From an uncultured Planctomycetota bacterium (GTDB lineage: Bacteria; Planctomycetota; PLA2; JAEUHO01): a stretch of 64,000 nt of DNA. The notes under the pieces were generated by a model, which worked only from the letters and a program-made list of their open reading frames with translations, searched no databases and was not told where the DNA came from. The stretch covers positions 544,001 through 608,000 of the forward strand of contig CAVVXN010000005.1 of assembly GCA_963752285.1 (NCBI GenBank), in the 5' to 3' direction. The translations under genes and the position numbers were made by a program. Shown one piece after another: positions 1 through 64,000 of the stretch (the stretch's first letter is position 1; each line of letters starts with the position of its first letter).

Positions 1-2827
1 ACGGGATTCAACGCGGACTTCGACGGCGACCAGATGGCGGTCCACCTTCCGCTGTCGTTCGAGGCGCAGGTCGAAGCGACGACGCTGATGCTCGCCACGA
101 ACAACATCTTCTCGCCGGCGCACGGCGGGCCGATCATCGCGCCGTCGCAGGACATCGTGCTCGGGATCTTCTACCTGACGGTGGAGCACGCCACGCAGCA
201 GTCCAAGACGCCCCTCTGCGCGCACGCGAACGAGGTCTTCCTCGCCTACTCGGAGGGCAAGTTCGGCGTCCACGACAAGGTGCGGCTGCGGGTCGAGCCG
301 GGCACCGAGGTGGCGTCGGCGCCCGGGCGCCGCGGTCCGGAGTCGACGATCGAGACGACCGTCGGTCGGGTGCTGTTCAACGACATCCTGCCCACGGGGA
401 TGCCCTTCTACAACTACGACGCTGAACAAGAAGGACCTGAACGGGCTGATCAGCGACTGCCACAAGCTGCTCGGCAAGGGCGCGACGCTCCGCCTCCTCG
501 ACGACATCAAGGACATCGGGTTCAAGTCGGCGACACGGGCCGGTCTGTCGTTCGCGAAGAACGACATGGTCGTCCCGGAGGCCAAGCACGAGATCATCGA
601 GCGCTCCGAGCGGGAGGTGGACGAGATCCAGCTCCACCTGCGCCGACGGCGAGATCACGCGCGGCGAGCGCTACAGCAAGATCATCGACACCTGGACCCA
701 CGCCCGCGAAGAGGTCGGGGCCGAGATGATGCGCTCCCTGAAGAGCGACACGCGCGACGAGAAGCCGTATCTCAATCCGATCTTCGCCATGGCCGAATCG
801 GGCGCGCGAGGATCCGTGGAGCAGATCCGGCAGCTCGCCGGCATGCGCGGCCTGATGGCGAAGCCGTCCGGGCGGATCATCGAGACGCCCATCAAGGCGA
901 ACTTCCGCGAAGGCCTGCACGTCCTCGAGTACTTCTCCTCGACGCACGGCGCGCGCAAGGGGCTGGCGGACACGGCGCTCAAGACCGCCGACTCGGGCTA
1001 TCTCACGCGCAAGCTGTCCGACGTCGCCCAGAACGTCGTGATCCAGACCCTCGACTGCGGCACGCTCAACGGCATCAGCAAGGGCGTCGTCTACAAGGGC
1101 GACAAGCTCGAGGTGTCGCTGGCGCAGGCGATCCGCGGCCGCGACCGCGCGCGACACGATCATCGACGTCGTCACCGACGAGGTCGTCGTCCGCGAGAAC
1201 GAGCTGATCACCGAGGAGATCGCGCCGTCGCATCGAGGAGATGGGCTACGAGAAGGTCCGTGTCCGGTCGCCCGCTCACGTGCGAGGCGTCGAGCGGCAT
1301 CTGCCAGCTCTGCTACGGCATGGACCTGTCGCGCGGGCCGGCTGGTCGAGCGAGGGGCTCGCGGTGGGCATCATCGCGGCGCAGTCGATCGGCGAGCCCG
1401 GTACGCAGCTCACGATGCGGACCTTCCACATCGGCGGCACCGCGACGCGTGGCGTCGAGGAGAGCGAGATCCGCGCGACCCACTCCGGCAAGGTGCGCTA
1501 CCTGAACCTCGCCGTCGTCGAAGGCCCGAGCGGGGACATCATCAGCATCACACCGAAACGGCGAGCTGGTCCTCGTGGACGCCAAGGACCGCGAGATCGA
1601 CCGCTTCGCCGTGCCGCTCGGCGCGCGTGCTGAAGGCGAAGGACAACGAGGCGGTCAAGGAGAAGAAGACCCTCTGCACCTGGGACCCGTACAACGTCCC
1701 GATCCTCGCGGAGCGCGAGGGAGTGGTCCGCTTCGACGACATCGTCGAGGGAAAGACCATGCGCGAGGAGGTGGACCCGGGCTCCGGCGTCCGCCGCCGC
1801 GTGATCATGGAGCACAAGGGCGACCTGCACCCGCAGATCGTCGTCGAGGACGACAAGGGGACGCCGATCGCCCTCTATCCCGATCCCGGAGAAGGCTCAC
1901 CTCGAGGTCCAGCGCGGTCAGAAGGTCTCGCCCGGCAGCCTGCTCGCCAAGACGCCCCGCGAGATCACCGGCACGCAGGACATCGTGGGCGGCCTGCCGC
2001 GCGTCACCGAGGTCTACGAGGCCCGGCGCCCGAAGGACCCGGCCATCCTGGCCGAGATCGACGGGGTGATCGAGCTCGGCGAGAAGCGTCGCGGCAAGCG
2101 GACGATCGTCGTGAAGGCCGAGGGCGGACAGGTCGTCGAGCACCTGGTCTCCCACGGGAAGCACCTGCGCGTGCACTCGGGCGACCGCGTCCGCGCGGGC
2201 ATCGCGCTCGTGGACGGGCCGCTGGTTCCGCACGACATCCTGCGCATCTCGGGCATCGAGTCGCTGCAGGAGTACCTGCTGCGCGAGGTCCAGAACGTCT
2301 ATCGCAGCCAGAACGTCACGATCGACGACAAGCACCACGAGATCATCATCTCGCAGATGCTCCGCAAGGTCCGGGTCGAGGACCCGGGCGACACCGACCT
2401 CCTGCCGGGCGCGGTCGTGGACAAGTTCCGGTTCCGCCGGAAGAACCGCAAGGTCATGGAGACGGGCGGCAAGCCGGCGCGGGCCGAGCCGCTCCTCCTG
2501 GGCATCACGAAGGCCGCGCTCCAGAGCGAGTCGTTCATCTCCGCGGCGTCCTTCCAGGAGACCACGAAGGTCCTGACCCAGGCCGCGCTGTCGGGTCGGG
2601 TGGACCACCTGGTCGGCCTGAAGGAGAACGTGATCCTCGGCCACCTGATCCCCGCGGGGACCGGGTTCCGGACGTACGTGCGGACGCGCGTCCGCAAGAA
2701 CATCCCGCTCGAAGAGAGCGTGGCCGGCTTCGCCGAGATGCCCGAGGACCTCGAGGCCCTGAAGGAGCTGAAGGACCTCCTGGCCGAAGACGAGGCGGCC
2801 CCGACGGAAGAGGTCCGGGCCCCGTAG
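1..2827 (+). CDS. rpoC: RNA polymerase beta' subunit, 5'-truncated by the window edge; about nine apparent frameshifts between ~420 and ~1885 (probable sequencing indels)
   Basis: Starts with the catalytic motif [13 protein letters not shown]. Later motifs are [67 protein letters not shown] and [17 protein letters not shown]. They are spread over alternating frames. Confidence 0.97.
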
Positions 2828-2939
2828 GCCCGCCCGCGCCCCCCCGGCCCCGGTGGCTCCGACCGTCGGCTTCCGCGGGTCCCGGGCCGTCGGGGCGGGG
2901 TGGGCCCCCTCGGTTTGGCGATGACCCCACCGGCGGGGC

Positions 2940-2948
2940 TGGTACAGT
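2940..2948 (+). promoter_or_regulatory. Putative extended -10 promoter for rpsL-rpsG
   Basis: TGGTACAGT (TG-n-TANNNT) 33 nt upstream of the rpsL ATG, in otherwise very GC-rich DNA. Confidence 0.5.
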
Positions 2949-2981
2949 CTCCGGCTCCGCATCGATTCCCCGGAAGACATC

Positions 2982-3353
2982 ATGCCGACGATCAACCAGC
3001 TCGTGCGCAAGGGCCGCAGGCGGATCCGAGCGCGCAGCAAGTCGCCCGTGCTGGAAGGCTGCCCGCAGAAGCGCGGCGTCTGTCTGGCCGTGAAGACCCA
3101 GACGCCCAAGAAGCCGAACTCCGCGCTGCGGAAGATCGCCCGTATCCGTCTCTCGAACAACCGCGAGATCACGGCGTACATCCCGGGCGAGGGCCACAAC
3201 CTCCAGGAGCACAGCATCGTGCTCGTGCGTGGCGGCAAGGTCCGGGACCTCCCTGGCGTCCGGTACCACATCATCCGCGGGACGCTCGACGCGGCGGGCG
3301 TGGACGGCCGCCGTCAGCAGCGGTCCAAGTACGGCATGAAGCGCGGCAAGTAG
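2982..3353 (+). CDS. rpsL: 30S ribosomal protein S12
   Basis: [42 protein letters not shown]. Confidence 0.99.
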
Positions 3354-3376
3354 GGACTTCGCGAGGGACAAACGAG

Positions 3377-3853
3377 ATGGCCGGCAAGTACTACCGCAGC
3401 TTCGAGAGCCTCCTGAAGCCCGATCCGCTGCACGGCGACCTGAACGCCGCGAAGTTCATCTCCTGCATCATGCACGACGGCAAGCGCTCCACCGCGGAGC
3501 GGATCTTCTACGACGCGTTGGAGGAGATCCAGAAGCGCGTGCCGGAGCGTGAGCCGCTCGACGTCTGGAAGCAGGCGGTAGAGAACGTGAAGCCGCTCGT
3601 CGAGGTCCGGAGCCGTCGCGTCGGCGGCGCGAACTACCAGGTCCCGGTCGAGGTGAGCACGAAGCGGCAGCGGGCTCTCGCGTTCCGCTGGATCCTCGAG
3701 GCCGCGCGCGGCCGCAAGGGGAAACCGCTCGCCAGCTCGCTCGCGCAGGAGCTGATCGGCGCCTACAACCGCGAGGGCGGGGCCATGATGAAGCGGGAGA
3801 ACACGCACAAGCAGGCCGAGGCCAACAAGGCTTTCGCCCACTTCGCGTGGTGA
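3377..3853 (+). CDS. rpsG: 30S ribosomal protein S7
   Basis: ATG 3377 after GAGGGA; EVRSRRVGGANYQVPVEV; ends AEANKAFAHFAW. Confidence 0.98.
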   Translation: MAGKYYRSFESLLKPDPLHGDLNAAKFISCIMHDGKRSTAERIFYDALEEIQKRVPEREPLDVWKQAVENVKPLVEVRSRRVGGANYQVPVEVSTKRQRALAFRWILEAARGRKGKPLASSLAQELIGAYNREGGAMMKRENTHKQAEANKAFAHFAW

Positions 3854-3909
3854 CCTCTCTTCGGGCGTCTCTCTTCCCGAGGTCATCGTCTTGGGCTTCG
3901 GCCTGCTTT

Positions 3910-4017
3910 CCATCGTGTGCGGGGACACCCCGCACGCCATCGTGTGCGGGGACACCCCGCACCCCATCGTGTGCGGGGACACCCCGCACGCCATCGTGTG
4001 CGGGGACACCCCGCACC
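3910..4017. repeat. Tandem array, 4 x 27 bp, each unit an 8-bp perfect hairpin (REP-like)
   Basis: CCATCGTGTGCGGGGACACCCCGCAC(G/C) at 3910, 3937, 3964 and 3991. Internal palindrome GTGCGGGG-ACA-CCCCGCAC. Confidence 0.95.
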
Positions 4018-4171
4018 CCGGGCCGTGCCGAGGCCGTCGCCGCCGTCTGATGACTTCAGGGTCCTGAATGGCGATCGGGACGCCGGGGCCCCGGGCATTG
4101 CTCTGGGGGTGTCCGTCCGTGTCGAATGTGGCGGCTGGGCGGCGTGTGCCGCTCGCAGCGGGAGGGATTGC

Positions 4172-5143
4172 ATGCGCATGCCTCTGGTCCCCATGGTCGT
4201 CGTGCTGGGGCTCGTCGTCGTGGCGGCAGGCCGCGTCCTCGCGGACGAGGATGCGCCCCTCTCCGCGAAGGACATCCAGCAGGTCCGCGGCATCGTCGAG
4301 AAGGCGAGCAAGAAGATCGACGCCGCCTTCGCGAACGTGCCGGAGCGGAAGAAGATGGAGGCCGATCTCGCCGCCCTGTCCAAGATCAAGGACGCGCGCG
4401 AGCGACGCAAGGCTGCCGACAAGTACCAGAAGACGTACCAGGGCACCTACGCCGCGGCGGTGAAGGCGGCGGGCGTGGACTTCCAGCAGCTCGCCAAGGA
4501 CATGGGCGACGCGATTCGGCGGCGGTTCGTGGTCGAGCAGGGCTATCTGCTCACGTTGGCCCCGCGGCGGGCGAAGAAGCGGTCGGGGCCCATCCCCGTC
4601 CGGCCGAAGGGTTCCGAGGTGGTGACGCTCACGGACTTCCTGCACGAGCGCGACGTCTCCACCGGGGCCGCGGCCGGCGGCGGCGTCGACTTCGGGGACG
4701 ACTCCGTCCACGCCGGCGTGATCGCGATCGGGGCGGGCGGCGCCTCCGCGGACGGCGGCTTGACGAAGGAGTACGCCGTTCCCTCGGACGTCCGCACCGC
4801 GACGCTCCACATTCGCTGCAGCGTCGAGGCCGACGCGTTCGCGGTCGGGGTCGTGGGCACGAGCGCCTCGCGCGGAGACGCCGACGCCTTCGCGGCGAGT
4901 CCCACCGGCCACGACTTCTTCGAACCGTTCGGGTACGTGGATGCCACCGCCTTCGCCCCGATCCTGTGGGTCGGGTACGAGGACCACCTCGAGGAGGTCG
5001 AGCACGAGGTCGCGCTGCCGCTCGGCACCACCGTCAAGATCGCCTTTCTGGCAGGCGCCTTCGGCGCCGCGGCCGCCTCACCGGAGACCGACGGGAACGG
5101 AAAGGTCTTCGACATCCGGGCTACCGTGACCCTGCAGCACTGA
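4172..5143 (+). CDS. Hypothetical secreted protein (signal peptide, helical N-domain, Gly/Ala-rich beta-type C-domain)
   Basis: GGAGG 6 nt before ATG 4172; hydrophobic leader [27 protein letters not shown]; strong G/C third-position codon bias. Confidence 0.8.
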
Positions 5144-5437
5144 GCCCCCGGACACCCGCGGTCCCCCCGGGCGCCTCGGGCGGGCGCGCGTGCGCCCGAA
5201 CCGGGACGCCCGGGCGTTCCGAGCGGGTCGGTCCCGGGGGATCGGCGGCGAGGTCCAGGGGGTTCGCGCGTCGAGGACGCGCTCGTGCTCGCGATGGGGG
5301 ACGCCGGAACCAGCCCGCTCGCGATCGTGGTCGAGGACCTCCGCCTACGTCCACGCGCGCGGGAGGGGGCGCCTCGCGCGGGGGGAGGGGACTCGGTCCG
5401 TCGCCCGGTATGCTGCCTCGCTCTGCGAGGAGCGAGC

Positions 5438-7498
5438 ATGCCAAAGATCGACCTCGGGAAGCTCCGGAACTTCGGGATCGTCGCGCACATCGACGCGGGC
5501 AAGACGACGGTCTCGGAGCGCGTCCTCTACTACAGCGGCAAGGAGCACTCGATCGGCGAGGTCCACGAGGGCACGGCCAAGATGGACTACCTGGCCGAGG
5601 AGCAGGAACGCGGCATCACGATCACGGCCGCCGCGACCCGCATCGTCTGGCTCGACCACGACCTGAACCTGATCGACACGCCAGGGCACGTGGACTTCAC
5701 CGCCGAGGTCGAGCGGAGCCTCCGCGTGCTCGACGGCGCGGTCGTCGTGTTCGACGGGGTCCACGGCGTGGAGGCCCAGTCCGAAACGGTCTGGCACCAG
5801 GCCGACCGCTACCGCGTGCCCCGCATCTGCTTCGTGAACAAGATGGACCGCGGCGGGGCCGACTTCGACCGGTCCTGCCAGACGATCCGGGAGCGGCTGG
5901 GCGCGGCCGTCGCCCCCGTGACCGTGCCGATCGGGTCGGCCGACTCGTTCGAGGGCGTGGTCGACCTGCTCCGGCGGGAGGCGATCCACTTCGAGGGAGA
6001 GCAGGGGCGCGAGGTGGTCCGGTCCGACGTGCCGGCCGCGATGCGGGACGAGGTCGAGGTGCGCCGTCACGACCTGATCGAGGCGCTCGGCGACGTCTCC
6101 GACGAGGTCGCCGAACTCTACCTCGCCGAGAGGGAGCCGCCCGTGGACCTGCTGGTCCGCGCGCTCCGCCAAGGGACCATCGCGTGCCGCATCTTCCCCG
6201 TCTACTGCGGCTCCGCGCTCAGGAACAAGGGCATCCAGCCCCTCCTCGACGCCGTCGTGCGCTTCCTGCCGTGCCCCACGGAGGCGCAGCCCATCCAGGG
6301 CCACGATCCGGAGCGGCAGGAGACGGTCGAGATCCGAAAGCCGGACGACACCGATCCGCTCTGCGCCCTCGCCTTCAAGATCGTCACCGATGCGCACGGC
6401 GACCTGACCTTCGTCCGGCTGTACTCGGGGTCGATCCGCCAGGGACAGGGACTCTACAACCCTCGGCTCCGACGCCACGAGCGGGCGCTCCGCATCCTGC
6501 GCATGCACGCGAACGAGCAGACGGGCCTCGAGGAGGCCTTCGCCGGCGACATCGTCGCCCTTCGGGGTCCGAAGCAGACGGCGACGGGCGACACGCTCTG
6601 CGACAAGGCCCACCCGATCGCGCTCGAGCCGATCGTGTTCCCGGAGCCCGTCATCTCCATGGCGATCGAGCCCCGGAGCGCGGCGGACCGCGACCGGCTG
6701 GACGAGGTGCTCCAACGTCTGGCGCGGGAGGACCCCACGTTTCGGACGACCAGCGACGAGGAGACCGGGCAGACGATCATCTCGGGCATGGGGGAGCTCC
6801 ACCTGGAGGTGCTCCGCCACCGTTTGACCCGTGACTTCGGCGTCGAGGCGAACGTAGGCCGGCCCCGGGTCTCCTACCGCCAGACCGTACGCGCCGAGGC
6901 GTCGGCCACGAAGACCTTCCAGCGCTTGATCCAGGGGCGGGAGCAGGTCGCGACGGTCACGATCCGCGTACGCCCCGGCCGTCCGGGGAGCGGGCTCCGC
7001 TTCCAAGTCGAGGACCGGGGATCGACCCTCTCCCCCCTCTTCCGGCTCGCCGTCGAGGAGGGCGTGACCTTCGCCGCCCGGGGCGGCCTGGACCTCGGGT
7101 TCCCCGTCACCGACGTCCTCGCGACCCTCGTCGAGGGCGTGGCCCACGAGACCGACTCCACGGACGTCGCGTTCCAGGCGGCCGGCGCCGAGGCGTTCCG
7201 CGCGGCTGCGGAGCTGGCCGGGCTCGCGATCCTCGAGCCGATCATGCGCTTCGAGGTCACCACGCCGGCCGAGTTCGTGGGTCCGATCCAGTCGGACCTC
7301 GCCCGCCGCGGCGCGATCGTGGAGGGGGACGACCTTCGGGGCGACCTCCGGCTCATCCGCGGGCGGGTCGCATTGAGCGAGATGTTCGGCTACAGCACGA
7401 GCGTGCGTTCCCTCTCGCAAGGCCGGGCGAGCTACTCGATGGAGCCGGCCGGGTTCGCGGAAGTGTCCGCGGAGGTGGCGAAGCGGCTGGCGTTCTGA
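5438..7498 (+). CDS. fusA: Elongation factor G family protein (str-operon copy, divergent domain IV)
   Basis: [61 protein letters not shown] before the ATG. Confidence 0.96.
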
Positions 7499-7813
7499 GC
7501 GGCCCCCGTCCGGGGCACCCTCCGCGCGGGCACGAGATCGAGCGCGAGGAGGACGAACGCGCTCTCGACGCGCGAGCCTCGGCGGAGCCCCCGAGCCGCC
7601 GTCCGCCGCCGCGCCGGCCAGCCCCTCGCCACCGGAGGGCGTGGCCGTTCACGATCGCGGGCCCGGACCGCTCCCTCCTCCCACACCTGACGGCATACGA
7701 ACTCCCGGCGCCGGTCCTCCGTCGAGGCCCTCGGGGTCGCACGGCGCAGGCCAGACGCCCGGCCGCGCGCGCCGCGCGGGCGGACCTCCGCGGCGCGGGC
7801 ACGGCACAATCCG

Positions 7814-7842
7814 TTGGCACGGGCGAGGGGGGCCAGTACGAT
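7814..7842 (+). promoter_or_regulatory. Putative sigma70 promoter of the S10 operon
   Basis: TTGGCA-17 nt-TACGAT, ~140 nt upstream of rpsJ. Confidence 0.65.
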
Positions 7843-7984
7843 CCCCCCTTCGCCAGCGTCTTCCCGTCGCGTGTCCCCCCAGGGGACAGACCCTCGGAAA
7901 GTCCCGGCGCGAGCCCGAGAGACCACCCCCCAGGGGGCCCGCCGTGCGCACCGCGAGCCCGCGTCACGGGGCAGGACCGCACCC

Positions 7985-8293
7985 ATGATCACCCAAGACA
8001 TCAAGATCCGCATGGAGGCCTACGACCACGAGGCGCTCGACAAGAGCGCCGCGGAGCTGGTCGACACCGCGAAGCGGACGGGCGCGCGCGTGCAGGGCCC
8101 GGTGCCGCTACCCACGCGGATCGAGCGGTACACGGTCCTCCGCTCGCCGCACATCGACAAGAAGTCGCGGGAGCAGTTCGAGATCCGCACGCACAAGCGC
8201 ATCCTCTACATCAGCGAGCCCACGGCCAAGACGATCGACGCGATCTCCAAGCTGAATCTCCCGGCCGGCGTGGACATCCGGATCAAGGTGTGA
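7985..8293 (+). CDS. rpsJ: 30S ribosomal protein S10
   Basis: [39 protein letters not shown]. Confidence 0.99.
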
Positions 8294-8295
8294 CC

Positions 8296-8964
8296 ATGCT
8301 CGAAGTCCGATCGCTCAAGGGCAAGACGGTGGGCACGGCCCACCTCGACGCCGCGCCCTTCCAGGGGCGCTGGAACCCGGTGGTCCTGCGCGAGGCGGTC
8401 CTCATGTACGAGGCGAACCGTCGTGTGGGATCCGCCTCCACGAAGACCCGTGCGGAGGTCGCCGGGTCCACGAAGAAGATCTACCGCCAGAAGGGCACGG
8501 GCCGCGCGCGCCACGGCGACCGCAAGGCGCCCATCTTCCGCGGCGGCGGCGTCGCCCACGGTCCGAAGCACCGCGACTACTCGTACGCGTTGCCCCGTCA
8601 GGCGCTCAGGAAGGCGCTTCGCATCGCGCTCGGCGGCAAATTCGCCGACGGCGAGGTACTGCGCTGGGAGGGAGCACCCGTCGCCGGCGACACGCCGTCC
8701 ACGAAGGCGCTCCGCGAGGGCCTCGACGCCCTCGGCGCCCGCCGGAGCGTGCTGCTCGTCGCGGCGGGGACCGTGGACCGCGCGCTGCTCCTCTCGGCGC
8801 GGAACCTGCCCCGCGTACGCGTCCTGCCCGCGGGCGAGATCAGCGCGTACGACGTGGTGAGCCACGACTGGCTCGTGCTGCTCGACGGGGCGTTCGAGGC
8901 GCTCCAGGCGCGCCTCGGCGTCACCGCGTCCGCGGGCGACGACGAGGAAGGGAGCGCGTCGTGA
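8296..8964 (+). CDS. rplD: 50S ribosomal protein L4
   Basis: [43 protein letters not shown]. Confidence 0.97.
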
Positions 8965-9248
8965 AGTCCCTCGGCCACCAGGACGTCGTCCTCCGCCCGG
9001 TCGTGACCGAGAAGACGCTCAAGAAGGCGGAGCGCACCAATACGTACACCTTCGAGGTGCGCGAGGCGGCCAACAAGATCCAGATCCGGTCCGCCGTCGA
9101 GCATCTGTTCAAGGTCCACGTCACCGGCGTGAGGACGCAACGCTATCTCGGGAAGCGCCGCCGCATGGGCCGCGCCCTCGGGATGACGCCCTCCTGGAAG
9201 AAGGCCGTCGTCCGCGTGCGGCCCGGGGACACGATCGACTTCTATTGA
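8961..9248 (+). CDS. rplW: 50S ribosomal protein L23
   Basis: RPVVTEK, ANKIQIRSAVE.LF.V, WKKAVV; GTGA overlap with rplD. Confidence 0.97.
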   Translation: MKSLGHQDVVLRPVVTEKTLKKAERTNTYTFEVREAANKIQIRSAVEHLFKVHVTGVRTQRYLGKRRRMGRALGMTPSWKKAVVRVRPGDTIDFY

Positions 9249-9297
9249 GCGGACCGCGGCGCCCCCGTGGCCCGCCGTCCGACGAGACGAGCACCCC

Positions 9298-10146
9298 ATG
9301 CCGATACGCAGAGTCAAGCCGACGACGAACGCGCGCCGAGGGATGAGTTACCTCGACACGAGCGATCTCACCAGGAAGCGCCCCGAGAAGCGGTTGACGC
9401 AGGGCCTGCGCAAGAGCGGCGGACGCAACAATCACGGTCACCTGACCATGCGGCACCGCGGTGGCGGGCACCGGCGCCTGTATCGCGTCATCGACTGGAG
9501 GCGCGCCGGCAAGGACGGCGTGCCGGCGAAGGTCGTGGCCCTCGAGTACGACCCGAACCGCAACGCCCGCCTGCACCTGCTCCTCTACGCCGACGGCGAG
9601 CGCCGCTACGTGCTCGCGACCCACAAGGTCCAGGTCGGCCACACGGTCCACAACGGCCCCGGCGCGGAACCGAGGCCCGGGAACTGCCTGCGGCTGGGCG
9701 ACATCCCGACCGGTCTGCAGGTCCACTCGGTCGAGCTGGTGCCCGGCAAGGGCGCGCAGCTCGCACGCGGCGCCGGGTCCGCGTGCACGCTGGGCGCGAA
9801 GGACGGGGGCTACGCGCTCCTGACGCTGCCCTCCGGCGAGATGCGCCGGGTCCGCCTCGACTGCCGCGCCACGGTGGGCCAGGTCGGCAACATCGACGCG
9901 AACCTGGTGAAGATCGGCAAGGCCGGTCGGACCCGTCACGCCGGGCGGCGCCCGAAGGTGCGCGGTTCGGCCATGAACCCGGTCGCGCACCCGATGGGCG
10001 GCGGCGAGGGCCGTCGCTCGGGCGGCCGCCACCCGGTGTCCCCGTGGGGGCAGCTCGCCAAGGGCGGCAACACGCGCAGTCCGCGCAAGTCGTCGGACCG
10101 CGTGATCGTGCGCGGCCGCAAGCGTGGCAAGCAGGTGGGGAGGTAG
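9298..10146 (+). CDS. rplB: 50S ribosomal protein L2
   Basis: GGRNNHG, RHRGGGH, EYDPNR, VRGSAMNPVAHPMGGGEG. Confidence 0.99.
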   Translation: MPIRRVKPTTNARRGMSYLDTSDLTRKRPEKRLTQGLRKSGGRNNHGHLTMRHRGGGHRRLYRVIDWRRAGKDGVPAKVVALEYDPNRNARLHLLLYADGERRYVLATHKVQVGHTVHNGPGAEPRPGNCLRLGDIPTGLQVHSVELVPGKGAQLARGAGSACTLGAKDGGYALLTLPSGEMRRVRLDCRATVGQVGNIDANLVKIGKAGRTRHAGRRPKVRGSAMNPVAHPMGGGEGRRSGGRHPVSPWGQLAKGGNTRSPRKSSDRVIVRGRKRGKQVGR

Positions 10147-10149
10147 CCC

Positions 10150-10434
10150 ATGTCGCGCAGCCTGAAGAAGGGCCCGTACGTCGACGAACGTCTCTTCCGG
10201 CGCGTGATGGCGCAGGAGGGGACCGGACGCAAGGAGCCGCTCAAGACGTGGTCGCGTCGCTGCGACATCGTCCCGGAGTTCGTCGGCTACACGTTCATGG
10301 TGCACAACGGAAAGGTGTTCGTGCGCGTGTACGTCACCGAGGACATGGTCGGCCACAAGCTGGGGGAGTTCGCTCCGACCCGGCTGTTCCGCGCCCACAC
10401 CGGCGGCAAGAGGGCCGCCGGGCCGACGCCGTAG
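10150..10434 (+). CDS. rpsS: 30S ribosomal protein S19
   Basis: [28 protein letters not shown]. Confidence 0.99.
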
Positions 10435-10442
10435 GAGGGACC

Positions 10443-10802
10443 ATGGCGAAGTCGTTCCATGCCGCGCATCGCCACGCCCGGATCTCGCCGTACAAGGCGC
10501 GACCGGTCATCGACCTGGTTCGCGGGCGCGCGGTCCAGCAAGCCCTGAACATCCTGGCGTACGAGCCCCGCCGCGCGGCCCCCATGATTCGCAAGGTGAT
10601 CCAGTCGGCGATGGCGAACGCGTCGCACGATCTCGACGTGGACCTGCGGCGACTCGTCGTCGTCGAGGCCCGGGTGGACGGTGGGCCCCTGCTCTCGGGC
10701 CGCAAGCGCTGGCGCCCCCGGGCGCAGGGACGCGCGTTCCCGATCCGGAAGCGGACCAGTCACATCACGGTGACCCTGGCCGAGACGGTCGAGGAGGCAT
10801 AG
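10443..10802 (+). CDS. rplV: 50S ribosomal protein L22
   Basis: RISPYKARPVIDLVRG, SAMANA, PRAQGRAFPIRKRTSHITV; GGAGG RBS. Confidence 0.97.
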   Translation: MAKSFHAAHRHARISPYKARPVIDLVRGRAVQQALNILAYEPRRAAPMIRKVIQSAMANASHDLDVDLRRLVVVEARVDGGPLLSGRKRWRPRAQGRAFPIRKRTSHITVTLAETVEEA

Positions 10803-10803
10803 C

Positions 10804-11463
10804 GTGGGTCAGAAGACACATCCGATCGGCTTCCGGACGGGGATCTACCTCGACTGGGACTCTCGCTGGTTCGCCCGCAAGCAGGACTTCGCTCGACTCC
10901 TGCGGGAAGACCGTCAGATTCGGAACTTCATCAAGAAGGAGTTCTACGGGGCGGGTATCCCGAAGGTCGAGATCGAGCGCAAGGCGGACGCGCTCCGGGT
11001 CATCGTCCACACCGCCAAGCCCGGCGTGTTGATCGGGCGCAAGGGCGTGAAGGCCGAGGAGCTCAAGAAGCGGCTCGAGTCGCTGACGGGGCGGCGCGTG
11101 GGTCTCGACATCCTCGAGATCCCCCGTCCCGAGCTGAACGCGACCCTGGTCGCGCAGAGCGTGGCGGAGCAGCTGATGAAGCGCGCGTCGTATCGGCGCA
11201 CCGTGAAGCGCGCGATCCAGCACACCATGGAGCGGGGCGCGAAGGGCGCGAAGATCATCATCTCGGGGCGTCTCGGCGGCCAGGAGATCGCGCGCACCGA
11301 GAAGCAGGCGGAGGGGTCGATCCCCCTCTCCACCCTGAAGGCGGACATCTCGTACGGCGAGGCCGTCGCCCGCACCAACTACGGCGTGATCGGCGTCAAG
11401 GCCTGGATCTTCCTCGGCACACTGGCCGCCGCGCTGCCGCACCAGCCGCAGGAGGCCGTCTGA
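10804..11463 (+). CDS. rpsC: 30S ribosomal protein S3
   Basis: MGQKTHPIGFR, PGVLIGRKG, SGRLGGQEIAR, YGVIGVK. Confidence 0.98.
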   Translation: MGQKTHPIGFRTGIYLDWDSRWFARKQDFARLLREDRQIRNFIKKEFYGAGIPKVEIERKADALRVIVHTAKPGVLIGRKGVKAEELKKRLESLTGRRVGLDILEIPRPELNATLVAQSVAEQLMKRASYRRTVKRAIQHTMERGAKGAKIIISGRLGGQEIARTEKQAEGSIPLSTLKADISYGEAVARTNYGVIGVKAWIFLGTLAAALPHQPQEAV

Positions 11464-11873
11464 TGTTGATGCCCAAGAGAGTCAAGTTCCGCAAGGCCCA
11501 GCGGGGCAGCGTGCACGGCATCGCGGCGCGTGGGAACACGGTCGCGTTCGGCGAGTACGGCCTCCAGGCGCTCGAGCCGGGCTGGATCCGGGCCAACGTG
11601 ATCGAGGCCGGCCGCGTGGCGGCCGTCCGCGGCGCGCCGGAGGGCCGCGTCTACATCCGGGTGTTTCCGCACCACCCGGTGACCTCTACGCCCGAAGAGA
11701 CGCGCATGGGCACGGGGAAGGGCGAGCCGGACTACTGGACCGCGGTGGTCCGGCCCGGGACGGTGCTCTTCGAGATCGGCGGCGGCGTCGCCGAGGAGAC
11801 CGCCCGTCGCACCCTGAACAAGGTCGCGCACAAGCTCCCCATCCGGACGCGCTTCCTCAAGAGGAGGGCGTGA
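11463..11873 (+). CDS. rplP: 50S ribosomal protein L16
   Basis: MLMPKRVKFRK, ETRMGTGKG, HKLPI. Confidence 0.98.
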   Translation: MLMPKRVKFRKAQRGSVHGIAARGNTVAFGEYGLQALEPGWIRANVIEAGRVAAVRGAPEGRVYIRVFPHHPVTSTPEETRMGTGKGEPDYWTAVVRPGTVLFEIGGGVAEETARRTLNKVAHKLPIRTRFLKRRA

Positions 11874-11874
11874 G

Positions 11875-12090
11875 ATGAGGCCGAGGGACATCCGTCGCCG
11901 GGACGAGCAGGACCTCCGTCAGGAGGTCCGGCGCCTGCGGGAGGAGATCTTCCAGCAGCGGTTCCGCGGCCAGAGCGAGGAGAAGGTCGATCGCGGAATG
12001 GTGCGCAAGCACCGCCGGGACATCGCGCGGATCCAGACGATCCTCCGGGGTCGCGAGATCGGGTTCGAGTCCGCGCCGGAGGCGAAGTAG
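11875..12090 (+). CDS. rpmC: 50S ribosomal protein L29
   Basis: Position in the operon and RRDIARIQT motif. Confidence 0.93.
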   Translation: MRPRDIRRRDEQDLRQEVRRLREEIFQQRFRGQSEEKVDRGMVRKHRRDIARIQTILRGREIGFESAPEAK

Positions 12091-12092
12091 CC

Positions 12093-12434
12093 ATGGCCAG
12101 GGAACGGGCCCGGAAGAGGACGGTGGTCGGCACCGTCGTGTCGGACCGCATGGACAAGACGATCAGCGTCCGCGAGGACCGGCTCGTCAAGCACCCGATG
12201 TACGGGAAGTACATCCGGCGCGCGTCCATCTACAAGGCGCACGACGAGAACAACGACGCCCACGAGGGTGACCAGGTCGAGATCCTCGAGTCGCGACCCA
12301 TGAGCAAGACGAAGCACTGGCGCCTCGCGCGCGTGCTGCGTCGCGCCGGCGCCCGGCACGTGGACACGGACGAGGCCGACCGCGCGGGCATCACGCCGAG
12401 CCGCCGCCGCGATGAGGAGGAGGCGTCGTCGTGA
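12093..12434 (+). CDS. rpsQ: 30S ribosomal protein S17 (C-terminal extension)
   Basis: [32 protein letters not shown]. Confidence 0.97.
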
Positions 12435-12799
12435 TCCAGATGCGGACTTGGCTCGACGTGGCCGACAACTCGGGGGCCAAGCGCGTCCACGCCATCAAGG
12501 TCGTGGGGCGCGGCAACTCCCGCTACGCCACGATCGGCGACGTCGTCGTCGCCTCGGTCAAGAAGGCCTTGCCCTCGTCTCAGATCAAGGCGGGGGACGT
12601 CGTCCGGGGCGTGGTCGTGCGCACCCGGAACGCCTACCGTCGAACCGACGGGACGTACGTGCGGTTCGACTCGAACGCAGTCGTCCTGATCGGCGACGAC
12701 AAGAGCCCGCGCGGGACGCGCGTGTTCGGCGCGGTGGCGCGCGAGCTCCGCAAGAAGGGCTTCACGAAGATCGTGAACCTCGCTTCGGAGGTCGTCTGA
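12431..12799 (+). CDS. rplN: 50S ribosomal protein L14
   Basis: [29 protein letters not shown]. Confidence 0.99.
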
Positions 12800-13188
12800 T
12801 GCCGCAGCGCATTCGCAAGGGCGATCTCGTCGCCGTGATCTCGGGCGACGACAAGGGACGGCGCGGACGCGTCCTCCGGGTGATCCCGGAGCGCGATCGC
12901 CTGATCGTGGAGGGCGTGAACGTCGTGTTCAAGCACCTCCGTCGCAGCCAGAAGAACCCGCAGGGGGGGCGCGTCCGACGCGAGGCTCCGATCCACGCGA
13001 GCAACGTCATGCCGATCGACCCCCAGCGGAACGAGCCCACGCGTGTCGGGATGCGCTCCGAGGGCGACCGGCGGGTGCGGTACGGACGCCGGAGCGGCGC
13101 AGCCATCGACAGCGGGACCCCGCGGCGGGGCAAGTCGGCCCGTTCGGAAGCCGGCAAGGGCGGCCGGGAAGAGCGAGGCGAAGGATGA
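12799..13188 (+). CDS. rplX: 50S ribosomal protein L24
   Basis: IRKGDLVAVISGDDKG (KOW motif), VEGVN, EAPIHASNV. Confidence 0.97.
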   Translation: MPQRIRKGDLVAVISGDDKGRRGRVLRVIPERDRLIVEGVNVVFKHLRRSQKNPQGGRVRREAPIHASNVMPIDPQRNEPTRVGMRSEGDRRVRYGRRSGAAIDSGTPRRGKSARSEAGKGGREERGEG

Positions 13189-13742
13189 AATCCCGTCTGC
13201 ACGAGCGCTACCAGAACGAGCTCAAGGCGCAGCTTCGGGAGCGCCTCGGGCTCGAGAACGACCTCGCGCTGCCCCGGCTCGAGAAGATCACCGTCTCCGC
13301 GGGGACCGGTAAGGTCAAGGAGAACAAGAAGCACCTCGCCGACACGGTCGAGATCCTGACGCGCATCACGGGCCAGCACGCGGTGGTGACGAAGGCCCGG
13401 AAGCCGATCGCGCAGTTCAAGCTGCGCGCGGGCATGCCGGTGGGCGCGATGGTGACCCTCCGGGGCCAACGGGCCTACGAGTTCCTCGACCGTTTGATCT
13501 CGGTCGTGATCCCGCGTATCCGCGACTTCCGCGGCCTCCCGCGGGCCTTCGACGCGCAAGGCAACTACAACCTCGGTCTCGCCGAGCAGTCGGTGTTCCC
13601 CGAGATCGACACCGACCTGCTCGAGAATACGCAGGGCATGAACATCGCGATCACGATCCGTAACGGAGCGAACGGCGGCGGCGCAGCGCTGCTCGAGGCG
13701 TTCAACTTCCCGTTCCGTCGGGAGGAGGTGTCCGTTGGCTAA
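13185..13742 (+). CDS. rplE: 50S ribosomal protein L5
   Basis: [33 protein letters not shown]. Confidence 0.98.
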
Positions 13743-13920
13743 GAAGTCTCTCGTCAACAAGCAGCGGCGGAAACCGAAGTTCTCCACGCGCGGGTACACG
13801 CGGTGCCAGTTCTGCGGTCGAGCTCGGGCCGTGTACCGCAAGTTCGGCATCTGCCGAATCTGCTTCCGCATGATGGCCGTCCGAGGAGAGATCCCGGGCG
13901 TGCGCAAGGCATCTTGGTAA
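13735..13920 (+). CDS. rpsZ: 30S ribosomal protein S14, zinc-binding (type Z)
   Basis: TTG start after GGAGG; RCQFCGR..CRICFR; GVRKASW; 61 aa. Confidence 0.96.
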
Positions 13921-13930
13921 GGGGGCGTCC

Positions 13931-14332
13931 ATGTCGATGTCCGATCCGATCGCCGACATGCTCACGAGCATCCGCAACGGTCTGCAGGTGCACCGCGAGT
14001 TCGTGGAGGTGTCCGCGTCGCACGTGAAGCAGTCCGTGGCGCACGTGCTGCGGCGAGAAGGCTACGTCGACGACGTGGCGGAGGTGATGGGACGCCGGGG
14101 CCACCCTGCGCTCCGGATCTTCCTCAAGTACGACGTCGACGGGGCGTCGGTCATCCGCAAGATCGGGCGTGTCTCGCGCCCGGGGCGGCGGGTGTACCGG
14201 GGCGTCCGCGACCTGCCCAAGGTGCTGGGCGGACTCGGCATCACCGTGCTGACGACGTCGAAGGGCATCCTCTCCGACCGCGAGGCGCGCGCCGAGGGCG
14301 TCGGCGGCGAGGTCCTCTGCGAGGTCTGGTAG
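13931..14332 (+). CDS. rpsH: 30S ribosomal protein S8
   Basis: DPIADMLTSIRN, VSRPGRRVY, TTSKGI, GGEVLCEVW. Confidence 0.98.
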   Translation: MSMSDPIADMLTSIRNGLQVHREFVEVSASHVKQSVAHVLRREGYVDDVAEVMGRRGHPALRIFLKYDVDGASVIRKIGRVSRPGRRVYRGVRDLPKVLGGLGITVLTTSKGILSDREARAEGVGGEVLCEVW

Positions 14333-14334
14333 CC

Positions 14335-14883
14335 ATGTCTCGAATCGGAAAGATCCCGGTCCCGATCCCCAGCGGCGTGACCGTAGACGTTTCGGCCTCC
14401 GAGGTCTCCGTCAAGGGGCCGAAGGGGCAGCTCACCCAGCCTCTCACGGGGGGGATCGGGGCCCGCGTGGACGCAGGCCGGCTCCTCCTCGAACGTCCGG
14501 ACGACACCGCCGAGTCGCGTGCACTCCACGGACTCTACCGGGCGCTCTGCCAGAACATGGTCGAGGGCGTCACCAAGGGCTACGAGCGCCGGCTCGACAT
14601 CGTCGGCGTGTCGTACCAGGCCAGCGTGGAAGGCAAGCGCCTGAGGCTCCAGGTCGGCTTCAGCCACCCGGTGTTCGTGGACATCCCTTCCGGCCTCAAG
14701 GTCACCACGCCGAGCGCCATGCAGGTCCTCGTCGAGGGCATCGACAAGCAGATGGTCGGTCAGTTCGCCGCGACCGTGCGACGGGTTCGGCCGCCCGAGC
14801 CGTACAAGGGCAAGGGCGTCCGGTACTCCGACGAGCGCGTGGTCCACAAGCCCGGCAAGTCGTTCGTGGGCGGGGAGAAGTAG
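14335..14883 (+). CDS. rplF: 50S ribosomal protein L6
   Basis: MSRIGK.P, VKGPKG, GFSHP, RPPEPYKGKG. Confidence 0.99.
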   Translation: MSRIGKIPVPIPSGVTVDVSASEVSVKGPKGQLTQPLTGGIGARVDAGRLLLERPDDTAESRALHGLYRALCQNMVEGVTKGYERRLDIVGVSYQASVEGKRLRLQVGFSHPVFVDIPSGLKVTTPSAMQVLVEGIDKQMVGQFAATVRRVRPPEPYKGKGVRYSDERVVHKPGKSFVGGEK

Positions 14884-14885
14884 AC

Positions 14886-15242
14886 GTGGCGACTCAGAAG
14901 AGGATGAACGACCGCCGGCGGCGGCGCGCGTTCCGGGCGCGCCGGCACGTCCGGGGCACCGCGGCGCGCCCGAGGCTGTCCGTCCACCGGACGCACCGGC
15001 ATCTCTACGCCCAGCTGATCGACGACCTCGAGGGTCGCACGCTCTGCTCCGTCTCGAGCCTGGCGCTGAAGATCGAGAAGGGCGGCGGTGTCGAGGCGGC
15101 GAAGGCCGTCGGCCAGGAGCTCGGCAAGAAGGCGAAGAGCCTGAACATCGTGCGGTGCGGCTTCGACCGCGGCGCCTTCCGATACCACGGGCGCGTAAAG
15201 GCCCTCGCCGACGCGGTGCGCTCGAGTGGCGTGGAATTCTAG
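14886..15242 (+). CDS. rplR: 50S ribosomal protein L18
   Basis: RPRLSVHR, YAQLIDD, FDRG..YHGRVKALAD. Confidence 0.97.
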   Translation: MATQKRMNDRRRRRAFRARRHVRGTAARPRLSVHRTHRHLYAQLIDDLEGRTLCSVSSLALKIEKGGGVEAAKAVGQELGKKAKSLNIVRCGFDRGAFRYHGRVKALADAVRSSGVEF

Positions 15243-15250
15243 GAGTGTCC

Positions 15251-15757
15251 ATGCGCCAGGAACTGGACTTCGTCGACGCGGACGCCGAGAACCTCGACCT
15301 GACCGAGCGGATGATCAAGATCAACCGCTCCGCCAAGGTGATGAAGGGCGGACGGCGCTTCGGCTTCAGCGCGATGGTCGTCCTTGGGGACGGGCGGAGC
15401 GTGGTGGGGCTCGGCTTCGGCAAGGCCCGCGAGGTGCCCCCGGCCGTCGAGAAGGCGGTCGCCGACGCCCGGAAGCACCTGGTCCGCGTCTCGCTCCGAG
15501 GCACGACCTTCCCCCATCCCGTCGTCAGCTGGTTCCGGTCGAGCCAGGTGAAGCTGATCCCGGCCGCGCCCGGCACGGGGATCCTGGCTGGCGCCGCGGT
15601 GCGGGCGGTCCTCGAGGCCGCGGGCGTCCGCGACGCGCTCACGAAGGCGATGGGCAGCAAGAACGCCATGAACCTGGCCAAGGCGACCTACGACGGCCTG
15701 CTCTCGATGCGGACCCGTCAGGAGGTCGCCACGACGCGCGGGGTGTCGCTCCGATGA
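15251..15757 (+). CDS. rpsE: 30S ribosomal protein S5
   Basis: INRSAKVMKGGRRFGFSA, GKAREVP, PAAPGTGILAG; AGGAG RBS. Confidence 0.97.
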   Translation: MRQELDFVDADAENLDLTERMIKINRSAKVMKGGRRFGFSAMVVLGDGRSVVGLGFGKAREVPPAVEKAVADARKHLVRVSLRGTTFPHPVVSWFRSSQVKLIPAAPGTGILAGAAVRAVLEAAGVRDALTKAMGSKNAMNLAKATYDGLLSMRTRQEVATTRGVSLR

Positions 15758-16287
15758 ACCTCAAGGACGTTCGGCAGATCCAGGTCAAGCGCCAGAAGCG
15801 CCACCGCGTGGGCCGGGGCCAGGGATCGGGCTGGGGCACCACCTCGGGACGCGGAAACAAGGGCGCCGGCCAGCGGTCGGGCAACCGGATCCGTCTCCAC
15901 TTCGAGGGCGGCCAGATGCCGATCTACCGGCGCCTGCCGAAGAAGGGCTTCACGAACGCGTCCTTCAAGCAGATCTACCACGTCGTCAACGTGGGCGACC
16001 TGGAGCGGGTCTGCGAGGCCGGCGCCACCGTGGACCTCGACGTGCTGAAGAAGCTCGGCTTCGCCCCGAAGAAGGCGAAGCACCTGAAGATCCTGGGCTG
16101 GGGCGAGCTCGCGAAGAGCGTCCACCTGAAGGCCCACGCCGTCTCCGAGGGTGCGCGGGGGAAGATCGAAGCCGCCGGGGGCTCCATCGAGGTGCTGCCG
16201 ACGCACACGCCGCACCGTGCGAAGGGCGTGAAGCGCGACGCGACGAAGCGCTCTGCACGCGACGAGGCGCCCGGGAGCGCGTCGTGA
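15754..16287 (+). CDS. rplO: 50S ribosomal protein L15
   Basis: RVGRGQGSG.G.TSGRGNKG, FEGGQMP..RRLPKKGF, KIEAAGG. Confidence 0.97.
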   Translation: MNLKDVRQIQVKRQKRHRVGRGQGSGWGTTSGRGNKGAGQRSGNRIRLHFEGGQMPIYRRLPKKGFTNASFKQIYHVVNVGDLERVCEAGATVDLDVLKKLGFAPKKAKHLKILGWGELAKSVHLKAHAVSEGARGKIEAAGGSIEVLPTHTPHRAKGVKRDATKRSARDEAPGSAS

Positions 16288-17606
16288 TCGGGAGCATTCT
16301 CAATGTCTTCCGGGTCCGCGAGATCCGGTCGAAGCTCCTGATCACGCTGGGCTTCCTCCTCCTGTACCGGGTCGGCTGGAACATCCCCATGCCGGGGATC
16401 GACCTCGTCGCGATCCGGCAGGCCCAGGGGAGCGGCGAGGGCCAGACGTTCGCCCAGCTCTACAACCTGATCTCGGGCGGTGGCATCTACTCGTTCGCGC
16501 TGTTCAGCCTCGGGATCATGCCCTACATCTCGTCGAGCATCATCTTCAGCCTCCTGGCGAAGGTGGTTCCGTCGCTCGAGGCGATCGCGAAGGAGGGGGC
16601 CGCGGGCCAGCGGAAGATCAACCAGTGGACGCGCCTCGCCACCGTTCCGATCGCCGCCCTGCAGGCGGTGATCCTGGTGACGAACGTCTACACGCAGCCG
16701 AACCAGGTCCTCAAGGACCGCGTCATGCTGCCGGGAGGCTTCGGGACCGCCCTCGTCGCGATCATCGCCCTGACGGCCGGCTGCATCCTGCTCATGTGGA
16801 TCGGCGAGCAGATCACGGAGTACGGCGTCGGGAACGGCGTCTCGCTCCTGATCATGGCCGGCATCATCGCCCGCGTGCCGCACGCGGCCGCTCGGCTCTT
16901 CGAGGTCACGAAGACGCCCTTCCTGCCCTTCGTGCTCCTGGTCTTGTTCTTCATGATCGTGGTGGCCGTCGTGTACGTGACACGGGGGATGCGCAAGATC
17001 CCCGTGCAATACGCGAAGCTCACCCGCGGCCGGCGCGTGTACGGCGGCCAGCGCCACTTCCTCCCGATCAAGGTGAACCAGTCGGGCGTGATGCCCGTGA
17101 TCTTCGCCTCCGCGCTGCTCTCCTTCCCCATGCTGCTCGGACAGGCCGTGCACTGGGACGCGCTGCACAACTCGATGCGGCCCGGGAGCTGGTTCTACAC
17201 GGTCCTGAACACGGTTCTGATCTTCTTCTTCACGTTCTTCTGGAACTCGCTGATGTTCAACCCGGCGGAGATGTCCAAGAACATGAAGGAGTACGGGTCC
17301 TTCGTGCCGGGCATCCGGCCGGGCAAGCGCACGGCGGAGTTCCTCGAGAAGGTCATGCGGCGCATGAGCCTCGCGGACGCGACCTTCCTCGCGATCATCT
17401 CGGTCGTCCCGCAGTGGATCCAGGCGAGCCTCGGCACGGAGGTGCCGCAGCAGATCTACTACTTCCTGGGCGGCACCTCGATCCTGATCGTGGTGAGCGT
17501 GGCGCTCGACCTCGTGGACAAGCTGAACAGCGCGCTCCTCATGCGCTCCTACGACGGATTCATGGGCGGGGGCTCGACCGTCTCGGCCGCGCGGAGGAGG
17601 CGATAG
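16284..17606 (+). CDS. secY: Preprotein translocase subunit SecY
   Basis: LGIMPYISSSII, GQRKINQWTR, WIGEQIT..GVGNGVSL, PGIRPG, GGTSILIVV. Confidence 0.99.
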   Translation: MIGSILNVFRVREIRSKLLITLGFLLLYRVGWNIPMPGIDLVAIRQAQGSGEGQTFAQLYNLISGGGIYSFALFSLGIMPYISSSIIFSLLAKVVPSLEAIAKEGAAGQRKINQWTRLATVPIAALQAVILVTNVYTQPNQVLKDRVMLPGGFGTALVAIIALTAGCILLMWIGEQITEYGVGNGVSLLIMAGIIARVPHAAARLFEVTKTPFLPFVLLVLFFMIVVAVVYVTRGMRKIPVQYAKLTRGRRVYGGQRHFLPIKVNQSGVMPVIFASALLSFPMLLGQAVHWDALHNSMRPGSWFYTVLNTVLIFFFTFFWNSLMFNPAEMSKNMKEYGSFVPGIRPGKRTAEFLEKVMRRMSLADATFLAIISVVPQWIQASLGTEVPQQIYYFLGGTSILIVVSVALDLVDKLNSALLMRSYDGFMGGGSTVSAARRRR

Positions 17607-18158
17607 ATGCGAGCCGTCCTGTTGGGACCGCCGGGAGCCGGGAAGGGGACGCAGGCCGCGCGTCTCTGCCGGGCCCGCGATCTCCGGCATCTGAGCACCG
17701 GCGACCTCCTCCGCGACGCCGTGGCGGCCAAGACCGCGCTCGGCGAGGAGGCGAAGCGCTTCATGGACCGCGGTGAGCTGGTGCCGGACGCCCTCGTCCT
17801 CGGGCTCCTCGCGGAACGGCTCTCCGCCGCGGAGGAGGGGTCGTTCCTGCTGGACGGCTTCCCGCGCAACGTGAGCCAGGCGCACGCGCTCGAGGAGGTC
17901 CTCGGGCGGGACGCGCTGGATCACGTCGTGTACATCCAGCTGGACGACGACGAGATCGTCGTGCGGCTGCGGAAGCGGGGCCGCCCGGACGACCTGGACG
18001 ACGTCATCCGGCACCGGCTCGAGGTGTATCGTTCGGAGACGGAGCCGCTCGTGGCCTATTACGGCGCGCGTGGGCTGCTGCGACCCGTGGACGGCCAGGG
18101 CAGCGTGGACGAGGTCCACGAGCGCGTGCTCGGGGCCATCGGCGTGAGGGCGTCATGA
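17607..18158 (+). CDS. adk: Adenylate kinase (short-LID type)
   Basis: GPPGAGKGTQ, HLSTGDLLR, LLDGFPR; short LID RKRGRPDD. Confidence 0.97.
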   Translation: MRAVLLGPPGAGKGTQAARLCRARDLRHLSTGDLLRDAVAAKTALGEEAKRFMDRGELVPDALVLGLLAERLSAAEEGSFLLDGFPRNVSQAHALEEVLGRDALDHVVYIQLDDDEIVVRLRKRGRPDDLDDVIRHRLEVYRSETEPLVAYYGARGLLRPVDGQGSVDEVHERVLGAIGVRAS

Positions 18159-18920
18159 AGACGCGCGGGCTGGTCAAGAGCCGCCACGAGGTGCAGCTCC
18201 TCCGTCGCGCCGGTCGCGTCGCCCGCCTCGCGCTCGACGCGGCGTGCTCGGCGGCGACCCCCGGCCGGACGACCGCGGACGTGGACACGGCGGCCGAGGT
18301 CGTGATCCGGCAGTTCGGCGCGATCCCCGAGTTCAAGGGCTACCAGGGGTTCCCCGCCGCGACCTGCGTGAGCGTGAACGACGAGGTCGTGCACGGCATC
18401 CCGGGACCGCGCGTGCTCGAGGAAGGCGACCTCGTCAAGATCGACGTCGGGGCCCGCCTCGAGGGCTACGTCGGGGACAACGCCCGGACCGTCGTCGTGG
18501 GACGCGGTGATGCGGAGTCCCGCCGGATCCTCGAGACGACCCGCGCGTGCCTCGCGCTGGCCATCCAGGCCTGCTGGCCCGGTCGGCGCCTCTCCGACAT
18601 CGGGCGGGCGATCCAGTCGCATGCCGAGGCCGCCGGCTACTCGGTCGTCCGAGACTACGCCGGGCACGGGATCGGAACGCGCATGCATGAAGAACCGGAG
18701 GTTGCGAACTACGTGGACGAGCAGATCCTCGCGCACGACCTCGAGCTGGTGGCGGGGATGTGCCTGGCCATCGAGCCGATGCTCTCGGCCGGAAGCCCGG
18801 CCGTCGAGGGTTTCGGACGACGGGTGGACCGTGGTGACCCGCGACGGGTCGCGGTCCGCACACTGGGAGGACGTGGTGGCCGTGCGCGAAGCAGGCCCCC
18901 AGGTCCTCACGCGGCCATAG
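18155..18920 (+). CDS. map: Methionine aminopeptidase type I; one apparent frameshift near 18808-18810 (extra G)
   Basis: [30 protein letters not shown] in one frame. [16 protein letters not shown] continues in the next frame after a GGG run. Confidence 0.93.
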
Positions 18921-18932
18921 GGGACGGACGGC

Positions 18933-19148
18933 ATGGCGCGCGAGGACAACCTCCGACTGGAAGCCAAGGTGGTCGAGGCCCGGCCCAACGCGATGTTCGT
19001 GTGCGAGCTCGAGAACGGCCATCGCATCCTGGCCCACGTCTCCGGGAAGATGCGGATGCACTGGATCCGCATCCTCCCGGGCGACCGGGTCACGGTCGAG
19101 ATGAGCCCCTACGACCTGACGAAGGGGCGTATCGTGTACCGTGAGTAG
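18933..19148 (+). CDS. infA: Translation initiation factor IF-1
   Basis: [38 protein letters not shown]. Confidence 0.99.
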
Positions 19149-19196
19149 TTCCCCGATCCCCCTCCGATACCCTGTGCTCGAAATCGGGAGCCCGTC

Positions 19197-19310
19197 ATGA
19201 AGGTCAGGTCCAGCATCCGGCGCCTCTGCGAGGACTGCCGAATCATCCGGCGTCACGGCCGGGTCCGGGTGATCTGCAAGAACCCCCGCCACAAGCAGGT
19301 GCAGGGCTAG
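19197..19310 (+). CDS. rpmJ: 50S ribosomal protein L36 (zinc type); below the ORF-track size cutoff
   Basis: Hand translation gives [37 protein letters not shown]. Confidence 0.97.
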
Positions 19311-19333
19311 CCCGCCCGGATTGGAGCCACTCC

Positions 19334-19717
19334 ATGCCTCGTATCGTCGGTGTAGACATCCCGAACGAGAAGGTGACCTGGGTCGCCCTCCAGTACGTGC
19401 ACGGGATCGGGAAGGCCACGGCCCTGAAGCTCTGCGCCGCGCTGGGTCTGGACCCCGCGCGCCGCGCGCGCGACCTCACGGACGAGGAGCTCGCGCGCCT
19501 GGCCGCGGAGATCGAGCGGTCGGTCGCGGTCGAGGGCAACCTGCGGCGGCAGGTACAGCAGAACGTGGCGCGTCTGAAGGAGATCAACTGCTATCGGGGG
19601 ATGCGCCATCGGCGCGGCCTCCCGGCGCGGGGGCAACGGACGCGGACGAACGCCCGGACCCGAAAGGGTCCGCGCAAGACCGTGGCCGGCAAGAAGAGCG
19701 TGAAGCAGCTCCGGTAG
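19334..19717 (+). CDS. rpsM: 30S ribosomal protein S13
   Basis: [37 protein letters not shown]. Confidence 0.99.
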
Positions 19718-19839
19718 GCGACGGCGGAGCGCCGGGGGCCCCGATCGGGCCGGGCGGGCCCCGGGGTCAGGACGTAAGGGACTGCAGGATGGGGGGTTCG
19801 GGCGGACGGCCGCGCCCCGGGCCCCGGTGGGCCGGAAAG

Positions 19840-19868
19840 TTGCAGGGGCCCCGACTACGGGATACCCT
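19840..19868 (+). promoter_or_regulatory. Putative internal promoter upstream of rpsK
   Basis: TTGCAG-17 nt-TACCCT in the unusually long rpsM-rpsK gap. Confidence 0.5.
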
Positions 19869-19915
19869 GGCGCGTTCCGCTTCGCGGCCCCGCCTACTCG
19901 AGCGGTGGAGCTTTC

Positions 19916-20290
19916 ATGGCGAGCAAGAAGAAGATCCGACGCAACGTACCGAAGGCGGTGGTGCACATCGCCGCGTCGTTCAACAACACCATCGTGACCT
20001 TCGCTGCCCCGAACGGGGAGACCCTGTGCTGGGACTCCGCCGGGACGATCGGCTTCAAGGGCTCGCGCAAGTCCACGCCGTTCGCCGCCCAGAAGGCGGC
20101 CGAGCGCGCGGCGGAGAAGGCCGTGAAGATGGGCGTGCGCGAGATCGAAGTGCGGGTGAAGGGCCCGGGCGCGGGGCGCGAGTCTGCGATTCGCAGCCTG
20201 CAGTCTCGGGGACTGAAGATCCGCGCGATAGAAGACGTGACACCGCTGCCGCACAACGGCTGCCGTCCGCCGAAGCGCCGGCGGGTGTAG
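19916..20290 (+). CDS. rpsK: 30S ribosomal protein S11
   Basis: [40 protein letters not shown]. Confidence 0.99.
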
Positions 20291-20411
20291 CGAGGACGCA
20301 TGGTCCGCACGCGCGGCGCCCCGGACCCCGGGCGCCGGTAGGTCGGGCTGGCCCGGCGAGAGTGGAACGAGGGGTCATCGGCCCCGGGCAGAGGACGGAA
20401 CGGAGGACGGC

Positions 20412-21470
20412 ATGAGGATCCGCTGGCGCAACCTGGAGCTTCCCACGAAGGTCGTCGCGGACTCGGCGACCCGCACGGACACCTACGCCAAGTTCACGGC
20501 CGAGCCGTTCGAGCGCGGGTACGGCGTGACGGTTGGGAACGGGCTCCGGCGCGTGCTGCTCTCGTCGATCGAGGGCACGGCGGTCACGTCGGTCAAGATC
20601 CCGGGCGTGAAGCACGAGTTCTCGAGCATCGACGGGATCAAGGAGGACGTGACCGACATCGTCCTCGCCCTGAAGCGGCTCCGCGTCCGCTTCCACAACG
20701 ACGACCCGAAGGTGCTCCGCGTCGAGAAGAAGGGCCCCGGCCCGGTCACGGGCGCCGACGTCCAGGTGACCTCCGATTGCGAGGTCGTGAACCGCGACCT
20801 CGTCATCTGCAACATCACCACCGACCGCACCTTCGAGTGCGAGGTGGAGGTGCGGAAGGGCCGCGGTTACGTGACGGCCGAGGAGAACGCGCGCGACGAG
20901 ATGGAGATCGGCGTGATTCCCGCCGACTCGATCTTCTCCCCCGTGCAGCGCGTCCGGTACCGCACCGAGAACACGCGCGTCGGCAAGATGACGAACTACG
21001 ACCGTCTCATCCTCGAACTGTGGACGGACGGCACGATCACGCCCGAGATGGCGCTCGTCGAGGCGAGCAAGGTCTACCGCAAGCACCTGAACCCCTTCAT
21101 CCAGCTCTTCGACGTGGGCAAGGAGCTCGCGATCGAGCCCCCGGCGGCCGCCCCCGAGCCGGTTTCCACGTCCATCCCCTCGAGCCCGGTCGCCGTGGCG
21201 GCGCCGGCGCCGATGGGACCCCCTTCGGACGAGCTCGTCCAAAAGCTCGAACTCCCCATCAGCCGCATGGACCTCTCCGTTCGCGCGAGCAACTGCCTGG
21301 AGTCCGAGGGCATCCAGACGATCGGCGACCTGGTCGCGCGGTCCGAGGACGACCTGCTCCACTTCAAGAACTTCGGCCGGACGTCGCTGAAGGAGATCAA
21401 GAAGAAGCTCGACGACATGGAGCTCTCGCTGGGGATGGACGTCGAGTCGATCCGCGCCCGGAAGGACTAG
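20412..21470 (+). CDS. rpoA: RNA polymerase alpha subunit
   Basis: EPFERGYGVTVGNGLRRVLLSSI, HEFSSI.G, LSVRASNCL, KNFGRTSL. Confidence 0.99.
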   Translation: MRIRWRNLELPTKVVADSATRTDTYAKFTAEPFERGYGVTVGNGLRRVLLSSIEGTAVTSVKIPGVKHEFSSIDGIKEDVTDIVLALKRLRVRFHNDDPKVLRVEKKGPGPVTGADVQVTSDCEVVNRDLVICNITTDRTFECEVEVRKGRGYVTAEENARDEMEIGVIPADSIFSPVQRVRYRTENTRVGKMTNYDRLILELWTDGTITPEMALVEASKVYRKHLNPFIQLFDVGKELAIEPPAAAPEPVSTSIPSSPVAVAAPAPMGPPSDELVQKLELPISRMDLSVRASNCLESEGIQTIGDLVARSEDDLLHFKNFGRTSLKEIKKKLDDMELSLGMDVESIRARKD

Positions 21471-21475
21471 TTGCC

Positions 21476-21925
21476 ATGCGACACCTGAACGCCGGCAAGA
21501 AGCTCTCCGCCGACACCCAGCACCGGCTGGCGATGCGGCGCAACCTGTCGCGAGCCCTGTTCATCAACGGCCGGATCGTGACCACCATGGCCAAGGCGAA
21601 GGCGACGCGGCCCTTCGCGGAGCGCCTCGTGACGCGCGCGCGGCACGCGAACGCGATCAAGGAGTCGAACCCCGAGGGCTACATCCACCAGTTGCGCATC
21701 CTCCGGCGCGACCTACCGGAGCGCGCGGTACTCAAGCTCCTGGTGGGCAAGATCGCACCGCTCATGAAGGACCGTGCGGGCGGCTACACGCGGATCCTGA
21801 GGGACGCGAAAAACCAGGTGGGCGACAACGCGCCCCGCGCGATCTGGGAGTTCGTGGACCGCCCGGCCGAGGAGCCGGCCGAGCCGAGCGCGAAGCCCGC
21901 GGCGAAGTCGTCGCGCAAGAAGTAG
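21476..21925 (+). CDS. rplQ: 50S ribosomal protein L17
   Basis: MRH..GKKL, HRLAMRRN, IVTTMAKAK, GGYTRI, GDNAP. Confidence 0.96.
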   Translation: MRHLNAGKKLSADTQHRLAMRRNLSRALFINGRIVTTMAKAKATRPFAERLVTRARHANAIKESNPEGYIHQLRILRRDLPERAVLKLLVGKIAPLMKDRAGGYTRILRDAKNQVGDNAPRAIWEFVDRPAEEPAEPSAKPAAKSSRKK

Positions 21926-21935
21926 GAGGAGCCCC

Positions 21936-22895
21936 GTGCCGCCCCTCTCGACGGGCCCGCTCGCCGCTGGCGCCGGGTCGTCGCGTCGGACGGCGGCCAG
22001 CGCGGCCGCGGAGGCCGCGCGCCGGCGCGACGGTATGGACCGCGGCGCGCTCCTCTGGGACTTCCTCGTCAGCTTCATCACCTCGCGCCGGGCGTTCCTC
22101 TCGGTCTACGAGCGGTACGAGCGGCGTGTCCTCTCGGCGGCGCGCCGCCTCGAGGTGAACCGCGAGGAGCTGGAGCTCCCCCCTCGAGAGCTGTTCGACC
22201 TCTTTCACCTCCGTCGGCTGAAGTTCCTGAAGGACGTCCGGCTCCGGACGCTCCGCGACCTCGCCGAGCGCATCTTCGCCGACGGCGAGGACGAAGACCT
22301 GCTCGACGTCTACTGCTCGCACGTCTACCACGAGGTTTCCATCCTCGCGGAGGAGCACCGCTCCGTCGGACGCTTCCTCCGCATCCACGACCGCCGGCGC
22401 TACCGACAGCTCTTCGAGGAGGTGAGCGGGTACTACCCGACGCGTCTGCGGCGGATTCGACGCTTCTTCGCCCAGGGACTCCGACGCATCGAGATCCTCC
22501 TTCCGTCGTGGTCGGAACACCGCGTGATCGTCCGCGGCGTCTACCTCTTCGGGGAGCGCCTCGCGCAGCTCGCGTACGGCCGGGACGTCGCGGTGCTCTA
22601 CTCACGGATGTACCCGCACGGGGGCATGATCGCGGGCTACCTCGCCGCGGCGCGATCGTTCCAGGGTTCGTGCTTCATGAAGCGGGCCCGCGAGGCCGCC
22701 GAGCGGGGGTGCGAGGCGGCCAGGCACCTCGCCGAGCGCCGGCGTCTCGAGCGGGCCGAGCAGACCGCGGCCGACGAGCTCGAGGCGCTGCTTCGCGACC
22801 TCGACGCGGAGGCGGGTCTCCGGCAGCCCGAGGGGGAGCCGTCGGAGGCGTCGGGGACCGCGGCGTCGCCCGATCCCACCCCGTCGTCTCGGTAG
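21936..22895 (+). CDS. Hypothetical all-helical protein at the end of the alpha operon
   Basis: AGGAGGAG RBS right at the rplQ stop, GTG start, coding-like codon bias. No family recognised. Confidence 0.8.
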   Translation: MPPLSTGPLAAGAGSSRRTAASAAAEAARRRDGMDRGALLWDFLVSFITSRRAFLSVYERYERRVLSAARRLEVNREELELPPRELFDLFHLRRLKFLKDVRLRTLRDLAERIFADGEDEDLLDVYCSHVYHEVSILAEEHRSVGRFLRIHDRRRYRQLFEEVSGYYPTRLRRIRRFFAQGLRRIEILLPSWSEHRVIVRGVYLFGERLAQLAYGRDVAVLYSRMYPHGGMIAGYLAAARSFQGSCFMKRAREAAERGCEAARHLAERRRLERAEQTAADELEALLRDLDAEAGLRQPEGEPSEASGTAASPDPTPSSR

Positions 22896-22906
22896 CATCG
22901 CGAGCC

Positions 22907-24307
22907 GTGTCGGATCGCGATGCCCGCACCGTACCCGCCGCGGCGTCCGCCAGCGCCGGGCGCGTGTGGATGACCAGCTTCGGCTGTCAGATGAACCTCC
23001 TCGACGCGGAGCTCGTGCTCGGCGACCTGACGCGGCGGGGCTACGCGCGCGTCGAGGACATGCACGAAGCGGACGTGATCCTGGTTCAGACGTGCTCGGT
23101 GCGTGACCACGCCGAGGCGAAGGTCTGGAGCCTGCTCGGGCGTGCGGGGCAGATGAAGGCCGCGCGGCCCGACCTGCGGATCGGGGTGCTGGGCTGCATG
23201 GCGCAGCGCGCGAAGGAGGAGATCGTTCGCCGTGCGCCCTTCGTGGACCTCGTCCTCGGGACGTCGAGCTTCCGCTCGGCTGCTCAGGACCTCGAGGACG
23301 TGGTTCGCCACGGCGGCCGCGTCTGCCGCACCGACCGGCGCCCGCCGCCCGACATGCCGCCGGACCTGGACCGCGACGTGACCCAGCGACCGGAGCGGCA
23401 CCGCGCGTGGGTGACGGTGATGCGCGGATGCGACCACGTGTGCGCGTACTGCATCGTCCCTTTCACGCGGGGTCGGGAGGTGTCCCGCCCGCTCGCGGAC
23501 GTCCTCGACGAGACCCGCCGCCTCGCGGAGGACGGCGTACGCGAGGTCTGCTTCCTCGGCCAGAACATCAACACGTACGGGAAGGACCTCGGCGAGGGGG
23601 GGCTCGCCACGCTGCTCGAGCGGGCCGCAGAGATCCCCGGCCTCGCACGCATCCGCTTCCTCACGTCGAATCCCTTCGACATGACCGAGGACATGATGCG
23701 GCGCTTCGGCGAGACGCCGAAGGTGATGCCGTGGCTCCACATCCCGGCCCAGTCTGGTTCCGACGCCGTCCTCCGCCGGATGAAGCGCACGTACTCGGTC
23801 GCGCAGTACGAGGAGGTCGTCGGTTGGGCTCGTCGCCACGTGCCCGACGTCGAGATCACCTCGGACTTCATCGTCGGCTTTCCCGGCGAGACGGACGAGG
23901 ACTTCGAGGGCACGCGCCGCCTCGTCGAGCGCGTGCAGCTCGTCCAGTGCTACGTGTTCAAGTACAGCGTCCGCCCGCGCACGCTCGCCGCACGCCGCCT
24001 CGAGGACGACGTGCCCGAGTCGGTGAAGCAGGAGCGGAACGCGGCGCTCCAGGAGGTCCAGGGGGCGATCTCCGAGCGGCGGAACGCGGCGATGGTCGGC
24101 CGGCACGTCGAGGTGCTCGTAGACGGCACGAGCAAGACGCGCGACGACATGCTGGCGGGGCGGGAGCCGGGGAACCGCCTCGTCCACTTCTCGGGCGACC
24201 CCACGCTCGCCGGCCGGTTCGTCACGGTACGCGTGGACGCGGCGGGGCGCCACTCGCTCGTGGGGGAGATCGCCCGGGTCGAGGGCGAGCCGGCCGAGAG
24301 CCGGTAG
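22907..24307 (+). CDS. miaB: tRNA-2-methylthio-N6-dimethylallyladenosine synthase
   Basis: FGCQMN, TCSVR..AE.K, GCMAQR, radical-SAM GCDHVCAYCIVP, QSGS, DFIVGFPGET, C-terminal TRAM-like region. Confidence 0.95.
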   Translation: MSDRDARTVPAAASASAGRVWMTSFGCQMNLLDAELVLGDLTRRGYARVEDMHEADVILVQTCSVRDHAEAKVWSLLGRAGQMKAARPDLRIGVLGCMAQRAKEEIVRRAPFVDLVLGTSSFRSAAQDLEDVVRHGGRVCRTDRRPPPDMPPDLDRDVTQRPERHRAWVTVMRGCDHVCAYCIVPFTRGREVSRPLADVLDETRRLAEDGVREVCFLGQNINTYGKDLGEGGLATLLERAAEIPGLARIRFLTSNPFDMTEDMMRRFGETPKVMPWLHIPAQSGSDAVLRRMKRTYSVAQYEEVVGWARRHVPDVEITSDFIVGFPGETDEDFEGTRRLVERVQLVQCYVFKYSVRPRTLAARRLEDDVPESVKQERNAALQEVQGAISERRNAAMVGRHVEVLVDGTSKTRDDMLAGREPGNRLVHFSGDPTLAGRFVTVRVDAAGRHSLVGEIARVEGEPAESR

Positions 24308-24659
24308 GACGTCCGATCCGCGGGACGCCACCTCGTCGACGTCGATCCGCGGGTCGCAGCTCGACCGCGTCGCGTCGGCCCGGTCCGGGCGGGCGCGCGC
24401 CGCGGGCCGCTCGGCCGGCACCGCCGGGTCCGGGTCCCGTCCGTGGGCCCCCCATGTCGGCGAGCACGTCCGCGACGAGGGTTGGCGGCCCGGCGCGCCG
24501 CGCCCGGCGAGCCACGCGGCCGAGGGGATCGGCCGCGCCGTGGTCGGGGACCTCCCCGGGTAGCTCCGGCGCGGGGCGGCGAGGGGGCGAGGCGGACGCC
24601 ACGCGCCGTGCCGCCCCGCCGAGGCGTGGCCCGAGCGCGGGCCGACTACCATCTCCGCC

Positions 24660-25802
24660 ATGTCGGCGGACGATCACGACCGGGAGCGTCTGCGCCGCGC
24701 CATCGAGCTCGCCGCGAAGGGCCGGTTCCACGTGGAGCCGAACCCCACCGTCGGATGCGTCCTCGAGGTCGAGGGCCGCGTGGTGGGGGAGGGATGGCAC
24801 GTCGCGTTCGGCGCGCCGCACGCCGAGGTGGAGGCCCTGGCGCGCGCCGGGCCCTCCGCGCGGGGCGCGACGGCGTACGTCTCGCTCGAGCCCTGCTCGC
24901 GCGCCGGAAGGACCGGACCGTGCACTGACGCGCTCCTCGAGGCGGGCGTGCGACGTGTCGTGTACGCCGCGACGGACCCGAACGAGGCGGGAAGCGGCGC
25001 GGCGCGGCTTCGGGAGGCCGGCGTCCCCGTGGACGGTCCCGTCCTCGAGAGCGAGGCGGCGCCGCTTCTCGGCGCGTTCCTGCGCGCCCGCGGCCGGGAC
25101 CGTCCGTGGATCGTGCTCAAGTGGGCGATGACGCTCGACGGACGCATCGCCGAGGGACCGGGCCGCGGCGGCCGGATCACCGGCCCGCAAGCGCTCGCGT
25201 TCGCGCACGATCTCCGCGCCCACGCCGACGCGGTGGCCGTCGGCGTAGAGACCGTGCTGACCGACGACCCGCGACTCACGAGCCGGCTGGCGGAGGGCCC
25301 GCCCGGTGCCCACGCGCAGCCGTGCCGGGTCGTCTTCGACTCGTCGCTCCGCACCCCCGTGGACGCGCGCCTCCTCGACGACCTGCCCGACGTCCGGCTG
25401 GTCGTCTACACGGCCGACCCGGACCCGGTCCGCCGGCGCGCGCTCCAGAGACGTGGCGTGGACGTGGTCGAGGTGCCCGACCCGGGCGGGCGCGTGGACC
25501 TCGCGGCCGCGGTCCGGGACCTCGCGGGCCGCGGCGTGGCGCGCCTGCTCGTGGAGGGCGGGGCGCGCCTCCACGGCGCGTTCCTCCGCTCCGGGCTCTG
25601 CGACCAGGTGACGACCTTCGTCGCGCCGAGGATCCTCGGCGCGGAGGACGCGCCCGGCGCGGTCACCGGCGCGGGCTTCTCGGGCCTCGCGGGCGCGGCG
25701 CGGCTCTCCGACGTGCGGTCCCGGCCCCTCGGCGAGGACGTCGTGATCGAGGGCTACCTGGTCGGGCCGATCGCTCCGCTGCCCGACGTCACCCGACCGT
25801 GA
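24660..25802 (+). CDS. ribD: Bifunctional riboflavin deaminase/reductase RibD
   Basis: PNPTVGCV, HAE, LEPC..GRTGPC, KWAMTLDG, DDPRLT, VEGG. Confidence 0.96.
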   Translation: MSADDHDRERLRRAIELAAKGRFHVEPNPTVGCVLEVEGRVVGEGWHVAFGAPHAEVEALARAGPSARGATAYVSLEPCSRAGRTGPCTDALLEAGVRRVVYAATDPNEAGSGAARLREAGVPVDGPVLESEAAPLLGAFLRARGRDRPWIVLKWAMTLDGRIAEGPGRGGRITGPQALAFAHDLRAHADAVAVGVETVLTDDPRLTSRLAEGPPGAHAQPCRVVFDSSLRTPVDARLLDDLPDVRLVVYTADPDPVRRRALQRRGVDVVEVPDPGGRVDLAAAVRDLAGRGVARLLVEGGARLHGAFLRSGLCDQVTTFVAPRILGAEDAPGAVTGAGFSGLAGAARLSDVRSRPLGEDVVIEGYLVGPIAPLPDVTRP

Positions 25803-26857
25803 GCGTTCGTCACGTCGCTCAGCCGGTACCGGATGCGCGCGGCGCGGAGCATCTCCCTCAGCTCGAGCAGGTCGGGGTTGACCGGGTCGATGTACGACGC
25901 GCGCGCGGCGAACTCCTCGGCCGCGCTGTAGATGCGGCCCTGCCAGAAGAACTCCGCCGAGTCGTAGAGCAGTCGGAACTGCGCGGCGTCGAGGTCGTTC
26001 AGCATCGAGATGACCTCGCGGTACCGCGGGTCGTTCGGCCGCAGGATGCGCCGCAGCCGGCCGAGGTCGCGACGCGCGTCCATGAACGCCGCGTCGGCGG
26101 AGTCGGCGTACTTCCGCGCCCGGGAGACGTTGCCGATCTGGCGCGCGTCCGCGGCCTTCTTCGCCACGCTCCGCCCGAGGTCGATCTCGCCCGTCGCCTT
26201 CGTCTTCCTCCGGAGGATCTCCTTGTCGCGCTCCGCCTCGACCTGGATCCGCGCGAGCTCGGCGGCGTCCTTGGCCGCGGCCTTCTGGAGGGCGCCGACG
26301 CGCTGCACGAGCTCGGCGAGCAGGCGGTCGATGGCGACGGCGTTCGGCGCCGCGCCGAACTGGAGCTTCAGGTTCCGCGCGGTCTCGAGCGCGCCCTCGT
26401 AGTCGCCGGCGTCCGCCTGCTTCTCGGCCATCTTCACGCCCACCTGGACGGCGTCTTGCTCGGCCTTCGTGACGACCCCCTGGAAGACCTGCTTGTCGAT
26501 CGCACCCAGCGCCAGCGCCTTCTCGTACTCCACACGCGCCTCGGCGTAGAGCCCGAGCTCGACCGCCAGCTCCGCGAGCGAGAGCCGGGCCTGCCCGTCG
26601 GCGGGAGGGGCGAGCGCCGCCTTCGCGCGGTACACGCCGAGGGGCCGGAGCTGCGCCCACGGGATGCGCCGCGTCTCCTCGGCCCCGACGCGGACGACGA
26701 CCTCCTTCGCGTCCGCCGACTCGACGCTCCCCGTGACGCTCTGGCCCGAGAGGAGGGGGAGCTCGACGGGGCGTGCGTCCCCGGCGGCCGACGCGCGGAC
26801 GCACGGGAGCGCGACGAGGAGGACGGCCGTCAGGAGGACGAAGGGGGCGCGCGACAA
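25754..26857 (-). CDS. Secreted hypothetical protein (N-terminal small beta/Sm-like domain, TPR-like helices); 3' end overlaps ribD by 49 bp
   Basis: TTG 26857 after GAGGAG; signal peptide ..FVLLTAVLLVALPCVRASA; helical repeats (EARVEYEKALAL; YSAAEEFAARASYIDPVNP). Confidence 0.75.
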   Translation of the reverse strand: MSRAPFVLLTAVLLVALPCVRASAAGDARPVELPLLSGQSVTGSVESADAKEVVVRVGAEETRRIPWAQLRPLGVYRAKAALAPPADGQARLSLAELAVELGLYAEARVEYEKALALGAIDKQVFQGVVTKAEQDAVQVGVKMAEKQADAGDYEGALETARNLKLQFGAAPNAVAIDRLLAELVQRVGALQKAAAKDAAELARIQVEAERDKEILRRKTKATGEIDLGRSVAKKAADARQIGNVSRARKYADSADAAFMDARRDLGRLRRILRPNDPRYREVISMLNDLDAAQFRLLYDSAEFFWQGRIYSAAEEFAARASYIDPVNPDLLELREMLRAARIRYRLSDVTNAHGRVTSGSGAIGPTR

Positions 26858-26999
26858 GGGGGGCTCCTCGGGTCCGGGGGGCCGCGGCGCACGGCCCCCC
26901 CTTGCTGGGAACGTCCCCATGCTAGGAAGGGACCGAGCGTCTCCCGAAACCGGACCCGAGGGACGCCGGGAACCCCGAGGCGGCCGGCCGGACGGGCTT

Positions 27000-28157
27000 C
27001 TAGCCGTCGGGGCCGCCCGCGTGGGGCACGGGCGGGGGGAGCGCCGGGGCGGACGCGGCGGGCATCCCGGACGGCGCGGCGACGGTCGGCACCGGCTGGC
27101 GGGCCACGATCTGGCGGTAGCGGTCGAGGAGCTCGGCCGCGTCGATCCGCGCCTCGCGGTGTTTCGTCGCGTCCGTGAGCTTCAGGTACTGCTCCAGGTC
27201 CACGATGGCCTCGGGGAAGAGCCCCATGCCGGCGTACGCCTGCGCGCGCTCGACGAGGGCCGCGATCGACGCGGGGTCCTGGTCGAGGATGCGGTTGTAG
27301 CAGCGGACGGCGTCCCCGAACTCCTCGCGCCGCATGTGCACGCTGCCGAGGAGCAGCAGCATGCCCAGCTCCTTCTCCCTCGCGCCCCGGATCTTCTGCA
27401 TGTACCAGTCGCGCGTCTTCTCCGAGACCTCGCCGCGCATGCGCTTCCGCCACTCCTTCAGCTGCTCCTCCCAGCCGGTCTGGCTCCGCTGGCTGAGCGC
27501 CACGTACCGTTCGCCGTACTGCACGCCGAGCGTCTCGTCGCCGGCGATCAGGTTGGCCTTCGACAGGCCGGCGAGCGCGTACGGGTTGTCGGGTGAGTGC
27601 GCCAGCACCTGCTGCCAGAGCGGCATCGAGGCGCGAAGCAGCTCGTCCCGCTTCGCCTTCTGGTCGTCGATGTGCTCCTGGAGCAGCTTCGTGTCGGGCC
27701 CGCTCGCCTTCTTGATCCGGTTCTCCAAGACCGCGAGGTCGCGCGCGTAGTAGTCGGACAGGTCGGAGTAGACCTCCGCGAAGGTCGTCTGGACCTCGAA
27801 CCGGATGTCCCCCCGGGTGGGGTGCGTCCACTCGAGGCCCACGATGCCCTTCAGGATGGTCTCGGCGCGGCGCAGGTTGGCGACCGAGCCCTCCATCTGG
27901 AGCGACTTGGCGAGGCCGAACTTGGCCCACTGGTCGTCGGGGTGGCTCTCCAGGACCTTGTCCCACATGCTGACCGCCTGCGCGTAGCGGCCGCCCTCGT
28001 AGTAGGTCTTGGCGGCTTCCTCGTAGTAGTCCACGCGCGCCGCGGCGTCGGCCTTCTGGATGCTCGCCTCGGACTTCGGAAACGCTTCGCAACCCGCGAG
28101 GAACGCCGCGGCGAGGAGCGTCAGCGCCACGCGCGGGAAGGGGGTCCTGCTGGCCAT
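27000..28157 (-). CDS. TPR-repeat lipoprotein
   Basis: GGAGG RBS; lipobox LAGC; TPR-like repeats (YAQAVSMWDKVLESHPDD; FGDAVRCYNRILDQDPAS; FPEAIVDLEQYL). Confidence 0.85.
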   Translation of the reverse strand: MASRTPFPRVALTLLAAAFLAGCEAFPKSEASIQKADAAARVDYYEEAAKTYYEGGRYAQAVSMWDKVLESHPDDQWAKFGLAKSLQMEGSVANLRRAETILKGIVGLEWTHPTRGDIRFEVQTTFAEVYSDLSDYYARDLAVLENRIKKASGPDTKLLQEHIDDQKAKRDELLRASMPLWQQVLAHSPDNPYALAGLSKANLIAGDETLGVQYGERYVALSQRSQTGWEEQLKEWRKRMRGEVSEKTRDWYMQKIRGAREKELGMLLLLGSVHMRREEFGDAVRCYNRILDQDPASIAALVERAQAYAGMGLFPEAIVDLEQYLKLTDATKHREARIDAAELLDRYRQIVARQPVPTVAAPSGMPAASAPALPPPVPHAGGPDG

Positions 28158-28212
28158 GCGGGTCCTCCGCTTCGGGACCGGGCGATGATCGGGAGGGGCG
28201 GTCACGGGGGGG

Positions 28213-29664
28213 TCATTTTCGTCGAGAGCCGAGAATCCGGGCCCGGCGGGCCGGGTCGCTGTCGAGCACGAGGGTGTGGATCCGGTCGAGTACCACTTCG
28301 CCCGGCGGGGCCCCGCGGGACTTGCGGACGTGCCGGCGCGGGACGTGGTCGACCTCGACCCTGGGGTGCCCGCGCCGGGCGCTGTACCAGACGGCGAGCT
28401 CGGCGGCCTCGAGGAGCGTCGGGAGGGGCACGGTCTGCCCCGTGGGCGTCGGCACGATCACGTGGCTCCCCGGGGCGCCGCGGACGTGCAGGAAGAGGTC
28501 GTTCGGCCGCGCGTGCCGAAGCGTGAGACGGTCGTTCCCGCGGGCGTCCTTGCCGACGAGCACGTCCCACCCCTCGGCGCTGGTGAAGGTCCTCCAGGGA
28601 AGCGCCTCGACAGGCCGAGCGCGGTTGCGCGGCGTGGGCGGCCGGGGCGGGCCGACGCCTCGGCGCGCCGCCTCGCGCTCGAGGAGCGCGGCGTCGCCCG
28701 CGCCGAGGCCGGCGAGGGCCTCGAGGTCCGCCAGGCGCGCCCGGAGCGCGGGGAGGCGGCGCCCGGCCTCCTCGGCGGCCCGCCGGGCCTTCTTCGCGCG
28801 CCGAAAGCGGTCGGCCACCTCCTCCCCCGGCGAGCGGGCCGGGTCGAGCGCGATCTCCAGCGGCGGGCCGTCGGGGCTCTCCGGGTCGGGAACCGAGACC
28901 TTCGCCCTCCCGCGCCCGAGCAGGTGGAACGAGGCCCGGAGCGCCTCGCCCTCGCGTTCGAGCGCCTGCGCCTCCCCGGACCGGAGGGCGGCCTCGTCGA
29001 GTCGCCGAACGGCGCCCGCGACGCGCCGGCGTTCCCGCTCGACCGCCGCCCCAAGGGCGCGGGCACGCGCCGCGGCCTCGTCGGCGCGCTCCGCCGCCCG
29101 GGCCGCGCGCCGGAGGGCCTCGCTTCCCCGCCCCGCCCCGATGTCTCCCGGGGCGGCAGGCCCCTCCGGCGCGCCCGGTTCCGCCGGCGCCTCCCGGGGC
29201 GGGGTCGGCTCGAACGCGGCGCCGACCGACGCCCCGCGGCGCCGGGCGACGTCCCCGCGCGGGACGAGGCGGACGAGGCCGTCGGCGTCCACGAGGTAGA
29301 GGTTCGCCCCGCGGCCGAAGAGCTCGACCCAGAGCGTGAAGCGCTCGTCGCCGCGCGTGAACGAGAGCGAGAGGCAGCGTTCGCCCGGTACCGGCGCGAC
29401 GGCATGGAGCCGCGCCCCCGCGAGGTGCCGCCGCGCCGCGGCGGCGAGCGGTGAGGGCGCCGCGGGCGCCGGGGCGTGCGGCGCGAGGGCCACGCGCGGC
29501 CACGACGGGTCGAGGTCGATCTCGAGGTCCGTTCGGCCCGCGTCGGACTCGAGCGTGAGCCGGAAGCGCAGACGGTCGTCCTGGTGGACCGCGCGCACGC
29601 GCGCCGGGAGGAGCGAGGCGAGCTCGGACGCGACGGCGGCGACGTCGGCCGGCGTCGTGCTCAC
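28213..29664 (-). CDS. rqcH: NFACT family protein (RqcH/Rqc2 homologue, ribosome quality control)
   Basis: NFACT-N motifs GER and VELFGRGANLYLVD; coiled coil with IALDP..FRRAKKARR; NFACT-R VGKDARGNDRLT..LHVRGAPGSHV. The GTG start overlaps the ndk stop. Confidence 0.88.
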   Translation of the reverse strand: MSTTPADVAAVASELASLLPARVRAVHQDDRLRFRLTLESDAGRTDLEIDLDPSWPRVALAPHAPAPAAPSPLAAAARRHLAGARLHAVAPVPGERCLSLSFTRGDERFTLWVELFGRGANLYLVDADGLVRLVPRGDVARRRGASVGAAFEPTPPREAPAEPGAPEGPAAPGDIGAGRGSEALRRAARAAERADEAAARARALGAAVERERRRVAGAVRRLDEAALRSGEAQALEREGEALRASFHLLGRGRAKVSVPDPESPDGPPLEIALDPARSPGEEVADRFRRAKKARRAAEEAGRRLPALRARLADLEALAGLGAGDAALLEREAARRGVGPPRPPTPRNRARPVEALPWRTFTSAEGWDVLVGKDARGNDRLTLRHARPNDLFLHVRGAPGSHVIVPTPTGQTVPLPTLLEAAELAVWYSARRGHPRVEVDHVPRRHVRKSRGAPPGEVVLDRIHTLVLDSDPARRARILGSRRK

Positions 29665-30125
29665 GCTTCGGGGTCGTAGACCCAGCGCGCCGCATCGGGC
29701 GCCCACGAGACGAGCTCGGCCTTCGTGAACCAGAGCCCGAGCTCGACCGTCGCGGAGGCCGCGCTGTCGGAGCCGTGCACGAGGTTGAAGGACCTGCTCA
29801 TCGCGTGGTCGCCACGAATCGTCCCCGCCGGCGCCTCGGCGGCGTTCGTCGAGCCCATGAGCCGGCGCACGGCGTCGATCGCGCCCTCGCCCCGGACGGC
29901 CAAGGCCACGACGGGGCCCGACGACATGAACCGGAGGAGCCCCTCGAAGAACGGGCGCTCGCGGTGGACGGCGTAGTGCTCCTCGAGGAGCGCGCGGGGC
30001 GCGAGGAGCATCTTGAGGCCCACGACCTGGAGGCCCTTCCTCTCGACGCGGCCGACGACCTCGCCCACCAGGCCACGCTGGACTCCGTCGGGCTTCACGA
30101 GGACGAGGGTGGTCTCGGTCGCCAT
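29661..30125 (-). CDS. ndk: Nucleoside diphosphate kinase
   Basis: [38 protein letters not shown]. Confidence 0.98.
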
Positions 30126-30213
30126 GGGGGCTCCTCTCGGACGTCCGGCGGTCGCTCGGGCGCTGGATTGTGGCCGAAGGCTCCGCGGGCACCCAGCTCT
30201 TCGGGACCCGCGG

Positions 30214-30242
30214 TTGACCCGCGGCGGGGGCGGCCGTAGCGT
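30214..30242 (+). promoter_or_regulatory. Sigma70-type promoter placing +1 at the hslV start codon (leaderless)
   Basis: TTGACC-17 nt-TAGCGT, then 7 nt to GTG 30250; no SD. Confidence 0.7.
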
Positions 30243-30249
30243 CCGGCGC

Positions 30250-30776
30250 GTGACGACCCTCCTCGCCCTCCGACGCGACGGTCAGGCCGTGCTCGCGGCC
30301 GACGGACAGGTGACCCTGGGACAGTCCGTGCAGAAGCACGGCGCCGTCAAGGTGCGCCGCATCGAGGGGACGCCGGTGGTCGCCGGCTTCGCCGGCGGGG
30401 CCGCCGACGCGCTCGCGCTCCTCGAGCGATTCGAGGGCAAGCTCGAGGACGCGGGGGACAGCTCGTCCGCGCCGCCGTCGAGCTCGCGAAGGACTGGCGG
30501 AAGGACCGGGTGCTCCGGCGTCTCGAGGCGGTGCTCCTCCTCGCGGACCCGGAGGGCCTGCTCCTCGTCTCGGGTACCGGCGACGTGATCTCGCCCGACG
30601 ACGGCGTCCTCTACGCCGGCAGCGGGGGACCGGTCGCGGGGGCGGCCGCGCGCGCCCTGCTGCGCCACACGGACCTCGCGCTCCCCGACGTGGCCCGCGC
30701 GGCCCTCGAGATCGCGGCCGAGATCGACCTGTACACGAACGACCACGTCACGGTGCTCGAGACGCCGGTCGTCTGA
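30250..30776 (+). CDS. hslV: ATP-dependent protease peptidase subunit HslV; one apparent frameshift (missing G in the G5 run at 30453-30457)
   Basis: [30 protein letters not shown], then ELAKDWR.DR.LRRLEA, GSGG, YTND. Adding one G restores a continuous frame. Confidence 0.93.
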
Positions 30777-30827
30777 GGGCGTCGGCCCGCGCTCGGCGCG
30801 CCCCGCGGCCGGCCGTACCCTCCCGTC

Positions 30828-32234
30828 GTGTCGAAGGACCCCTCCGCCCTCTCCGACGCCGAGCTGACGCCGGCGCGCATCGTCGAGGCCCTCGACCGGC
30901 ACGTCGTCGGCCAGGCGAAGGCGAAGCGCGCGGTCGCGATCGCGATCCGCAACCGCTGGCGGCGGCTCCAGCTCACGGACGAGCTCCGCGAGGAAGTGAG
31001 CCCGAAGAACATCCTCCTGATCGGGCCCACCGGCGTCGGGAAGACCGAGATCGCCCGCCGCATCGCGACCCTGATCGGCGCGCCCTTCACGAAGGTCGAG
31101 GCGTCGAAGTACACCGAGGTCGGCTACGTGGGGCGCGACGTCGAGTCGATCGTGCGCGACCTGGTCGAGGGCGCCATCGTGATGACGCGCGAGCGCTCGC
31201 GACGCGAGGTGCGGGCGAAGGCCCGCGACGCGGCCGAGGAGCGTGTGCTCGACGCCCTGGTCCGCGACGTGCGCTCGGGCGACCCCGACCTCGATCCGCT
31301 CGGCTTCGACCGCGTGGACACGCGCGCGCCCGGGATGCAGGACCTCGGCGCGGCGCGGGTCCGGTTGCGCGAGCGCCTGCGCGCGGGCGCCCTGAACGAC
31401 CGGACGATCGAGGTGCAGGTGAAGGAGGGGGCGGGAACGCCGCTCGCGGACATCTTCGGCAACCAGTCCTTCGCGCAGACGGGCATCGACCTGCAGGGCA
31501 TGCTCGAACGCCTCCACCCCCCGACGCGCAAGCCGAAGCGACTGCCCGTGGCCGAGGCGCTCGAGCTCCTCACGGAGGAGGAGTCCGAGAGCCTGGTGGA
31601 CAAGCAGAACGTAGCCGAGGAGGCGATCCGCCTCGTCGAGAACTCCGGGATCGTGTTCCTCGACGAGATCGACAAGATCGCGATGGGAAGCGGTTCCAAG
31701 GGGGCGGGGCCGGACGTGTCCCGGGAGGGCGTGCAGCGCGACCTCCTGCCGCTCGTCGAGGGCACCACGATCGCCACGCGACACGGCATGGTGCGGACCG
31801 ACCACGTCCTCTTCATCGCAGCCGGCGCGTTCCACGTGAGCAAGCCGTCCGACCTGCTCCCCGAGCTCCAGGGGCGGTTCCCGATCCGGGTGCGCATGGA
31901 GAGCCTGACGGAAGCCGACTTCGTGCGGATCCTCGTCGAGCCCCGCGGCGCCCTGACGAAGCAGTACGCCGCGCTCCTCGCCACCGAGGGCGTGGAGCTC
32001 GGGTTCACCGACGAGGGGGTGCACGAGGTGGCGCGCGTCGCGGCCCGTGCGAACGCCCAGCACGAGAACATCGGGGCGCGCCGCCTCGGCACCGTGCTCG
32101 AACGGGTCCTCGAGGAGGTGTCCTTCGACGGGGACCTCCGCCGGGGGAAGAAGGTGGTCGTGGACCGGGACCTCGTCCAGGGGCGAACCAAGGACCTCCT
32201 GGCCGACCAGGATCTCGGTCGCTACGTGCTCTGA
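30828..32234 (+). CDS. hslU: ATP-dependent protease ATPase subunit HslU
   Basis: PKNILLIGPTGVGKTEIARR, EVGYVGRDVES, VFLDEIDK, SREGVQRDLLP, PELQGRFP, ENIGARRL. Confidence 0.98.
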   Translation: MSKDPSALSDAELTPARIVEALDRHVVGQAKAKRAVAIAIRNRWRRLQLTDELREEVSPKNILLIGPTGVGKTEIARRIATLIGAPFTKVEASKYTEVGYVGRDVESIVRDLVEGAIVMTRERSRREVRAKARDAAEERVLDALVRDVRSGDPDLDPLGFDRVDTRAPGMQDLGAARVRLRERLRAGALNDRTIEVQVKEGAGTPLADIFGNQSFAQTGIDLQGMLERLHPPTRKPKRLPVAEALELLTEEESESLVDKQNVAEEAIRLVENSGIVFLDEIDKIAMGSGSKGAGPDVSREGVQRDLLPLVEGTTIATRHGMVRTDHVLFIAAGAFHVSKPSDLLPELQGRFPIRVRMESLTEADFVRILVEPRGALTKQYAALLATEGVELGFTDEGVHEVARVAARANAQHENIGARRLGTVLERVLEEVSFDGDLRRGKKVVVDRDLVQGRTKDLLADQDLGRYVL

Positions 32235-32344
32235 CCGTACGGAGCCGCCTCGCCCGTTCGTGCTCGAACGCGCGGCGGTCGCTCCCGCCGATCCGGTTCG
32301 CGCGTGGGGAGCGAGGCACCGTGGGGCCGGATAGCATGCCCGAC

Positions 32345-34159
32345 ATGAAGACGCGGTACCGAACGCACACCTGTGGAGAGCTCCGTCGCGGCGACGCGGG
32401 AAAGCGCGTCCGCCTCGCGGGCTGGGTGCATACCGTTCGCAGCCAGGGCGGCGTGCTCTTCGTGCTCGTCCGAGACCGGTACGGCGTGACGCAGGTGACG
32501 TTCCGCGGCGACCTCGCGCCGGAGCTCCTCGCCGAGGCCCAGCGCCTCGGGAACGAATGGGTCGTCGCCGCGGAGGGCACGGTCCGCGTGCGGCCCGACG
32601 AGGCCCTCAACCCGAAGATGCCGACCGGCGAGATCGAGGTCGAGGCCGCGGGTCTCGAAGTCCTCTCGGAGGCCCGCGTACCGCCGTTCCTCCCCGACGA
32701 GCACGCGGAGGCGGGGACCGAGGTCCGTCTCCGGCACCGCTACCTCGACCTCCGGCGCGCGCGCATGCAGGAGGTGCTCCGGGAGCGGGCGCGGATCGTC
32801 TCGAAGATCCGCGCGCACCTGGAGGCGCACGGCTTCACCGAGGTCGAGACGCCGATCCTCACGCGCTCCACGCCGGAGGGCGCGCGCGACTACCTCGTGC
32901 CGAGCCGCGTCCGGCCGGGGACGTTCTTCGCGCTGCCGCAGAGCCCCCAGCTCTTCAAGCAGATCCTCATGGTGTCGGGTCTCGACCGCTACTACCAGGT
33001 GGCGCGGTGCTTCCGCGACGAGGATCTCCGCGCCGACCGCCAGCCCGAGTTCACGCAGATCGACGTGGAGGCCTCGTTCGTCTCGCCCCAGGACCTGTTC
33101 GACGTCTTCGAGCCGATGGTCGCCGAGCTCCTCCGCACGTACCGCGGCCACGACGTGGAGCATCCGCTCCCGCGTCTCACGTGGGAGGAGGCGACGTCGC
33201 GGTTCGGGACGGACCGTCCCGACCTCAGGAACCCCCTGGAGCTTCGCGACGTGACGGCCGCCGCCGCCCGCCTCGAGTTCGCTCCGTTTCGCGAGGCGGC
33301 GGCCGCGGGCGGCGTCGTGAAGGCGCTCGTCGCCCCCCAGGGCGGCGCGCTCTCCCGCAAGGAGGTCGAGGCCCTCGACCAGGAGGCGAAGGCCCAGGGC
33401 GCGCCGGGCCTCGCGTGGGCGAAGACGGGCCCGGAGCCGACCGGCGGGATCGCCCGGTTCCTCAAGTCCGAGGCGGGCGCCGCGCTCGTGGCGGAGGCCG
33501 GCGCGGGCGCGGGCGACCTTTTGCTCCTCGCCGCGGGCTCTCCGTCGATCGTCCACAAGGCGCTCGGGATGGCGCGACTCGCGCTCGGCGAGCGCCTCGG
33601 GCTCGTGGACCGCTCGCGCTCCGCGCTCCTCTGGGTGCACCGGTTCCCGCTCGTCGAGTGGAACGCCGACGAGGGCCGCTTCGACGCGCTCCACCATCCC
33701 TTCACGAGCCCCGTCCCCGCCGACGTAGACCGCCTCGTCGCGCTCGCCCGGCGCGGGGTGTCCGAGGCGGACCGGGCCGAGGTCGAGGGACTGCGCGCGG
33801 AGGCGTACGACCTGGTGCTCGACGGGGTCGAGATCTGCGGCGGGAGCATCCGCATCCACCGCGAGGACGTCCAGTCGGCCGTCTTCGACCTCATCGGGAT
33901 CTCGCGCGAGCGCGCGGAGCAGCGCTTCGGATGGTTCCTGCGGGCGCTCGGCTACGGGACGCCGCCGCACGGCGGCGCGGCGTTCGGGCTCGACCGGCTC
34001 GTGATGCTCCTGCTCGGCGAGACGTCGATCCGCGAGGTGATCGCGTTCCCGAAGACGACCCAGGCGGTCTGTCTCATGAGCGAGGCGCCCTCGACGATCG
34101 ACCCCGCCCAGCTCGACGAGCTCCGGCTCCGGATCGTGGACCGCGCGCCGCCCGCCTGA
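32345..34159 (+). CDS. aspS: Aspartate--tRNA ligase
   Basis: YRTHTCGEL, TPEGARDYLVPSR, ALPQSPQ, CFRDEDLRADRQPEFTQ, HHPFT, PPHGG.A.GLDR, AFPKT. Confidence 0.97.
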   Translation: MKTRYRTHTCGELRRGDAGKRVRLAGWVHTVRSQGGVLFVLVRDRYGVTQVTFRGDLAPELLAEAQRLGNEWVVAAEGTVRVRPDEALNPKMPTGEIEVEAAGLEVLSEARVPPFLPDEHAEAGTEVRLRHRYLDLRRARMQEVLRERARIVSKIRAHLEAHGFTEVETPILTRSTPEGARDYLVPSRVRPGTFFALPQSPQLFKQILMVSGLDRYYQVARCFRDEDLRADRQPEFTQIDVEASFVSPQDLFDVFEPMVAELLRTYRGHDVEHPLPRLTWEEATSRFGTDRPDLRNPLELRDVTAAAARLEFAPFREAAAAGGVVKALVAPQGGALSRKEVEALDQEAKAQGAPGLAWAKTGPEPTGGIARFLKSEAGAALVAEAGAGAGDLLLLAAGSPSIVHKALGMARLALGERLGLVDRSRSALLWVHRFPLVEWNADEGRFDALHHPFTSPVPADVDRLVALARRGVSEADRAEVEGLRAEAYDLVLDGVEICGGSIRIHREDVQSAVFDLIGISRERAEQRFGWFLRALGYGTPPHGGAAFGLDRLVMLLLGETSIREVIAFPKTTQAVCLMSEAPSTIDPAQLDELRLRIVDRAPPA

Positions 34160-34320
34160 CCGCGGCCCCCCCGCGCGAGGCGCCCCCCTCCGACCCGGGG
34201 CCCCGGGAACGGATCCGACGCGCCCGGCCCGCCGCGCGGCAGCCGCCGCGAGGCCGGATACCTTGGTGGGCTCCCCTTCGGCCGCCCGGCGCGGCCCCGA
34301 CCCCGAGAGGAAGCCCTTCC

Positions 34321-36240
34321 ATGTCCCCGGTCATCCACCTCCGCCTCCCCGACGGCTCCACCCGCGACGTGGCCGCCGGCACGACGGCGCGCCAGGTGGC
34401 CGAGGGCATCGGCAGCCGTCTGGCGAAGGCGGCCGTGGCCGCGAAGGTGGACGGGGCGGTCGTGGAGCTGGACCGGGCGCTCGGGCACGACGCGGACGTC
34501 CGGATCCTCACCGCGAAGGACCCCGAGGCGCTCGAGGTCCTGCGCCACAGCGCCGCGCACCTGCTCGCGATGGCCGTCCTCGACCTGTTCCCGGGCACCG
34601 ACCTCGGGTTCGGGCCCGCGACCGAGGACGGCTTCTACTACGACTTCAAGACTCCGACGCCGATCACCGAGGACGACCTCCCGCGGATCGAGGCGCGCAT
34701 GCGGGAGATCGCGAAGGAGCGGCGTCCGTACGCCCGCGTCGAGATGGACCGCGCGGCCGCGAAGCAGCGTCTTCGCGAGATCGGATACGAGCTGAAGGTC
34801 CCGCACGTGGACGAGATCCCCGAGGACACGATCTCGTTCTACGACTCGGCGCCGTTCACCGACATGTGCGAGGGCCCGCACGTACCGGACACCTCGTGGC
34901 TCGAGCACGTTCGGCTGTTCTCGGTGTCGGGCGCGTACTGGCGCGGCGACGCGTCGGGCGTGCCGATGCAGCGCGTGCGCGGGACCGCGTACTTCGACGC
35001 GAAGTCGCTCGACGCCCACCTGCGGCGCATCGAGGAGGCGAAGCTCCGCGACCACCGGCGCATCGGCCGCGAGATGGACCTCTTCTCGCTTCACGAGGAA
35101 GGGCCCGGCTTCCCCTTCTGGCACCCGAAGGGCAGCATCCTGTGGAACCAGGTCGAGGGCCTCCTCCGGAGCGAGCTCCGGCGTCGGGGCTACGGCGAGG
35201 TCCGCACGCCGATCCTGCTCTCCGACGACCTCTGGAAGCGGTCCGGGCACTACGACCACTTCCGCGAGAACATGTACTTCCTCGACATCGAGGAGCGTTC
35301 CTACGCGGTCAAGCCGATGAACTGCCCCGGCGCGTGCCTCGTGTACGCGAGCCGCCCGCACTCGTACCGCGAGCTCCCGCTGCGCCTGGCCGAGTTCGGG
35401 CACTGCCACCGGAACGAGTTGTCCGGCGTCCTGCACGGTCTCGTGCGCGTCCGCGCCTTCACGCAGGACGACGCCCACGTGTACTGCGCGCCCGACCAGC
35501 TCGAGGCCGAGGTCCGCGACATGATCGACATGACCCGGGTCGTGTACGAGGCCGCGGGGTTCGGCGCGCCCGCGGCCCGCCTCGCGACCCGGCCCGAGAG
35601 CTCGCTCGGCGAGCCCGCCGACTGGGAGCGCGCGGAGGCCGCGCTGGCCCAGGCGCTCGATCACGAGGGTTTCGAGGGTCGATGGAGCCTGGCGCCCGGC
35701 GAGGGCGCGTTCTACGGCCCGAAGATCGAGTTCCACGTGACCGACGCCCTCGGCCGCTCCTGGCAGTGCGGCACCGTGCAGATCGACTTCTCGATGCCGA
35801 AGCGGTTCGGCCTGGAGTATGTCGGCCAGGACGGCGGGCGCCACACCCCCGTCATGATCCACCGCGCCGTCCTCGGCTCGATGGAGCGGTTCATCGGCAT
35901 CCTGGTCGAGCACCACGCCGGGAAGTTCCCGGTCTGGCTGGCGCCCGTGCAGGCGAAGATCCTGCCCATCACCGGCGCGGAAGACGCCTATGCCGAGGAG
36001 GTGGCGAGCCGCCTCCGCGCCGCGGACCTGAGGGTCGAGACCGACCTCAGGAGCGACAAGATCGGGGCCAAGATCCGGGACGCGACGCTGGAGCGCGTCC
36101 CCCTGATGCTCGTCGTCGGGAAGCGGGAGGCGGCGGAGGGCAAGGTTGCCGTCCGGCTGCGTTCCGGGGAAGATCTGGGCCCCATGGGTCTCGACGAGCT
36201 CACCGGTCTGGCACACGAGATGATCCGTGCGCGCCGGTGA
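34321..36240 (+). CDS. thrS: Threonine--tRNA ligase
   Basis: TGS domain, RHSAAHL, CEGPHVP, GAYWRGD, RDHRRIG, KPMNCP, VRAFTQDDAH, GAFYGPK, IHRA.LGS.ERF. Confidence 0.98.
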   Translation: MSPVIHLRLPDGSTRDVAAGTTARQVAEGIGSRLAKAAVAAKVDGAVVELDRALGHDADVRILTAKDPEALEVLRHSAAHLLAMAVLDLFPGTDLGFGPATEDGFYYDFKTPTPITEDDLPRIEARMREIAKERRPYARVEMDRAAAKQRLREIGYELKVPHVDEIPEDTISFYDSAPFTDMCEGPHVPDTSWLEHVRLFSVSGAYWRGDASGVPMQRVRGTAYFDAKSLDAHLRRIEEAKLRDHRRIGREMDLFSLHEEGPGFPFWHPKGSILWNQVEGLLRSELRRRGYGEVRTPILLSDDLWKRSGHYDHFRENMYFLDIEERSYAVKPMNCPGACLVYASRPHSYRELPLRLAEFGHCHRNELSGVLHGLVRVRAFTQDDAHVYCAPDQLEAEVRDMIDMTRVVYEAAGFGAPAARLATRPESSLGEPADWERAEAALAQALDHEGFEGRWSLAPGEGAFYGPKIEFHVTDALGRSWQCGTVQIDFSMPKRFGLEYVGQDGGRHTPVMIHRAVLGSMERFIGILVEHHAGKFPVWLAPVQAKILPITGAEDAYAEEVASRLRAADLRVETDLRSDKIGAKIRDATLERVPLMLVVGKREAAEGKVAVRLRSGEDLGPMGLDELTGLAHEMIRARR

Positions 36241-36363
36241 GCGGACGTTCCGCCGCCGTGTCCCGCGGTCCGTCGCGGGGGGCGTCGCGCGAAACCGTCC
36301 GGCTCGGCCCGGAGGACCCGGCCCGCGTGGGGCCGGGACACGTGTCCACGAGGAGGTATCCCC

Positions 36364-36900
36364 ATCCGTCGCCGTTTCGACAGAAGCATGCCCCGTGAGC
36401 TGGGGCCCCGCGTCAACGAACGCATCACGATCCGTCAGGTCATGCTCATCGACCACGAGGGCAAGAAGGTCGGCGTCACCGACACCGGCCAGGCGCTCGA
36501 CATGGCGCGCGAGGCCGGGATGGACCTGGTCGAGGTCGCCCCGAACGCGCGTCCGCCCGTGGCTCGCATCATGGACTACGGGAAGTACAAATACGAGCAG
36601 AGCAAGAAGGCGCACGAGTCGAAGAAGAAGCAGCACCAGTCCAAGCTGAAGACCGTGCGCCTGCGTCCGAAGACCGACCCGCACATGCTCGAGATCCGCG
36701 TGGAGAAGTCGCGGGAGTTCTTGATGCGCGGGGACAAGGTGCAGGTGATGATCCTGTTCCGCGGCCGCGAGATGGCGCACCAGGAGCTCGGCATCGCCCA
36801 CTGCCGCGAGGTCGCGAAGCGCCTCGACGACATCGCGAAGGTCGAGCAGGAGCCCCGCCTCGAGGGCCGGCGCATGATGATGCTGCTCTCGCGCCGCTGA
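36364..36900 (+). CDS. infC: Translation initiation factor IF-3, probable non-AUG (ATC) start at 36364; first in-frame ATG is 36388
   Basis: VNERI, DLVEVAP..PPV.RIMDYGKYKYE, FRGRE, EGRRM. Perfect SD AGGAGGT (36351-36357) lies 6 nt before the in-frame ATC. Confidence 0.95.
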   Translation: MRRRFDRSMPRELGPRVNERITIRQVMLIDHEGKKVGVTDTGQALDMAREAGMDLVEVAPNARPPVARIMDYGKYKYEQSKKAHESKKKQHQSKLKTVRLRPKTDPHMLEIRVEKSREFLMRGDKVQVMILFRGREMAHQELGIAHCREVAKRLDDIAKVEQEPRLEGRRMMMLLSRR

Positions 36901-37130
36901 GGGACCGGGCCCGCGCCGCCCGACCGGTCACGAGCGCGAGAGCGCGCACGCTCCCGACCCGCGACGGGGGGACGCGGGACGGGTGGGGGGGCCCGCCGGT
37001 CCCGCGGGCCGGCCCCCGGCCGCCGGTCCTTGCCCCGGCCCCGGGACGCGAGCGCGAGCGCGTTCTCGTGCTCGTGGGAAGGGGGTTCCCCCAGGTCCCG
37101 CACGGCTCGCCCCGGCGGCTGGTTCCCACC

Positions 37131-37158
37131 TTGACGGGGCCCCTTTGCTCGCTACCTT
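37131..37158 (+). promoter_or_regulatory. Putative promoter for rpmI-rplT
   Basis: TTGACG-16 nt-TACCTT, ~65 nt upstream of rpmI. Confidence 0.55.
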
Positions 37159-37222
37159 CGCCCCTTCGCGCTCGATCCGGGCGCACACCCGCCCGGTGCG
37201 TTCGATTCCAGGCCAAACCGCC

Positions 37223-37420
37223 ATGCCCAAGCTCAAGACCCGGAAGTCGATCGTGAAGCGCTTCAAGCTCACGAAGACGGGGAAGGTCCTGCCCTACGGC
37301 CGGGCCAACACCAGTCACATCATGAGCAAGAAGAACGCGAAGCGCCGGCGTCGGCTGAGGGCCCCGCGGGTCGTCAGCAACGCCCAGGCGAAGATGATCC
37401 GCCGGCAGCTCGGCGGCTGA
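37223..37420 (+). CDS. rpmI: 50S ribosomal protein L35
   Basis: MPKLKTRKS..KRFKLTKTGK, H...KK..KRRRRL. Confidence 0.96.
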   Translation: MPKLKTRKSIVKRFKLTKTGKVLPYGRANTSHIMSKKNAKRRRRLRAPRVVSNAQAKMIRRQLGG

Positions 37421-37440
37421 GCCAGGGACCCGAGGATCGC

Positions 37441-37791
37441 ATGGCCCGCGTCACGAACACCCCCGTCCGCCTCGCCCGGAAGCGCCGGCTCATGAAGGCC
37501 GCGAAGGGGTTCTGGGGCGCCCCCGGTCGCCAGTACAAGGTCATGAAGGAAGCGGTGCACCGCGCGTGGGCCTACGCCTACGTGGGCCGTCGCCGCAAGA
37601 AGCGCGACTTCCGCCGGCTGTGGATCCTGCGGGTCGGCGCGGCGAGCCGCGCGCGGGGCGTCCCGTACAGCCGGTTCGTCCACGGCCTGTCCAAGGCCGG
37701 GGTGGAGCTGAACCGCAAGGTGCTGTCCGAGATCGCGATCCGCGACCCGAAGGCCTTCGACCAGCTCGTCCAGGTGGCGAAGGGCGCGTAG
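37441..37791 (+). CDS. rplT: 50S ribosomal protein L20
   Basis: AKGFWG, YAYVGRRRKKRDFRRLWI, LNRKVLSEIA. Confidence 0.98.
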   Translation: MARVTNTPVRLARKRRLMKAAKGFWGAPGRQYKVMKEAVHRAWAYAYVGRRRKKRDFRRLWILRVGAASRARGVPYSRFVHGLSKAGVELNRKVLSEIAIRDPKAFDQLVQVAKGA

Positions 37792-37894
37792 GCGGCCGGG
37801 CGCCGGGCCGGCAGCGTCCGCTCGCGGCGGCCGTCCGCTCGCGCCGCGCGGTCGGTCCCGTAGACTCCGGGGCCTCGAACCGCGGAGGGCAGGC

Positions 37895-38896
37895 ATGACC
37901 GACGAGATCCAGGCGCTCGAGCACGCCGGGCTCGCGGCGATCGAGGGCGCAGAGGACCCCGACGCGGTCCGCGGGGCCCTCGGCGACGTCCTCGGCCGGA
38001 AGGGCCGCCTCCAGGAGGTCCTGCGCACGATCGGGCGGCTCCCGCCCGCGGAGCGGGCGGCCGTCGGCCGCGCGGCGAACGAGGCCAAGACGCGGCTCGA
38101 GCACGCGGCCGACCAGCGGCTGGCCGCGTTGCGCGCGGCGCGCGAGGCCGACCTCGCCACGACCGAGTGGGTGGACCCGACGCTTCCCGGCACCCGGCGC
38201 GGCGGAGGGAGCGCGCACCCGGTGAGCCAGGTCTGCCGCGAGGTCGAGGACGTCTTCCTCGGCATGGGCTTCGAACTCGCCGAGGGCCCCTGGGTCGAGG
38301 ACGAGTGGCACAACTTCGAAGCGCTGAACGTGCCCGCTGACCATCCCGCCCGCGACCTCCAGGACACGTTCTGGACGAAGGACGGGAACCTCCTCCGGAC
38401 GCACACGAGCCCCGTGCAGCTCCGACTGATGAAGCGGGGCCGTCTGCCGATCCGCAGCGTCGCGATCGGACGCGTCTTCCGCAACGAGGCGACCGACGCC
38501 ACCCACGAGCACACCTTCCACCAGGTGGAAGGGCTCATGGTGGACCGCGAGGTGACCGTCGGGCACATGGTGTACGTGCTGAAGGCGTTCGTCGGAGAGG
38601 CCTTCGGGCGCGAGCTCGACGTCCGGCTGCGCCCCGCGTACTTCCCGTTCGTCGAGCCCGGGTTCGAGCTGGACGTCGCGTGGGGAAAGGGCTGGCTCGA
38701 GCTCCTCGGCTGCGGCCTCGTGCACCCGCGCGTGCTCGAGATGGGGGGGATCGACCCCGCGCGGTACTCCGGCTTCGCCTTCGGGATGGGCCTCGACCGG
38801 CTCGTCCTCCTGCGGTACGGGGTCGAGGACATCCGGCACCTCATGGGGCAGGACCTCCGCTTCCTCCGGCAGTTCGGAGCGGGGGTCGTGTCGTGA
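37895..38896 (+). CDS. pheS: Phenylalanine--tRNA ligase alpha subunit
   Basis: NFEALN.P.DHPARD.QDTF, LRTHTSPVQ, FHQVEG, YFPFVEP, GFAFGMGLDR. Confidence 0.98.
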   Translation: MTDEIQALEHAGLAAIEGAEDPDAVRGALGDVLGRKGRLQEVLRTIGRLPPAERAAVGRAANEAKTRLEHAADQRLAALRAAREADLATTEWVDPTLPGTRRGGGSAHPVSQVCREVEDVFLGMGFELAEGPWVEDEWHNFEALNVPADHPARDLQDTFWTKDGNLLRTHTSPVQLRLMKRGRLPIRSVAIGRVFRNEATDATHEHTFHQVEGLMVDREVTVGHMVYVLKAFVGEAFGRELDVRLRPAYFPFVEPGFELDVAWGKGWLELLGCGLVHPRVLEMGGIDPARYSGFAFGMGLDRLVLLRYGVEDIRHLMGQDLRFLRQFGAGVVS

Positions 38897-52636: not shown

Positions 52637-53973
52637 AGCTCGACCCGAAGCGTGCCGTGGAGCGGCACGGCGCTCGACGCGAGCGCGCCATCCTCGTCGG
52701 GCTCCTCCTTCCCGACGCCCCGACCACGTACGCCGAGCCGCTGGAGGAGCTCCGTCGGCTGGCGGACACGGCCGGCGCGGACGTCGTGGACGCCGTCGTG
52801 CAGAAGCGCGCGCGGCCCGACTCGGCCACGTGGCTCGGCCGGGGAAAGGTCCAGGAGATCGCGGCGCGGATGGGCGAGCTCGACGCCGACCTCGTGATCG
52901 TCGATCACGACCTGTCGCCGTCCCAGGCGCGAAACCTCGAGAAGATCGTACCGGGGCGCGTGATCGACCGCACCGAGCTGATCCTCGACATCTTCGTGCG
53001 ACGTGCTCGGACCGCGCTGGCGAAGGCGCAGGTCGAGCTGGCGCAGATGGAGTACGCCCTTCCGCGTCTGAAGCGGCTCTGGACGCACCTGAACCGCGAG
53101 GTGGGCTCGGGTCGCGCCGGGATCGGGCTTCGCGGACCGGGCGAGAAGCAGATCGAGGTGGACCGACGACTCGTGCGCGACAAGATCCGCGACCTGAAGA
53201 ACGAGCTCCGGGTCATGGCCAGGCACCGCGAGCGCCAGACCCGCGCGCGGGCCGCCTGGTTCAGCGTCTGCCTCGTGGGGTACACGAACGCCGGGAAGAG
53301 CACCCTCCTCCGCGCCCTTACGGGCGCCGAGGTCCTGGTGCAGGACCGCCTCTTCGCGACGCTCGACACGACGACGCGGGCCTGGGAGATCGCGCCGGGA
53401 AAGCGCGTGTTCCTCTCGGACACCGTGGGTTTCATCCGCGACCTGCCGCACCACCTCGTCTCGTCCTTCCTCGCCACGCTCGAAGAGGCCCGCCAGGCCG
53501 ATCTCCTCGTCCACGTCGTGGACGCCGCCGACCCGGACGCGCTCGACCACGTGGACGTCGTGGAGGAGACGTTGTCGAGGATCGGCGCGGGGGGCGTGCC
53601 GCGGATCGCGGTGCTGAACCAGGTGGACCGGGTCCGCGACGCGTTGGGCCTGCGCGCGCTGGAGGACCGCCTGCCCCGGGCCCTCGCCACGAGCGCCATG
53701 ACGGGCGAGGGGCTCGAGGCGCTCCGCGAGGCGGTGTACGCGTACGTGACGCGCCGCGACGTGGACCTCGTGGTCGAGGCCGACGCGGGCGACGGCAAGC
53801 TCCTCGCGCAGCTTCGAGAGTGGGGTCAGGTCCACGACGTCGCCTACCGGGACGGCAGGGCGCTCGTAGGCCTGCGCGTGCCCGCGCGCTACCTCGACCT
53901 CATCCGCCGGGCGGGGGGTGTGGTCGTCCAGGGCGCGCCGGAGCCGGCCCCGTCCGACGACGACCCCGCCTGA
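52633..53973 (+). CDS. hflX: GTPase HflX
   Basis: LADTAG, DRTELILDIF, QVELAQ.EY.LPRL, RGPGEKQIEVDRR, VGYTNAGKSTL, LFATLD, SDTVGFIR.LPH. The TTG start overlaps the nadB stop. Confidence 0.96.
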   Translation: MKLDPKRAVERHGARRERAILVGLLLPDAPTTYAEPLEELRRLADTAGADVVDAVVQKRARPDSATWLGRGKVQEIAARMGELDADLVIVDHDLSPSQARNLEKIVPGRVIDRTELILDIFVRRARTALAKAQVELAQMEYALPRLKRLWTHLNREVGSGRAGIGLRGPGEKQIEVDRRLVRDKIRDLKNELRVMARHRERQTRARAAWFSVCLVGYTNAGKSTLLRALTGAEVLVQDRLFATLDTTTRAWEIAPGKRVFLSDTVGFIRDLPHHLVSSFLATLEEARQADLLVHVVDAADPDALDHVDVVEETLSRIGAGGVPRIAVLNQVDRVRDALGLRALEDRLPRALATSAMTGEGLEALREAVYAYVTRRDVDLVVEADAGDGKLLAQLREWGQVHDVAYRDGRALVGLRVPARYLDLIRRAGGVVVQGAPEPAPSDDDPA

Positions 53974-54057
53974 GGCGACGGTCCGCCCGCCGGTGGTGAT
54001 TCCCGCCGGGTGCGGGCCGGGCCGGCCGGCGGGCGGGCCGCGCGCCCGCGCGTCCGG

Positions 54058-57000
54058 TCAGACCGCCGCGGGCGTCGGCTCGATCTCCTCGACCTCGATG
54101 TGGACTGTGAGGGCCCACAGCGGGAAGAGGAGTACGCCGCTGGCGAACACGAACAGCCCGAAGCCGAAGCCCCACAGCAGCCACGCGAGGGCCGTGAAGG
54201 GGAGCAGCGGCAGGAGCCAGGCCTTCGAGGCCGGGACGCCCAGCAGGGCGTGCGCGCGCGGGCGCCACCGGCGGATCCTCTCCCAGTGCCACGGCAGGAA
54301 GAGGAGGAGCGGGGAGGCGATCGCGACCGTGGAGTACGTCCCGATGACCGACCCGACGATCAGGATGAACGCAAAGCCCTCGAGGACGTTTCGCTGCCCC
54401 ACGTTGATCGCGAAGAGCGCGACCGCGGCCAGGAGGAACGTGGCGGAGGTCTTGATGGACCGCGCGAGCGTCTGGTTGATCGAGAGGTCGATCATCCCGG
54501 GCGTGATCGTCGGCTTCTTGCCGCGGTTCTCGCGGATCCGGTCGAACACCACGACCGTGTCGTTCACCGAGTAGCCCACGAGCGTCAGGAACGCCGCGAC
54601 CATCGGAAGCGAGATCTTCGCGTCCACCCAGCCGAAGACGTTCGCGACGGCGGTGACGCCCAGCGTGAAGGCCACGTCGTGGAACAGGCAGAGCACCGCG
54701 GAGAGGCCCATCGCCCGGCTGCTGAACCGGAACGCCACGTACACGATGATGCCCAGGAGGGACAGCACGAGGGCCACGAGCGCGTCGTTCTGGAGCCGGC
54801 GGGCCACGCTCGACCCGATCACGTCGGCCGCGGGGAAGGGCTGGCTCAGTCCCACGCCCTCGGCAGCGTCCGGGATCACGCCCTGGGCCTCCAGGGCCCT
54901 TTGGATCTCGGTGCCCCCCAGGAATTCCGAGAAGGTCGCGCGAATGGCGTCGGGCGTGCGCTCCACCGCCGTCTTCGAGGTCGGGTTCTCGGACTTCAGC
55001 CAGATCTGAAACGACTTGAAGGCCTCGTTCCCGGTCTCGACCGGCTTCACCACGACCGTGCGTTTCACTGCCGAGGCCGGGTTCTTGCGCCGCTCGCTGC
55101 CGTGGATCGTCCAGTACGGCATCGAGTCCGTGACCGCGGTCCGCAGTCGATCGGCCGTGAGGACGCCCGACGGGTCGAGCAGGTTGACCTGGAGCGCCAC
55201 CCCCCCGTCCACCGACTTCATCTCGTCGCCTGCGTCCTGCGGTGCCTTGTACGGCTGGGGCTTCTCCGCCAGCCAGTCCGGCACGAGGCGGTCGCCGAGG
55301 ACCTCGTGAAGGAACCCCTCGAAGGCCTTCTCCTCGACCTCGACGGAGGGTGCGCCTCCTCCCTTCACGTCCTTCGGCTCGAGACCACGCTGCACGGTCA
55401 CCTCGACCGCGTCGCCCTTCGTCCCGACCGCGACGACGTTGGCGTTCGGGTACGGGCCGGCCTCCACCTCGTGCTCGACCTTTCGCAGGTTCTCGTTCTC
55501 GTCGAACTCCTCGGTCTCCACGGTGAGCTTCTTCGACGTGGACGAGAGGAGCCTTCGGACCTCGTCCACGCTGGTGGGCTCGCGGCACTGCACCTGCAGC
55601 TTCAGCCCGCCCGTGAAGTCCACGTCGTAGAACGTGTACTTGTCCTCGAACCCGAACACGAGCAGCCCGAACAGGATGCCCAGGGCCGAGAGCGGCGCGA
55701 AGTAGCGCCGGAGCGCGACCCACGGGATCTTCGGCGCCACGCCCGACCCGAGCATGCGCATCTCGTTGAGCCGGCCGCGCTTCAGGAGCCACTCGAAGAT
55801 CGTGCGTGTCACGTAGATCGCGGTGAACATCGAGACGATCAGACCGACCGCCAGCGTGACGGCGAACCCGCGCACGGGGCCCGACCCGTACGCGTACAGG
55901 AAGACCGCGGTGATGAGGCTCGTGACGTTGGCGTCTACGATCGTGGTGAAGGCGCGGTCGTACCCCTCCGACAGCGCACGTCTCATCGTTCGCCCGGCCC
56001 GCCGCTCCTCTCGGATGCGCTCGTTGATCAGGATGTTGGCGTCTACCGCCATACCGAGCGTGAGCACGATGCCGGCGATGCCGGGCAGGGTCAGCACCGC
56101 TTTGAAGAACGCCAGCGTCCCCAGCAGGAGCACCAGGTTCAGGAGGAGCGCGAAGTTCGCGATCAGGCCCGATGACCGGTAGTAGACGACCATGAACGCG
56201 AGCACGAGCAGGAAGGCGACGATCACCGCCAGGATGCCGCGATTCCGCGACTCGCCGGCGAGGGTCGCGCCGACCTTGGTCCGCGACTCGAGCTTCGGCT
56301 TGACCTTGAGCGAGCCCGTCTGGAGGACGGTCGCGATGCTCTCGGCCTCCTTCTTGACCTCGTTGTACGTCTTGCCCGCGCCCAGCGTGATCTGTACCCG
56401 GTCCGAGAGGCGACTCTGGATGATCGGGTCGGTGACGAACTCCTCGTTGAGGACGATCGCCATCGGGAGGCCCTTGTTGGCCTCGGTCCAGTCGCCGAAG
56501 ACCTTCTGGTAGTCCGTCTTGACCTCGTAGAGGACGACCGGCATCCCCGACTCGCCCTGGCTCGGCACGGGGTTCGTGATGATCCGACCGTCGAAGCGGT
56601 ACTGCGCCTCGGGCTCTTCGAGGAGCACGAAGTCGGTCGGCTTTTCCGCGGAGGTGTCGCCCTCCTTCCTCTGCCTCGGCACCACGAAGTAGCGGGGGTC
56701 CGTCGGCTTGTATGGGAGCGCGCCGATCTCCGCGTCCTTCCACTTCTTGACCTCGTACGCGAGGAACTCCTCGTAGCCCTGGGCGGTCGCGGGCCAGGTC
56801 TTGGCGTTCTCCCCCTCGCCCTCCTTGGCCCCCTGCCACGGCGCCTTGCCAGTCTGAAGGCGGGGCGGGAGCCCGCCCGACTCGAGACCCCCGTACTGGT
56901 TCGTGGGCCGGACCGTGATCCGGAACATCAGGTCGCCGAGCTGGGTGACGACGTCGCTGATGCTGTCCACGTCGCCGGCGCTTTCAGCGGGCAGCGAGAT

Positions 57001-57285
57001 CTCGAACTTGTCCTCGCCGATCGGCGTGATCGAGGTCTCGGCCAGGCCGAACGTGTTGATGCGCTGGTCGATCACCTTGATCGTCTCGGACACGATCCGG
57101 TCCCGGTTCCCCGGCGCGATCCGTCCCGTGGACTCCGCCCGCTCCAGGTCGAGAGAGAAGCGGAGCGTCGTTCCGCCCTCGAGGTCCTGCCCGAGGCGGA
57201 TGCCCTGGGCCAGGAACGACCAGAGCAGGAGCGACGTCACCGTCAGGGTGAGCAGGCTGCGGGTCTTCAGGTTCATCTGTTCCAT
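54058..57285 (-). CDS. secDF: Fused protein translocase subunit SecDF
   Basis: LGQDLEGG, TLPGIAGIVLTLGMAVDANILINERIREE, IVDANVT, DFTGG, HDV, GYSVNDTVVVFDRIREN, NQTLAR, GTYST. Confidence 0.97.
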   Translation of the reverse strand: MEQMNLKTRSLLTLTVTSLLLWSFLAQGIRLGQDLEGGTTLRFSLDLERAESTGRIAPGNRDRIVSETIKVIDQRINTFGLAETSITPIGEDKFEISLPAESAGDVDSISDVVTQLGDLMFRITVRPTNQYGGLESGGLPPRLQTGKAPWQGAKEGEGENAKTWPATAQGYEEFLAYEVKKWKDAEIGALPYKPTDPRYFVVPRQRKEGDTSAEKPTDFVLLEEPEAQYRFDGRIITNPVPSQGESGMPVVLYEVKTDYQKVFGDWTEANKGLPMAIVLNEEFVTDPIIQSRLSDRVQITLGAGKTYNEVKKEAESIATVLQTGSLKVKPKLESRTKVGATLAGESRNRGILAVIVAFLLVLAFMVVYYRSSGLIANFALLLNLVLLLGTLAFFKAVLTLPGIAGIVLTLGMAVDANILINERIREERRAGRTMRRALSEGYDRAFTTIVDANVTSLITAVFLYAYGSGPVRGFAVTLAVGLIVSMFTAIYVTRTIFEWLLKRGRLNEMRMLGSGVAPKIPWVALRRYFAPLSALGILFGLLVFGFEDKYTFYDVDFTGGLKLQVQCREPTSVDEVRRLLSSTSKKLTVETEEFDENENLRKVEHEVEAGPYPNANVVAVGTKGDAVEVTVQRGLEPKDVKGGGAPSVEVEEKAFEGFLHEVLGDRLVPDWLAEKPQPYKAPQDAGDEMKSVDGGVALQVNLLDPSGVLTADRLRTAVTDSMPYWTIHGSERRKNPASAVKRTVVVKPVETGNEAFKSFQIWLKSENPTSKTAVERTPDAIRATFSEFLGGTEIQRALEAQGVIPDAAEGVGLSQPFPAADVIGSSVARRLQNDALVALVLSLLGIIVYVAFRFSSRAMGLSAVLCLFHDVAFTLGVTAVANVFGWVDAKISLPMVAAFLTLVGYSVNDTVVVFDRIRENRGKKPTITPGMIDLSINQTLARSIKTSATFLLAAVALFAINVGQRNVLEGFAFILIVGSVIGTYSTVAIASPLLLFLPWHWERIRRWRPRAHALLGVPASKAWLLPLLPFTALAWLLWGFGFGLFVFASGVLLFPLWALTVHIEVEEIEPTPAAV

Positions 57286-57351
57286 GGCGATCGAGGCTCC
57301 CAAGGAGGCGCCGGAGGCACGGCTCCTCCCGAGACCGCCGGACGGGGCGGC

Positions 57352-57666
57352 TCAGAGACGGAGGGAAACGAGGCGGCGCGACGCGTCGCAGGCGGGGGCC
57401 GTCTCCGACGCGCGATGGGCCGCGCGAAGGGCGGTCGGCGCGAGTCGCGCCCACCCCGCCGGCGCGAGGGCCACCGGCGCGAGACCGAGATCGAGTCCGC
57501 GGTCGATCGCGTGGCCGGCCGTGGCCGGCGACGCGTTCGATGCCGCGTGGACGAGAGGCACCGGCGCGAGGAGGGCGACCAGCACCGCGAGGAGGGCCGG
57601 GAGGAACGCGCACCCCGCCGTGACGGCGGTTCGGGCCAGTCGGCGCGCGCGCCTCCGCGGGCTCAC
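57352..57666 (-). CDS. 104-aa signal-peptide ORF between yajC and secDF (candidate regulatory leader or arrest peptide)
   Basis: The GTG start overlaps the yajC stop (GTGA), with GAGGAGG 7 nt upstream. Arg-rich N-region, hydrophobic core and VHA cleavage-like site; stop 66 nt before the secDF ATG. Confidence 0.65.
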   Translation of the reverse strand: MSPRRRARRLARTAVTAGCAFLPALLAVLVALLAPVPLVHAASNASPATAGHAIDRGLDLGLAPVALAPAGWARLAPTALRAAHRASETAPACDASRRLVSLRL

Positions 57667-58022
57667 GAGGACGCCTCCTCGGTGCGCTCCGCGGCCTTCG
57701 CGGAGGCTTCGTCGGGCGACACGACGTGGGCGACGGCCTGCCGGGAGAACCGGATCCGGACGTTGCTCTTGTCGTCCACGCGGAGCACGATCGTCTCGCC
57801 CTCGACGGCCACGACCGTGGCGTGCATCCCACCGGTCGTGACCACGCGGTCGTGCTTCTTGATCGCGGCCAGCTCCGCCTCGCGCTGCTTGCGCTCCCGA
57901 GACTGCGGCCGGATCAGCACGAAGTAGAAGATCAAGGCGACGAGCGCGAGCGGGATCCACCAACCGCCCCCGCCCTGTGGCGCGGCCTGGTCGGCGGCGA
58001 TCGTCATCCACCACGCGTCCAC
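57663..58022 (-). CDS. yajC: Preprotein translocase subunit YajC
   Basis: IFYFVLIRPQ..RKQR, IKKHDRVVTTGGM; AAGGAGG RBS before GTG. Confidence 0.95.
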   Translation of the reverse strand: MDAWWMTIAADQAAPQGGGGWWIPLALVALIFYFVLIRPQSRERKQREAELAAIKKHDRVVTTGGMHATVVAVEGETIVLRVDDKSNVRIRFSRQAVAHVVSPDEASAKAAERTEEASS

Positions 58023-58160
58023 CGAGTTCCTCCTTCGTCCTCGCGGTCCCCGGCCGTGACGGGGGGCCCGCCGCGCCCGGAAGCCCCGTATCGTAGGCTC
58101 TCCCGCCGGCCCGCCGACCAAAAATGGACGGCGAACGGCGTCGGACGCCCGGGGACCCCG

Positions 58161-59276
58161 ATGCGAATCCTGGCCGCCCTCTCGGGCGGGGTGGACAGCG
58201 CCGTCGCCGCCGCGCGCCTCCTCGAAGAGGGGGCCGACGTGATCGGGGTACACCTCGCGACCGGCGTCGAGTCCGACGGCGACTCGGCGGGCGCGAGCCG
58301 GTCGTGCTGCGGGGCCGAGGACGCGCGCGACGCCCGCGCCGTCGCGGCGCGACTCGGGATCCCGTTCTATGTCGTCAACGTCCGCGAGGCGTTCGCCGCC
58401 GTGCTCGAGGACTTCGTCGGCGCGTACGCCGCGGGCCGGACTCCGAACCCCTGCGTGCTCTGCAACCGGGACGTGAAGTTCGGGCGGCTCGACGAGGTCG
58501 CTCGGGGCCTCTCCTGCGAGGGCGTTGCCACCGGACACTACGCCCGGCGCGAGCGAGGCGCGGGCGGGCGGTGGCGCCTCCTCCGCGCGCGGGACGAGAA
58601 GAAGGACCAGTCCTACGTGCTCTACCCGCTCTCGCAGGCACAGCTCGCGAGGGCTTGCTTCCCGCTCGGGGACCTCCAGAAGACAGAGGTCCGCGCGCGT
58701 GCCCGCGCCCTCGGCCTCCCGGTCGCGGAGAAGCCGGACAGCCAGGACCTCTGCTTCCTGCCCGGAGGCGACGTGCGCGCGTTTCTCGCGGCACGGGCGC
58801 CCGAGGCGGCGCGCCCGGGCGCGTTCGTGGAGGAGGGGAGCGGCCAGGTCGTCGGACGGCACGGGGGCGCGGCGGGGTTCACGCTCGGACAGCGACGGGG
58901 ACTTCCCGCGCTCGGTCGCCCGCGCTACGTCTCGGGCGTGGACCCCGGGAGCGCCACGGTCCGGATCGCGCCGCGCGAGGCGCTCGAGCGGCGGACGGTC
59001 GCGATCTCGGGCGCGAACTGGGTCGAGGTGGCCGAACCCGGGGCCGGCGCGCGCTTCGAGGTGGCCGCGCGGATCCGACACGCCTCGGTTCCGGCGCCCG
59101 CCACGCTGGAGGCGCTCGGGAGCGGGGCGGCGCGAGTCCGGTTCGAGGCGCCCGTGTTCGCGCCGGCACCGGGGCAGGCCCTGGTCGCCTACGCAGGCGA
59201 GGCGGTCCTCGCAGGGGGCGTCCTGGAGCGGGCGGAGAAGCCGGACGGGCCCGGGGCTAGCCCAGACGGTCCTTGA
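58161..59276 (+). CDS. mnmA: tRNA 2-thiouridylase MnmA
   Basis: LSGGVDS, GRTPNPCVLCN..VKFG, ATGHYAR, KDQSY, KPDSQDLCF, T.GQRRG, PGQ. Confidence 0.96.
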   Translation: MRILAALSGGVDSAVAAARLLEEGADVIGVHLATGVESDGDSAGASRSCCGAEDARDARAVAARLGIPFYVVNVREAFAAVLEDFVGAYAAGRTPNPCVLCNRDVKFGRLDEVARGLSCEGVATGHYARRERGAGGRWRLLRARDEKKDQSYVLYPLSQAQLARACFPLGDLQKTEVRARARALGLPVAEKPDSQDLCFLPGGDVRAFLAARAPEAARPGAFVEEGSGQVVGRHGGAAGFTLGQRRGLPALGRPRYVSGVDPGSATVRIAPREALERRTVAISGANWVEVAEPGAGARFEVAARIRHASVPAPATLEALGSGAARVRFEAPVFAPAPGQALVAYAGEAVLAGGVLERAEKPDGPGASPDGP

Positions 59277-59529
59277 GCGCCTTGCCGGCGCGGAAGCCCA
59301 CGCCCACGGACGCCGGGATCGGGATGCGCTCCTTCGTCTGGGGGTTGGTCCCCATGCGCGCCTTGCGACGCGAAACCCGGAACGTGCCGAATCCGAGGAT
59401 CGCCACGTCGCCGTCCTGCGTAAGTCCTTCGGACACGGAGTCCGTGAAGGCGCTCAGCGCGCGCTCGGCCTCCGCCTTGCTCGAACCCAGGTGACGCGCC
59501 ATGGCGTCGACGACTTCGGCCTTGTTCAT
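59257..59529 (-). CDS. hup: HU family DNA-binding protein
   Basis: MNKAEVV, GFGTF, RKARMGTNPQTKE.I.IPA, FRAGKALKD. Confidence 0.95.
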   Translation of the reverse strand: MNKAEVVDAMARHLGSSKAEAERALSAFTDSVSEGLTQDGDVAILGFGTFRVSRRKARMGTNPQTKERIPIPASVGVGFRAGKALKDRLG

Positions 59530-59608
59530 CGCATCTCCCGCCGGGAGGGCCCTCCGCGGGGCGAATCCTAGCCAAACCTCGAAGGTCCGCAAGCCGTAAA
59601 CTCACCCC

Positions 59609-61948
59609 ATGGGGCCGAGCCGGATCCGGGTTCTCGCCGCGAGGGCGCTGATCGTGGGGGGCGTCGTGGCCGGAATCCTCGGCGTCGCGCTGCCGGCCTT
59701 CGGCCCTCCGCCGCCCCCCGTGGCGGTGGTGGACCTCTCCGCGAGCGTGGGGGCCGGCGCCTCCGGACCCCCCGAGGGCGCCCGCGTCTCGCCGACCTGG
59801 TACGCGGTCGCAGACGGCGTGGAGACCTCGAATACGCGCTCCGCGCCCTCCGGGCTGGGACGGGAGGCGAGCCGCATCGGCGAGGCCCTGAGACGGGTCG
59901 CCGAGGACCATCCGGGGCGCGTCGTCTGGCTGATCAGCGACGGCCGCGCGACGGACGGCTCGGCCGAGGACGCCGCGCGGGGCATCCGTGCGCGCGGCGG
60001 GCGGCTCTACACCGCGCCGCCCGCGCGCCCGTCCGCGGACGTCGGCCTCGCGCTCGCGCGGGCGCGGCGCACCCCGGGTGGTGGGGCGGAGGTCCTGGCC
60101 GTGGTCGAGGCCTCCGCCGAGGCGAGCGGGCGCGTCCTCCTCGTCCGGGACGGGGCCGCGATCGCCGGGGCGCCCTTCTCGCTCCCGGCGGGCTCGCGGG
60201 TCGAGGTGCGGATCCCGGACCCGAAGGCGCCGGACCTCCCCATCGCCTACCGAGTGCGGCTCGAGGTGGCCATCGGCACCGCGGACGACGACCCGGCGAA
60301 CGACGCGATCGAGCTCGGCCTCCCCTCGGACCGGCCCGGGGTCCTCCTCTTCGGGGACCTCCCGCCGGCGGCGTTCGCGAGCCCGGGCTCCGGGTTCCTC
60401 CTGAGAAGCATGCAGGCGTGGGAGGCGGGCGCGCTCGAGGCGGCCGACCTGGTGCTGCTCTCGAGCGTGTCCGTGGAGCGGCTGGGTCCCGCGCGCGTCG
60501 AGGACCTCCAGCGGTTCGCCGCGGGCGGCGGGCGCGTCCTGATCCTCGGCGGGCCGCAGGCGTGGGCCGCCGGCGGGTGGGCGGGATCGCTCGCCGAAAC
60601 CACGCTCTCGCCGCTTCGCGTGAAGGCGCCCGAGGGCAAGGGGACGGCCATCGTCCTCGTCCTCGACAAGAGCGGCAGCACCGCGCGGGGCGCGCTCGCG
60701 TCGCTCGTCCGCGCGGCGCGCGTGGCCGCACGTGGGCTCGCCCCCGGCGAGCGGCTCGCGATCCTCCCGTTCGCCGCGCGACCCGACGCGGCCGTTCTCG
60801 CGCCGGGCTGGGTCGAGAGCGGGGCCACGACGCGCCTCGGCGAGCTCGACGCCTCGCTCGAGAACCTGAGCGCCGGCGGCGGCACGGACCTCGTTCGGGC
60901 CCTGGGCGCCGCCGCCGACGTCTGCGGGGCGGAGCCCGCGACCCACCGACGCGTGATCCTCCTGACCGACGGCGATCCCGACCACGTACCCGACCGCGAG
61001 GCGCTCGCGGCGGTCGCGGCGCGCCTCGCCCGCGGCGACGTCCGTTTCGGCGCGGTCGTGTCGGGGATGCCCACGGCGGCGGCGCTCCTCCGCGAGACGC
61101 TCGCCGCGCGCCCCGACGACGTCGTGCTGCTCGACCGCGCAGGCGCGATCCCCGACCGCCTTCTCCGGGAGCTGTCCCGCGCGCGCGCGGAGCAGGAGCG
61201 CCGTCCCGCGCCGACGTCGGTGACGTGGCTCACGCCGGTGGACGACGACCTCGCGCGCCTCGCGCCGACGTACGTGCAGGCGCTCGAGGCGACGCCCGAC
61301 GCCACGGTGCTCGCGGTGGCCGACTACGCGGACGGTGCGCGCCTGCCGTTCGCCGCGCGGCGCGCGCTCGGTGCCGGAGAGGTGGTCGCGTTCGCGTGGG
61401 GACCGGAGGGCGAGCCCGACGGCGCCGCGGCGGCGCTGTCGCTCCGCGGCTTCGTGCGCGACCTCGCGCGGCGGGCCGACCGCGGCCTGCTCGCGGACGT
61501 CACCGGCGGCCTCGTCCGCGTGCGCCTTCCCGCGGCGTCGGGCGCCGGCGCGCTCGAGACCTTGCAGGGCCCGGAGAGCGCGCGCCTCCTCGAGGTCGAG
61601 CCCGGGGTGTTCGAGGGCGAGCTCCTGGGCGACCGGTCCGTGCTCCGGGTGCGCGTCCCGGGCCGGGACGGGGCCGAGGACGTCGTGCGCCCCCTCGACC
61701 TGCCGGCCCTCCCGCCCGAGGAGCACCGCGGCACGGGTGTGGACCTCGCGACGCTCGACCGGTGGGCCCGCGCCGGCGGGGGCCGGCGGCTCGCGCCGGG
61801 CGAGGAGCCGGACCGCGGCCCGTCGGGTCCCGGGACGCCGCTCGCCCCCTGGCTGCTGCTCGGGGCGCTCCTCTTCCTGCTCGAGGAACGACGCCTCGCG
61901 GAAGCGACGCGTGCCCTCGCCCGATCCAGCATGGAGGAGACACCGTGA
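59609..61948 (+). CDS. Membrane-anchored vWA-domain protein (two vWA-like units, Ig-like and GATase-like segments)
   Basis: N- and C-terminal TM segments; VVDLSAS...LISDG; MIDAS LVLDKSGS, GGGT, ILLTDG; GGRVLILGGPQAW..GGW....LSP. Confidence 0.82.
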   Translation: MGPSRIRVLAARALIVGGVVAGILGVALPAFGPPPPPVAVVDLSASVGAGASGPPEGARVSPTWYAVADGVETSNTRSAPSGLGREASRIGEALRRVAEDHPGRVVWLISDGRATDGSAEDAARGIRARGGRLYTAPPARPSADVGLALARARRTPGGGAEVLAVVEASAEASGRVLLVRDGAAIAGAPFSLPAGSRVEVRIPDPKAPDLPIAYRVRLEVAIGTADDDPANDAIELGLPSDRPGVLLFGDLPPAAFASPGSGFLLRSMQAWEAGALEAADLVLLSSVSVERLGPARVEDLQRFAAGGGRVLILGGPQAWAAGGWAGSLAETTLSPLRVKAPEGKGTAIVLVLDKSGSTARGALASLVRAARVAARGLAPGERLAILPFAARPDAAVLAPGWVESGATTRLGELDASLENLSAGGGTDLVRALGAAADVCGAEPATHRRVILLTDGDPDHVPDREALAAVAARLARGDVRFGAVVSGMPTAAALLRETLAARPDDVVLLDRAGAIPDRLLRELSRARAEQERRPAPTSVTWLTPVDDDLARLAPTYVQALEATPDATVLAVADYADGARLPFAARRALGAGEVVAFAWGPEGEPDGAAAALSLRGFVRDLARRADRGLLADVTGGLVRVRLPAASGAGALETLQGPESARLLEVEPGVFEGELLGDRSVLRVRVPGRDGAEDVVRPLDLPALPPEEHRGTGVDLATLDRWARAGGGRRLAPGEEPDRGPSGPGTPLAPWLLLGALLFLLEERRLAEATRALARSSMEETP

Positions 61949-62568
61949 CCGAACGCCCCGCCCCGCTCCGCGCGACCGTCCTCGCGACCCTGGCCCTTCT
62001 CGTCGCCGCGGGGTGCGCTCACGGGGCGCGGCGCGCCGCGCCCGAGCACGTGTCGGCCGGCGAGGGCAACCGCGACTGGTACGCGGGCACCCCCGAGATG
62101 CAGGCCCGGCTCGCGAAGCTGGTCGCGCAGATCCCGGGATCGTCGGCGCCGGACCGCATCCGCATCGGCCGCGACATCGTCTCGCTCGGCGAGCCCGCGG
62201 TCCCCGTCCTCGTGCGTGCGCTCGAGGACCCGTCGCCGGACACGCGCGGGACCGCCGCCTGGCTCCTGGGCTTCCTCGGCGACCCGCGCTCCTCGTCCGC
62301 GCTCGTCCACGCGCTCGACGACCCCGCGCCGCTCGTGCGGTACGAGGCCGCTTCCTCGCTGCTCCGCATGAAGGACGATCGCGGTCTCTATACCGCCATC
62401 GCGGGTCTCGAGGACCCGGACCCGCTCGTCCGGAGCAAGTGCCTCCTGCTCCTCGAGGACGCGACCGGCGAGACGTTCGGGTTCCGCGCCGACCAGGAGC
62501 CCGACGAGCGCGCGGCGGCCGTGGCGCGGTGGCGCGCGTGGGCCGCCGCTCGGAAGGCGCGCGGGTGA
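61945..62568 (+). CDS. HEAT-repeat lipoprotein
   Basis: GGAGGAG RBS and GTGA overlap; lipobox AAGC; repeats ALEDPSPDTR, ALDDPAPLVR, GLEDPDPLVR. Confidence 0.87.
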   Translation: MTERPAPLRATVLATLALLVAAGCAHGARRAAPEHVSAGEGNRDWYAGTPEMQARLAKLVAQIPGSSAPDRIRIGRDIVSLGEPAVPVLVRALEDPSPDTRGTAAWLLGFLGDPRSSSALVHALDDPAPLVRYEAASSLLRMKDDRGLYTAIAGLEDPDPLVRSKCLLLLEDATGETFGFRADQEPDERAAAVARWRAWAAARKARG

Positions 62569-63743
62569 GACGCGACGAGATCCGTGCCGCGACCCTGCCC
62601 GGTGGGCTGCTGGCCGTCGCGCTTCTCCTCGCCGCGTGTGCGACGGGTCCCGCGTCGCCTGGCCCCGCACTGCCGGCGGCGCCGCCGCCCGCCGAGCGCA
62701 CCACGGAGGCGCGTCTCGCGCGGCGCGCGCGCGCGGCCGCGGCGCCGGCCGCCACCGACCGCGACCACCTGGCGTACGTCGCGGCCCTCGTGTCGGCCGG
62801 GCGCGCGAGCGAGGCGCGGCGCGTCTACGAGGGGCGCGCGGCGCGACCCGGGGCGACGGACGTCGAGAGGACGCTCGCCGAGCGGCTGCGCACCGACGGG
62901 TCGGCCACGTCGCTGCGTCGCGTCTACGGAGCGGCCGAGGCGCGCACGCCGACGAGCCCGTGGTGGCCCCTCGCGCTCGCCGAGCTCGACCTCGCCGACG
63001 CCGACGCCGCGCGCGCGCGGCGCGACGACCTCGCGGACCGCGGCGATCGCGACGGCGAGCGCCGGGCGCACGCCGAGGCGCACGAGGCGCTCCGGCGCGC
63101 CGAGGTGCACGTGGGCCGCGCGGCCCGGGTGGCGCCGGATCTGGCCGAGGTGGACCTCTTCCGTGGGTACCTCCGGGCCGCGGAGGGGGACCTGGCCGTC
63201 GCGAAGTCCTCTGAGCAGGCCGCGTGGCGCGCGGCCGCGGAGGCGTTCCGCCGGGCGACCACGCGCGGGCCCGACCTCGTGGCCGCGTGGGAGGGCCTCG
63301 GCGACGTGCTGCTCCGCCTCGGCGAGACCGACGACGCGCTCGCGCCGCTGCTCGTCGCGACGCAGGCCTCGCCCGACGACGAGACGCTTCGGCTGCTCCT
63401 GGGCACGGCGCTCGAGCGCGCGGAGCGTCCCGACGAGGCGGCGGTCCACTACGAGCAGGCGGCGGCCCTCGCGCCGCGCGACCCCGCGCCGTGGCTGCGC
63501 CTCGGCGACGCGCGTGCGGAGGCGAAGCGCTACGACCTGGCGCTCACGGCGTACGACGCGGCCCTGGCCCGGGACGGCCACGCGCTCGAGGCGCACCTCA
63601 AGAGCGGCGCGGTCCTCGAGCTTCTCGGCCGCCGCGGAGAGGCGCTCGCCGCGTACCAGCGGTACCTTTCGCAGGGCGGCGAGGAGACGGCGGACGTGAA
63701 ACGCCGCATCGAGCGTCTCCTGCGCGAGGAGGACGCGCCGTGA
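62565..63743 (+). CDS. TPR-repeat lipoprotein
   Basis: GTGA overlap; lipobox LAAC; TPRs (AWEGLGDVLLRLG, PWLRLGDA..EAKRYD.A..AYD.A, LG...EALAAYQRYL). Confidence 0.87.
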   Translation: MRRDEIRAATLPGGLLAVALLLAACATGPASPGPALPAAPPPAERTTEARLARRARAAAAPAATDRDHLAYVAALVSAGRASEARRVYEGRAARPGATDVERTLAERLRTDGSATSLRRVYGAAEARTPTSPWWPLALAELDLADADAARARRDDLADRGDRDGERRAHAEAHEALRRAEVHVGRAARVAPDLAEVDLFRGYLRAAEGDLAVAKSSEQAAWRAAAEAFRRATTRGPDLVAAWEGLGDVLLRLGETDDALAPLLVATQASPDDETLRLLLGTALERAERPDEAAVHYEQAAALAPRDPAPWLRLGDARAEAKRYDLALTAYDAALARDGHALEAHLKSGAVLELLGRRGEALAAYQRYLSQGGEETADVKRRIERLLREEDAP

Positions 63744-64000
63744 GCGGCGCGGCGCGGCCCGGGGCACGCCGGCGCCGCGCCCTCGTCGCGGGCGGGGTCG
63801 TCGTGGTCGCGCTCTCGCTCGCGGCGTCGTGCGGTGGACCGGGCGTCGACGAGTCGTCCGCGGACGCGCACGCCACGGCGGGTGCGCGCCTCGCCGCGGC
63901 CGAGCGGTGGTGGGGGTCCGCGGACGAGTACGAGATGGCGTTCGCGCTCGAGGATCCGGTGCCGGAGCGGGCCGCGCGCCGCGCGGACCTCGCGTTGCTC
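63740..64000 (+). CDS. Probable lipoprotein, 3'-truncated by the window edge
   Basis: GAGGAGG RBS and GTGA overlap; open frame with Arg-rich N-region, hydrophobic core and AASC. Confidence 0.65.
   Translation, partial: MSGAARPGARRRRALVAGGVVVVALSLAASCGGPGVDESSADAHATAGARLAAAERWWGSADEYEMAFALEDPVPERAARRADLALL

What the first reader, a model, noticed from the sequence alone, without database searches (positions are those of the whole stretch)
57286..57680. Hidden signal-peptide uORF between yajC and secDF: candidate secretion-monitoring arrest peptide without a RAPP motif
Seen: yajC ends GAGGAGGCGTCCTC-GTGA, which puts a perfect SD 7 nt before a GTG overlapping its stop. That GTG opens a 104-aa frame (57666-57352): MSPRRRARRLARTAVTAGCAFLPALLAVLVALLAPVPLVHA-ASN...RASETAPACDASRRLVSLRL*. 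It has a signal or TM segment and a low-complexity Ala/Pro spacer, and it stops 66 nt before secDF. In the gap, CCTCC can pair either with the upstream GGAGGAGCCG or with the likely secDF SD (GGGAG). Established: SecM (secA), MifM (yidC2), VemP and ApdA/ApdP (secDF) share this layout of export signal, spacer and C-terminal arrest sequence upstream of a translocation gene; many end in RAPP/RAGP-like motifs. Inference: this could be a force-sensing leader with a different arrest motif, possibly acting at or near termination (..LVSLRL-stop), that tunes SecDF synthesis.
Basis: partly seen in the sequence, partly recalled or inferred. Interest (0 to 1): 0.8.

Follow-up and report, generated by a model that had tools for sequence, protein, structure and literature searches.

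The report
Conserved signal-peptide leader gene before secDF
A small, fast-evolving gene for an exported peptide sits between yajC and secDF in a whole class of Planctomycetota and has the layout of the peptides that pause their own ribosome to tune the secretion machinery, but pausing itself has not been shown.

Summary
On the minus strand a GTG (57666) overlaps the yajC stop, follows a GAGGAGG box by 7 nt, and opens a 104-codon frame that ends 66 nt before secDF. An open frame alone means little at 79% G+C, since all three frames of the gap are open. Comparison shows it is a real gene. All 26 readable loci of the family carry an ORF there, and so do all 10 of the sister family. These ORFs have a hydrophobic N-terminus, frame-specific GC3 and dN/dS of 0.3-0.6 between close pairs. 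A profile finds 59 proteins among 1.84 billion; Pfam and NCBIfam give no match. AlphaFold2 predicts only the N-terminal helix. The C-terminus is conserved relative to the stop codon: [R/L][R/L][L/F]-stop in 36 of 54 members, against 14 of 2718 genes of the genome. The sister family ends in an invariant L-P-P-P, a published arrest motif. A hairpin supported by covariation follows the stop. All four published in-silico criteria for Sec-monitoring arrest peptides are met. Arrest, its release by export and control of secDF are untested, and folding gives no support for the proposed SD switch. Verdict: a credible new variant of a known kind (confidence about 0.5).

The parts
57663..58007 (-). yajC (114 aa from ATG 58007); its stop TGA 57665-57663 overlaps the uORF start
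   Evidence: Pfam YajC 2e-24. GC1/2/3 is 0.69/0.48/0.95. Found in 38 of 41 related genomes.
57674..57680 (-). GAGGAGG Shine-Dalgarno-like box, 7 nt before the uORF GTG and inside the end of yajC
   Evidence: Read directly. Purine-rich GGAG/AAGG boxes lie 8-13 nt before the start in most relatives.
57352..57666 (-). uORF: 104 codons plus TGA, the candidate secDF leader or monitoring peptide
   Evidence: A syntenic ORF is present in 26 of 26 family loci and 10 of 10 sister-family loci. The same 104-aa protein is on record in the protein collection. The family profile finds 59 proteins.
57544..57666 (-). N-terminal export signal or membrane anchor (residues 1-41: Arg-rich n-region, hydrophobic core with a conserved Pro, V-H-A before A42)
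   Evidence: Maximum 13-residue hydropathy is 2.91. AlphaFold2 gives a helix at 3-33 with pLDDT 93-96. P23 is conserved in at least 90% of 54 members. No SignalP-type tool was available.
57481..57516 (-). Window's weak copy (GHAIDRGLDLGL) of the family's mid motif D-x-S-A-A-A-L-x-x-L-x-R-x-L
   Evidence: Alignments A1 and A4. A50 is conserved in at least 90% of members. Its function is unknown.
57355..57402 (-). C-terminal module TAPACDASRRLVSLRL, with conserved P91 and the stop-anchored end L-R-L
   Evidence: Over 54 members, position -1 is hydrophobic in 46, -2 is R/L in 47 and -3 is R/L in 49. The triple occurs in 36 of 54 members against 14 of 2718 G000 genes.
57335..57350 (-). Short hairpin CCGCC-N6-GGCGG, starting 2 nt after the uORF stop
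   Evidence: MFE fold. Relatives carry stronger hairpins at the same place, with mean z of -1.28 against -0.07 for 150 gene ends of G000. Covariation is seen in 12 sequences.
57298..57334 (-). Second stem region: GGGAGGAG pairs with one of two CCTCC copies, and its base pairs UCUC with the secDF SD
Evidence: MFE fold. No ribosome-dependent change is predicted.
57297..57301 (-). GGGAG, the likely secDF Shine-Dalgarno, 11 nt before the ATG
   Evidence: Read directly.
54058..57285 (-). Fused secDF (1075 aa)
   Evidence: Pfam SecD_SecF_C 2.3e-68, SecDF_P1_head, SecD_1st. Close relatives are named SecD or SecD/SecF fusion of Planctomycetota.

Best explanation
The 104-codon ORF is a real gene for a Sec-targeted leader peptide that reports on export capacity and tunes secDF. 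It would be a monitoring-substrate-like peptide with a new C-terminal module anchored on the stop codon.

Proposed sequence of events:
1. Ribosomes finishing yajC re-initiate at the overlapping GTG. (The overlap and the SD are shown; the coupling is inferred.)
2. The Arg-rich, strongly hydrophobic N-terminus takes the nascent chain to SecYEG, while about 70 unstructured residues span the tunnel and beyond. (The sequence features are shown.)
3. The last 10-15 residues (P-x..-[D/E]-x-x-[R/L][R/L][L/F]) slow peptide release at the stop codon, so the ribosome stays parked on UGA. (Inferred from stop-anchored conservation; not shown.)
4. A parked ribosome covers about 10 nt past the stop and so holds open the conserved hairpin that starts there. 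This would stop the hairpin acting as an attenuator or would refold the spacer that holds the secDF ribosome-binding site. (Inferred; the folding tests were inconclusive.)
5. Pulling by active translocation releases the stall. (By analogy with SecM, VemP and LudP.)

The sister family uses the published L-P-P-P elongation-arrest motif in the same slot.
For: Gene reality:
- The ORF occupies the same slot in 26 of 26 readable loci of the family and 10 of 10 of the sister family. The start overlaps the yajC stop or lies within about 70 nt of it.
- GC3 is 0.82-0.99 in that frame, and dN/dS is 0.32-0.61 in the six closest pairs.
- Gene callers report the same 104 aa.

The four in-silico criteria of Fujiwara et al. 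2024 (PMC10987492, section 'Bioinformatics search') are met:
- It is a small protein of no known family upstream of secDF.
- It has an N-terminal signal: median 15-residue hydropathy 2.86 over 54 members and an AF2 helix at 3-33.
- Its C-terminus is conserved.
- The spacer from the signal to the end is 68-129 residues, median 83.5. This compares with the long, variable spacers of Sec-monitoring peptides in that paper.

Stop-anchored motif: [R/L][R/L][LFIVMY]-stop occurs in 36 of 54 members against 14 of 2718 genes of the same genome. In the window and in L025 the older ...SRRL is followed by an extension that again ends in LRL or RLL.

No folded domain: pLDDT is 55-65 for residues 41-104 with a 54-row alignment.

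Sister family: PPP is invariant in 8 of 8 and is preceded by (V/L)RAGL..L. It resembles uA_LPPP, which stalled B. subtilis ribosomes with fAP of 1 and E. coli ribosomes with 0.51 (PMC10987492, section read; seven rows of its Supplementary Data 2 seen).

Spacer:
- It is 66-240 nt long and untranslated. In sampled Planctomycetota outside the class, yajC lies 19-141 nt from secDF where the two are adjacent, apart from two longer gaps.
- The 55 nt after the stop fold better than shuffles (mean z -1.28, 8 of 25 at z of -2 or lower). For 150 gene ends of G000 the mean z is -0.07 and 5% reach -2.
- The hairpin shows covariation: 74% of cells paired against 37-53% when the partner is slid, score 0.282 against at most 0.212.
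- It is unique to this locus in the genomes it was modelled from.
Against: - No arrest has been measured, and no RNA or ribosome data exist for this organism.
- The end ...RRLVSLRL matches no published arrest motif.
- From memory, not from a call: E. coli work of the 1990s linked basic residues at -2 with efficient, not poor, termination.
- The best conserved block of the family (D-x-S-A-A-A-L-x-x-L-x-R-x-L, A50 in at least 90%) lies 45-90 residues from the stop. That is outside the tunnel when the ribosome is on the stop codon.
- A proline inside the hydrophobic core is conserved in at least 90% of members, which is unusual for a mere signal peptide.
- Masking a ribosome on the stop does not change the predicted accessibility of the secDF SD: 0.456 to 0.465 over 25 loci, control mask 0.454.
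- The window's own post-stop fold (-31.1 kcal/mol) is only at about the 12th percentile of 600 gene ends of its genome.
- Rare codons are not enriched at the end: 25 of 200 against 300 of 2761, p = 0.48.
- Family and sister-family peptides show no detectable homology (hhalign probability 0.2%), so the LPPP argument rests on position only.
- No comparable uORF precedes secA in 28 loci of related genomes (G000 read directly), or yidC in this genome.
Confidence: 0.5

Rival explanations
1. The ORF encodes a small exported or membrane-anchored protein that acts after its synthesis. It could be an accessory partner of the SecDF-YajC complex. Alternatively its free C-terminus ([R/L][R/L][L/F]) could be read by a periplasmic PDZ-type protease or sensor. 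Its place in the operon would then reflect shared function, not regulation by stalling.
For: - The most conserved positions are the proline in the hydrophobic helix (P23) and the amphipathic mid motif (A50), both in at least 90% of 54 members.
- Purifying selection also acts on the middle part: dN/dS is 0.17-0.52 in close pairs.
- Conservation anchored on the C-terminal carboxylate is what a PDZ or tail-specific-protease ligand would show (recalled general knowledge, not tested here).
- No SD switch is predicted.
Against: - AlphaFold2 with 54 rows finds no fold beyond the N-terminal helix: pLDDT 55-65, pTM 0.33.
- The exported part is Ala/Pro/Gly-rich, and family members range from 94 to 159 aa.
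- The gene evolves fast: 35% identity within the genus.
- A structured untranslated spacer of 66-240 nt separates it from secDF.
- The sister family has an LPPP arrest-type motif in the same slot.
Confidence: 0.3
2. The ORF is translated, but what matters is the act of translation and the hairpin behind it. The hairpin would be a partial terminator or a processing and stability element that sets the YajC:SecDF ratio. secDF may also have its own promoter in the spacer. There would be no sensing of export and no programmed stall.
For: - A conserved, locus-specific hairpin lies directly after the stop.
- A conserved CTG-Y-GCAA block follows it in four genera.
- There is a long spacer before secDF.
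- Folding gives no ribosome-dependent SD effect.
Against: - This reading does not explain the conserved signal peptide, the mid motif or the stop-anchored C-terminal residues, nor the invariant LPPP of the sister family.
- No T-run follows the hairpins, and the consensus scan finds no terminator or sigma-70 promoter on this strand. That scan may not fit this phylum.
Confidence: 0.15
3. The frame is a chance open frame in G+C-rich intergenic DNA and is not translated.
For: All three frames of the 377-nt gap are open. The mechanical ORF extends 116 codons into yajC. A direct protein search in 40 relatives gives no hit better than E = 0.001.
Against: - The ORF is syntenic in 36 of 36 readable loci of the class, with a conserved start position and a conserved hydrophobic N-terminus.
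- The family profile finds 58 further small proteins of 61-159 aa.
- GC3 is frame-specific, and dN/dS is below 1 in close pairs.
Confidence: 0.03

Closest known systems
[quoted passage not shown] 2024, PMC10987492; preprint 10.64898/2026.10.26.761930)
   Same: A small ORF directly upstream of secDF with an N-terminal signal, a long variable spacer and conservation of the last few residues counted from the stop codon. In those classes positions -1 to -5 matter (sections read).
   Different: The residues differ: [R/L][R/L][L/F] here, against N-A-P or D-G-M-K. The phylum differs: Planctomycetota, against Bacteroidota and Clostridia. Here the ORF lies between yajC and secDF and overlaps the yajC stop. 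Arrest is untested here.
uA_LPPP (Planctomycetota: Phycisphaerales, UBA1161, WQYP01; upstream of secA; PMC10987492)
   Same: Same phylum. The sister family's peptides end in hydrophobic-x-L-P-P-P plus 1-13 residues, like the seven uA_LPPP rows seen in Supplementary Data 2.
   Different: The window's own peptide has no PPP. The sister-family peptides precede secDF, not secA. No signal-peptide uORF was found before secA in 28 loci of related genomes, from this class and a few other families of the phylum.
ApdA / ApdP / RQH family (R-A-P-P-like arrest peptides upstream of secDF; PMC7897499, search listing and abstract only; PMC10987492)
   Same: Layout of signal, spacer and C-terminal motif upstream of secDF.
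   Different: There is no [R/Q/H]-[A/G]-P-[P/G] in the last 16 residues of the window's peptide or in the family consensus.
VemP (Vibrio secD2F2 leader) and SecM (secA leader)
   Same: A Sec-exported leader whose stall is thought to open a downstream RNA structure. VemP also has functional elements outside its arrest motif (PMC7793623, abstract only).
   Different: There is no sequence similarity (Pfam and NCBIfam give no match). Those peptides stall in elongation, with the SD inside the stem next to the stall site. Here the SD lies 50-230 nt further on.
TnaC (stall at the stop codon that blocks termination of transcription downstream; recalled, not looked up)
   Same: A stall on a stop codon next to an RNA signal that decides whether transcription or translation proceeds into the downstream genes. 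This is a possible analogy for the hairpin that starts 2 nt after the stop.
   Different: TnaC senses tryptophan, has no export signal, and acts through Rho. Nothing of this was tested here.

Membership tests
Sec-monitoring arrest peptides (in-silico criteria of Fujiwara et al. 2024) | Small ORF of no annotated function directly upstream of, and co-oriented with, secA, secDF or yidC | tested here: met
   The ORF ends 66 nt before secDF on the same strand. Pfam and NCBIfam give no family for 54 members.
Sec-monitoring arrest peptides (in-silico criteria of Fujiwara et al. 2024) | N-terminal secretion signal or transmembrane segment | tested here: met
   Hydropathy is 2.91 in the window, with median 2.86 and minimum 2.10 over 54 members. 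AF2 gives a helix at 3-33 with pLDDT above 90. No dedicated signal-peptide predictor was available.
Sec-monitoring arrest peptides (in-silico criteria of Fujiwara et al. 2024) | C-terminal sequence conserved among homologues | tested here: met
   Position -1 is hydrophobic in 46 of 54, -2 is R/L in 47 of 54 and -3 is R/L in 49 of 54; P91 is conserved in at least 90%. The control is 14 of 2718 genes with the triple.
Sec-monitoring arrest peptides (in-silico criteria of Fujiwara et al. 2024) | More than 30 residues between the signal and the conserved C-terminal end | tested here: met
   68-129 residues, median 83.5.
Sec-monitoring arrest peptides (functional definition) | The nascent chain arrests its own ribosome (peptidyl-tRNA, toeprint) | not testable with these tools
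   No RNA run holds the locus. No biochemical data exist.
Sec-monitoring arrest peptides (functional definition) | Arrest is released by export and raises expression of the downstream sec gene through an RNA structure | tested here: inconclusive
   Masking a ribosome on the stop leaves predicted SD accessibility unchanged. A conserved hairpin does abut the stop, but its link to the SD is not evident.
RAPP / RQH family (including ApdA, ApdP) | [R/Q/H]-[A/G]-P-[P/G] motif near the C-terminus | tested here: not met
   The last 16 residues are TAPACDASRRLVSLRL. The motif is absent from the family consensus.
uA_LPPP class | L-P-P-P (or x-P-P-P) within the last 15 residues | tested here: not met
   Absent in the window and in the C-terminal ends of the 25 family ORFs listed. 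Present in 8 of 8 sister-family peptides.
[quoted passage not shown] | C-terminal N-A-P or D-G-M-K directly before the stop | tested here: not met
   The ends are RRL, RRF, PLLL, PLRL or SLRL. Only the principle of stop-anchored conservation is shared.
Any Rfam RNA family in the yajC-secDF gap | Match at or above the gathering score | tested here: not met
   The only match is IRES_Bip at 12.2 bits against a gathering score of 40, E = 0.4.

The most novel reading that the evidence does not exclude
A whole class of Planctomycetota inserted a secretion-monitoring leader between yajC and secDF, and its two families use different stalling modules in the same slot. One uses the known L-P-P-P elongation arrest. 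The other, which includes this window, uses a new termination arrest specified by P-x..-[D/E]-x-x-[R/L][R/L][L/F]-stop. The ribosome parked on the stop codon holds open a hairpin that starts 2 nt downstream. The switch would therefore work more like tnaC-type anti-attenuation than like the SecM-type unmasking of an SD.
Probability: 0.3. Interest if true: 0.8.

Novelty: new variant of a known kind. Interest (0 to 1): 0.62.

Why it matters
Arrest peptides are among the few natural probes of how a nascent chain can switch off the ribosome's catalytic centre, and each new motif has revealed a new mechanism. If it stalls, an Arg/Leu-rich end that acts at the stop codon would add a termination-arrest type without proline.

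Two sister families share the same gene slot but have unrelated C-terminal modules. This would be a natural experiment on how such sensors are replaced during evolution.

The finding would also give a first handle on regulation of the Sec machinery in Planctomycetota, a phylum with an unusual cell envelope. If instead the peptide is a stable partner of SecDF-YajC, it would be an unrecognised component of the translocon in this lineage.

Tried and rejected
- Direct protein search with the 104-aa peptide in 41 genomes: only itself below E = 0.001. The word-index search found only itself. Synteny and a profile were needed.
With YajC it returned one locus of another lineage without the uORF.
- hhalign of family against sister-family peptides: probability 0.2%.
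- ESM Atlas look-alikes: only unnamed hypothetical clusters, recognition below the mark.
- Read-through or selenocysteine reading of the UGA plus hairpin was rejected. Four of 25 stops are TAG, and uORF and secDF share a frame with a single stop between them in only 6 of 25 loci, about the chance rate.
- Rare-codon enrichment at the C-terminus: none.
- The offset of the hairpin from the stop does not discriminate: the median is 2 nt at the uORF ends and also at 150 ordinary gene ends.
- In the sister family the hairpin seems to keep its distance from the PPP codons rather than from the stop. Simple stop-codon drift explains this equally well, so it was not used.
- Consensus promoter and terminator scan: nothing on the coding strand.
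- Sequencing runs: no RNA holder listed, only DNA contigs with small shares.
- Complex prediction of SecD(1-540) + YajC + peptide gave no verdict: score 0.00, mark 0.32.
- Earlier findings of the scan: none at this place, by words or by sequence.
- Supplementary Data 3 of PMC10987492 (the secDF candidate list) is too large to be read here. Whether these peptides are listed there remains open.
- Full-text searches for arrest peptides with secDF, and with Planctomycetota, found no description of this family.
Full report
**1. What is in the sequence**

Everything here lies on the minus strand.
- yajC (Pfam YajC, 2e-24) ends ...GAGGAGG-CGTCCTC-GTGA.
- The GTG at 57666 overlaps the yajC stop and opens a frame that ends at TGA 57354-57352.
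- A fused secDF of 1075 aa (SecD_SecF_C 2.3e-68, SecDF_P1_head) starts at ATG 57285, 66 nt further on.
- mnmA is divergent from yajC, and an hflX-type GTPase gene converges on the end of secDF. The unit is therefore yajC-uORF-secDF.

**2. Is the ORF more than chance?**

An open frame alone is not evidence here. The gap has 79% G+C and none of its three frames contains a stop. The mechanical ORF also runs 116 codons back into yajC.

Two kinds of evidence show that it is a gene.

*Composition.* The frame with high GC3 switches at the GTG. The yajC frame has GC3 of 0.93-1.0 up to about 57720. The uORF frame has 0.93 from 57660 on and 0.88 overall, with GC2 of 0.67.

*Comparison.* A search with YajC found the gene in 38 of 41 related genomes.
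- Of the 30 loci fetched, 25 hold both yajC and the start of secDF, and their gaps are long, 377-663 nt (the 130 nt listed there for L030 came from a mis-extended yajC, and its true gap is 481 nt). In 24 of these a script found an ORF of 101-166 aa. It starts on the yajC stop or within a few bases of it (+53 in L038), has a hydrophobic N-terminus and GC3 of 0.62-0.99, and stops 66-240 nt before secDF.
- The 25th locus, L030, has one too. It was masked by a mis-extended yajC.
- Four further family genomes also have it.
- In total this is 26 of 26 readable loci of the family. The family has 29 genomes: two lack a YajC hit and are 77% and 81% complete, and one locus is cut by a contig end.
- In the sister family, seven complete and three contig-truncated ORFs sit in the same slot.
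- Family plus sister family make up the whole order and class in the genome set, 40 genomes.
- Outside the class, none of 23 sampled Planctomycetota secDF loci has a non-YajC ORF of at least 45 aa with a hydrophobic N-terminus in the 800 nt upstream. In the five loci where YajC was recovered as an ORF directly upstream, it lies 19-141 nt from secDF. Two loci have unexplained gaps of 425 and 347 nt.

**3. The protein family**

A direct search with the peptide fails. A profile of 22 syntenic peptides (A1) finds 59 proteins at E of 0.001 or better among 1.84 billion representatives. Fifty-eight of them are 61-159 aa long. Pfam and NCBIfam give no match for 54 members.

The 54-row alignment (A4) shows four features:
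- An Arg-rich n-region and a strongly hydrophobic core holding a proline, conserved in at least 90% (P23 in the window).
- A block D-x-S-A-A-A-L-x-x-L-x-R-x-L some 10-25 residues behind the core (A50 in at least 90%). The window's copy is weak (GHAIDRGLDLGL).
- An Ala/Pro/Gly-rich stretch of variable length.
- A C-terminal module with a proline (P91, at least 90%), usually an acidic residue, and an end that is conserved when counted from the stop codon.

The end positions over 54 members are as follows:

| Position from stop | Residues | Members | Background |
|---|---|---|---|
| -1 | L, F, I, V, M or Y | 46 of 54 | 28% |
| -2 | R or L | 47 of 54 | 23% |
| -3 | R or L | 49 of 54 | 23% |

The full triple occurs in 36 of 54 members and in 14 of 2718 genes called in the same genome. 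Sub-types are ..E-x-R-R-[L/F], G-P-G-x-D-G-x-P-[L/F]-[L/R]-x and L-P-L-R-[L/V/I]. The window ends S-L-R-L.

In the window and in L025 an inner ...SRRL is followed by a short extension that again ends in LRL or RLL. This is what selection on the residues next to the stop would produce.

Further properties:
- The residues from the hydrophobic core to the end number 68-129, median 83.5.
- AlphaFold2 with the 54-row alignment predicts only a helix at residues 3-33 (pLDDT 93-96). Residues 41-104 are coil at pLDDT 55-65, and pTM is 0.33.
- The gene evolves fast. The two species of the genus share 35% identity. dN/dS is 0.32-0.61 in the six closest pairs and near 1, saturated, in distant ones.

**4. 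The sister family**

Its peptides show no detectable homology to those of the window's family (hhalign probability 0.2%). They share the slot and the signal. Their best conserved part is the C-terminus, (V/L)-R-A-G-L-x-x-L-P-P-P followed by 1-13 residues. PPP is invariant in 8 of 8.

This is the motif type of uA_LPPP, described upstream of secA in three orders of Planctomycetota. According to the paper (PMC10987492):
- It stalled B. subtilis ribosomes with fAP of 1 and E. coli ribosomes with fAP of 0.51 (section read).
- It stalls with the third proline codon in the P site (passages found).
- Seven rows of its Supplementary Data 2 were seen.

In the genomes studied here no signal-peptide uORF precedes secA in 28 loci of related genomes (G000 read directly), or yidC in G000. 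In this class the leader therefore belongs to secDF.

**5. RNA behind the stop**

Rfam has nothing in the gap.

The 55 nt after the uORF stop fold better than shuffled sequence in the family: mean z is -1.28, and 8 of 25 loci reach z of -2 or lower. For 150 ordinary gene ends of G000 the mean z is -0.07 and 5% reach -2.

The hairpin of four genera (g2, g4, g5, g6), aligned with four poorly fitting rows (12 sequences of five genera), shows covariation:
- 74% of cells are paired, against 37-53% when the 3' partner is slid.
- The covariation score is 0.282, against at most 0.212.
- One pair shows five pair types.

A covariance model built from eight of these sequences finds one strong hit per source genome, at this locus, and only four weak hits elsewhere in 29 genomes. 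The hairpin is therefore not a repeat family. Other genera, the window's among them, carry unrelated hairpins at the same place.

The window's own hairpin is short (CCGCC-N6-GGCGG, 2 nt after the stop). Its 55-nt fold of -31.1 kcal/mol is only at about the 12th percentile of 600 gene ends.

In the minimum-energy fold, GGAGG pairs with the second CCTCC and the SD pairs weakly with UCUC. Forbidding pairing under a ribosome placed on the stop does not change the predicted accessibility of the SD. It goes from 0.49 to 0.48 in the window and from 0.456 to 0.465 on average over 25 loci; a control mask gives 0.454. The specific SD-switch proposal is thus unsupported, though such predictions are coarse at this G+C content.

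**6. Reading**

All four in-silico criteria used to find Sec/YidC monitoring peptides (PMC10987492) are met. The spacer length fits what that paper reports for Sec-type leaders.

Stop-anchored conservation has precedents upstream of secDF. [quoted passage not shown] LudP can arrest termination.

I therefore take the monitoring-leader reading as the most likely, at about 0.5. Steps that are shown: the gene is real, the start overlaps the yajC stop, a signal is present, the chain is unstructured, the end is conserved, and a hairpin sits at the stop. Steps that are inferred: a stall at termination, its release by export, and control of secDF.

The main rival, at about 0.3, is a small exported or anchored protein that works after synthesis. 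The conserved proline in the helix and the mid motif, which lies outside the tunnel, speak for it. The lack of any predicted fold and the LPPP peptides of the sister family speak against it.

A pure coupling or attenuator role gets 0.15. A chance ORF gets about 0.03.

**7. Novelty**

Full-text searches found no description of this family or of an LPPP leader before secDF. The secDF candidate table of the 2024 survey could not be read, so prior listing there cannot be excluded.

As it stands this is a new variant of a known kind. It has the known architecture with an unknown C-terminal module, in a lineage known only from metagenome-assembled genomes.

Noticed in passing
L042, L043, L049, L051, L053, L056, L057, L039 (sister-family loci, between yajC and secDF): Signal-peptide ORFs of 108-182 aa end in (V/L)RAGL..LPPP plus 1-13 residues. 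This would be an LPPP-type leader upstream of secDF, whereas the published uA_LPPP class is upstream of secA.
   Followed up: partly
L033, L091, L092, L093, L027, L029, L034, L030: first about 60 nt after the uORF stop: A conserved 10-bp G+C-rich hairpin with compensatory changes is followed by a CTG-Y-GCAA block. It is unique to this locus in each genome (model R1).
   Followed up: partly
L026, L028, L031, L091, L092, L093: last about 20 nt before the secDF start: The secDF Shine-Dalgarno lies in a mini-hairpin CUCC-N4-GGAG, with variants CCUUC/GGAGG and CCUU/AAGG. This suggests an occluded ribosome-binding site. It was seen by eye in an alignment and has no statistics.
   Followed up: no
25 family uORFs, last sense codon (window 57357-57355): The last sense codon ends in C in 21 of 25, against 51% at other codons of these ORFs. 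Terminal Leu is CTC in 12 of 14. The cause is unexplained and the relatives are not independent.
   Followed up: partly
L122 and L124 (other Planctomycetota families): The yajC-secDF gaps are 425 and 347 nt with no hydrophobic-N-terminus ORF of at least 45 aa detected, unlike the 19-141 nt of the other sampled loci.
   Followed up: no
L046, L050, L059 (other Planctomycetota): In these loci yajC is followed not by secDF but by a gene for a protein of 126-197 aa. No secDF match is seen after yajC in L046 or L059, and L050 gives only a weak hit (E = 0.01) about 1.1 kb downstream.
   Followed up: no
window 57726-59273 (+), 59260-59592 (-), 50944-53970 (+), 59609-61945 (+): Neighbouring genes: an mnmA-type tRNA thiolase divergent from yajC, an HU-type DNA-binding protein, an HflX-type GTPase convergent on secDF, and a VWA-domain protein.
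   Followed up: partly
window 57286-57351 with 57352-57666: In the window, and in 5 of 24 other loci, the uORF and secDF are in the same frame with a single stop codon between them. This is about the chance rate and gives no sign of programmed read-through.
   Followed up: yes
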